Source: an uncultured bacterium (lineage in GTDB: Bacteria > Chlamydiota > Chlamydiia > Chlamydiales > 2-12-FULL-49-11). From it: DNA of 64,000 nt. Each line of letters starts with the position of its first letter. Position 1 is the first letter of the stretch. Under the pieces are notes generated by a model. It made no database searches, was not told the DNA's origin, and saw only the letters and a program-made list of their open reading frames with translations. Both the position numbers and the translations under genes were made by a program. This document shows positions 1 to 64,000 of the stretch, in pieces. The stretch is from the NCBI GenBank assembly GCA_964350315.1, contig CAYGJD010000007.1, forward strand, positions 17,487-81,486. The letters are read 5' to 3'.

Positions 1-656
1 CAACGAAAAATGGGGAATATATCTCCTAAAGAGACTGCAATTACGTTTTTAGCAAGAGTTTTGTCAAACCAACGGTAGGCAACAGAATATATTGGTTCTC
101 TTGGATTTGCAATAATAGGTTCAAAAAGAACAGTAGATTCTGGAAACCATACACCTGAGACTCGTCGGATAGAACCTTGACGCTCCTCTATCTTCTTTTT
201 AACGCTCTCGTCAATTTTACCTTCTTTTACGTCGTATACATTGGGCAAATCTTGAACAAAAGCCATGATCGATTGTTTAATGCGATCATCATTGGGTAGA
301 TTATAGAGGTGAACAATTCGATCTTTGTCGACATAAACAACAACATTCAATTCATAGTAATTGGCGTCGATTAAAGCTTGAATATATCCTTCGAGGTAGG
401 ATGCGCTTTCTTCTTCTAAGCGCCCTTTGGGGATTTGATCTTCTCGTGAAAGAGAGAGGCGATGTCTTTTTTTACGTTCCTTTTCAGCGACCAATACAAA
501 ATCATCTGCCATGTCCGGATCTTTAGTTTCATCTTTGTGCTGGTCGATAAAAGTGATATTTTGAAAATAGTTGCCTGCACTTTCTGCTGTAGAGTGCAGA
601 GTAGAGGAAAAAGGGGATAGGCACAAGATAGCAGAGATAAAAAAACATTTATGCAT
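1..656 (-). CDS. secreted BON-domain / DUF1207-like protein; C-terminal part lies outside the window
   Basis: Not in the ORF track because it runs off the window edge. Manual minus-strand translation from the ATG at 654-656 is stop-free to base 1. It gives MHKCFFISAILCLSPFSSTLHSTAES (signal-like), a BON-like segment YLEGYIQALIDANYYELNVVVYVDKDRIVHLYNLP, then VWFPESTVLFEPIIANPREPIYSVAYRW. I recall the last segment as DUF1207-like; family assignment is tentative. Confidence 0.6.
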   Translation of the reverse strand, partial: MHKCFFISAILCLSPFSSTLHSTAESAGNYFQNITFIDQHKDETKDPDMADDFVLVAEKERKKRHRLSLSREDQIPKGRLEEESASYLEGYIQALIDANYYELNVVVYVDKDRIVHLYNLPNDDRIKQSIMAFVQDLPNVYDVKEGKIDESVKKKIEERQGSIRRVSGVWFPESTVLFEPIIANPREPIYSVAYRWFDKTLAKNVIAVSLGDIFPIFR

Positions 657-808
657 AATAGGTTCTCTTTGACTGTCTAAATTACCAATAATATTTTTAA
701 TCATTACGAGCAAGTGCCTATTTTTCGTAAAAGAATATTTTTACTAGTAGACAGGTATTTGCGAAACTTTTTATAATATAGCTGTAATATAATAATAAGG
801 AAAAATAG

Positions 809-1588
809 TTGAATAATCCGATCGCACTACTTTTGGCCTCTTTTATCGCGTCAACATCTCCTCTTCCAACAGAGGCTCTGTCGTTTAGCGGGAAAAGACC
901 TGTTATTGAAAGAGAGATTATTGAAGAAGATATCTTTGCTATGTACCGTCATGTCGTTTCTGAGCATTCAAATAATGATAATATAGTGATGAATTTATAT
1001 GATAAATATGAAGCCCTGCTAAAAGAGGAGGCTAAATCTAATCCTCAATTTAGTGCAGAACTTGTCCTACAATCAATAACATATGCTTCAGAAAAACACG
1101 AAGGGCAAGAAAGAAAGTACACAGGGGTTCCTTATATAATGCACCCAATTTCAGTATCATTGATACTTTTTGAAGAGGGAGGCGTTCGTGATCAATACGT
1201 GCTAGCCGCTGCTGCTCTGCATGATACAATTGAAGACACTGATGCAACGAGTGATGAAATTCAGTATATGTTTGGAAAACAAGTGCGTGATTTAGTAGAA
1301 GAAGGAACAAACACATTTGATTTGAGAGTTCATTCAAAACACGCTTGGATTTTAGAGCATGCCAAAAACATGTCACCAAAAGCGCAGTTAATCAAAGCCG
1401 CTGATCGCACGCATAACCTAAGATCCTATAATGAGATCATGTTTTCAGAGGGCAGTTTGCTTCAGCAAAAGAAAAATGCTTATTTTGTGGCATCAACAGA
1501 ACTTGCAAAAGTTCTCTCTGGACAAAATGATAAGATTGATGCTGCATTGAAAGCAGAGATCGAAGCCTATTTTAACCAAGAGCATTAA
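809..1588 (+). CDS. RelA/SpoT-type HD-domain hydrolase (small alarmone hydrolase-like)
   Basis: Motifs HPISVSLIL, AAALHDTIEDT and KAADRTHNLRS match the (p)ppGpp hydrolase HD domain. No synthetase domain is present. TTG start preceded by AAGGA; an alternative ATG lies at 941. Confidence 0.8.
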   Translation: MNNPIALLLASFIASTSPLPTEALSFSGKRPVIEREIIEEDIFAMYRHVVSEHSNNDNIVMNLYDKYEALLKEEAKSNPQFSAELVLQSITYASEKHEGQERKYTGVPYIMHPISVSLILFEEGGVRDQYVLAAAALHDTIEDTDATSDEIQYMFGKQVRDLVEEGTNTFDLRVHSKHAWILEHAKNMSPKAQLIKAADRTHNLRSYNEIMFSEGSLLQQKKNAYFVASTELAKVLSGQNDKIDAALKAEIEAYFNQEH

Positions 1589-2137
1589 TCAGACTCTTTT
1601 CTTTTCCAGCTCTTTTAACCACTTTCTAACTTGTCTATTTGATCGTAATATAGATATTTTCAAGTGTCCGTAGGGACCTTCTTCAAGGAGAGTTTTATAA
1701 ACCCTGGCTCGTCTATTGTGAGTGTTTATTGCCCAGAGAAAGATTGATTTTTTAGAAAAAAACTGCTGCTTGAAAGTTTCAATGTTTCCCCCAGCAATCG
1801 GCTGCTTTTTTATGATGTTTTTCATTGTACGTTTGAAAAGTTGCCACATGACAACAATGAAGGGGAGTTTAATCCAGATAAGGTGAGTTGCCTTTTCCCA
1901 AACTAGGTCTCTTGTATTAGAGTAGTTTCCACAAGCAACCCAGGTCTTTCTAGAGCAAGCTTCATCAATGCTTTCTACAAAGACTTTTTCATCGATCTCA
2001 ACCCAGTTTGGTTGCCAGAAATAGGCATCCATCTCGATATGATCGCATTCTAGTATATCACAAATCTTTCTAGCTAATGTCGATTTTCCAGATCCGCTGG
2101 TCCCAACAATTGCTATACGATACTCATTTTGGGTCAT
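1589..2137 (-). CDS. P-loop NTPase / nucleoside-monophosphate-kinase-like protein (topology modulation FlaR-like)
   Basis: Walker A IAIVGTSGSGKSTLARKI close to the N-terminus; about 180 aa, a typical size for the small kinase fold. Confidence 0.7.
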   Translation of the reverse strand: MTQNEYRIAIVGTSGSGKSTLARKICDILECDHIEMDAYFWQPNWVEIDEKVFVESIDEACSRKTWVACGNYSNTRDLVWEKATHLIWIKLPFIVVMWQLFKRTMKNIIKKQPIAGGNIETFKQQFFSKKSIFLWAINTHNRRARVYKTLLEEGPYGHLKISILRSNRQVRKWLKELEKKRV

Positions 2138-2597
2138 TTAGTTGGGCTTCAATTAGTGCAAAAATCGGGTCAAAATCTTCTTTGATTAATCCCACAGTGA
2201 TAGATCCAGTAACAAATTGATTCAGCGCTTCCCACTCTTTTAAATCTGAGCTAAAAAGAAAATCTCCTTGATGAACGCGGACGTAAAAATCTCTTTTTAT
2301 GTGCAGAGAAAGGTCAGCCTCATTCGAATTTAACTCAAAAAAGTCACCTTCGATTTTAGGTTTCAAAGGAAGATCAATTCCACTTGGAAAATGAAGAGCT
2401 ATGTTTTCTTTTTTTCCTTCCATAATGCTTAGAAGTTCTTCTGCTTTAGCCTCGCGGATGTCTACAAAATCAATCAACAAAACTTTTTCATCAGGATAAC
2501 AATCAAGCATACATTCGTCTGAGTGAGCTTCTTCATGTGCATATGAGCCAACATGTGCAAGTAAACTAAGAACTGCAATAGAAAGCATTTTATTCAT
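2124..2597 (-). CDS. secreted hypothetical protein
   Basis: Start trimmed to the ATG at 2595-2597, preceded by GGAGG. The N-terminus MNKMLSIAVLSLLAHVGSYA looks like a signal peptide. The stop overlaps the start of the downstream P-loop gene by 14 nt. Confidence 0.5.
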   Translation of the reverse strand: MNKMLSIAVLSLLAHVGSYAHEEAHSDECMLDCYPDEKVLLIDFVDIREAKAEELLSIMEGKKENIALHFPSGIDLPLKPKIEGDFFELNSNEADLSLHIKRDFYVRVHQGDFLFSSDLKEWEALNQFVTGSITVGLIKEDFDPIFALIEAQLNDPK

Positions 2598-2697
2598 ACC
2601 TACCTCCAAGTAGACTGACATCCTAAAACATTTGCAAACACTTTGCAATAAAGAAGTATGTTTGCTAAAATCGCCTCTGAATAAGGGAGATTATACT

Positions 2698-3588
2698 GTG
2701 ACACATACGATTTATGAAGAACTAACGCCAACTTTTGTTGAACAAGTAAAAGTTTCGGCTGTTTTTATCGAGTGCAAAGGTAAATACCTTTTTTTAAGAA
2801 AGGCAGCACCTGCTCATTTAGTGGGAAAATGGGGTGTGCCTGGTGGTAAAGTTGATGAGGGAGAAACGATTGAAGAAGCTGCCAAAAGAGAATTACAAGA
2901 AGAGATCGGTATAGATGTTCCCTCGCATGCTATAAAATATCTTAAGCCACTCTACATCACAACAGAATATGCTTCATTTGGATTTTATATCTTTGCTTTG
3001 ACTCTTGATGAATTTCCTGAGATTAAACTTTCTGATGAACATGATGAATATCGGTGGTTAGAAGAAGAAGGGGTAGAACAGCTTGATCTAATGGCTGGTG
3101 GGCTTATCCCATTTAAACACGTTGTGAAGTTTCTAGCTCATCAGAAAATGACAAAAGCTGTGATTAGTGCTTATCTGATCCTTTTAGATGGAGACAAAGT
3201 TTGTCTTGGTTTGCGCCAAAACACTGGATATATGGATAATTATTACGGATTAATCTCAGGTCATGTGGAGGCAGGAGAGGCAGCATCTGTTGGCATGGCA
3301 AGAGAGGCTCTAGAAGAGGCTGGGATTGTCATTGATCCAGACACTCTTAAATCAGCTCACATCATGCATAGAACATCTCCAAATCGTCTTAATATAGATG
3401 TTTTCTTCTCTTGTACAGAGTTTGAAGGGAAGATCGAAAATAAAGAGCCAAAAAAATGCGGCGGTTGGGGATTCTTTCCTATCAATAACCTTCCAGAAAA
3501 TACCATGGACTACGTGAAGCAAGCTATATTGGAATATAGCAAAGGCAATCCTTACTCAGAGTGGGGATTTACCAAGATTTCTGATTGA
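2698..3588 (+). CDS. tandem double-Nudix hydrolase
   Basis: Two complete Nudix boxes: GGKVDEGETIEEAAKRELQEEIGI and SGHVEAGEAASVGMAREALEEAGI. GTG at 2698 has a GGGAG 8 nt upstream; the ORF is open from 2632. Confidence 0.8.
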   Translation: MTHTIYEELTPTFVEQVKVSAVFIECKGKYLFLRKAAPAHLVGKWGVPGGKVDEGETIEEAAKRELQEEIGIDVPSHAIKYLKPLYITTEYASFGFYIFALTLDEFPEIKLSDEHDEYRWLEEEGVEQLDLMAGGLIPFKHVVKFLAHQKMTKAVISAYLILLDGDKVCLGLRQNTGYMDNYYGLISGHVEAGEAASVGMAREALEEAGIVIDPDTLKSAHIMHRTSPNRLNIDVFFSCTEFEGKIENKEPKKCGGWGFFPINNLPENTMDYVKQAILEYSKGNPYSEWGFTKISD

Positions 3589-3945
3589 AAAACAATTAAG
3601 AATAAAAATTATTTTATATGTTGCGAGATTTGAATCTCTTTGATATAATTCTGCCCATGGAACAACATGTCTACGCATATTTTCCGTTTTTTTCATATTG
3701 GTATCTGTAATAACAGGTAACCGTTCGGTGTATTAACACCATTTTTTCTTAAAAAAAACCAACCAAATCAAAGGAACAATCTTCTCAGTATGAGGTGAAG
3801 TATGGATCATTTTAAACAAGGACAAAATAATTTTCTCAGTAAATCTAATAAAGCTTCTTTCTGGGGCTTTAGCTGGCGATATTATTATAGCTACTATCCC
3901 GTTTAAACAATAAACCACACATTCACTTAATATAGGAGAAAACTC

Positions 3946-5073
3946 ATGGCGGATGCCGCATGTGTAGCGGTAGGCTCATGCCTACTCGCAAGTTGTCTTA
4001 TGTCTGAAAAAATCATAGCAGACATTCAAGATGAAGAATTAACTAATGAAGCGCATATACTTGCGCTGATTGAATTTGTTGCAAAATCAGCGCTCGAAAC
4101 ATTAAAGGCTTATCAGGCGCAATCTTTTGATAAATTTGATTCAAACCCAGCGGATGATGCTTGTCAAAGTAGAGCAGCAATTTTGCTTGATTTATCAACA
4201 AAAGATCTCTTGCCCGAATTAGTAGAGTTAGGGAGGGTTTGTAAGCAAATTCAAAAGAGTGTAAATACAAGAAAAAACAGCGTAAACCAAGGTAAAAGTG
4301 TTGAAAGTGTTCAAGAGTTTTTTCAAAAAAACCTTTCTGCATTGAAGGTTTCATATGAAGTTGAATTTCTGATTCAAGCAAGAGTTCTTAAAGTGTTACG
4401 TCAAAAGGTTGATGAAACGCCTGAAGGGCTTGCAATCACTAAAACTGACAGCAGCCTTATTTCTAAATTGGGCAAAAATATGGCTCATTTCCCTACAAGA
4501 GAAACAAGAGAGATTGTTTCTCATTTACAGGTGAGGCATTCAGAGCAATCAATAGAGATGATGCATCAACTTGCAATGTCGGCATTAGCAAGAGAAACCT
4601 CGCTTCCAGAGAATACAGTTCGTTATACTTCGAATGAAGCGTATGTAGCCAAGCATTTTAGTTGCCACTACTTTGAGGTGTTGACTCTTTTTGATTTAAT
4701 CGAGTGCAATGAGGCGATTGTTGAACTTCAAGTTCATGAGAGTAGTAGAGTTAAATCTTTTAGTCTCTACTTCGATCAGGGGACTTTGATTGATTCTTTG
4801 CCTCTTGGAGCAAAAGTAGTTGTTATTCAAGCAGGAGTAAGAGCTACAAGGGATGAGATTATCGAAGAAATAGGAGCAAATGGGTTAAGAGAGGCGATTC
4901 TCTCTCAAGCATCTTTTGCCCCACCGTTTCATCCAAAATCGATTTTGGCTGATATTAAAGTTAAAGAAGCAAGAGAACATATTGAGCTCTCTCGGAGAAC
5001 TGTTTTATTAAAAACTGTGCAAATTGATCATATCTATTTAGATCAAGTTCAGACGAGGAGGTTAGGAAGATGA
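3946..5073 (+). CDS. hypothetical protein (375 aa), first gene of a five-gene operon
   Basis: Long ORF with AGGAG 7 nt upstream of the ATG. Its stop overlaps the next gene's start by 4 nt. No motif recognised. Confidence 0.5.
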   Translation: MADAACVAVGSCLLASCLMSEKIIADIQDEELTNEAHILALIEFVAKSALETLKAYQAQSFDKFDSNPADDACQSRAAILLDLSTKDLLPELVELGRVCKQIQKSVNTRKNSVNQGKSVESVQEFFQKNLSALKVSYEVEFLIQARVLKVLRQKVDETPEGLAITKTDSSLISKLGKNMAHFPTRETREIVSHLQVRHSEQSIEMMHQLAMSALARETSLPENTVRYTSNEAYVAKHFSCHYFEVLTLFDLIECNEAIVELQVHESSRVKSFSLYFDQGTLIDSLPLGAKVVVIQAGVRATRDEIIEEIGANGLREAILSQASFAPPFHPKSILADIKVKEAREHIELSRRTVLLKTVQIDHIYLDQVQTRRLGR

Positions 5074-6389
5074 CAAATCTCAAGGGTCTTATTTTTGCAA
5101 GAATGTGTCGTTTTTTTGCACACTACGGCGTTCGTACTTTAATGGTACTGTATCTCATTGATATTCTCTCTTTGAATGAGGGGAAAGCTTTTTCGACAAG
5201 TGCAATATTCGTCACATTATTTGAACTAGGTTCCATCTTTGGTGGAATTCTTGCAGATCGCCTCCTTGGGTTTCGGCGCGCACTCCTTTTGGGGGGCGCG
5301 TTGTTAACTCTTGGTTACACTTCGCTTATTTGGGAAAATCATTTAATAGTCTCTTTTGGCTTACTGATTATGGGTGGAAATTTGCTCGTTTCAAACTTGC
5401 CTGCAATAATTGGGAAATTGACCAAAGATGATCCAATTAAGCAGAAAAAAACACTTACAATTATGTATGCTATGCAAAATCTTGGGGCGCTTGTTTCAAT
5501 TCCACTTTTAGGGGTTCTTAAAGATCTCTACGGTTATAACATTGCCTTTTGTGTAGCAGGAGGTGTGATGGCACTTGGATTTTTCACTCTTGCATTTTCT
5601 AAAATTCCACAAGAAAAGACCTCAAATCAAACAGTTCTTTTCCCCATTTTGGGATTTTTATCAATGCCTTTAGTGGCTGCTATTTTAATGATTGATGATA
5701 GGTTGGCAACTCCTGGGATTATTGTATTAGGGGTTGTTCTTTCTATTATTTTTGTATTAAAAGTCTTTTCCTCAAATGCGATTTATCGAGAGAAAAGGAA
5801 GATGTTTCTGATCTCGCTTGCAGCATTAGTGATCTTCTTTTCTGTAGAAGATCAGATGGCGACATCATTGATTCTTTTTGCAGATCGTGTTTGCGATAGG
5901 CAGCTTTTTGGAGTGACATTGCCCTCATCATTTGTTGGGATGATGAATCCTATGATAATCATTCTCTTTTCTCCCTTGATTGGAAGGGGAAAGAATCGAA
6001 TCATTCTCCCTTTTATTGCCTCGGGTTTGGCCATGTTAGTGTTGTCACTTTTTCATGCTCCATCAATTATTCTTGTTTTGGGAGTTGTAGGCGTGATCTC
6101 CTTGGCAGAATTGTATATTGGGCCTTTGGTCTTTCAGATAGCAGCAGAATCATCTCGGGAGGATGCAAGAGGAGAGGTAATGGGAATGATACCCTTGGCT
6201 TTTTGCCTTTCATTTATTTTATCTGGTTTACTTAGTAGGATGACTATTGCTCAAGAAAAGACTTTGCAAGTAGCTGCGTTTTCCGCGGGATTTCAAAAAA
6301 TGGGTATTCTTCTTTTTGTTGCAGCTTTACTTTTTTTCATAATTAAAAATAAGTTTAGCAATAAATTGTTAGTTACTTATGGGAATTAA
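5070..6389 (+). CDS. MFS permease, POT/PTR2 (peptide transporter)-like
   Basis: N-terminal FFAHYGVRTLMVLYL and FGGILADRLLGFRRALLLGGALLTLGY resemble the POT signatures; about 12 hydrophobic segments. Confidence 0.7.
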   Translation: MTNLKGLIFARMCRFFAHYGVRTLMVLYLIDILSLNEGKAFSTSAIFVTLFELGSIFGGILADRLLGFRRALLLGGALLTLGYTSLIWENHLIVSFGLLIMGGNLLVSNLPAIIGKLTKDDPIKQKKTLTIMYAMQNLGALVSIPLLGVLKDLYGYNIAFCVAGGVMALGFFTLAFSKIPQEKTSNQTVLFPILGFLSMPLVAAILMIDDRLATPGIIVLGVVLSIIFVLKVFSSNAIYREKRKMFLISLAALVIFFSVEDQMATSLILFADRVCDRQLFGVTLPSSFVGMMNPMIIILFSPLIGRGKNRIILPFIASGLAMLVLSLFHAPSIILVLGVVGVISLAELYIGPLVFQIAAESSREDARGEVMGMIPLAFCLSFILSGLLSRMTIAQEKTLQVAAFSAGFQKMGILLFVAALLFFIIKNKFSNKLLVTYGN

Positions 6390-6444
6390 AGGAGATTAAT
6401 GTTAAAATCATTGAATCATAATGAACAAACCAGGTTAGTATACG

Positions 6445-7227
6445 ATGATTGAAATGGGCCTTACAGCTGCAGCAACGTGGAGTGTTTTACCCCTTATGAG
6501 GGCAACTCCTCTCCTTACGCAATTTGGATCTAGCGAGGGGCTTAAAAAGGATCAAGCTTTAGTTGATAACTTGAGATTTCGTATGAAAATTTCAAAAGAA
6601 ATTATAGTCAAGCAAACGCCTGCAAATGGATATTTTGAGTTTGCTGCCTTTGGCGCGTTAGCCCTCCCATTTGAACAGTCATTTCTTGTTCCACAACTTG
6701 GATCTGAAGATTGGGAAAGTGTTCCAGAACATCAACGTCCCTTCATATATGCTCATGAAATCGCTCATATCGAAGCAAATGATATACTAAAAATGTCTTT
6801 TATTGCCTTAATTACTCATATTGGCGTGACAGTTATTGTAGTTTTTCTCCTTCCAATTGAGATAGCATATGCAATCGGTGGAGTTTGTGCCTTTTCTGCA
6901 GTGGTTCTCTATTCAAGACATATAGAAAAGAGGGCAGATTTACGAGCTTGCGAAGTTTTAACAGATGAGGAAATTGCAAATGGTATCCTTTTTTTTGAAG
7001 GGATGAGACATGAGCAAAAACTTATTCGATTAGAAGCAATGCAAGGAAATTCATTAAGAGATCTCTGGGACAGAACATTTATAGATGACCAAGGCAATTA
7101 TTCAATGGATGTGTTTCATCCACCCCTTACTGATAGAATTTCGTATATGAAACAATCGATCAGGGATCAGAGAGTAATTGAAAAATTAGATAATGTTCTA
7201 CGGGATCTGCAAAGGAAACCTTTGTAG
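6445..7227 (+). CDS. minimal M48-like membrane zinc metalloprotease (paralog 1)
   Basis: HEIAHIEAND (HExxH) followed by TM segments, then EKRADLRACEVL (E-x-x-AD third-ligand motif) and a C-terminal HPPLTDRISYM, as in M48/HtpX-type peptidases. Confidence 0.65.
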   Translation: MIEMGLTAAATWSVLPLMRATPLLTQFGSSEGLKKDQALVDNLRFRMKISKEIIVKQTPANGYFEFAAFGALALPFEQSFLVPQLGSEDWESVPEHQRPFIYAHEIAHIEANDILKMSFIALITHIGVTVIVVFLLPIEIAYAIGGVCAFSAVVLYSRHIEKRADLRACEVLTDEEIANGILFFEGMRHEQKLIRLEAMQGNSLRDLWDRTFIDDQGNYSMDVFHPPLTDRISYMKQSIRDQRVIEKLDNVLRDLQRKPL

Positions 7228-7956
7228 ATGGAAATTTTAGCTGGTGCTACAGTCGGTCAATCGCTTTCCATGTTAGTATCAATGTCTACAACAAGTTCGA
7301 AAGATCAAGAAATCACAGAGCCAAAACTTTTGATGCTTTTTAATGAAATGAAAACCCGAATGGGTTTAGATAAGAGCGATATATCCTTAAAAAGCAATTC
7401 TGAAATTAACTCGATTTGCGCAACTGGATCCTTGCTTTTTGGGTGCAAGGGAGTGGTTGTAATGAACTCATCAGACTATTTCAAAGGAAAGTCAGACGCT
7501 ACTATTTCTGCAGTTTTTGCGCATGAACTTTCTCATCTTAAGAACTATGATTCAACTCGATTGCCAGCATTTGTCTTTCTTGTCCAATTAATATCAGGTG
7601 TCGCTTTGATGATACTATTTTCTACTCCTGTTCTTCCGGCATTCCTCATCTCTTTTGCATTAACAGCAGCAACCAGTTTTTTTGCGTTTCTTCCTTATAT
7701 AGAGATGCAAGCAGAAGAGTCTATGGGTGATTCGTTAAATGATAAAGAGCTTGCTTTATACATTGAATATCAAAAAAAGCAACTGCAAACTGCAATAAAT
7801 ATTCGTGCTAATCTTGATTATAGTTTCTTTGACCGCATGAGATATAGTGAAGAGGGGAATATTCGTACAGATTTCACTCACCCTTGTAGAACTAGTGTTG
7901 TTGCAATGCTAGAGAAAAAGCTTGCAGCAAGAAGGGTTGCGACAATCTCAGTTTAG
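7228..7956 (+). CDS. minimal M48-like membrane zinc metalloprotease (paralog 2)
   Basis: HELSHLKNYD, TM segments, EMQAEES, and a C-terminal THPCRTSVVAML. It starts immediately after the stop of paralog 1. Confidence 0.6.
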   Translation: MEILAGATVGQSLSMLVSMSTTSSKDQEITEPKLLMLFNEMKTRMGLDKSDISLKSNSEINSICATGSLLFGCKGVVVMNSSDYFKGKSDATISAVFAHELSHLKNYDSTRLPAFVFLVQLISGVALMILFSTPVLPAFLISFALTAATSFFAFLPYIEMQAEESMGDSLNDKELALYIEYQKKQLQTAINIRANLDYSFFDRMRYSEEGNIRTDFTHPCRTSVVAMLEKKLAARRVATISV

Positions 7957-7976
7957 GTGTATGATCCCCCCAAATT

Positions 7977-9209
7977 ATGGGAAGAAAAACCTCTATATTC
8001 GCTGTCATGTTAGGCAATATACTTGAGCATTACGACTCTGCTATTTTTGGAGTATTATCACCTTTTATCGCTCCTATATTCTTTAATGACAAAGACCCGA
8101 TTGTTGCCTTAATGTTAACATATTTGTTAATCCCTTTAGGTCTTTTTATGCGGCCATTGGGAAGTATTGTTTTTGGTCGACTGGGAGATCTTAAGGGAAG
8201 AAAGGCTGCTCTTTCAAGTTCTTTAATAGGAATGGCCATATCGACGATGATTATTGGATGCTTGCCGACTTATGCCAAGGTTGGTGTTCTATCACCTCTT
8301 TTATTGCTAATATGTAGATTAGCGCAGGGTTTTTTTGCTGCAGGAGAGACAAGCGGAGGAGCTATTTATCTTCTTGAATCATCAGATGAAAAAAAGTCTG
8401 ACTTTATGAGCGCTCTTTATGATTCATCAACGGTTGTGGGAATTTTTCTTGCCTCCCTTTTTGTCACATTTCTTGCAAAATATGAAATTATTGATGTTGC
8501 GTGGCGCTATCTATTTTGGATCGGCGGTTTGGTTGCCTTTTTTGGTGTTTTTCTAAGAAGAAGGGGAGTTAAAAATGCAAGCGATCAATCGCATATAACT
8601 GTTCCAAGTACCATGGATGCGATCAAGACATATTGGTTTCCATTTCTTGCGATTATCATTACATCAGGATTCTCACATGCAACATACACCTTTCCATTTA
8701 CTCTGATGTCGGGTTTTATCCCGTTGATTTCTAGCCTAACTAAGTCTCAACTTATAGCAATGAATACACAGCTTTTACTTTTAGATCTTATTTTGTTGCC
8801 GATTTTTGGGGTGGTTGCTATGAAGATTGGAAGAAAACGTCTTATGATTATTGCAGCAAGCCTTACTGCAATTACAACGCCGCTGTGCTTTCTCTTTCTT
8901 GATCTTACTTTGCTTTGGCAGGTAGCTCTATTTCGAGTCGTTGTTGTGACGTGTGGGGTTGCTTTTGCTGCGGCCTACCATTCTTATGCTGTCGCTTCTT
9001 TGCCTATGCAGGTGCGCTATACATTAATATCACTTGGATCATCAATCGGAGCGCTTGTTCTTGGGAAGCCGGTAGCTGTGATTTCGTTAGCTTTTTACCA
9101 CATCACAGGATCTATTGCTTCTGTGGGGATGTATTTTGCCTTTTTGGGACTGCTTGCGACTATTGCTGTTATGAAGGTAAAAGATCACGCCTACGTAGCT
9201 TATAAATGA
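7977..9209 (+). CDS. MFS metabolite:H+ symporter (MHS family, ProP/KgtP-like)
   Basis: N-terminal GNILEHYDSAIFGVLSPFIAPIFF and GRLGDLKGRK motifs; 12-TM pattern. Confidence 0.8.
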   Translation: MGRKTSIFAVMLGNILEHYDSAIFGVLSPFIAPIFFNDKDPIVALMLTYLLIPLGLFMRPLGSIVFGRLGDLKGRKAALSSSLIGMAISTMIIGCLPTYAKVGVLSPLLLLICRLAQGFFAAGETSGGAIYLLESSDEKKSDFMSALYDSSTVVGIFLASLFVTFLAKYEIIDVAWRYLFWIGGLVAFFGVFLRRRGVKNASDQSHITVPSTMDAIKTYWFPFLAIIITSGFSHATYTFPFTLMSGFIPLISSLTKSQLIAMNTQLLLLDLILLPIFGVVAMKIGRKRLMIIAASLTAITTPLCFLFLDLTLLWQVALFRVVVVTCGVAFAAAYHSYAVASLPMQVRYTLISLGSSIGALVLGKPVAVISLAFYHITGSIASVGMYFAFLGLLATIAVMKVKDHAYVAYK

Positions 9210-10281
9210 TATTCAAGATCGTTAAAACGATAATAACAGGATAGGCAAATGTAATAGGATAGTGAATTAACATCATGATTCCGTCAAAGCCCACAGGAGC
9301 CATTAGTGTTGCAATAACAAGTTGTAGAACTAGAATAGATCTGTAAGATGCCCGGCCCTTTAAAATTTGGTGAGAGACAATCTGAGCGATGGTCATCACC
9401 AAGCTGATCACAGTAGTAAGGCAAGCAAGGGCAATTGCCATATTGGCAACAAGGCCAAGAGTTGGTCCCAATGCAGCAATAGAAAGATGCGTCATTAATT
9501 GAGCAGGGGGGATGCCAACAAGATATGGCGCGTAGACTGCTGCTGCATGAATGAGTCCAAAATAGATTAAACCTAAGAAAAAGCAGCCTAATAAGCCTGC
9601 CTTTAGGGTCGTTGTAAAGGTGTGTTTTGCTGACTTATCTTTTGAATGAATCTCTATCATCGTCCATATTCCAGCTGAAAAGTAGATAGAGGCAATCAAA
9701 TCCATCGTGTTATAGCCAGTGGTGATTCCAGCGCCAAAAGCATGCGCTGCTGTCATAGCATGGTGGTTTGCAATTGGGGCAATAGGAGAGAGAATACTTT
9801 GCCCGATAATCAATAAGAGGCAACCGATTAGAAGGGGAGAGAGCACATAGCCAAGCACAGGTAGTAGGTATTTTCGTTTAAAACATAGAATCAATCCTAG
9901 AATGCAGAAAACAGGGGCAAAGATCCAAAGAGATAATTCAGGTATGATTGGAGTAATTGCAGCGTGAGCAACGGTTATACATCTTGGCAGGACAGCAAAT
10001 GGGCCAAGAAGTGCAAGAGTGACTCCTATGAGAATGCCCCCACCAATCTTACCGGCCCGACCGAAGAACTGCGTGCAGTGGCCACGATAGAGGGTTCCCC
10101 CTAACAATCCAAGAAGTGGTCCGCCAATCCCTGTTAAAAGTAGGCCGCCAAAAGCCCATCCAAAATGGGTTCCAGCTTGCATGCCCAATATTAGAGGAAA
10201 AATCGCGTTCCCAGCCCCAAAAAACATCGAGAAAATCGCAATAGCCATGGAGAAAATTGTTTTAGTGAAAAAGCTGCGCAT
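9169..10281 (-). CDS. brnQ: branched-chain amino acid transport system II carrier (LIVCS family)
   Basis: N-terminal FSMFFGAGNAIFPLILG signature and a polytopic profile. At 370 aa it is shorter than typical BrnQ. Confidence 0.8.
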   Translation of the reverse strand: MRSFFTKTIFSMAIAIFSMFFGAGNAIFPLILGMQAGTHFGWAFGGLLLTGIGGPLLGLLGGTLYRGHCTQFFGRAGKIGGGILIGVTLALLGPFAVLPRCITVAHAAITPIIPELSLWIFAPVFCILGLILCFKRKYLLPVLGYVLSPLLIGCLLLIIGQSILSPIAPIANHHAMTAAHAFGAGITTGYNTMDLIASIYFSAGIWTMIEIHSKDKSAKHTFTTTLKAGLLGCFFLGLIYFGLIHAAAVYAPYLVGIPPAQLMTHLSIAALGPTLGLVANMAIALACLTTVISLVMTIAQIVSHQILKGRASYRSILVLQLVIATLMAPVGFDGIMMLIHYPITFAYPVIIVLTILNIIYKLRRRDLLPS

Positions 10282-10396
10282 CTAAGTCTTCCAAAGTAGT
10301 AATCATTTTTTAAGCAAAAAGATAGTTAGAGGGGGTGTTTTCGCTCATAATAGGAAATATTTTATCATTTTTTGGGGTAAAAGTCAAGTCTTAGGC

Positions 10397-10681
10397 CTAA
10401 TCCTTCCAGTTTTGCCACTTAAGTAGGTGAGGGTTACGTTTGCTTTCGGGCGTGTTTGCATAATAAACAGAGAGCCTAAAGACGTAGAGCATACACCTAC
10501 AGACCTTTTTACCCTGATATTCGCACAGATTTTCATACATGAGTTCAGGATTTTCAGGTTTAAGGCTAGAGATTGATCGGTAGCCAAGATCCCATAAATC
10601 GTTTGCAACAGCCTTTCCAACACCAGGCATTTCGCGGAATTCTTCTAAGACGTCTTTTTTAATGTATCTCTTAATGGCCAC
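10397..10681 (-). CDS. helix-hairpin-helix protein, Cdd1 ('pathogenicity locus') family-like
   Basis: MPGVGKAVANDLWDLGYRSISSLKPENPELMYENLCEYQGKKVCRCMLYVFR matches my recollection of the Cdd1 HhH family pattern. Confidence 0.55.
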   Translation of the reverse strand: MAIKRYIKKDVLEEFREMPGVGKAVANDLWDLGYRSISSLKPENPELMYENLCEYQGKKVCRCMLYVFRLSVYYANTPESKRNPHLLKWQNWKD

Positions 10682-11090
10682 AGCTACAGTCTGTACATGC
10701 TTGCATTGGGCTGCAAATTTCGATCAAGATTCCATTTGGATCTTGGACATATGCGTCTCGTTGTCCCCAAGGCTTGTTTGAAGGTTCTGAAACGACGATA
10801 GCACCTGCTTTGACTGCCTGTTTAAATGTTGCATCAACATCTTTAACAGCAAAAGCAATTTCCATTGCAAAGGGAGGCTTAGCTTTGTCAAATTTTGTGA
10901 CATCTTTGCCCAAATTACTTTTTGCAAATTCAAGATCAACAAAACCAAGGGCTGTTGTTCCAGTATCTAATTGTGCGTAAACACCACTTTCGTCAATAAA
11001 TGCAGTTTCAACACCAAATGCTTCTTCAAAAAAAAGCAGAGTTTTTTCTAAATCTTCTACATAAAAAAGAATATTACTTAAAGTTACCAT
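10671..11090 (-). CDS. VOC (glyoxalase/bleomycin-resistance/dioxygenase) family protein
   Basis: Paired beta-alpha-beta-beta-beta pattern: ILFYVEDLEKTLLFFEEAFG ... WGQRDAYVQDPNGILIEI. Cys-rich tail CSPMQACTDCSCGH. Confidence 0.75.
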   Translation of the reverse strand: MVTLSNILFYVEDLEKTLLFFEEAFGVETAFIDESGVYAQLDTGTTALGFVDLEFAKSNLGKDVTKFDKAKPPFAMEIAFAVKDVDATFKQAVKAGAIVVSEPSNKPWGQRDAYVQDPNGILIEICSPMQACTDCSCGH

Positions 11091-11133
11091 GAGTAAATTT
11101 TAAAGAAAGATCGATTTTCTTACAATAAGAAGG

Positions 11134-11892
11134 TTACTGGGTGAGCTTTTTTTCTTGTTCTAGATTGCAGATTTCAGAAGAGAGGATTTTTGTTGTAAGA
11201 AAACGTTTGGCTTTTTTAACAGCGTCGCGATTTTGACAAATCCAACTATGTCCTGCTCTGCAACCTTTGTGATAGTGTTTTGTCGGTAAACAAGTTTCAT
11301 TAAAGGCAACTTTCCCATCATTGATTCCTTCAATAGAAGGATTCCATCCAACAGTTCCGCCGATGACAAGAATAGGCATCCCAGCAGGAAAATTTCCAAT
11401 ATGATCAAAGCCATCAACAGGCGTGCTCAATAATTCTTTACCAGATTTTTCTCCCACATACCATCGGATCAAAGCATAGTTTGAAAGAAATCGGGCATAA
11501 CAAGAACCTCGGTTTGGAGGGGCAATTAATACAGCCCGTCCGATCTTTGCTTCTGGAGGACAATCAGGATTATTGAGAGCTCCTCTAACAACTAAACCGC
11601 CCATGGAATGAGTGACAAAGCTGATCGGTTTACCTGGGTTTTTTTGAGAAATTTTCTTCAGTTCTAGAACAAGAGCCGCAGAGTGATCTTGGATACTCTT
11701 TTTTCTACTTGGATATCCCCAATTGAGAACTTCCCAATCATCTTGATGAAGAGTGTATTCAATAGCAGACATATTCATACGCGATCTCAAGAAACCGTGA
11801 ACTAGAACAACGCTTCCTGATTTAGGCTCAACTGTGTTCGCAAAAGCTCCTAGAGGGAGGATAAAAAAAAGGAATCGAATAAGATTTTTCAT
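11134..11892 (-). CDS. secreted alpha/beta-hydrolase (lipase/esterase-like)
   Basis: Start trimmed to MKNLIRFLFFILPLGAFA (signal peptide). VVLVHGF and the nucleophile elbow THSMGG are present. Confidence 0.7.
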   Translation of the reverse strand: MKNLIRFLFFILPLGAFANTVEPKSGSVVLVHGFLRSRMNMSAIEYTLHQDDWEVLNWGYPSRKKSIQDHSAALVLELKKISQKNPGKPISFVTHSMGGLVVRGALNNPDCPPEAKIGRAVLIAPPNRGSCYARFLSNYALIRWYVGEKSGKELLSTPVDGFDHIGNFPAGMPILVIGGTVGWNPSIEGINDGKVAFNETCLPTKHYHKGCRAGHSWICQNRDAVKKAKRFLTTKILSSEICNLEQEKKLTQ

Positions 11893-11929
11893 GCGATCAA
11901 TTATAGTTTGGAGAGGGTTAAAGTGCAAA
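11882..11929 (+). repeat. 48-bp perfect direct repeat, copy 1 (covers the start codon and 5' region of the lipase-like gene)
   Basis: agatttttcatgcgatcaattatagtttggagagggttaaagtgcaaa is identical to 13571-13618. Confidence 0.95.
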
Positions 11930-12033
11930 TCCATAGGTTTTTATGTCTAGGCTGCTTTTCAGAAAAACTTTTATAAATCCAGATAAAACTAAAACACCTT
12001 TGAAATAATTCAGAATATAAATAATTTTAAAAC

Positions 12034-13224
12034 ATGATCAATCAAACTAATAAGCCATCTTTCATGGCAGCCTTAATTATCAGCGCAGTAGCTTTAGGAA
12101 ATGCTGGAAGCACTCTTTATCTTCCTGCTATGGTAGAGATGGCAAGAGACTTAGGGACAACGGGCAGCGCAATTAAACTAACTCTTTCTTGCTACTTGAT
12201 TTCTTTTGGGTTTTCTCAACTTATATATGGCCCATTATCAGATGCTTTTGGAAGAAAAGTCAATTTGATCTCCGGCTTCCTTATATTCATGGTGGGAAGT
12301 TTTGTTAGTATGTTCGCTAATTCAATAGAAATCCTTATCATAGGGCGGGTTATTGAAGGCGCGGGTATTGGAACTGCAAATAGTGTTGGATATGCGCTTA
12401 TAAGAGATGTTTTCTCTGGAAATCAGTTGCGGCGTTGTCTTTCTTACTTAAGCATTTTTATTGGAATAGCATCCATCACTGCCCCTTTAGTAGGAGGGTA
12501 TTTAACTGAATATGCTGGGTGGAGATCTTGTTTTGCTATGTTAATTTTTATATGCTTTGTGCTTTTAGTTTTAAAGCTTTTGTTTCTCCCTGAAACAAAT
12601 AAAAACTTAAATCGAGATGCCGCACATCCAAAAGTTGCTCTAAGGAATTATAAATTTCTCCTAAAAAGCAAAGAAGTGATGCGATATGTTATTTCTGCAT
12701 CTATTGGATTTGCAGCTCTTCTTGTAATCAATGCTATGCTTCCTTTTATTGTGATAGATAGACTACATGTCTCTCCATCAAAGTACGGATTATTAAATAT
12801 GTGTATTGGAGCAGGCTATGTTTTAGGAGCTTTTTGTGGATCAGCCATTTCCCATCGTGTTTCAAAATTTCGTACAGTTGTTATAGGCATAGTTTTAGCA
12901 ATGTGTTTAACGATATTCAGTCTAATTTTTACTGGTTACTTTTTCAATGTTGGTACAGTAATTGGGAGCTGCACCATGATTTTATTTGGTATTGGGTTTA
13001 TTGTGCCAACGTCGTCTAGTGGAGCAATGGAACCATTTCCTCAACTTGCTGGGAGCGAGGCTGCTCTTCTTGGGTCAATGATGTTCTCAGTTTCAGCTCT
13101 TTTTACAGCAGCAGCATCACATCTTTCAGGAAACACGGCAGCTCCAATGAATTTTCTTTTAATTGGAATGTTTTTATTATTATTTATCTCATTTATTTTT
13201 CTACGTAAAACCAAAAAGGCTTAA
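12034..13224 (+). CDS. MFS drug efflux transporter, Bcr/CflA subfamily
   Basis: LYLPAMVEMARDLGTTGSAIKLTLSCYLISFGFSQLIYGPLSDAFGRK is the characteristic Bcr/CflA N-terminal region; 12 TM segments. Confidence 0.85.
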   Translation: MINQTNKPSFMAALIISAVALGNAGSTLYLPAMVEMARDLGTTGSAIKLTLSCYLISFGFSQLIYGPLSDAFGRKVNLISGFLIFMVGSFVSMFANSIEILIIGRVIEGAGIGTANSVGYALIRDVFSGNQLRRCLSYLSIFIGIASITAPLVGGYLTEYAGWRSCFAMLIFICFVLLVLKLLFLPETNKNLNRDAAHPKVALRNYKFLLKSKEVMRYVISASIGFAALLVINAMLPFIVIDRLHVSPSKYGLLNMCIGAGYVLGAFCGSAISHRVSKFRTVVIGIVLAMCLTIFSLIFTGYFFNVGTVIGSCTMILFGIGFIVPTSSSGAMEPFPQLAGSEAALLGSMMFSVSALFTAAASHLSGNTAAPMNFLLIGMFLLLFISFIFLRKTKKA

Positions 13225-13227
13225 AAA

Positions 13228-13542
13228 ATGTACCGTCATATTGTTCTATATACTTATAAAAATGATGTCACTAAAGAAGAAATTAAGAAAATTTATAACG
13301 ATTTAGAAGAAATCAGTGCTCGTTTAGAGGGTAGAATTTCCTACACTTGGGGAACTTATGATAGCGATGAAGGGCGAAATAAGGGGTATACACATGCACT
13401 TATTACTGATTTTAAAGATAGAAAGTGTCGGGATGCCTTTCTCAATGACCCGATTCGCATAGCCTTTTCAAAGCAAGAAGTATTACCTCGAATGGAGCGT
13501 GGTGTCGATTCCATCATCTCTTTTGATTTCATTTGGGAATAA
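13228..13542 (+). CDS. Dabb (stress-responsive A/B barrel) domain protein
   Basis: HIVLYTYKNDVTKEEIKKI ... YTHALITDFKDRKCRDAFLNDP, about 100 aa; lies 3 nt after the efflux gene. Confidence 0.8.
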   Translation: MYRHIVLYTYKNDVTKEEIKKIYNDLEEISARLEGRISYTWGTYDSDEGRNKGYTHALITDFKDRKCRDAFLNDPIRIAFSKQEVLPRMERGVDSIISFDFIWE

Positions 13543-13570
13543 AATTAGGTACTACAAGTTTAATTGAATT

Positions 13571-13618
13571 AGATTTTTCATGCGATCAATTATAGTTTGG
13601 AGAGGGTTAAAGTGCAAA
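13571..13618 (+). repeat. 48-bp perfect direct repeat, copy 2
   Basis: Identical to 11882-11929. The minus-strand ATG inside it opens only a 9-codon remnant (MKNLIQLNL, then stop). Confidence 0.95.
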
Positions 13619-13640
13619 GCTATAGATGTTCGCCTGTAGT

Positions 13641-14858
13641 TTAGTTATCAGCCAGTCTTGCATATTGGTCGCTTAGTTGGAATTTATTCCACCAATCTTG
13701 AACAAGGTGCCAATCTCTATCATCTTGAGGAGTACGAATTCTTTTTTTGTCTGGATGATTTATGAGTGCATAGGCTTTATAAGCTTTTCTATAACTATAT
13801 TTTGTATTTAGAGATTTCTTCTCATGATTGATTAATTCAAGTGCGGCTTCAGTCTGCTTTTCATCGCCTTTTGCGAAGGGATTATAAAAGTCAAAATTAA
13901 TGTTTTCATCGTCGCAAAACGAATAAAAATCGTAACGAGTGTCTGATTCTTGATAATCAACAATTCCAAGACTTTCTCGAAAATAGGTTTTGATCTCTGG
14001 TTGAGTTTTTTTACTGAACATTATTTTAATTCCAGCAAGAGATCCGTATTTCTTGAAAAGAGATTTTACATTTTCAAGACTCTGCTCGCCGCAAAAATAG
14101 TAAAATCCTGTGAAACCAAAAGAGTCTACATGATTCAAAACAGTAGGATCCAGGTCAACAAGAAGCTCTACTGTTGAAGCATCTGCAAAACGGCAAGCCT
14201 CTATAAATGGGGTTCGTATATTGCTTGGTCTTAGATTGTGGTCTCCAATTTGTTCTGAAAGAAAACTAGGGTCAAGGGAATGGAGCCATTTTATAACTTC
14301 TTTATTGCCAAGTGCACAAGCATGCATAAAAGCTGAAGCATTGTTAGGAAAAGAGCGTTCTTTAAGGACGTTCGGATCGAGTGCATACATTGCTTTCATT
14401 TCTTCAAAAGAGGAGGGGTTGGAGCTTAATTTAATAAAGTGAGGAAAAGATAGCTTATTTTCTTTCATGTAGTAAGCGTGATCGCTTTTTTTGAAATATT
14501 GAATTGTCATTATTGCCAATGCAATTAAGGGAAGAATGATTGTGATGTAGGAAACAATTTTCACTGCCGTATAAAACAGATGTTTCCAAGAGGTGCATTT
14601 TTCCAATTCAATTAAATGATACTTGTTTTCGTGTGTCTTTGTAACTTTTCCTAAGTATGTATAATCTGAAAGATAGGCTTGAGCAATGCGAGAGATCCCT
14701 TCCCAGCTAAATTTTTCTTTAGGGATGATGGCTGTGTCAGTAAAAAAAGTGTCTCCTAAACGAGAATAAGGTCCTTCATTGAGGGGGCCTTGCAAAACAA
14801 ACGTATTCATTCTTTTAAGTCTCTTGTTATGAGTTGCATTCTGGAAGGAATTATACAC
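13641..14858 (-). CDS. membrane-anchored ankyrin-repeat protein with a C-terminal J-domain-like segment
   Basis: TM/anchor TAVKIVSYITIILPLIALAIMTIQYF. ANK-like units SAFMHACALGNKEVIKWLHSLDP and TPFIEACRFADASTVELLVDLDP. C-terminal YRKAYKAYALINHPDKK carries an HPD tripeptide. An alternative start at 14810 (MNTFVLQGPL) aligns with the N-terminus of the 60755-62437 protein. Confidence 0.6.
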   Translation of the reverse strand: MYNSFQNATHNKRLKRMNTFVLQGPLNEGPYSRLGDTFFTDTAIIPKEKFSWEGISRIAQAYLSDYTYLGKVTKTHENKYHLIELEKCTSWKHLFYTAVKIVSYITIILPLIALAIMTIQYFKKSDHAYYMKENKLSFPHFIKLSSNPSSFEEMKAMYALDPNVLKERSFPNNASAFMHACALGNKEVIKWLHSLDPSFLSEQIGDHNLRPSNIRTPFIEACRFADASTVELLVDLDPTVLNHVDSFGFTGFYYFCGEQSLENVKSLFKKYGSLAGIKIMFSKKTQPEIKTYFRESLGIVDYQESDTRYDFYSFCDDENINFDFYNPFAKGDEKQTEAALELINHEKKSLNTKYSYRKAYKAYALINHPDKKRIRTPQDDRDWHLVQDWWNKFQLSDQYARLADN

Positions 14859-14993
14859 TTATGATTATTTAAATTCAATTGAGAGGAGCTTTACATCTCG
14901 TGTCAATAATGAACGAAATGCAATGTTTAGGTGTGTAGTTTTTTTTTGATATAAAAATTTATATGAATCTAATGTTTGCTACACTAAAAATAG

Positions 14994-15758
14994 CTATTTA
15001 GTTTTAGTCCCAGCTATCACTGTAACTGGTGGGCATGAGAGGTAGGATGGTTTAGAAACAGTAAATTCCACATTTTCTTGAGTCGCAAAGAACTGAACAT
15101 ATTGCTTTGTGGCAAAGATGTCAGAGATCACAAAACGACCACCTGGTTTGAGTGTGCGAAGCAGCTCTTTAAGAGCAATAATGCGTCCTTTTTCATCAGA
15201 GATGTTATGAATGGCAAGGTTTGAAATAATGATATCAAACTTATCATCAGCAAAGGGGATGTCACACATATCAGCTGTTTGTAGATCGATACGATCATTG
15301 ATTCCAAGAATTTCTGCATTTGCCCATGTAGCATTTTCTGAATTGTTGGATTGATCACGATTCAACCAAAGGTCTATCCCATAAACATGGCCTGTTGTAA
15401 CTCTCTTTGCAGCTTCGCAGAGAAAAATCCCTTTCCCACACCCCATATCAAGTATTACTTCATTACCTGTGAGTTTTAGGTCGTCAATGAGAGTTGCAAG
15501 ATGCTTTGGCTTGAAAACCCAAGAAGTATAAACCATCCAGAGGGCAGTTAAAGCAAAAGTTAAGGAAGAAAGGATTCCTTCTACTAAGAGGACCCAAAAT
15601 ATTATTCGATGATTGATTAACACAACAGAGCAGGTCATTAACGAGAAGAGAATGGCAATAAGAAAGAGATTTCTTATGACAGTTGGGGCATCTGTTCCAA
15701 AATTAGTTTTTTTTAGTGTGGCCGTCATCGTTTTCATAGTTGCAAAGCCTACAATCAT
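14994..15758 (-). CDS. membrane-anchored class I SAM-dependent methyltransferase
   Basis: Two N-terminal TM segments, then ILDMGCGKGIF (motif I), VYGIDL, FDIIISNLAIHNI and LKPGGRFVISD. Confidence 0.75.
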   Translation of the reverse strand: MIVGFATMKTMTATLKKTNFGTDAPTVIRNLFLIAILFSLMTCSVVLINHRIIFWVLLVEGILSSLTFALTALWMVYTSWVFKPKHLATLIDDLKLTGNEVILDMGCGKGIFLCEAAKRVTTGHVYGIDLWLNRDQSNNSENATWANAEILGINDRIDLQTADMCDIPFADDKFDIIISNLAIHNISDEKGRIIALKELLRTLKPGGRFVISDIFATKQYVQFFATQENVEFTVSKPSYLSCPPVTVIAGTKTK

Positions 15759-15819
15759 GACAATTTTTGTGCAATCTTTTCATTTAGAGTAAAAGATCGT
15801 GGAAGAGATTAGGGTTAGT

Positions 15820-16335
15820 TTAGATTAGTTTGGCTTTCCAAAGATCATTGATTTGAGTGAAGTGTACAAGGGCACAATTGTCTATATTCCAAGGATGGTC
15901 TGTGATTTTTAGGTGGTGGCAGAAAGCGTAGTGAATCCCTCCATGCGCTACGATGAGCGATGGGCCTGGATGGTTTAGGGCTTCTGCGAGTCCTTTTTTT
16001 GCTTGTTCAAAGAAAGGAGAGACGATTTCACAAGGTTCGTGGTGGACCTCAAGTTTGATAATTTTATGCCATTCATCAGCAGAACATTCTTTTAAAGTTT
16101 CGATTTTAATTCGAGCGCATGCGTGATCAGCTGTTGCGTGATGCATTGTTTCAAGGACACGGACCATAGGGGAGTGGCAGATTGTTTTGATGGGCAAGTT
16201 TGCCACAATACGGCGAACTTCTTTTGCTTGTTGCGCACCAGTTTCGTTTAGGGGCAAGTCCTTCCCACATCCTGCAAAAACTTTTTTTGCATTGAAATCA
16301 GTCTGACCGTGTCTAAGTAAATAAAATTCTTTCAT
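15820..16335 (-). CDS. histidine phosphatase (phosphoglycerate mutase) family protein
   Basis: Start trimmed to MKEFYLLRHGQTDFN (RHG motif); later VAHGGIH. Confidence 0.75.
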   Translation of the reverse strand: MKEFYLLRHGQTDFNAKKVFAGCGKDLPLNETGAQQAKEVRRIVANLPIKTICHSPMVRVLETMHHATADHACARIKIETLKECSADEWHKIIKLEVHHEPCEIVSPFFEQAKKGLAEALNHPGPSLIVAHGGIHYAFCHHLKITDHPWNIDNCALVHFTQINDLWKAKLI

Positions 16336-16399
16336 AGCGCAAGTATGAGGGATGAAGATTTTTTTTCCAAAGAGAAAATATTTCTTATTACCTCTTGAT

Positions 16400-17167
16400 T
16401 CATTCAATTCCAAAAGATTTTTTTGCTATCAAATATGTTGTAGCAAATATTGCAGTTCCTAAGCTTTTGGGCTTCCATCCTCGCATCAAAACTTTTCCGC
16501 ATTCAAAAATGCGATGTGTGAGTGGATCAGCTCTAGTTGTTGTGATGATCGGGACATCATGTTGTAACATAGTAAATGCTGAATCAGCTGGGTGGACAAT
16601 AATACTTCCTAATCCACCACCGGTAAAGGCAGCGATATATGCATTGAACCAATTTTCACCAAATTTTTGATTCAATTTGGCTTCAAGTGGTGCGCTTCCT
16701 CGAATTGAAAATAAAAATCCTGTTTCACGTACAGAAACAGCCTTTATCTGAAGAGGTTTTAAACGTAGGACAGATTTCCAAAATCCTTTACCAGCGGTCT
16801 TTCCATTATATCCAGCAAGAGCCCATGATGTTGAAGCACCAACAATTAGGGAGCTTGTTACTGTAAATTTTGTTGTGTCTGGCTCCATATAGTGAGCTAA
16901 GTACTTTTCTACCTTGTCTTGCATCAATGTTTGAGAGCCAACAATAATAGCGACAGATGGTGCTCCCTCAATAACACCTCGAGTGAGAGCGCTTTTTAAG
17001 GTTTGTTTAGGGATTTCATTTCCGAGTTGCAGAGCAGATTTTTGTATCCATGCCCAATAGCAAGGGATGATAGCTGTGCCAGCAGCTATTGGCTTTGCAG
17101 CTTTAAACCAGCATTCTTGTCCGAAGCTTGTAAATGGGCCTCCGGGGCCACAAGGAGATGTTTTCAT
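16400..17167 (-). CDS. hypothetical membrane protein; the C-terminal third resembles a mitochondrial-carrier repeat
   Basis: 255-aa ORF. The segment AAFTGGGLGSIIVHPADSAFTMLQ ... LMRGWKPKSLGTAIFATTYLIAKKSF resembles a single MCF repeat; the other two thirds match only weakly. Confidence 0.4.
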   Translation of the reverse strand: MKTSPCGPGGPFTSFGQECWFKAAKPIAAGTAIIPCYWAWIQKSALQLGNEIPKQTLKSALTRGVIEGAPSVAIIVGSQTLMQDKVEKYLAHYMEPDTTKFTVTSSLIVGASTSWALAGYNGKTAGKGFWKSVLRLKPLQIKAVSVRETGFLFSIRGSAPLEAKLNQKFGENWFNAYIAAFTGGGLGSIIVHPADSAFTMLQHDVPIITTTRADPLTHRIFECGKVLMRGWKPKSLGTAIFATTYLIAKKSFGIE

Positions 17168-17366
17168 AAGGACCTCTTTTTTTTAGATAAATTCCTCTTT
17201 CGACGTAAGATCTTAATCAAAGCTTTATATTGTACAAAAAATACCTTAACAGTGTCAATTTATTTTCTAAAATAAATTTTCAAAGTCTAACCTGTTTTTG
17301 TGAAATCGTTTTTAATTATGAAGTTTGATATACTATTACTATGTCTTTACAGAATGAGAGCGTTAC

Positions 17367-17903
17367 GTGGTGGATCTTAATTTAAATGATTTTAGACCAA
17401 TTTCTTCTTGGAATGATGAAATAGGTGGTAGACTGTGGCTAAATCCCGAAGTGGGGCCTATGTATACTGAAGTGGGGCCTATGTATACTATTGATGAGTC
17501 GACTTCTAGAAAATATTTGAATCAACGAGCCCAGGTCTTAGTAATAAAAAATTTCCTTTTGGTTTTAGGCTCGCCAATTGCACAAATTTATTTTCTATCA
17601 GCAAAATCGCTCTATCTAATCAGAGATCTATTTATCAATTTACTCTGCTGCAATGTAGCATCATTAAAGAATAGGATTTGGCAAGTAAGTAGAAATGTTG
17701 GAGTACTTGTTTCAATGCCTCTCATTTACGTTCTTCTAGAGCTTTCTGCGCTATATGGTCTTGTAAGGCCATTTGATGGAAGAAAACTCTATGCATCGTT
17801 TGAAAGGTTAGCCGGAGATTTCGATTATCTAGCCCCTTGCTTTCAGCCTGAACCTGAGCGCCATTTATTTGGTGGAGCCATTGATGCAAGAGATGCTTTT
17901 TAG
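17367..17903 (+). CDS. hypothetical membrane protein
   Basis: GTG-start ORF with two hydrophobic segments. It contains an in-frame 21-bp tandem duplication (EVGPMYT twice). Confidence 0.45.
   Translation: MVDLNLNDFRPISSWNDEIGGRLWLNPEVGPMYTEVGPMYTIDESTSRKYLNQRAQVLVIKNFLLVLGSPIAQIYFLSAKSLYLIRDLFINLLCCNVASLKNRIWQVSRNVGVLVSMPLIYVLLELSALYGLVRPFDGRKLYASFERLAGDFDYLAPCFQPEPERHLFGGAIDARDAF
17448..17489 (+). repeat. perfect 2 x 21-bp tandem duplication inside a CDS
   Basis: gaagtggggcctatgtatact occurs at 17448-17468 and again at 17469-17489. Confidence 0.95.
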
Positions 17904-17927
17904 GTTTTGAGTTATTCCATTAGATAT

Positions 17928-18644
17928 TCATTCAGTCGTTTTGAGTTGTGAATTTTTGCATAGAGTTAGATCTGGCAATTCATTCAAAAAATCTGAGCCG
18001 ACGAGGGTTGGGGGACCGGTTAGGCCTGGCCAGGGGCGTTTGGGATGGTAGACTTTGTAGTGTTTGAAGGTGTCTGAAAAATCAAATTGTCCGTCTTTTT
18101 GTATGAGGCAATCTGTGTGGTGGATGATTTTGCCAAAAAGGCCGTTTTCGGGAAAGAAATCGCAGTCGTGCACGATTGTGTATTGGGATTTTTGCTTCAT
18201 TCGTTTGATTGTTTCAACTCGTGCAAGCCATGGCCATTGGTCTACAAAGCAAATTGAATATTCTAAGGAGTTTATGTAGTTAGAGTGCTTAGAGTTATCT
18301 AGGAAGTTTATCCAATCAGCGGGGTTGGTGCTTTCTTTATCTCCGGGGACATAAAACATTTTGTGCCAGCCAGAATGGTCTTTTTCATATCCTTTTCCTA
18401 GGTACTTGTCCTGGAACTTTTTAAGCCATTCTTCGTTATTGTCGATGGTGATGAGTGTTCGTTTGGTCTTTTTACACATCTTATGTAGCAAGTCGGTGCT
18501 GCAATGACCGCTTCCGAATTCAATGATAGGTCCAGAAGTTTTGTTGACTAAAGAGGTTAAGACTTCTTGATGGGTGCCAAAGGGGTTGTCTTGATGATTC
18601 TTTCTCATGAATGCAAGGCTAGTCATGGGGGCAAAACATGTCAA
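17928..18644 (-). CDS. hypothetical protein, possibly a class I methyltransferase-fold protein
   Basis: IIEFGSGHCSTDLL followed by TLITIDNNEEW resembles SAM-binding motif I plus an acidic loop. The match is weak. Confidence 0.4.
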   Translation of the reverse strand: MTCFAPMTSLAFMRKNHQDNPFGTHQEVLTSLVNKTSGPIIEFGSGHCSTDLLHKMCKKTKRTLITIDNNEEWLKKFQDKYLGKGYEKDHSGWHKMFYVPGDKESTNPADWINFLDNSKHSNYINSLEYSICFVDQWPWLARVETIKRMKQKSQYTIVHDCDFFPENGLFGKIIHHTDCLIQKDGQFDFSDTFKHYKVYHPKRPWPGLTGPPTLVGSDFLNELPDLTLCKNSQLKTTE

Positions 18645-18665
18645 TTGGTCATTTAAACAATGATT

Positions 18666-19040
18666 TTAGCGGTAGTCATCTTGCCATGGGTAGACTGATT
18701 GAAAGACACTCTTTTCCTGAGGCTTTGTAAAGAGTATTTCTTTAGAGCCATCGATTACAGCTAAATATTGATCTTTACCAATCGGGGTAATGATCATTTG
18801 CCCTAGTTTGTCTTTTTCAACGGAGAGCTTTTTGTCTTTAAAAACTGATTCGTGGATCAGCCAGTGGGAGCCATCATCAAGAAAAATATGTACAAATTCT
18901 AAAAATTTTCCTGTGTATGGGTCTGATTCCATTTGATAGGAGACGATTTGTCTTGAATAGGGAAGTTCTTTTGCCTCTACAACTTGTTCCATGTGTTGAG
19001 GTTTATTTGAAACTGGTGGCAAATCTACATCAATTGTCAT
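18666..19040 (-). CDS. hypothetical protein (124 aa)
   Basis: ORF with GGAGAGA upstream of the ATG; no recognisable motif. Confidence 0.4.
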   Translation of the reverse strand: MTIDVDLPPVSNKPQHMEQVVEAKELPYSRQIVSYQMESDPYTGKFLEFVHIFLDDGSHWLIHESVFKDKKLSVEKDKLGQMIITPIGKDQYLAVIDGSKEILFTKPQEKSVFQSVYPWQDDYR

Positions 19041-19204
19041 AATGTCTCTCCTTATTTACATATATAATAAAGGCTAAGTAAATATGGTGTCAACGTGCAA
19101 ATTTCATAATATTAAAGATTAAAGTACCTGTCGTTAAGTGGCAGTTTTTTTTTGAAAACAAGTAGAGTATTGCAACTCAATTTCTATCGTGGTAGTAGGG
19201 GAAT

Positions 19205-21544
19205 ATGGATGCTACAAGATTAGAAAATATCGATTGTCATTTCCGAGCTGCGAATTATCTTTCTGTTGGGCAGATTTATTTGAAAGAGAATCCTTTTCTT
19301 TGCGAGCCGCTTAAAAAAGAGCATGTTAAGTCGAGATTGCTGGGGCATTGGGGGACTTCTCCTGGGTTGAATTTTATTTATTCGCATATCAATCGTTTGA
19401 TTCAGGATACAGGCGAGCAGTTTTTGTATGTGACGGGACCAGGTCATGGTGGTCCTGCGATTCGTGCAAATGTTTATCTTGAAGGAACAATGACTGAGGT
19501 TTATCCTGATATTGATTGGTCGGTCTCTGGTGCGCGTAAGTTGATGCGTGAGTTTTCTTGGCCATGTGGTGTGCCAAGTCATGTCTCTCCTCCAACTCCT
19601 GGTTCAATTCATGAGGGGGGTGAGCTTGGATATTCTTTAGTTCATGCTTTTGGTGCTGTGATGGATCATCCTGAGTTGAATGTTGTTTGTGTTGTGGGTG
19701 ATGGCGAAAGTGAAACTGGGCCGCTAGCTGCTAGTTGGCAATCGATTCGATTCATCAATCCTCAAAGGGATGGTTTGGTATTGCCAATCCTTCATTTGAA
19801 TGGTTTCAAGATTTCTGGTCCAACGTTATTTGGGCGGATGGATGATGAGCATTTAACGAAATATTTCGAGGGTTTGGGTTATCAGGTTCGTATCGTAGAT
19901 GGGGATGATCCTGCTCTGATGCACAAGGCTTTTTGGGAGTGTTTAGACTGGGCTCATGAAAAACTCAATGAGGTGCGAACTCTTCGAGGTCCTTTGAAGG
20001 AGCCTTCTCCTCTTCCATTAATTATTCTTCGAACACCGAAAGGTTGGACTGGACCGAAGTTCATTGATGGTAAAAAAATAGAGGGGTCGTTTCGATCCCA
20101 TCAAGTTCCTATGTCTGATGTAGTTTCAAATCCAGCTCATTTGGAAATTCTAGATGAGTGGATGAGAAGTTATAAACCAGAGGAATTATTCGATAACTCA
20201 GGAAAACCGAATGCTAAGGTATTGGCAAATATTCCTGAGGCAAATTTGCGAATGGGAGCGAGTAAGTACGCAAATGGCGGTCTTATACTAAAAGAATTAA
20301 AGATGCCTGATTATAAGAGCTATGCAGTTGCGGTCTCGCAGCCTGGAGGGGTTGAAGCAGAAGCGACTCGAGAGTTGGGAAAATTTGTTCGCGATATCAT
20401 GAAACAGAATATCGATAACTTTCGTGTCTTTTGCCCTGATGAAACAAATTCTAATCGATTTAACCACCTGTTTGATATAACAGATCGGATGTATGTCGGA
20501 GAAATAGAAGATGGCGATGAAGCTCTTTCTTCTGATGGGCGTGTGATGGAGGTTTTGAGTGAACACCTTTGTCAGGGATGGCTTGAGGGGTATTTGTTGA
20601 CAGGACGTCATGGTATTTTCCCTTGTTATGAGGCGTTTGCTTTGATTGTAGATTCGATGCTGAATCAACATGGTAAGTGGCTAAAAGCTTGTCTTGAGAT
20701 TCCGTGGAGAAAACCGATTGCGTCATTGAACTATCTTTTGACTTCTCATGCTTGGAGGCAAGATCACAATGGATATAGTCATCAAGGACCGGGATTTATT
20801 GATTCTGTAATGCAGAAAAAAAGCAATATCGCACGAATTTATCTGCCACCTGATGCAAACTGCTTACTTGCTATTGCAGACCATTGTTTTAGAAGTAAAA
20901 ACTATATAAATTTGATCATTGCGGGTAAGCAATCATCTCCTCAATGGCTTGATATGAAGAGTGCGATTGCTCATTGTCAGCGTGGCATTAGTAATTGGGA
21001 GTGGGCAAGTAATGATGGGGGTTCTCCTGATATTGTTTTTGCATCAGCTGGAGATACGCCCACACTTGAAATGATGGCTGCTGTGCAAATTCTTAAAGAA
21101 AGATTGCCAGATTTAAAAATTCGTGTGATTAATGTGGTTGATTTGTTCACTCTTTTAAGAACAGAAGATCATCCACATGGTATTGATGAGGAGACTTTTA
21201 ATGCTTTATTTACAGAAGACAAGAATGTGATTTTTGCTTTTCATGGCTATCCAAGAGTGATTCATGAATTAAAATATCGTAGAAAAAATCCAGAGCGCTT
21301 CCATGTCCAGGGGTATATTGAAGAAGGTACAACATCGACACCATTTGACATGGTTGTTTGTAATAAGATTAGTCGGTTCCATCTAGTGATTAAGGCGTTA
21401 GAGTTTTTGCCTCAAATTAAAACGCATGCAGCAGATATTGTCGAAGAGCTTAATCGCAAATTAGTGGAGCATAAAAGCTACATCGCACATCATGGGGAAG
21501 ATATGCCTGAAATCACCAACTGGAAATGGAACAATGGCAGATAA
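19205..21544 (+). CDS. xfp: xylulose-5-phosphate/fructose-6-phosphate phosphoketolase
   Basis: 779 aa. FRAANYLSVGQIYLKENPFL, LLGHWGTSPGLNFIYSHINRLI and EGGELGYSL are hallmark phosphoketolase segments. Confidence 0.9.
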   Translation: MDATRLENIDCHFRAANYLSVGQIYLKENPFLCEPLKKEHVKSRLLGHWGTSPGLNFIYSHINRLIQDTGEQFLYVTGPGHGGPAIRANVYLEGTMTEVYPDIDWSVSGARKLMREFSWPCGVPSHVSPPTPGSIHEGGELGYSLVHAFGAVMDHPELNVVCVVGDGESETGPLAASWQSIRFINPQRDGLVLPILHLNGFKISGPTLFGRMDDEHLTKYFEGLGYQVRIVDGDDPALMHKAFWECLDWAHEKLNEVRTLRGPLKEPSPLPLIILRTPKGWTGPKFIDGKKIEGSFRSHQVPMSDVVSNPAHLEILDEWMRSYKPEELFDNSGKPNAKVLANIPEANLRMGASKYANGGLILKELKMPDYKSYAVAVSQPGGVEAEATRELGKFVRDIMKQNIDNFRVFCPDETNSNRFNHLFDITDRMYVGEIEDGDEALSSDGRVMEVLSEHLCQGWLEGYLLTGRHGIFPCYEAFALIVDSMLNQHGKWLKACLEIPWRKPIASLNYLLTSHAWRQDHNGYSHQGPGFIDSVMQKKSNIARIYLPPDANCLLAIADHCFRSKNYINLIIAGKQSSPQWLDMKSAIAHCQRGISNWEWASNDGGSPDIVFASAGDTPTLEMMAAVQILKERLPDLKIRVINVVDLFTLLRTEDHPHGIDEETFNALFTEDKNVIFAFHGYPRVIHELKYRRKNPERFHVQGYIEEGTTSTPFDMVVCNKISRFHLVIKALEFLPQIKTHAADIVEELNRKLVEHKSYIAHHGEDMPEITNWKWNNGR

Positions 21545-22511
21545 TATTTTAGTTCTCAATAGTGGGTCTTCTTCTTTGAAGTATTCCTATGCAGATAAAA
21601 GTGGGGCATTTGGTGATCTTGATTCGTTAGATGACCAAATTGAGGCATCAGACAAAATTCAAAATATTGATCCAGCTGCGATTGGTCATCGAGTCGTCTT
21701 TGGCGGAACAGAATTTCTTCAACCTGTTGTGATTGATGAAAATGTGATGGCTAAGTTACATAAACTATCTTTGTTTGCTCATTTCCATATGTCGATAGAA
21801 ATTGCTCTAATTAAAAAGATGCAAAAACGATTCCCTAATGTGAAACAAGTTGCTTGCTTTGATACAAGCTTTCACCGGTCGATGCCAGAAAAAGCTAAGT
21901 TGCTTGGCCTTTCTCAATCTTTACATCAAGAAGGTGTACAGAAGTATGGATTTCACGGCATTTCGTATGAATCGATTTTAGCACAGATGAAAAATGTCCC
22001 TAAAAGATTAGTGATAGCTCATCTTGGAGGTGGGGCGTCGATTTGTGCATTGAAAGATGGAAAAAGTGTTGATACTTCAATGGGATTAACTCCTCTTGGA
22101 GGTTTAATGATGAACACAAGACCTGGTGATCTCGATCCAGGTGTCATACTCTATTTGCTTAAAGAGAAAAAAATGAGCATTGATGATCTCGAGTATTTTC
22201 TCTATCACGATTCAGGGTTGAAAGGGATTTCTGGAAAACCTGCCGGCATGAAAGCACTTTTTGAAGAAAAACAATCTCCTGCGATTGAACACTATTGTTA
22301 CCGTGTTGCAAAAACGATTGGAAGTTATCATGTTGTTCTTGGCGGCATTGATAAGCTTGTTTTCACAGGTGGCGTTGGAGAAAATGAGAAAGAAATTCGG
22401 GAGATGATTTGCGATCAACTTAAAGTTCTTGGATTATCACAAGATCAAATTGTTGCAATGCCCTCGCAAGAAGAAAAAATGATTAAAGAGCATACGCAAC
22501 GCCTACTTTAA
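21534..22511 (+). CDS. ackA: acetate kinase (compact, about 325 aa)
   Basis: Start trimmed to MADNILVLNSGSSSLKYS. GHRVVFGG, FDTSFH, YGFHGISYE, HLGGGASICA, NTRPGDLDPG and FTGGVGEN are present. Overlaps the xfp stop by 11 nt. Confidence 0.8.
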   Translation: MADNILVLNSGSSSLKYSYADKSGAFGDLDSLDDQIEASDKIQNIDPAAIGHRVVFGGTEFLQPVVIDENVMAKLHKLSLFAHFHMSIEIALIKKMQKRFPNVKQVACFDTSFHRSMPEKAKLLGLSQSLHQEGVQKYGFHGISYESILAQMKNVPKRLVIAHLGGGASICALKDGKSVDTSMGLTPLGGLMMNTRPGDLDPGVILYLLKEKKMSIDDLEYFLYHDSGLKGISGKPAGMKALFEEKQSPAIEHYCYRVAKTIGSYHVVLGGIDKLVFTGGVGENEKEIREMICDQLKVLGLSQDQIVAMPSQEEKMIKEHTQRLL

Positions 22512-23632
22512 GCAAACACTTCGCGTCTACGATTGCGGTGTAGTTCTGTTGGATTGAGGTGTGTTTCACCTTCTCGTTTTGTTGCAAGCTGTCCACATCC
22601 ACCACTGATATCAACCCCTTTACTATAACGCACGGGAGCGGGAATGGAGTGGTCTGTCAGATAGGTTTGGAATGCATAGATTCGTTTGGCATCAGAGGGG
22701 CGCATTTCAACGCCTGGGAAGTGGTTTATTGGGATAAGATTTACTTTGGCATTAATTCCATCGAGGAAGCGCACTAGATTTTTCGCGTCATCAAGAGTGT
22801 CGTTTGATCCTTCAATCATGACGTATTCAAATGTCACGCCGTAACGCTCAGGGGCTGGATAATTGATAAGGGCCTTTTTGAGCTCGGTTAATGGATATTG
22901 CTTATTGATAGGCATCATTTCACTTCGTTTTGCATCGTCTGCTTGGTGAAGCGAAATTGCAAGGCGTACGGGAAGGTCTTTGCCTAGTTGCACGATCTTA
23001 GGGATAACCCCTGCTGTTGAAACTGTGACTCGTCTAGCTGATAAGGAAAATGCATTGGGATTAAGCATTGTTGAACAAGCTTTAACAACGGCATCGTAAT
23101 TGTCAAGCGGCTCTCCCATTCCCATGAATACAACGTTTGTGACTTTTAATGGGTTTTCTTTTTCTCTTAGGATCCGGTTAGCAAGCAAAAGCTGTATAAG
23201 AATTTCTCCAGAACTTAAATTTCTCTTGAATCCCATTTTGCCTGTTTGGCAAAAGGTGCAGCCGCGCTTACATCCGACTTGGCTACTCAAACAAAGAGTT
23301 GTCCGATTGTCGTAGGGCATGATGACAAATTCAATGAGCAAATTGTCATGTGTTTTCAATAAAAGTTTTTCACTTGTGTCTTTGGAAATCAGGTGTGAAT
23401 CAATCTCGGGAAGGTCCCAATCAAATGAAGAGGTAAGGGTTTCTCTAATTGTTTTTGATAAGTTGGTGAATTCTTCTGGGTTTGATAGATTATGATGGAA
23501 AATCCACTGATAGATTTGGAGTGCCACATAAGAAGGGAAGTTCTTTTTGAGACACCAAGCTTGCCAATCTTTATGATCTAGATCATAGGCATAGGGGATT
23601 TGATTTTCCTCTGTCATACTCTCTCTTTTCAT
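22508..23632 (-). CDS. rlmN: 23S rRNA/tRNA (adenine-C2)-methyltransferase, radical SAM
   Basis: CLSSQVGCKRGCTFCQTGKMGFKRNLSSGEI (CxxxCxxC), MGMGEPLDNY and a C-terminal GGCGQL. Confidence 0.9.
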   Translation of the reverse strand: MKRESMTEENQIPYAYDLDHKDWQAWCLKKNFPSYVALQIYQWIFHHNLSNPEEFTNLSKTIRETLTSSFDWDLPEIDSHLISKDTSEKLLLKTHDNLLIEFVIMPYDNRTTLCLSSQVGCKRGCTFCQTGKMGFKRNLSSGEILIQLLLANRILREKENPLKVTNVVFMGMGEPLDNYDAVVKACSTMLNPNAFSLSARRVTVSTAGVIPKIVQLGKDLPVRLAISLHQADDAKRSEMMPINKQYPLTELKKALINYPAPERYGVTFEYVMIEGSNDTLDDAKNLVRFLDGINAKVNLIPINHFPGVEMRPSDAKRIYAFQTYLTDHSIPAPVRYSKGVDISGGCGQLATKREGETHLNPTELHRNRRREVFA

Positions 23633-23742
23633 TCTTAGGAGAGAGAATAGTTGGTTTACCCTTTTTTCTCAACGTGAAAGGCAACTCAATATTTTCTTGG
23701 GGCAGAGAAAGCCTTTGGTTCTCTTTTAAAGTAAAAATTTAT

Positions 23743-24150
23743 TTAACTTTCTAGATCAGGAAGGTTTTCCCACCATATCTTTTCCGCCTTGATTGTGATT
23801 GTAGTAAAATCATTTACATTTGGATGTGGAGGATAATTTCCCCACTGGATGCCTAGTGAAACAGTAGAATTGTTATCCATTTCAAAATCTAAAATTTCTG
23901 CTGAGTCGTAATCTTTTGTTAAAATACCAAGAAACAATTTCTCATCGACTTCAATGCCTTTTATGTTAGAAATATGCAATTTCCCCTTAATTCGATCATC
24001 TGAGGATAAAACAATATTGCCTGGCAGTTCCTCAGGATCAACTTCGGAACTTTTCATAGACAAAACAATAGTCTTTCCTTGATGGTTAATGCCAAGTAAA
24101 GAGCCATCATGGAAAAAATCCTTGTATATAGAAATATTCATATTAATCAT
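23743..24150 (-). CDS. putative immunity protein of the orphan toxin cassette
   Basis: Lies 12 nt downstream of the orphan toxin tip. Paralog of 26050-26493: shared FHDGSL, IKGK and a C-terminal WWEN(L/I)PDLE(S/T). Confidence 0.55.
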   Translation of the reverse strand: MINMNISIYKDFFHDGSLLGINHQGKTIVLSMKSSEVDPEELPGNIVLSSDDRIKGKLHISNIKGIEVDEKLFLGILTKDYDSAEILDFEMDNNSTVSLGIQWGNYPPHPNVNDFTTITIKAEKIWWENLPDLES

Positions 24151-24162
24151 CCTTAACCGTTT

Positions 24163-24612
24163 TTACCACCAAACCCAATCTGGAGGATATAGATGAGATG
24201 CTTCACTACCCTCTGAGACAGATCTTCCTCGTGCATCTAAGTAGGCGTCATGCTCTCCAGTTTTATTTGGATTTGGTCGATGATAATGATCGTGAGATTT
24301 GTGACCAAACTTACCGGGTTTTGCTTCATCTAACCTAATCTCTTCGCCTGTTTCTTTATTTCTGTAATTATGATGTCCATTACTTTTAGCCTTGGGATGG
24401 CTAACGTCTTCCCAATTTTTATCTTTTTTAGGATTTTTTGGAAGAGTGGGATCAACTCCACCTTTCTTACTTCTTTCCATCGTATTGAGGTCAAAAGAAG
24501 AATCATCGTGAGTCTCTTTGTAATGTTTATAGCCTTTGTAGCCCCAATATCCAATGGTAGCACCGGTTTCTGCCGCTAAAGCATAGGGAGCCCAAAACGG
24601 AATTTTAACCAC
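24163..24612 (-). CDS. orphan RHS C-terminal toxin tip (no RHS body, GTG-only start)
   Basis: Homologous to the C-terminal roughly 150 aa of 26514-27341: GYWGYKGYKHYKETHDDSSFDLNTMERSKKG, NGHH, SHDHYHRPNPN, SHLYPPDWVWW. The frame is closed by a TGA 4 codons upstream of the GTG. Confidence 0.6.
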   Translation of the reverse strand: MVKIPFWAPYALAAETGATIGYWGYKGYKHYKETHDDSSFDLNTMERSKKGGVDPTLPKNPKKDKNWEDVSHPKAKSNGHHNYRNKETGEEIRLDEAKPGKFGHKSHDHYHRPNPNKTGEHDAYLDARGRSVSEGSEASHLYPPDWVWW

Positions 24613-24775
24613 ATCCAGAGGTCAACCTTTACCTAGTGTTCTCCTCTCACACTCTTTTAACGCTTGTTTAGTTAGAGCGTAGTATGGTAAACTTGCTCCC
24701 CAAATTATATTAATTTATTGCTCAGTGGCTCTTCCATTGGCCCATGGTTCAAAAACGAGACTATTCTAATCACAA

Positions 24776-25546
24776 ATGAATATATATTATTCTCTAAAAC
24801 ACACATATTATGAGCTCAGGGATTGCTGCCAACCCAAAGCTGTCTATAATGAAGATCTCGGCGATTTGCCACAGTATGTTGAAGATTTGACGAGTCGAAT
24901 GAATTATGAAAAAAAAGTGCATCTTTCTTGGGCAGAAGGAAGTGACATCACGATGAGAGCTAGTTTTGGTTTTTGGAAATCTGGTATCATTGAGGTTCCA
25001 TGGGAATGTAAGAAATTTTTCTTAGATACTAGTAAGTGGACCAGAGTTTGTGCTACTAGAGCCAGCTTAGCACATGAATTAGTTCATCTTAAACTTCACC
25101 ATGTACAAAAACAGATTCTTGTGCAATTGCTTATCTCAGCGATTGTTATGATTGTATTTTCAGCTACACTTTGTGTCATTATTGCTTTCGCAATTGATTA
25201 TTTTCTAACTCCACGAGTTCTCAATTACTACATTAGATATCATGAAAAACAGGCAGACTTACTTGCCTGCGAGGTATTAACAGAGAATGAATTATGTGCC
25301 GCCGTTTGTTATTTGGAAAGAGAAAGAATCTATAATATCAAAGACTATTTATCGACAGAAAAAAAGAACAAGACGAAGTCTGTTTTTAACAAATTCCCCC
25401 AAAAATGCACAGAAGAAGGAAATATCATAGCGGATGTGGAACACTATCCATTAAGTGAAAGGATATGTTATCTGAGAGAAAGGATTAAAACTGAGAAAGG
25501 AAAAAAGTACATATCGGAGTACTTCTCTTATCTCAAGCAAATTTAA
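24776..25546 (+). CDS. minimal M48-like membrane zinc metalloprotease (paralog 3)
   Basis: HELVHLKLHH, TM segments, HEKQADLLACEVLTENEL and EHYPLSERICYL; collinear with 6445-7227. Confidence 0.6.
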   Translation: MNIYYSLKHTYYELRDCCQPKAVYNEDLGDLPQYVEDLTSRMNYEKKVHLSWAEGSDITMRASFGFWKSGIIEVPWECKKFFLDTSKWTRVCATRASLAHELVHLKLHHVQKQILVQLLISAIVMIVFSATLCVIIAFAIDYFLTPRVLNYYIRYHEKQADLLACEVLTENELCAAVCYLERERIYNIKDYLSTEKKNKTKSVFNKFPQKCTEEGNIIADVEHYPLSERICYLRERIKTEKGKKYISEYFSYLKQI

Positions 25547-25861
25547 TGAGGTCAGCGTTAGATAAGGATTTAAGGCCTAAAGGAAATCAATTGGTCGGTT
25601 GAGGAAGAAAAAGGCTGTTCTATGACTCTCAAGTTGGTTAGACGATTTCATTTTCTTGTTATATACCGATCGCACTTCAAAAACTGGAGTTTCTGCGCCG
25701 CCAAAACCCTTTCCATTATCCATTGTTTAAAAATTTTTGCTATATTGGCTCTTTTTAACGATAAAAGGAACTTTTTATAGGAATTACGCAAATACTCAAG
25801 AATGGGCGACAACGAGTTTTGCCAACGCGCTTCTCTTGAATAAAACTAAAAGTAAGATGAC

Positions 25862-26058
25862 TTATAAATATCGCAGCTAGACTGGCAGAAGCAAAAGGGA
25901 GTAGCCTTGCTATTCGTTTTGATAACTGGCATGATACTAAGGCTACATATAATCTACTTAAGCAGCCAATTATGACGCCAGATTCCATTCAAAATCCTCT
26001 TTTACAGAGAGAGAAGTTACGTAAAAAATACGGGAAAAAGAGCACATGTTTAAGTTTC
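25862..26058 (+). pseudogene. IS4/Tn5-like transposase N-terminal remnant
   Basis: A start-less open frame, LINIAARLAEAKGSSLAIRFDNWHDTKATYNLLKQPIMTPDSIQNPLLQ, aligns by eye with the Tn5 transposase N-terminal DNA-binding region (LVNVAAQLAKYSGKSITISS...AYRFIRNPNVSAEAI). A TGA lies immediately upstream and no DDE domain follows. Confidence 0.4.
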
Positions 26059-26493
26059 TAGATCTGGGATATTTTCCCACCATACATCCTTTACATCGAT
26101 AGTAATAGTAGAACAATCATCGACTCTATTTTTAGGAGGGTAATTAATCCAAATAACGTGCAAAAGCACTTCATTATCTTTGATTCTAAAACGAAAAATG
26201 TCCCCATCATCGTAGTTCATTTTTAAAGGGGTTGCAAGTTTTTTATTATCAATATAAATATTTTTGAGTCCATTTAAATGAAGTTTTCCCTTTATTTGTT
26301 TTAAATAAATCTTTCCCTTTATTCGCCCTTCTTTTGAAAGAGGAATAGGATCCTTGATATCTTCGGAATGAACTTCTGCACTTTCCATGGTTAAAATAAG
26401 TTCACCCTCATTTTTGCCATATTCAATTGCAATCAATGATCCATCATGAAAATAAGACGTGTATTTAGAAATAGTTGCTTTATCAATATACAT
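26050..26493 (-). CDS. putative immunity protein of the RHS toxin
   Basis: Starts 20 nt downstream of the RHS toxin stop. Paralog of 23743-24150. Confidence 0.6.
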   Translation of the reverse strand: MYIDKATISKYTSYFHDGSLIAIEYGKNEGELILTMESAEVHSEDIKDPIPLSKEGRIKGKIYLKQIKGKLHLNGLKNIYIDNKKLATPLKMNYDDGDIFRFRIKDNEVLLHVIWINYPPKNRVDDCSTITIDVKDVWWENIPDLET

Positions 26494-26513
26494 AAATTTT
26501 TCTCTTTATAAAT

Positions 26514-27913
26514 TTATTCCCACCACACCCATTCTGGCGGGTAAAGATGAGAGGCATCGCTATGTCTTCTGACTGGATTAAAATTCTTATCTAAATATTC
26601 ATCATGCTTGCCAGTTGAATTTGGATTTGGTCGATGATAGTGATCATGCGCCTCATGACCTGTATCTTTTGGATTTCCTTTATCTAATCTAATTTCTTCA
26701 CCTGTCTCTTTATTTTTGTACTTATGATGTCCATTTTTTTTTGCTTCTGGATGACTAACGTCCTCCCAATTTTTATCCTTCGTTGGATTTTTTGGAAGAG
26801 TAGGATCTACATCACCTTTTTTACTTCTTTCCATCGTATTGAGGTCAAAAGAAGAATCATCGTGAGTCTCTTTGTAATGTTTATAGCCTTTGTAGCCCCA
26901 ATATCCAATAGTAACACCAGCTGCTAACGCTGCTGCAGAGGGAGCCCAAATAGGCGCTGAGACGGCGGCTCCAGCTCCCCATGCTAAGCTTATAAGGGGC
27001 GCAGCTATGGCAAATTGTCCATCTGGATCGATAAAATTTGCAGGATCGCCCAAGCAATATAGATAAGGATCATCACTTTGCTGCATTGGATCAGGAGTTA
27101 GCCATTCTCTTAGTTCAGGAGAGTAATAGCGCTCTCCAAAGTAGACTAAATCTGCTTCTTTATCATAATATTTCCCTGAAAAGATCCAGGAAACAGGGGC
27201 GTTTTGATCAAGATCTACTCCGAATAAATCAGCTACAGCTAAAGGAATTTCCTTGCCCGTAGAAATGTCAATGAGTGCTGTGATTGTTCCTTGAAGATTT
27301 TGCACGGGTGCATAGATCGCATTTTGTGTTTCGATAGCCACAGGTCTTAAAATATCCTTATGTGCGGAAATTCCTGGAACCCGAAGCTCAATTACATTTC
27401 CTGTTTCATTAATGCGCGCAAGCTCATTAATGCCGTGATAAACATAGTATTCTGCTTGTCCATTAAGTGTTCTAGAAATTCATTTCCTGTTGAGTCGTAT
27501 TCATATTCAATGATGTCTTTTGGAGTAGTTACTCGAATTAAGCGATTTTGCTTATCATAGGCAAACATTTTATTCTCTAATCGAATGAGATTTCCTAAAG
27601 AATCATACTCTGTAGATAATTGTGTATTTCGTTCTTTGCGATCAGTTTGTTCATCTACGGAATCGAAGTTGTTGTGATAAAATCTTTCCCCTAATACATT
27701 CGTTAAGCATTCAGAAATAAGTTTTCCTTGTTCATCATAGTCATATGAACATGTATACATGATCTCATCTATTTTTGAGAGTCTCTCGATTTGATTAATC
27801 TGGACACCATCTGTGAAATAACGAACACACCCATGATCACATAATTTTAAAGTATGAACATCAGAGCTAAGGGATGCAATAAAACAGAAAAAAAGAGAAA
27901 GAAAAAATCTCAT
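26514..27913 (-). pseudogene. short Sec-signal RHS/YD-repeat polymorphic toxin, interrupted by a 1-nt frameshift
   Basis: N-part ORF 27392-27913: signal MRFFLSLFFCFIASLSS and YD repeats YDYDEQGKLISE, EYDSLGNLIRLENKMFAYDKQNRLIRV, EYEYDSTGNE. The frame of the C-part ORF (26514-27341) is open up to 27479 (ISRTLNGQAEYYVYHGINELARINETGNVIELRVPG...), so one indel near 27479-27481 splits the gene. The C-part has the RHS core end YFGERYYSPELREWLTPDPMQQSDDPYLYCLGDPANFIDPDGQF followed by the toxin tip. Confidence 0.7.
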
Positions 27914-27991
27914 AAAGCTCTCCCAATATGAATGGTGAGACTATAGGAGAAATAATTTTTTTGTAAAGTTAAATCCCGTGAATTAAGAAAG

Positions 27992-28834
27992 TTAATGATT
28001 CATTACAATAACGCCGCATATGCCTGTTATGGTGATGAGGGAAAAAATAAACATTTGACGTGCCCAGGCAACATCGTGGGTAGTTTTGAATCCTCTTATC
28101 CCAAGAACGAGCCAGACTAGGGCAAGGGTAGAGGAGATGGCAAGGTACCAATATCCTGCATAGCCGTAGTAAGTAAGCAGGGGAATTGTGAGGGCAAATG
28201 CAATGAGGTAGAGAAGCATGTGAATTTTTGTTGTGGGGATTCCTCTTGAAACAGGAAGAACAGGGATAGAGGCAGCTTCATAGTCATTTGCATGGCGAAT
28301 TGCGATGGCGTAAAAATGAGGCATTTGCCAAAGAACTAAAATAGCAAAAATTAATAAAGCTCCAAGGTCTAGACGGTTGCTTACTGCAACGTAGCCAACA
28401 ACTGGGGGGATTGCGCCAGAGATACTTCCGACAAGTGTTGCATATTTAGTGTGTTTTTTAAGGAGGCTATACATGCTGACATAAATGAAAAATCCTAAAA
28501 AGGCAGTTGCTGCTGCTAGGTAATTTGCAAAAAATGCTAGAATAGCAAGACCAATTAAGCCAAGCGCCAGTGCGAATAAAAGAGCGCTTCTTGAGGAGAT
28601 AACATCTCCGATTGTCGGGCGGTTTTTTGTTCTCTTCATTTGCTTGTCTGCGTGCCGGTCGATATAGTTATTACATACGCAAGCAGAAGCTATGACAAGA
28701 CCAAGGCCAACAAGAGTTTGTAGAAATAAAACAGGGTTAATTGTAGCAGTGCAAGCAAGTGCAAATCCAGCGATCATTGTAATTAAATTACCCATGATAA
28801 TACCTGGTTTTGTCAGCAAATAGTATGTCTTCAT
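27992..28834 (-). CDS. cyoE: protoheme IX farnesyltransferase (heme O synthase)
   Basis: MKTYYLLTKPGIIMGNLITMIAGF, NNYIDRHADKQMKRTKNRP and a polytopic profile; last gene of the cyo operon. Confidence 0.9.
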   Translation of the reverse strand: MKTYYLLTKPGIIMGNLITMIAGFALACTATINPVLFLQTLVGLGLVIASACVCNNYIDRHADKQMKRTKNRPTIGDVISSRSALLFALALGLIGLAILAFFANYLAAATAFLGFFIYVSMYSLLKKHTKYATLVGSISGAIPPVVGYVAVSNRLDLGALLIFAILVLWQMPHFYAIAIRHANDYEAASIPVLPVSRGIPTTKIHMLLYLIAFALTIPLLTYYGYAGYWYLAISSTLALVWLVLGIRGFKTTHDVAWARQMFIFSLITITGICGVIVMNH

Positions 28835-28844
28835 AGAATGTTCC

Positions 28845-29168
28845 TTACATTTTCATGTATGGCATGGTGCGCCAGTTGAGGGTAAACATGATCCATATGG
28901 TTCCACCAATAATGATTGTTAAAACAAGGAGCATGAATAAAAAGACAAGTAAGTTTCTTCTTGGTTTTTCTTCTTTTCCTAAGTAGAGAAAGAAGATGAG
29001 CTGTATAACGGTTTGGATGATTCCTAATCCTAATACAGTCAAGATTAGGGGCATTTTTGGCATAACTTTTAAGACAACACAGTAGTAGGCAGCAACAGTC
29101 AAACAAATTGAGCTGATAAATCCAAATAGGTATCCGGCAAGTCCGCTTTGATGTGTGTGTTCTTTCAT
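28845..29168 (-). CDS. cyoD: cytochrome bo3 ubiquinol oxidase subunit IV
   Basis: 107 aa with 3 TM segments, in the canonical position between cyoC and cyoE. Confidence 0.85.
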   Translation of the reverse strand: MKEHTHQSGLAGYLFGFISSICLTVAAYYCVVLKVMPKMPLILTVLGLGIIQTVIQLIFFLYLGKEEKPRRNLLVFLFMLLVLTIIIGGTIWIMFTLNWRTMPYMKM

Positions 29169-29759
29169 TTAAGCAAGCCCCATCATGTAAACAATTGTAA
29201 AAATAAAAACCCAAACAACATCTAAAAAGTGCCAAAATAATCGGAAACACATGAGTCGTTTGTGTATAACAGCAGGAAATCCGCGTTTTGATATTTGCTT
29301 GATCATTACAAGCATCCAAATAAGTCCAATAGAGACGTGGCATCCGTGTGTGCCAACGAGAGTGAAAAAGGAAGATAAGAAGGCGCTTTTTGACGGACCG
29401 TTCCCTTCTCGGATAAGGCTGACAAACTCATGAACTTCCATACAAACAAAAGAAAGACCAAGTAAAAAAGTGATTCCTAAGTAGGCAAGAACGGCGCTTT
29501 TTTTTGCTTTTTTACTCGCAAGGCCTGCAAGTCCACATGTGAAACTACTGATTAAAAGAGCAAAAGTCTCTGCAAGAACAAGTTGTGGATTAAAAAGTTG
29601 TTGTGAGGTTGGCCCTCCAAATGTCGAATTATGTAAAACAGCATAGGCAGCAAAGAAGGTTCCGAAGAGAACACAGTCGGTCATTAAGTAGACCCAAAAA
29701 CCAAAAATGGTTTTATCGTAATTTTCTTCTTCGTGATGTGCATGAACTTCTGGGGTCAT
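29169..29759 (-). CDS. cyoC: cytochrome bo3 ubiquinol oxidase subunit III
   Basis: 196 aa. FGFWVYLMTDCVLFGTFFAAY and WHFLDVVWVFIF are typical of subunit III. Confidence 0.9.
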   Translation of the reverse strand: MTPEVHAHHEEENYDKTIFGFWVYLMTDCVLFGTFFAAYAVLHNSTFGGPTSQQLFNPQLVLAETFALLISSFTCGLAGLASKKAKKSAVLAYLGITFLLGLSFVCMEVHEFVSLIREGNGPSKSAFLSSFFTLVGTHGCHVSIGLIWMLVMIKQISKRGFPAVIHKRLMCFRLFWHFLDVVWVFIFTIVYMMGLA

Positions 29760-31735
29760 TTCTTCTCTCTTCTTTTATCTTCGATTTCTTTTATTTCCTT
29801 AGCAGTGATTATATACTCTACGTCGTCATAGGAGAGGTGTTTGATGACGCAAAAAAGTATTGTTAAGAAGGTTGCAACGACAAGCCACCAGATTTGCCAA
29901 ACGACTGCAAATCCTAGAATAAAGACGAAAAATCCAATGATGAGTCCCATTGGACTATCTTTTGGCATGAGGATATCTTCATACTCCGCATGCTCAGCTA
30001 AGTCAACGCCATCTTCTTTTGCGTGCCAGTAAGCATCAGGCTTATCAACTTTAGGCATGAGCGCGAAATTATAAAGAGGTGGTGGTGATGGGATTGACCA
30101 TTCTAATGTTCTTCCATCCCAAGGATCGCCTGTTAGATCTTTGTTTTTCTCTCTGTGCTTATAGCTGTAGAAGACTTGGTATATTTGAAAAAAGACACCA
30201 AGAGTGATGATTAGTACTCCGACACCAGCGGTGATCAGTAGTGGTTGCCATCCATTTCCAGCTTCATATTGATTCAATCTTCTTGTCATCCCCATGAGGC
30301 CAAGTACGTATAGTGGCATAAAAGCAACAAGGAATCCAATGATCCATGACCAAAAAGCCCATTTACCAATTGTTTCGTTGAGTTTGAATCCTGTAAATTT
30401 AGGAAACCAATAACTTACGCCTGAGAAAAATCCGAAGACAACTCCACCGATAATAACGTTGTGGAAGTGAGCGACTAAAAAGAGGCTGTTGTGTGTTTGA
30501 AAATCTACTGGAGCAATCGATAATAAAACCCCAGACATACCGCCGAGGGTGAAAACAACAACAAATCCAATAAACCAAAGCATGGAGGTGTGTAATCTAA
30601 TGCGGCCGCGGAACATAGTGAAAAGCCAGTTGAAGATCTTCACCCCTGTTGGAACTGCAATGAGCATTGTCATAGCGCCAAAGAAGGCATTGACGTTTGG
30701 ACTTGCTCCCATTGTATAGAAGTGGTGGAGCCAAACAACAAATGAAAGGACGGTAATTGCCATGATAGCAAGAATCATTGAAAGGTAACCAAAAATGCGT
30801 TTTCTTGAAAAAGTTGCCACAACTTCTGAATAGATTCCAAATACAGGAAGAACAAGGATATATACTTCTGGATGACCCCAAGCCCAAATAAGGTTGACGT
30901 ACATCATTGGATTTCCGCCGCCTTCTGTTGTAAAAAAGTGCATATCAAGAACTCGATCAAGAGTTAAAAGGGCAAGAGTTCCTGTTAGAATTGGGAAGGC
31001 AAAAATGATAAGAATCATGCAAGCAAGCATTGCCCATATAAATATAGGTAGGCGCATGAAAGTCATACCAGGACAACGCATTTTGAAAATCGTTACAAAA
31101 AAGTTAACTCCAGCTAAGAGACTTCCAACCCCAGCGATTTGCACACTCCAAATCCAATAGTCGACACCAACCCCAGGGCTATATTTTAATCCTGAAAGTG
31201 GGGGGTAGGCAACCCAACCTGCTGTTGAAAATTCTCCGATTGGCAAAGAGACGTTTACAAGTAAAAATCCTGTGAAAAAAAGCCAAAAGCTAACTGCGTT
31301 TAAAAAAGGAAATGCAACATCTCTTGCACCGATTTGTAGTGGAATAATCAAGTTGGAAAGGGCAAATACAATTCCCATTCCCACAAAAAAGATCATTACA
31401 GTTCCATGAGCTGTAAAAACCTGCTGATAATGGTCTGCAGTTAAGTAACCTGAATTTTCGCCGACGGCAATTGCTTGTTGAGCACGCATCATGATTGCAT
31501 CGATGACACCTTTAACGAGCATCAAAAATGCAACAAAGAAGTACATTAAGCCGATTTTTTTAGGATCAAGAGTCGTAAGCCACTCTTTCCAAAGGTATCC
31601 CCAATACTTCTTATATGAGATAAAAGCGATCGCACCAATTGTCATAAGACCCATGATGGCACTTGCTCCCATGATAATGACATCATGTTGGAAAGCCTCT
31701 ATTGTCAATTTGCCAAATAGGTCACTGTACTTCAT
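29756..31735 (-). CDS. cyoB: cytochrome bo3 ubiquinol oxidase subunit I
   Basis: 659 aa. Heme-copper oxidase signatures FTAHGTVMIFF, WAWGHPEVYILVLP and VAHFHNVIIGG. Confidence 0.95.
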   Translation of the reverse strand: MKYSDLFGKLTIEAFQHDVIIMGASAIMGLMTIGAIAFISYKKYWGYLWKEWLTTLDPKKIGLMYFFVAFLMLVKGVIDAIMMRAQQAIAVGENSGYLTADHYQQVFTAHGTVMIFFVGMGIVFALSNLIIPLQIGARDVAFPFLNAVSFWLFFTGFLLVNVSLPIGEFSTAGWVAYPPLSGLKYSPGVGVDYWIWSVQIAGVGSLLAGVNFFVTIFKMRCPGMTFMRLPIFIWAMLACMILIIFAFPILTGTLALLTLDRVLDMHFFTTEGGGNPMMYVNLIWAWGHPEVYILVLPVFGIYSEVVATFSRKRIFGYLSMILAIMAITVLSFVVWLHHFYTMGASPNVNAFFGAMTMLIAVPTGVKIFNWLFTMFRGRIRLHTSMLWFIGFVVVFTLGGMSGVLLSIAPVDFQTHNSLFLVAHFHNVIIGGVVFGFFSGVSYWFPKFTGFKLNETIGKWAFWSWIIGFLVAFMPLYVLGLMGMTRRLNQYEAGNGWQPLLITAGVGVLIITLGVFFQIYQVFYSYKHREKNKDLTGDPWDGRTLEWSIPSPPPLYNFALMPKVDKPDAYWHAKEDGVDLAEHAEYEDILMPKDSPMGLIIGFFVFILGFAVVWQIWWLVVATFLTILFCVIKHLSYDDVEYIITAKEIKEIEDKRREKK

Positions 31736-32594
31736 GCGGCATTGAGTCCTTCGTTAAAATCCAATTAAACAATTTAGGGTTTTTAAGTGAGTAATATCGT
31801 ATAGGATTTTTTTGGCTAGGCTTTACAAGTTCAATGAACGTCTCTTTATCCAAAGTTCTTTTTACTCTTTGCATTTTCTTTATCCATTTGTCAAAGTCTT
31901 CTTGGCTAGTTGCTTGAGCATTAAACCTCATTCCTGCAAAGCCATCGCCACTTAAATTGGCAGATACACCTTTATAAGTTCCAATCTCATTGGCGATTAG
32001 ATTTAATTCAGTTCTCATTCCTGGCATAGCAAAGATTTGACCCCCTAATTCAGGGATCCAAAATGAGTTCATCGGCGCATCAGCTGTAATCTCAAAATGA
32101 ACGGGAACATCTTTAGGAAATCTAATGTAGTTGACAACAGCGAAGCCTTCATCTGGATAAATGAATAACCATTTCCACTGAAGGGCAACAACTTGAATTC
32201 TAATAGGCTTTTTATCGCTAACTAATGGTCTGTATTGATCCAACGTAAAACAAGTAATCCAGTTAACAGTCCCTAAAACAAGGATGATAATAAAGGGGAT
32301 GCCCCACCAAATTGTTTCAGCTAAAGCGCTATGTCCCCAATTTGGAGTATACTTAGATTTTTCATTTCCCTCGCGATATCGGATAACAATAAAATAAGTG
32401 AGGAGGAAGACGGGGATTACGACAATCAACATGACAAGAGTTGCAAATATAAGAAGATCACGTTGTTGAACTCCAATCCAACCTTTTGGATGAATGACAA
32501 CCATGTCTGTTCTCATAAAGAGTAAACAAGTGAAGACAAACAAGATCAACATCAAAATTGTATAAGCAGCGAGTTTTGTCTTTTTATTCATCAT
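31722..32594 (-). CDS. cyoA: cytochrome bo3 ubiquinol oxidase subunit II
   Basis: 290 aa with two N-terminal TM segments. FAMPGMRTELNLIANEIGTYKGVSANLSGDGFAGMRFNAQA is collinear with E. coli CyoA. Confidence 0.9.
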   Translation of the reverse strand: MMNKKTKLAAYTILMLILFVFTCLLFMRTDMVVIHPKGWIGVQQRDLLIFATLVMLIVVIPVFLLTYFIVIRYREGNEKSKYTPNWGHSALAETIWWGIPFIIILVLGTVNWITCFTLDQYRPLVSDKKPIRIQVVALQWKWLFIYPDEGFAVVNYIRFPKDVPVHFEITADAPMNSFWIPELGGQIFAMPGMRTELNLIANEIGTYKGVSANLSGDGFAGMRFNAQATSQEDFDKWIKKMQRVKRTLDKETFIELVKPSQKNPIRYYSLKNPKLFNWILTKDSMPHEVQ

Positions 32595-32805
32595 GAGCCT
32601 AGATTAATAATAGTTCTCACCCTATGAATTAATATTAAAAACGTCCACTCTTTTTTTGAATATTAAGTTTAGATATTCAAAATCACTCTCTTAGGTTTCA
32701 ATTAATAAATTTAATATTCTCTGTTGAAGGTAAATCACCGACAAATTGACAATGTTATTGAGGTTATGCTAAGATAAGACCCTTAAAAATAGGGAACATC
32801 GTATT

Positions 32806-33732
32806 ATGCAAACAACAATGGGGTCACAATCAACTTCTTATTTCACAGACATTCATGGCATTAAATTTTTTAACAGCCCCGCGGAATGTATTTCTCATTA
32901 TGATAGGAATGATTTATGTACCAAGATTGTAAGTTTTGCTAATGTTGTCTTTTCTATTATTACATTCACTTTCATTAAGATTTTTAGATTTGCAAAGGTA
33001 TTTATCTTTGGTGACCCTGAAATGAGGTCACTTGAAGTCGTAAATCCTCAAGTGGCTCAAAGAAAGCGACTTGTAGTCTGTTTACATGGGTTAAATCATT
33101 CTCCAGCACAATTTAAAGACATCTACAATGAAATGAAAAAAAGAGATCTTTCAGATACAACTGTCTTTGCACCTCGCATACTTTCGAGTGGTAATGCCCC
33201 ACTTGATGAAATGATTTCAGATATCATAGAGAAAATGCAACCATGGTTTGAGCAAAGAGAAAAAAATACAACAGAACTTGTTTTAATAGGGATTTCAAAT
33301 GGTGGAAGACTTATTCGAGCACTAGAAGCTCAGTTGATTAAGCTCGGACATTGTGAAAATATCCAAAAACTGCGGACAGTATCGATTGTTGGTGCAACCT
33401 ACGGCTCTGATACAGTTAATCTTGCAAATAGAATTGGATTGTCATCCATTCTCCCAAAACCTATCTCTGTGGAAATGCCGACAGATTCGCCGCGAAACGT
33501 GCAGCTGAAGAAAGATTGGGAAGATGCAATAGGAAATTCTACACATATAGATCGTGAATGTGTCTTTCTTGCTTCCCCACATGATCACTTAGTCCCTAAT
33601 ACATCATCTACTCTAGCAACAGTTGTTGCTGGGATAAAAGCGCGCTATGCAATCGCAATGGGGGAAAGCCATACAAGTGTAATTTTCTCTAGCGTTGTAT
33701 CAAGAGCTGTAGCGCAAATCGTTTTCGAATAA
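32806..33732 (+). CDS. membrane-anchored alpha/beta-hydrolase (putative serine esterase/lipase)
   Basis: N-terminal anchor CTKIVSFANVVFSIITFTFIKIF, then VVCLHGLNHSPAQF and the nucleophile-elbow-like LIGISNGGRL. Confidence 0.6.
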   Translation: MQTTMGSQSTSYFTDIHGIKFFNSPAECISHYDRNDLCTKIVSFANVVFSIITFTFIKIFRFAKVFIFGDPEMRSLEVVNPQVAQRKRLVVCLHGLNHSPAQFKDIYNEMKKRDLSDTTVFAPRILSSGNAPLDEMISDIIEKMQPWFEQREKNTTELVLIGISNGGRLIRALEAQLIKLGHCENIQKLRTVSIVGATYGSDTVNLANRIGLSSILPKPISVEMPTDSPRNVQLKKDWEDAIGNSTHIDRECVFLASPHDHLVPNTSSTLATVVAGIKARYAIAMGESHTSVIFSSVVSRAVAQIVFE

Positions 33733-33748
33733 AGCTCTACTATTTACT

Positions 33749-34648
33749 CTATTTGGGAGATAGGGATGCTTCTGGCAATCGGTAGAAGACAACTTTTGTG
33801 CCGTAGTTGACAGGAACCTGGTTAATCGGGTGTAGATGAACAAACTCATTGTTAATCCCTAACTTAGATAACACTCTTCCATCTGCTTGGTAAACGCCAA
33901 CATGCTGGGGGATTCCTGAATCATTTCGATATACTACAAGATCGTTTGCAGTTGGGGCATCAATTTGTTGGGCTTTTAGTCTTTTTTGCACGAAAGTTTC
34001 AATTCGATCAATTTCAGTGCCTTCTCCAGTTTTTTTAGCGCCAATTCGTTTTAATGCAAAATGTGAACAAGAGATGAAACCATCAGCCCCAATAAGATCT
34101 TCTGTCTTTGTCATTCGCATGTGTGTGGTATAGAGTTGGTTCATTATTCCTACAGCTACATCAGCCATCCAGCGATCTAATTTCTCTTTGGTGTCATCTA
34201 CGCTGAAATAAACACGCTTGCCTGGTTTGCTTGGGTCGGTCGGCATAATCACATTTGGAGGAAGAACTACAGTGCCGAATAGATGTGTCTCTATAGTTTC
34301 TCGGATCTTTTTAATTGTAGATATATATATCTTAATATCAATGGGCCCAAATCGTTCTAATTCCACTAGAGTTAATTTAGAGATTCCAATAATTTCTTTT
34401 ATGCATTCATCAAGTTCAGCTTTAGTGTTAATGGCAAAAACTGGAGAAAATGAATTTGGCAGCTTAACTATAGCCATTTTTTGAATATTATTGATAAATG
34501 GAGAGATTACAGTGCCAAACAAAGTAGTTAATACTTGAGCGCTAGGATCTGTAGTTGTAGATCGTGTGTCTAGAGGAAAAACGCCCCCATCTATCATATC
34601 TAAAAGACCGTTGTGAGATATTGCTGCTGGTGCTGCTGCTTCTGCCAT
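33749..34648 (-). CDS. hypothetical protein with an NlpC/P60-like (papain-fold) C-terminal region
   Basis: Start trimmed to MAEAAAPAAI (AGGAGA upstream). The C-terminal DGFISCSHFALK ... NDLVVYRNDSGIPQHVGVYQADGRVL follows the Cys...His order of NlpC/P60. Confidence 0.45.
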   Translation of the reverse strand: MAEAAAPAAISHNGLLDMIDGGVFPLDTRSTTTDPSAQVLTTLFGTVISPFINNIQKMAIVKLPNSFSPVFAINTKAELDECIKEIIGISKLTLVELERFGPIDIKIYISTIKKIRETIETHLFGTVVLPPNVIMPTDPSKPGKRVYFSVDDTKEKLDRWMADVAVGIMNQLYTTHMRMTKTEDLIGADGFISCSHFALKRIGAKKTGEGTEIDRIETFVQKRLKAQQIDAPTANDLVVYRNDSGIPQHVGVYQADGRVLSKLGINNEFVHLHPINQVPVNYGTKVVFYRLPEASLSPK

Positions 34649-34719
34649 TGTATTCTCCTTTGTTTTGAAAGTATTATGACATAGTAACATCTAATTGTCA
34701 ATTAAACGGAAAATCATAA

Positions 34720-35208
34720 TTACAGGATGTCTTTAAGTGCGCCATGCTCTTTAAATAATATTTTGTATTTTTGTTGAGTCTCAGCGGGGAAATTTTTGTC
34801 TTCTAAGATAATTTGCTCATAAATCTGATCTAGGAAAGAGGCTTTTCTTTGCCCGGAAAGAATAAACAATTCTGTGAGCTTAATGTCTTGCATTTGAACA
34901 GATTTTACAAAGGCATTTTCAAATTCGATCCAATAGTATTGTTTTGCAAGTGTATCAAAAATGTTGTTGAAGAAGTCAGGATCCTCTGTTTTAATTGCGC
35001 GAATATAGAAATTTTCCCAGTATTCATGATCACATTCACCGAGAAGATGAGTTTTTGTTTCAATCAGTGATGAAAAAAGATCAGAGTCTTTTGTTTCAAT
35101 TGCGAAATCAACTTGATGTTGAAACTCTTGCACAATTTCTTCTGGAGTTGCAGAGAAAAGTGAACAAGAAAGTAGTAGAGAACTGATTATAAGGATAAGT
35201 TTTTTCAT
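34720..35208 (-). CDS. secreted/lipoprotein-like hypothetical protein
   Basis: MKKLILIISSLLLSCSLFSA is a signal peptide with a possible lipobox Cys. No other motif seen. Confidence 0.45.
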   Translation of the reverse strand: MKKLILIISSLLLSCSLFSATPEEIVQEFQHQVDFAIETKDSDLFSSLIETKTHLLGECDHEYWENFYIRAIKTEDPDFFNNIFDTLAKQYYWIEFENAFVKSVQMQDIKLTELFILSGQRKASFLDQIYEQIILEDKNFPAETQQKYKILFKEHGALKDIL

Positions 35209-35352
35209 AAATGTTCCTAATTTGATTGGTAAGTGAATTGAATAGAGAATTTTAACATGATCTTAATGTCAAATCAAGGTCGTTTTTTTTAAAGAAAAAG
35301 GTGTAAAAAAAAGATGTGATTTGACATTAGAAGAATAACTTCGGGGGAATGT

Positions 35353-36375
35353 ATGAAGCGCCTAATTGCTCTTTTATGTCTTATTTCAGGGAATTGCTTT
35401 GCATGTACAGATTTTATTCTTACAGATGAGAATAAGGATTGTGTTGTTGGCAGGTCAATGGAATTTGCTGTCGATCTTAAATCAGAGATTGTTTTTGTTG
35501 AAAGAGGTCCGATACAAATTACGAAAATAGGAAATAAAGAGGCTTTTAGTTGGAGGCGTAAGCATTCATTTTTAGGGTTAACTGCTCTTGGGATTGATAA
35601 GTTAATTGTGGATGGGGTGAATGAAGTAGGACTTTCTATTGGATTTTTATGGCTACCTGGAACTGAATATCCCAAAATTCCAGCAAATAAACTGAATCAG
35701 ACTATTCCTTTAGAAAATCTCGGTGGTTGGATTTTATCTACTTGTGCAACTGTTGAAGAAGTAAAAAAGATTCTGCCTCAGGTTTATATTAAGGGAGACA
35801 ATCTTCCAGAAATTAATCAAATTCCACCACTACATATTTCTATTCATGATAGATCTGGAAAAAGCATCGTTGTGGAATTCATTAAAGGAAAAATAGAAAT
35901 TTCAGACAATCCAGTGGGTGTGTTAACAAATGACCCAACCTTTGATTGGCAAGTCACAAACTTACGTAATTATATAAATCTTGTTGCCCAAAATGCTGCG
36001 TCACAAACAATAGAAGGGGTAGAGATACTTCCTACAGGACAAGGAACAGGTATGCGTGGATTGCCTGGAGATTGGACACCGCCCTCTCGTTTTGTGAAAA
36101 TTGCATTACAAAAGACAAATGTTCAACAAGCAAAAACAAGTGATGCAAATGTTAATTTAGCATTTCATTTGTTAAATACAGTCGATATCCCTCTTGGTGT
36201 GATTAAGGACTCCTCGGGGAAAAATTCTGATTACACTCAGTGGATCGTTGTTAAAGATCTAAAAAATTGTGCTTTGTATTTCAGAACTTATGACAACCAA
36301 AATATAGGTATGGTGACTCTTGAGGACTCTCTTCAAAAAGGGGTAAAAAACGTGAGTCTAAATACTCCGCAATAG
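35353..36375 (+). CDS. choloylglycine hydrolase family (linear amide C-N hydrolase, Ntn) protein
   Basis: The signal peptide ends in GNCFA, followed by the nucleophile Cys in CTDFILTDENKDCVVGRSMEF; also TNDPTFDWQVTNLRNY. Confidence 0.8.
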   Translation: MKRLIALLCLISGNCFACTDFILTDENKDCVVGRSMEFAVDLKSEIVFVERGPIQITKIGNKEAFSWRRKHSFLGLTALGIDKLIVDGVNEVGLSIGFLWLPGTEYPKIPANKLNQTIPLENLGGWILSTCATVEEVKKILPQVYIKGDNLPEINQIPPLHISIHDRSGKSIVVEFIKGKIEISDNPVGVLTNDPTFDWQVTNLRNYINLVAQNAASQTIEGVEILPTGQGTGMRGLPGDWTPPSRFVKIALQKTNVQQAKTSDANVNLAFHLLNTVDIPLGVIKDSSGKNSDYTQWIVVKDLKNCALYFRTYDNQNIGMVTLEDSLQKGVKNVSLNTPQ

Positions 36376-36432
36376 TTGAAGAATCTAGGGTTTTCTCTAG
36401 ACAAAAAAGCTTTTTTCGGCCATTTCGAAGTT

Positions 36433-37866
36433 ATGAACAGATGGCTTTTGATACTATTTTTAATGACTTCTCTTTCTTCTTGTCTTTCGATGTCAAAAAA
36501 AGAACAAGAAAAGAACATGCTCAAACAACCCTCCCTCACAACTTCAGTTGAAAGCTCTCAAATGGGTCAGGAGTTTGTAAAAGGCAATTGGCCAAATGAA
36601 AAATGGTGGGAGACGTTTGAGTCAAATGAACTTTCTGCTCTGGTTGAATCAGCATTAGCAATGAATCCAACGATTGCAGGGGTCAAACAACGAGTAGATC
36701 TAGCAATTCAAGAGGCTGTAATCACCGCAAGCTCTCTTTATCCAACAATCTATCTGAATGGGGATGATAACGCATCGATTATCAGTAAAAATGGACTCTA
36801 TAAAGCTTTAAATCCTTCTTTGAAAGAGAAGCAAAATTTAATTGATATTGGGCTTTCCTTTTTCTATGAATTTGACTTTTGGAGTAAGTATCGAAATTTA
36901 ACTCGTTCAGCTGAGGTGAAAAAACAAGCTCAGTATGCAGAATACAAACAAGCTGAATTGATTGTTTCAACTTCAATAGCGCAATCTTATTTTGCTCTAA
37001 AGACGTCTCTTTTGAAAAGAGATCTCTATCAGCGGCTTACACTTGTAAGAAAAAAATATTTAGCTTTGCAGACTCTTCTAAATAAAAAAGCTTTGTTATC
37101 TCGGATTCCTCAAACATATTCCCATGAAAAGTATCTTGCTGCTAAGAAGGCCGTTTCTCAGATCGAGAAAGAAATTGCTGTGATAAAGCACATGATCAAT
37201 ATTATGCGTGGTACCGGCCCTGATGATGTGCTCGATATTGATGATGGATGTTTGAGTTTTAATCACAAAATTGAAATTCCTGAAACTCTAAATTTAGAAT
37301 TGGTAGCAAGAAGACCTGACTTAATGGCTGCGATTTTAAGAGCTAAAGCGCTTTCATTTGAAGTGGGTGCGGCAATTGCTGATTTTTTTCCGAATATCAA
37401 TTTAAAGATGTTACTTGGGCTAGAGGCAACGGGAAACCACAATATATTTGATATGTCAAGTGGTCAAACAAATTTAGTGCCAGCGTTCAGCTTGCCTATC
37501 TTTACTGCAGGGGCAATTCGGGCTAATGTCCGTGGAAAAAAGGCTATGTTTCAACAGGCTGTTTTTGAGTATAACGAACTTCTTTTAAGAAGCACTCAAG
37601 AGATTGCTGATGCACTATCAATTCTAGATGATGTTTTTCAAAAGAAAGAAGATCAAGTTCAGATTGTTGAGCAGGCCGATCTTCGTTTTGATATTATCAC
37701 TTTAAAGCACCAAAAAGGGCTTGATAATCTTTTAACTGTTTATGAGAGTGAAGAAGAAGTGATTCTTACTAATCTAGCTGACATCGATCTTATCTTCGCT
37801 CAATATGCTGCTGCAATTAAGTTGATAAAGGCTCTTGGTGGGGGATATCACATTGAGTGCAAATGA
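36433..37866 (+). CDS. efflux outer-membrane factor lipoprotein (NodT/OprM/TolC-like)
   Basis: Start trimmed to MNRWLLILFLMTSLSSC (lipobox). NPTIAGVKQRVDLA and a duplicated coiled-coil/beta-barrel pattern are present. Followed by MFP and MFS genes. Confidence 0.8.
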   Translation: MNRWLLILFLMTSLSSCLSMSKKEQEKNMLKQPSLTTSVESSQMGQEFVKGNWPNEKWWETFESNELSALVESALAMNPTIAGVKQRVDLAIQEAVITASSLYPTIYLNGDDNASIISKNGLYKALNPSLKEKQNLIDIGLSFFYEFDFWSKYRNLTRSAEVKKQAQYAEYKQAELIVSTSIAQSYFALKTSLLKRDLYQRLTLVRKKYLALQTLLNKKALLSRIPQTYSHEKYLAAKKAVSQIEKEIAVIKHMINIMRGTGPDDVLDIDDGCLSFNHKIEIPETLNLELVARRPDLMAAILRAKALSFEVGAAIADFFPNINLKMLLGLEATGNHNIFDMSSGQTNLVPAFSLPIFTAGAIRANVRGKKAMFQQAVFEYNELLLRSTQEIADALSILDDVFQKKEDQVQIVEQADLRFDIITLKHQKGLDNLLTVYESEEEVILTNLADIDLIFAQYAAAIKLIKALGGGYHIECK

Positions 37867-39097
37867 AAGTGCAAAAGCGAGTAATAGCTGGTGGATCATT
37901 TTTTGGTCTATTGTTGGCTCTATACTTTTTTTGTTTGTGCTGATTTGGTTCTTCTATCTTAGGCATATTGCGTACACAGACGATGCATATGTGCATGGGA
38001 ATAAGATTATTATCACACCAATGCAAGATGGCGTGATTGTACGAATTCATACGGATGACACTTTTCTAGTCGATCAAGGGCAGGTTATAGCAGAACTTGA
38101 TCCAACCTATGCACTGATTGCTTTAAATAGAGCTCAAGAAAATCTTGCTAATGTTGTAAGAGAGCTATGTCAAGTCTTTCATAGAACTTTTTCTCTCCAA
38201 GCTGATATCGAAGCTCGTCTTGCTGATTTGGTGATTGCAAAGCAAGATTGGAATCACAGAATTGATGTGATAGAACAGGGTGGTGTCTCACTTGAAAACT
38301 TACAACATTCAGAGGCTGTTTTAAAGTCTGCCTTTTTCATGTTCAAGTCTGCAGAAAGTTTATATTTAAGAGAGAAAGCCTTGATTGATGAGACCTCGAT
38401 TCGTAGCAATCCAATGGTGAAAAAAGCAGAAGATGAGTTGAAAGATGCTGTTGTAAGATTGTTTCGCACAAAAGTCTATGCTCCGAATAAAGGTTTAATC
38501 GCACAAAGAAATATTCAAGTCGGAATGCATGTGAAGGCTGGGGATCCGTTGATGAGTGTCATACCACTTGATCAGATTTGGATTAATGCCAACTACAAAG
38601 AGACCCAAATGGATAAGATGCGTATTGGACAAACAGTTCAGGTGATGGCAGATCTCTACGGTTTTGGAGTGATCTTCCATGGAACAATCGTTGGTTTGCC
38701 AGGTGGTGCTGGAAATGCTTTTTCTCTCTTACCTCCTCAAAATCTTTCTGGAAACTGGATCAAAATTGTTCAAAGGCTTCCTGTTCGAATAGCTCTTAGA
38801 CCAGAAGAGCTGAAAAGGCATCCCCTGAGAATTGGTATGACGATGAGAGCTCTTACTGACCTTCGATTTAGTGGCGAAATTGTTCCTACAACTACAGTTG
38901 GTCCTTTGTATACCACTGAAATATTGCTTGAAGAGGAAAAGGGAGCTAAAGAAATGAGTGATGAAATCATTTCGGCTAACATTGACGCTAGTTTAAAACC
39001 ATTTGAGCATGAAAAATTCACGTCTGAATACATTCCATTTGCTGGGGAGCTAGAGCTACTCTTTGATGAAGAGGTTTCAATTGGGAACTATCAGTAA
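37835..39097 (+). CDS. HlyD/EmrA-family membrane fusion protein
   Basis: Single TM WWIIFWSIVGSILFLFVLIWFFYL, then YTDDAYVHGNKIIITPMQDGVIVRIHTDDTFLVDQGQVIAELDP (EmrA-like lipoyl motif). The exact start is ambiguous (TTG/GTG at 37835-37853). Confidence 0.8.
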   Translation: MVGDITLSANESAKASNSWWIIFWSIVGSILFLFVLIWFFYLRHIAYTDDAYVHGNKIIITPMQDGVIVRIHTDDTFLVDQGQVIAELDPTYALIALNRAQENLANVVRELCQVFHRTFSLQADIEARLADLVIAKQDWNHRIDVIEQGGVSLENLQHSEAVLKSAFFMFKSAESLYLREKALIDETSIRSNPMVKKAEDELKDAVVRLFRTKVYAPNKGLIAQRNIQVGMHVKAGDPLMSVIPLDQIWINANYKETQMDKMRIGQTVQVMADLYGFGVIFHGTIVGLPGGAGNAFSLLPPQNLSGNWIKIVQRLPVRIALRPEELKRHPLRIGMTMRALTDLRFSGEIVPTTTVGPLYTTEILLEEEKGAKEMSDEIISANIDASLKPFEHEKFTSEYIPFAGELELLFDEEVSIGNYQ

Positions 39098-40616
39098 TTG
39101 GATTCTTAAATATAGCGGAGTAGCGCTGGGAGCTACTTTGATCTATAGTTTTGGTTCTACGAGCATGGCAGCAAACTATATCATGAGCGATCTTGGCGGT
39201 GGCTATGATACAGCTGTTTATGCTGTCTCCTTTTTTGGTATTGGGAATGCCTCAGGAATCCCATTAGGACTAACTTATGGAGGGCGTCTTGGTAGGGTAA
39301 ACATGGTCTTGATGTGTGTGATTCTCTATATTACAATGACATTTCTTCTTGCGCTTGCGCCAAACTACCCGACGTTTCTAGTTTTTAGGTTTATCCAAGG
39401 TTTTTCATCTGGGCCTTTGTTGATTTTGCTTCCCTCTTTAGTTGGGACAATGTCGACATTTGAAACAAAGAAAAAATTTACGACAAATTACGCTTTCATA
39501 TTCATTTTCGTATCGATTTTAACAGTTTGTATTGGAGGCATTCTTGCCTATGAGTGTCATTGGCGTTTAATTTTTGTTATTGAGGGGATGCTTCCTTTAA
39601 CTTTTGCTACCTTGCTTTTTAAATCACTTGGTAATAAGGAGTTTGAGGTCGATCGCAATCAATTCCATGTATTTGGTTATATTTCCTATTTACTCTCACT
39701 TTGGAGTTTTTCTCTGTTTGTTGTCATGGGTCAGCAACTTGATTGGTTAACATCATATTTCATGAGATGGATGGTTTTAATCTTTGTCATAGCATTTCCC
39801 TATTTTGTTCTTCAGACAAGACATCATCCTCACCCAATCATCAATTTTAGTGTTCTTAAGTCTCTAAGATTAGCAGTGTCTTTAGTTCAAGTTGCAGTCC
39901 TCTTTGGCTTGTACTATGGGATGGTTTTTTTACTTGCTCAATGGCTCCACCTATTTGTGAATTATACTCCAATTTGGATTACTACAATGTTGGGAGCAAT
40001 GCTTCTTGCTGCAATAACTGTTTTTTCATTCATTTTTAAGTTGAAAGTTTCAAATTCACCTATTGTTCTTGTTATTGGAATATTGTTTTTTCTATTTTCG
40101 TCCTATTTGACAATGCATTTTAACGTTGAAGTGAATTTTGGACGAGTCGCTTTTTCAAGAGTAATGGCTGGAATAGGACTTGCGATGTTTTTACCGCCTC
40201 TTGTCTATATGATCTTGTGTGAGTGCGCAGCCGAGTTAGGTCATCACGGATTAGCACTTTTTCAGATGACAAGAACCTTTAGTTGCTCAATTGGAATTTC
40301 TCTCTTTGCTACAATTTGGGAACGACGAAAAGTCTTCTATCATGAAAGACTAGGGGGGTATTTAACCCCATTTTCTGAGAAAGTTGCCTATTTCTATGAT
40401 CAAACCAAGAACTATTTCTTATCTCCTGATATGAGTAAGGGGGCGCTCAACGAAGCTCTCACAAAACAATCTACCGCTCTTGCCGTAGCAGATTGCTTCT
40501 ATCTTATGACGATTATATACGCGATCTTGTTGATCATGCTAATATCTTTTTTGTTTTATGAAAAAAGACATCTTGTTGTCAGAAGAGATGATCAACCTCT
40601 TCCTGATAAGAGATAA
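39063..40616 (+). CDS. MFS DHA2 (EmrB/QacA-type, 14-TM) efflux permease
   Basis: 517 aa with about 14 hydrophobic segments, directly after the MFP gene with a 35-nt overlap. Confidence 0.8.
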   Translation: MMKRFQLGTISNWILKYSGVALGATLIYSFGSTSMAANYIMSDLGGGYDTAVYAVSFFGIGNASGIPLGLTYGGRLGRVNMVLMCVILYITMTFLLALAPNYPTFLVFRFIQGFSSGPLLILLPSLVGTMSTFETKKKFTTNYAFIFIFVSILTVCIGGILAYECHWRLIFVIEGMLPLTFATLLFKSLGNKEFEVDRNQFHVFGYISYLLSLWSFSLFVVMGQQLDWLTSYFMRWMVLIFVIAFPYFVLQTRHHPHPIINFSVLKSLRLAVSLVQVAVLFGLYYGMVFLLAQWLHLFVNYTPIWITTMLGAMLLAAITVFSFIFKLKVSNSPIVLVIGILFFLFSSYLTMHFNVEVNFGRVAFSRVMAGIGLAMFLPPLVYMILCECAAELGHHGLALFQMTRTFSCSIGISLFATIWERRKVFYHERLGGYLTPFSEKVAYFYDQTKNYFLSPDMSKGALNEALTKQSTALAVADCFYLMTIIYAILLIMLISFLFYEKRHLVVRRDDQPLPDKR

Positions 40617-40701
40617 TCCACATATTGTTATCCTGATTTTTCATCGAAATGAATCATTCCTTTTTATATGATTACGGAAAAAATACAAAAATCTGGGATT
40701 T

Positions 40702-42183
40702 ATGAAAAAAACATCTAGAACTATGGCAGTGATTGGAATTCTTTTAGGAATGGCCGTCTTGGCTGCTGGTTGGTCGAGTATCAATATGTCGCTTGGAACG
40801 ATTCAAAGTGAACTTGGGGCGAGCGTATTGCAACTGCAGTGGATGATGAACCTTTATGGAATTTCGATTTGTATTGCTCTTTTGCCCATTGGAAAGCTTG
40901 GTGACGCATATGGCAGAAAGTGGTTTTTTATGGCAGGCCTTATTGGCTTTGTCTTCACTTGTTTAGGGGCAGGCTCTGCCCAATCGCCTGCATATGTGAT
41001 AGGTTTTATGTCACTTTTTGGCTTCTCTGGGGCGTGTGTGTTGACTCTATCGCAAGCGCTGATCGTTCATCAATTCCCAGAAAATCAGAAGTCTAAAGCA
41101 ATTGCAATTTGGGCGACTTTCACTTCGATAGCACTGGCGTTAGGTCCTATTCTTGGTGGGGTTGTCATTCGGTATTTAAGTTGGAGATGGGTTTTTTTCA
41201 TCAACGTGCCGATTGCAATCGCGGCTTTAATACTGGTCTATTTCTTTGTGAAAAAGGAAGAGGCTCATTCAGCTCATTGTGAGTGGAGTGGCGTTTTGTT
41301 GCTTGCTTTAATCGTGGGAGGCTTAGTCAGCGCAATTTTACAAGGACCTGCATGGGGATGGGGATCTTGGGAGGTTGTCTCTTTATTTGCCATATCTTTT
41401 GCGGCTCTTGTCTTGTTTATTCTTCTTGAGAGAAGGAGTAAAGAACCATTATTTCAGACGAAGTTATTTGCAAATCGTGGATTTCTTTTTGCCTCGATCT
41501 GTAATGGTTGTATCATTGGATTTGTCTGGTCTATCTTCTTCTTCCTTCCTCTTTTTTTGCAGAATGAAAAAGGAGCAACATCTCTTCAAGCTGGCTTTAA
41601 AATGCTTTTGATTACAATACCTGTAGCAGGATTCTCAATGTTAGTAGCTAAGCTCTATGAAAGAATTGGAGCAAAACTTCTTCTTGTCGTGGGATTTTTG
41701 ATACTGTTCTCATCTGTTTTTTTTCAGAAGCAGTTGCCGATTGAAGTGTTTTGTTTGATGATTGGATGTGGTTGGGTGTTAACTTGGGGACCATCCACAT
41801 CAAAAGCTCTCTCATCACTACCTTATAAAATGGCAGGGATTGCATCAGGAATGTTTATGACACTCCAGGAGATCGGGGGAGTTGTGGGTCTTGCTATTGC
41901 TGGCGTTGCTTTTCGAGTTGGAACAAAACGCCATTTAGCTCCGCATATGAATGAGATCCAGAATGTACTTCAGTCTCGTTCTGATGCTCTCATCTCTGAT
42001 CCAATAGCAGCAGAAAAAATCGTTGGGAGTGATTCACCGGTACTTGCTTGGTTACACCAGGGATTTAATACCGGGTATGAAGATATGATGCTCTTTCTCT
42101 CTGTATTAATGCTACTTGCAGTGTTATCAGCCTTGTTATTGCCAAAACACGTGAAAATACAGAAAATTGAAGGGAGGAGTTAG
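40702..42183 (+). CDS. second MFS DHA2 (EmrB/QacA-type) efflux permease
   Basis: LPIGKLGDAYGRKWFF, LGPILGGVVIRYLSWRWVFFINVPI and 14 TM segments. Confidence 0.85.
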   Translation: MKKTSRTMAVIGILLGMAVLAAGWSSINMSLGTIQSELGASVLQLQWMMNLYGISICIALLPIGKLGDAYGRKWFFMAGLIGFVFTCLGAGSAQSPAYVIGFMSLFGFSGACVLTLSQALIVHQFPENQKSKAIAIWATFTSIALALGPILGGVVIRYLSWRWVFFINVPIAIAALILVYFFVKKEEAHSAHCEWSGVLLLALIVGGLVSAILQGPAWGWGSWEVVSLFAISFAALVLFILLERRSKEPLFQTKLFANRGFLFASICNGCIIGFVWSIFFFLPLFLQNEKGATSLQAGFKMLLITIPVAGFSMLVAKLYERIGAKLLLVVGFLILFSSVFFQKQLPIEVFCLMIGCGWVLTWGPSTSKALSSLPYKMAGIASGMFMTLQEIGGVVGLAIAGVAFRVGTKRHLAPHMNEIQNVLQSRSDALISDPIAAEKIVGSDSPVLAWLHQGFNTGYEDMMLFLSVLMLLAVLSALLLPKHVKIQKIEGRS

Positions 42184-42184
42184 C

Positions 42185-43138
42185 ATGAAAGATCTCGTTG
42201 ATCAGGCGAATAAATTTCTTCAGGGAAAAATTAGAAAGACTCCTGTTGAATTCTCACCTCAACTATCAACTCTTATGGGTAGTCCTGTTTATTTAAAGCT
42301 TGAGTGCTTGCAGTTGACTGGTTCTTTTAAAATTCGAGGAGCGCTTTTCTATCTATCTACATTAAGTGTAGTAGAGAAAAAGCAGGGTGTTGCAGCATGT
42401 TCTGCCGGAAATCATGGCCTTGGTGTTGCTTATGCAGCAAAAGAATTAGGAGTGCCTTGTACAATTTATGTAACTCAAAGTGTTGACCAGGCTAAATATG
42501 ATAAACTAGTAGAGCTTGGGGCCCGGGTGGTTAAATCTAAATTCCCCGGATATGATGACACTTTAGAATGGGCAACTCAAGAAGCAAAAAAGATCAATGT
42601 TTCTATTGTTCCCGCTTATGATGATGAAAAAATCATGGCTGCAAATGGGGGAACTCTTGCAACAGAGGTTTTGGAGCAAGTTAAAGAGGTAACAAATTTT
42701 GTTCTTCCAATGGGTGGAGGAGGGTTGTCAGCTGGCTTTTCATTTGTTGTAAAAGAAAAAAATCCTAAATCAAAAATAGCTGTTTGTCAACTTGCTGATT
42801 CACCCGCCTTTCAACTCTCTCTTGAGAAGGATAAAGCAATCACCCGTATGCCTTCGATTGAAACACTTGCTGGCGGTATTGAAGGTGGTTTAGGGGAAAA
42901 GTGTTTTGATGTATTAAAGTCGCGAGTGAGTAGTGTTGCTCTTGTTAAGGAAAATGAGCTTAGGGAAAGTGTTTGTTGGTTGTTAAAAAATCACCAATAT
43001 TTGATAGAACCATCATCAGCTGTTGCTCTTGCGGGATGTCTTTATGGTCATATTCAAACTAACGGCCCTACAGTCATTGTTTTATCAGGAAGAAACGTAA
43101 GTTTTTCAACTATTAAGCTTCTGGTAGAGTCGCATTAA
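42185..43138 (+). CDS. PLP-dependent threonine/serine dehydratase family enzyme
   Basis: Start trimmed to MKDLVDQ (GGAGG upstream). Lys motif TGSFKIRGA, SAGNHGLGVAYAA and the glycine loop MGGGGLSAG. Confidence 0.8.
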   Translation: MKDLVDQANKFLQGKIRKTPVEFSPQLSTLMGSPVYLKLECLQLTGSFKIRGALFYLSTLSVVEKKQGVAACSAGNHGLGVAYAAKELGVPCTIYVTQSVDQAKYDKLVELGARVVKSKFPGYDDTLEWATQEAKKINVSIVPAYDDEKIMAANGGTLATEVLEQVKEVTNFVLPMGGGGLSAGFSFVVKEKNPKSKIAVCQLADSPAFQLSLEKDKAITRMPSIETLAGGIEGGLGEKCFDVLKSRVSSVALVKENELRESVCWLLKNHQYLIEPSSAVALAGCLYGHIQTNGPTVIVLSGRNVSFSTIKLLVESH

Positions 43139-45143
43139 TGTGGTGGTTAAACCATTCAACATTTGCTTGCATGACGTCAAGATAGACTTTGGGTGTTGAA
43201 GGGCCATGTCCCATTCCTGGATAAAGCAAAAGCGCGGCTTCTTTATCACAATGCTTTAACGCATGATAAAACTCATGTGATTGTGACACTGAAACGCGCG
43301 AGTCATTTGTTCCATGCTGAATTAAGCAGGGCGTTTCAATATTTGGCACAAAGTTGATGGGAGAGCGGTCTTCATAAAGCTCACGATTGTCATAGAAGTT
43401 TCCAAGAAAATCACTTTGACAAAGAGGAAGATCAGATGTTCCATTATGGCTAACGAGGTTTGACATTCCTGCGCCTATTGAAGCAGCTTTAAACTTGGCT
43501 GTTTGAGTGATTGACCAGGCAGTCATATATCCGCCATAACTCCAACCCATGATGCCTAATCTTTGCGCGTCAATATTGCCTTTTGCTATAAGACTATAGA
43601 TTCCTGAGATGATGTCTTGATAATCGCCACCGCCCCAATCATTGTAATTTTTCCATCGGAAGGTTTTGCCATATCCAGTAGATCCTCTGGGATTTGGTCT
43701 AAACACAAAAAAACCAGATTGAGCAAAAGAGGCGATGGGGTAGAGGCTAGGATATCCTACAAAAGTTTCAGAAAACACAGAGATCGGTCCGCCGTGTACA
43801 ACAACTAAAAGAGGGTATTGTTTTCCTTCTTCATAATCGATTGGGTAAGTAAGCAAACCTTCGACAGTTAATCCATCATTTGAAGTCCACGAATACAATT
43901 CGGTTTGTATTTTTGGATAGGCTAAAAGTGGCTGATTTAAATTAGAGACTTGAATTGGAGTGAAGTTGTCAACTTTTGATACGTAAACTTCTGGGGGAGT
44001 TGAGGTCGTCTCTGAAATAAATCCAAGGGTTGAATTATCCAAGCTAAGAGAAGGTGCTCTAAAGAATGTTTCGCCGGTTTGTATTTCAATTGCAGGTTCA
44101 CCATTGGTTGGGATAAGCATAAGGTGGAATTTAGTTCCTTTAGGCTCATAGAAAAGCACATTCTTGTTATCTCTGCTCCACCCAAGAAGGTTTGGACCAG
44201 CGAGTAACGTGCCTTGATTGTATGTTTGTGAGAGGGGGTGATATCCTGAGCCATCAGAGTATCGAACAGCTACCTGCCTGTCATGTGAATACCTGTGGTC
44301 CTTGTTGTTATCTGTAAGGTATGCAATATAGAGGCCGTCTGGAGAATAGTGCGGTTGAGCTTCATAGAGCGCCTTTTTTTCCCAAGGAGAGATCTTCCCT
44401 GTTTCAAGACTTAAAGTTGCGATACTGCTATTTAAGTAAAAGTCTTCAGCCCCTGTTGAAGGAGAATAGGCAAAGGTGATTTTTTTTGAATCAAATGACC
44501 AATCAAATTCTGTATTTACTGAAGCAGAATCATTGCCACCTCTTACGCAATATTCATCAGATGTAAGTTGTATTGGGGTTGGATTAGATGAAAAGAGGTC
44601 AACCATCCATAATCGATTGATAACTTTTTTTTCGTCACAAATAAATGAAGGTTTGTTCTTGGTTGTTTCGAGTTGATCTGACATAACAAAAGCGATTTTT
44701 TCACTATCTGCAGACCAAGAATAGGTTTGGACGCCTGTTTTGCATTGAGTGATTTGCTTAGCTTCTTTTCCATCAACTGGAATGATATAAAGGTTTCTTG
44801 ATCCATCTTGGGTAGAGATGAAAGCAATTGATTTGCCATTAGGAGACCATCTTGGTTGTGTCGAGGAGTTCATTGACAATGGCAGTGGAGAAGCAGTTTT
44901 TGCATCATTTGCTTTAGCGGCATAAATTTTAGGTGTCCAAGAAGAATTTTCATTTGACAAAGTTGGTTCTTTGACGACAAAAAGGATTGATTCGTTGTTA
45001 GGAGATATTTGAATGTCAGAGATCGGTTTAGTGCTTAACATCACCTCAGGAGACCAAATAAGAGGCTTCTCACCGATATTTGAGTGAACAGAAAAAGTGA
45101 GAAATAAAGAAAGGACAACGACGCCGGTTTTAAAAAATTTCAT
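43113..45143 (-). CDS. secreted S9 family serine peptidase (prolyl oligopeptidase / acylaminoacyl-peptidase-like)
   Basis: Signal peptide, an N-terminal beta-propeller-like region (WSPNGKSIAF, YSPDGLYIAY), the catalytic GWSYGGYM, and later GMGHG. Confidence 0.85.
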   Translation of the reverse strand: MKFFKTGVVVLSLFLTFSVHSNIGEKPLIWSPEVMLSTKPISDIQISPNNESILFVVKEPTLSNENSSWTPKIYAAKANDAKTASPLPLSMNSSTQPRWSPNGKSIAFISTQDGSRNLYIIPVDGKEAKQITQCKTGVQTYSWSADSEKIAFVMSDQLETTKNKPSFICDEKKVINRLWMVDLFSSNPTPIQLTSDEYCVRGGNDSASVNTEFDWSFDSKKITFAYSPSTGAEDFYLNSSIATLSLETGKISPWEKKALYEAQPHYSPDGLYIAYLTDNNKDHRYSHDRQVAVRYSDGSGYHPLSQTYNQGTLLAGPNLLGWSRDNKNVLFYEPKGTKFHLMLIPTNGEPAIEIQTGETFFRAPSLSLDNSTLGFISETTSTPPEVYVSKVDNFTPIQVSNLNQPLLAYPKIQTELYSWTSNDGLTVEGLLTYPIDYEEGKQYPLLVVVHGGPISVFSETFVGYPSLYPIASFAQSGFFVFRPNPRGSTGYGKTFRWKNYNDWGGGDYQDIISGIYSLIAKGNIDAQRLGIMGWSYGGYMTAWSITQTAKFKAASIGAGMSNLVSHNGTSDLPLCQSDFLGNFYDNRELYEDRSPINFVPNIETPCLIQHGTNDSRVSVSQSHEFYHALKHCDKEAALLLYPGMGHGPSTPKVYLDVMQANVEWFNHHINATLPEA

Positions 45144-45233
45144 ATCTGATTTTACCTACTTAGTTAGGAGATCAGTTTAATTTTTGGAGAATTAAGATTC
45201 AACGTCTTTAAAATGAGCTTTGTAGGTAGTTGT

Positions 45234-64000: not shown

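Follow-up and report, generated by a model that had tools for sequence, protein, structure and literature searches.

The window, by which we mean the whole stretch of 64,000 nucleotides that was analyzed, has a G+C content of 38% and carries two putative toxin–immunity modules on its minus strand. The first comprises the toxin tip of an RHS-type gene (the main gene) and the immunity-like gene beside it. The second is a toxin tip that stands alone (the orphan, 24163..24612), followed by an immunity-like gene of its own. The flanking genes are housekeeping genes (phosphoketolase and acetate kinase, rlmN, cyoABCDE). The closest named RlmN proteins belong to Chlamydiota, Chlamydiales or Simkaniaceae MAGs, with one labelled Verrucomicrobia, and the nearest RlmN-bearing contigs (79% and 69% amino acid identity), which were compared to see whether the orphan belongs to a longer gene in relatives, have only rlmN in common with the window. 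The first-pass annotation, made from the letters alone, had suspected a symbiont-type genome, and both the RlmN and the RHS homologues agree with this, as they point to a Chlamydiota MAG.

In its intact form, the main gene encodes a protein of about 464 aa, in which a signal peptide is followed by YD repeats over about 300 aa and by an Rhs_assc_core domain. In the window, three-frame translation revealed that the gene is split into two minus-strand ORFs. The 5' part (27392..27913, 173 aa) encodes a predicted Sec signal peptide (MRFFLSLFFCFIASLSS) and YD repeats (PF05593 RHS_repeat, E=8.4e-9; TIGR01643, E=2.1e-9), aligns to residues 1-143 of the intact homologues P0002-P0006 and, after the frameshift, reads into a TAA at 27392-27394. 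The 3' part, in the other reading frame (26514..27475, 275 aa), carries further YD repeats, the Rhs-associated core (TIGR03696, 67.6 bits against a cut-off of 32.5), the sequence DPANFIDPDGQ (27015-27047), which fits the PxxxxDPxG[L] autoproteolysis motif and is the predicted cleavage site, a hydrophobic Gly/Ala-rich linker of about 40 aa (26892-27014), a junction and, at its end, the 104-aa toxin domain M (26517-26834). An exact-protein look-up of the main ORF returned no match. The database relatives are intact, 462-465 aa long, 74-81% identical over their full length and nearly all from Chlamydiota MAGs; homologues of the gene carry PF05593 and PF25023. We call the protein a mini-RHS because the family profile covers no more of the solved Rhs, Tc and teneurin shells than their last ~300 residues, and the homologues fall well short of the ~1,000 aa or more of a full-size shell. 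Consequently, the main RHS gene is not a large RHS but a mini-RHS of a kind typical of Chlamydiota MAGs.

The inactivating lesion lies at 27476..27487 (minus strand), where the coding strand reads GGAAATGAATTT, with the frameshift at 27482-27485; the window has GGAAATGAATT where its relatives have GGAAAAAGAATT. Related sequences carry one extra base and have an A for the T of the coding strand, so that they read GGA AAA AGA; the resulting G K R is also what the consensus of the intact homologues shows at this site. On the plus strand, these differences appear in related variants from runs X3 and X8 as a T inserted behind 27482 and an A>T change at 27482. In contrast, contigs of this genome from runs X1, X2 and X4 all show the lesion and align to the window without an indel, so the frameshift is real and fixed in the sampled population. 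The main gene had been regarded as the recipient into which another tip could be swapped; as every contig of this genome in those runs has the break at 27482-27485, a swap would at present find no intact recipient.

The orphan lies 2.35 kb downstream of the main gene in the same orientation. It is intact over 149 codons and consists of 19 diverged linker codons, an 89-bp block that it shares with the main gene, and the 104-aa toxin domain O (24166-24480, minus strand), which begins at MERSKKGG. The ORF starts with a GTG, the fourth codon upstream is a TGA, and an internal ATG is found at codon 46 (MERSKK, 24478-24480). Nothing RHS-like was found upstream of the ORF; as had been described, the orphan has no RHS body, and it carries neither a DPxG motif nor a signal peptide. 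Tips O and M are 76% identical in amino acids (75.7%) and thus belong to one toxin family rather than being different toxins. Scans for promoters and terminators told us little, since the hits were about as numerous as in shuffled sequence (18 versus 15.9 for promoter-like sites).

Both tips are followed by an immunity-like gene on the minus strand. Immunity M (26050..26493, 147 aa) lies 20 nt downstream of the stop codon of the main toxin, and immunity O (23743..24150, an intact 135-aa ORF) 12 nt after that of the orphan toxin. Immunity O probably starts at the ATG of position 24141, which is preceded by AAGGA at a distance of 8 nt; this start yields 132 aa and matches the 132-aa gene call P0324. 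The two proteins share 41.5% identity, which suggests that the two modules differ in specificity. In more than 30 loci an immunity homologue is located directly downstream of the toxin; cognate protection at this locus is putative. The proposed diverged immunity-like gene beside the orphan is therefore present, and so is the overall architecture of an orphan CT/immunity module downstream of, and co-oriented with, an RHS-type toxin gene.

Two further elements separate the modules, both on the plus strand. A degenerate, frameshifted remnant of the N-terminal part of a Tn5/IS4-type transposase (about 25800..26040) abuts the 3' end of immunity M; its stitched translation matches PF14706 Tnp_DNA_bind (E=2.4e-7, 30.8 bits against a cut-off of 24). 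A 256-aa M48-like ORF with an HExxH motif (24776..25546; PF01435, E=1e-6) has paralogues in the window at 6445-7227 and 7228-7956. We considered it as a part of the toxin system and rejected this, as none of 50 related toxin loci has a copy next to its toxin module; the sole match among them is a weak paralogue (26%, E=1.8e-8) about 8.5 kb from the toxin in locus L020. This ORF is probably cargo or unrelated.

An identical block within two diverged copies

The 89-bp block occupies 24467..24555 in the orphan and 26821..26909 in the main gene, both on the minus strand. The identity reported in the first-pass annotation is exact: the block is a maximal exact run at an offset of 2354 that cannot be extended on either side, and its translation, GYWGYKGYKHYKETHDDSSFDLNTMERSKK, is the junction sequence given there. 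Its main-gene copy covers the last part of the linker together with the pre-toxin junction, (I)GYWGYKGYKHYKETHDDSSFDLNTMERSK. This shared arm had been placed between the hydrophobic linker and the toxin tip; more exactly, it lies after the DPxG motif, in the hydrophobic linker and junction, and not in the RHS core.

Homology between the copies extends well beyond the block. A repeat search and BLASTN, the comparison that had been proposed, aligned 24163-24596 with 26514-26950 at ~80% identity over 444 nt. A three-way DNA alignment that included the related locus L053 placed the start of the homology near 24600, at CCN-TTT/ATT-TGG-GCT-CC (P-F/I-W-A-P). Upstream of the toxin, the stretch common to both copies amounts to 45 codons, with 57 nt at 63% identity followed by the 89 nt at 100%, and identity over the 301 nt downstream of the block is 74%, close to the three quarters estimated by eye for the flanks. 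The codon alignment of the two copies covers 149 codons (447 nt) without gaps and contains 99 differences. Its longest difference-free run is the block of 89 nt, and the second longest is 21 nt. When the 99 differences were placed at random, none of 200,000 trials reached a run of 89 nt (maximum 71), and the analytic probability of such a run is ~3e-8.

Nei-Gojobori estimates for the two copies gave a dS of 1.29 and a dN of 0.19 in the toxin domain, and 0.61 and 0.47 in the linker; in the block, with its 15 synonymous sites, both were 0. By this measure, with a dS of about 1.0-1.3, the copies outside the block are old paralogues. Could the identity reflect constraint on the nucleotide sequence, for instance an RNA element? 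Relatives vary in the same stretch. In the block region, loci L001 and L002 match at 74-82% and the more distant loci that were compared at ~45-50%. L053 has 13 mismatches to the window copies over the 89 positions, and the protein segment encoded here (KHYKETHDDSSFDLNT) ranks with the most variable parts of the family. An Rfam scan of the window detected only a tRNA, elsewhere in the window, and no RNA element at the block. Sequence-level constraint is excluded by this variation. Because the block holds no differences while relatives vary in the same stretch, the only reasonable reading of the alignments is that it represents a recent short-patch gene-conversion or recombination tract between two old paralogues within the genome.

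The toxin family and its arrangement in relatives

The toxin domain has ten invariant residues (D95, G103, H109, H111, N114, P115, L125, D126, S139 and H140) within the motif G[HR]xx[YF]xNxxTGExI..DHYHRxNP..SH, of which DHYHRxNP...SH is the core. It matched nothing in Pfam or NCBIfam, even at E<=10 and on RHS carriers of 1,600-1,900 aa. A phmmer search against 1.84 billion representatives found 416 clusters at 50% identity with this domain, which is always C-terminal, on proteins of ~100 to 1,900 aa. AlphaFold (AF2) modelled toxin O with a pLDDT above 93 over residues 50-149. The best Foldseek hit of this model in the PDB, to kinases, had an E of 0.76 and is meaningless, and a PDB sequence profile search with the main gene matched the RHS part only, not the toxin. 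From D95, H109, H111, N114, D126 and H140, we would guess, with low confidence, that the toxin is a His-dependent hydrolase or nuclease.

The AF2 model of immunity O (pLDDT 93.3) consists of one helix and an antiparallel sheet. A PDB profile search with the immunity protein found nothing, and we rejected a lipocalin match of the model (best Foldseek E 0.022), as the TM score was ~0.23. Neither immunity protein of the window matches Pfam, and 1 of 38 members of the immunity family has a weak match to Imm50 (PF15594, E=5.5e-4). Imm50 has been linked to HNH-EHHH and Ntox24 toxins (Zhang et al. 2012, PMC3482391), and we treat this link as a lead only. A relationship of the toxin to Ntox37, Ntox24 or HNH-EHHH, considered on account of motif resemblance and the Imm50 hint, was not supported by any test.

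Both toxins and both immunity genes have dN/dS values of 0.08-0.19 against their nearest relatives: about 0.1-0.15 for the orphan toxin, 0.19 for immunity M against L001, and 0.08 for immunity O against L012:8585-8968, to which it is 85% identical in amino acids. As estimated in this way, the low ratios show purifying selection on all four genes.

In a scan of one genome per species, the toxin family was found in 46 loci, mostly from Chlamydiota, and an immunity homologue almost always followed it. A comparison with relatives for alternative tips on the RHS body had been proposed, and such tips exist: at least five tip classes follow the GYxGYKxY junction, namely this family, Ntox37 (P0030, P0034 and P0035), a KEGKQKDG type, an SEKAQEHY type and the type of P0029. 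The switch point between classes lies within or just after the junction. In P0015, for example, the junction is retained through '..LNLKTIEKRK' ('...DDSFLNLKTIEKRK') and a different toxin follows.

Several relatives carry arrays. Locus L009 has the order core-tox-imm-tox-imm-imm-tox fragment-imm, and L012 the order core-tox-imm-tox-imm-imm, the last immunity gene being the one 85% identical to the immunity gene of our orphan. Arrays are also present in L037 and L007, and six immunity genes occur in L014 and five in L017. In L009 and L012, the orphan tips have MERSKKGG essentially at their start, and a gap of only 30-60 nt separates them from the preceding gene. No identical block was found between these orphans and their own main genes, so the block is not a general design of the family. 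In L053, an RHS body with 82% DNA identity to that of the window is joined directly to an O-type tip and immunity gene, the module being 81% identical in nucleotides to 24600-23742 of the window over 861 nt. Thus, the module type of the orphan occurs on an RHS body elsewhere. The L053 gene is itself frameshifted and has lost the core domain by a deletion between two 'TITA' repeats. The genes of L002-L004 are likewise frameshifted, split into 269 and 213 aa, and the next gene after their immunity gene is a transposase gene.

Origin of the orphan module and of the identical block

Our preferred reading, to which we assign a probability of roughly 0.7, is that this is a decaying Chlamydiota polymorphic-toxin locus, composed of a mini-RHS gene and an orphan tip/immunity module whose junctions were made identical by recent exchange. 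According to this model, the main gene would have encoded a secreted mini-RHS of ~464 aa with a 104-aa toxin and an immunity gene next to it. A second toxin–immunity module would have lost everything upstream of the second half of the linker and so become the orphan. The modules would be ancient paralogues, representing two immunity types of one toxin family, and a recent short-patch homologous exchange (gene conversion) would have equalized their pre-toxin junctions over 89 bp. With the copies arranged as direct repeats, one crossover within the block would remove 2,354 bp, and with them both tip M and its immunity gene as well as the IS remnant and the M48-like ORF. The same crossover would place tip O in frame behind the RHS body and leave immunity O as the very next gene.

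What could such a locus do at present? With the main gene frameshifted, export of either tip by the normal route would be impossible, and the function still under selection is most likely immunity against the toxins of neighbours. We infer the toxicity of the tips, their biochemical activity, their cognate immunity and the secretion of the mini-RHS, as well as the capacity to switch. The latter is plausible rather than proven, given a short arm, a frameshifted recipient and contigs in which no recombinant joint was seen. For RecA-type recombination, 89 bp is a short substrate. The conversion tract shows a past exchange, and the suggested swapping of tips by homologous recombination is putative. 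Deletion or chimera joints were sought in the Logan contigs of 8 metagenome runs and none was seen, assembled contigs being a source from which rare variants are dropped. A switch would also need reversion of the pseudogene to give a working toxin, and a simple crossover deletes immunity M as well, which is harmful if siblings still make toxin M.

The best of the alternatives, though an unlikely one, is that the orphan is the stump of a second full-length mini-RHS gene whose 5' two-thirds were removed by an IS-mediated deletion or insertion. The orphan would then be debris with no role in switching, and the 89-bp identity an incidental gene conversion between neighbouring paralogues. The Tn5/IS4-type remnant and the unrelated M48-like ORF between the modules are in line with this, as are the transposase genes of L002-L004. 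The 19 diverged linker codons (dS 0.6) would be expected of a separate gene and not of a copy of the main gene. Decay is evident in the main gene itself, and pseudogenized or deleted versions are common in relatives (the frameshifted L002-L004, the internal deletion of L053). However, the orphan ORF has stayed intact over its 149 codons with the low dN/dS given above, and the conversion tract shows that both copies interact. Moreover, an origin as a stump and use as a recombination substrate are not mutually exclusive.

We consider it improbable that the orphan is expressed alone from its internal Met (24478-24480) and forms, with immunity O, an intracellular TA-like pair. The tips of L009 and L012 that start at this very point, the many proteins of 100-200 aa that consist of the toxin domain alone and the strong purifying selection on both genes would all fit such a role, for which the internal promoters and type-II TA behaviour of CT/immunity pairs in Salmonella rhs elements (PMC7043789) provide a precedent. 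Nevertheless, no convincing SD or promoter precedes either candidate start, given promoter-like counts close to those of shuffled sequence. Full-length genes conserve this Met just as well, P0007 and P0020 have Ile in its place, and the short database proteins may be fragments produced by gene calling.

Finally, metagenome data bear on whether the block exists as assembled. Two biofilm metagenomes (runs X1 and X2) contain 87-92% of the words sampled from the window, and others contain part of it. In four runs, both copies recur in the Logan unitigs at 100% identity; these unitigs break off at either boundary of the block, where depth rises to about twice that of the surroundings (for example, 16-23 versus 7-14). 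Because the unitigs break and the depth roughly doubles there, the block is a real two-copy repeat. In addition, a contig from run X6 (24467-24658) joins the block to the orphan copy's own upstream flank, and one from run X7 (26816-27049) joins it to that of the main copy; these are independent samples from unrelated studies. A MAG in which two strains or loci were wrongly joined, conceivable for a window that comes from a metagenome in which related mini-RHS variants coexist (variant contigs, alternative upstream sequences at 27916 and 27919), is therefore very unlikely, since both copies recur with their own flanks in these contigs and unitigs and the depth changes exactly over the block.

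The block gives a clean statistical signal that toxin-tip cassettes in a lineage of the obligate-intracellular type still undergo homologous exchange. Chlamydiota are usually studied only for their relation to the host. Exchange, together with tip/immunity arrays across environmental Chlamydiota, implies conflict of bacterium against bacterium, for example between co-infecting strains. The analysis also draws attention to a widespread toxin domain that Pfam lacks and to the immunity family paired with it, and documents the 464-aa mini-RHS scaffold, which raises the question of how a toxin is delivered without a full shell. As the predicted structures are confident and have no solved relative, the toxin and immunity proteins would be easy targets for expression and structural work.

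Two bolder readings are doubtful, and we offer them tentatively. Environmental chlamydiae may use the Sec-exported mini-RHS as a cassette-switching weapon, in which silent tip/immunity cassettes would be swapped by short-patch recombination, as in antigenic variation, with the homology arm in the membrane-active linker of the released fragment and not in the RHS core. Likewise, the DHYHRxNP toxin and its beta-rich immunity protein may have folds unseen in solved structures, a thought prompted by AF2 models that are confident (pLDDT above 93) and find no PDB match in Foldseek.

Comparison with known polymorphic-toxin systems

The immunity and effector gene arrays of the V. cholerae T6SS (PMC5361080) and of T7SS esaG (PMC9484751), reported to arise by sequential displacement or by recombination of tandem paralogues, resemble ours in having tandem paralogues with signs of homologous exchange and in keeping immunity genes after toxin loss (here L012, L014 and L017). 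They belong to other secretion systems and toxin families, and the exchange tract of our locus lies in the toxin junction and not in the immunity genes.

Closer are the RHS polymorphic toxins of the Sec (T2SS-type) class, described in Chlamydiae among others (PMC3482391), which likewise have a signal peptide, RHS repeats, a variable C-terminal toxin and an immunity gene. Stand-alone toxin cassettes, polyimmunity arrays and Ntox37 tips on the same chlamydial scaffold are further points in common. Unlike those systems, our toxin lacks a Pfam match, as does the immunity family apart from the single weak Imm50 hit, and the RHS part is much too small to form a full shell.

The orphan modules of enterobacteria offer the most direct comparison, with the rhs-main STM0291 and rhs-CT-orphan STM0292 of Salmonella Typhimurium LT2 as the reference pair (Poole 2011, PMC3150448; Koskiniemi 2014, PMC3967940). 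As in our locus, a headless tip and the immunity gene belonging to it follow an rhs gene in the same orientation. A stretch of homology is present just upstream of the toxin, where recombination would graft the orphan tip onto the main body, and divergence is much greater in the immunity genes than in the shared arm. The LT2 genes have 522 bp in common at 95% identity and recombine into an rhs-main/orphan chimera after a duplication that keeps the main immunity gene (PMC3967940); the crossover envisaged for our locus would be a tip switch of this type. In contrast, our arm is 89 bp at 100% within a region of 63-74%, it is found after the DPxG motif, in the linker and junction of the released fragment and not in the RHS core, and no recombinants were seen in the contigs of the 8 runs. 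Both tips are of one toxin family, the main gene is a frameshifted 464-aa mini-RHS with a Sec signal, and ~1.4 kb comprising an IS remnant and an unrelated gene separates the modules. Taken together, this is an ordinary kind of system, an Rhs orphan CT/immunity module, in an unusual host and on an unusual scaffold.

A lesion in the main mini-RHS gene

Compared with its relatives, the main mini-RHS gene of the window (26514-27913, minus strand) has lost one nucleotide and acquired one substitution at positions 27476-27487, where the window reads GGAAATGAATT and the relatives read GGAAAAAGAATT. This lesion splits the gene into open reading frames of 173 and 275 aa, and it is fixed in the contigs from three samples.

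Separately, at least two other sequences, seen as loose ends in four metagenome runs (X1-X4), are near-identical to this gene at its 5' end (27796-27919). Because these near-identical ends run into different upstream DNA, they indicate that the same communities hold further mini-RHS loci or strains.

The DNA between and beside the toxin modules

Directly adjoining immunity gene M, after its end, we observed a degenerate remnant, with a frameshift, of the N-terminal part of a Tn5/IS4-type transposase (25800-26040, plus strand; PF14706). In three related loci (L002-L004), a transposase gene likewise lies immediately after the immunity gene. The region between both toxin modules also holds an ORF encoding an HExxH (M48-like) membrane protein (24776-25546, plus strand), and two more paralogues are located at 6445-7227 and 7228-7956; the three are 26-28% identical. 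Among the related toxin loci, none has an M48-like ORF beside a toxin module; the only match, a weak one to a paralogue, lies about 8.5 kb from the toxin in L020.

Elsewhere in the window, an acetate-kinase ORF of only 339 aa (21492-22511, plus strand) may be truncated or frameshifted, since it is short, aligns only to positions 86-377 of the 405 in the model and shares 53 nt with the end of the phosphoketolase gene.

Related toxin loci and the reach of the toxin domain

In locus L053 (GCA_964418965.1, CAYQOA010000068.1, 1-1471), an O-type tip, the type carried by the orphan, is joined directly to an RHS body. This RHS gene lacks about 140 aa, among them its Rhs core domain and DPxG motif, owing to a deletion between two 'TITA'-coding repeats, and the endpoint of the deletion coincides with the 5' homology limit of the window orphan (about 24600). 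The same contig also carries a toxin 3' fragment with an immunity gene, as well as a toxin-immunity pair in inverted orientation.

Other Chlamydiota MAGs carry arrays of orphan toxin tips and as many as six immunity paralogues in tandem (L009, 1222-4295; L012, 5889-8968; L014, 10109-12757; L017, 10001-12404). In L009, the segment that extends from the 3' end of the immunity gene as far as MERSKKGGVDDS is present as a repeat, and one toxin copy has an internal deletion.

Both toxin domain copies of the window (24166-24480 and 26517-26834) carry the motif DHYHRxNP...SH. The domain has no family in Pfam, and no fold match was found in the PDB, although the predicted model is confident. It comprises 416 clusters at 50% identity and is also borne by RHS proteins of 1,600-1,900 aa in other phyla, with Acidobacteriota, Vibrio and Brucella among the carriers.
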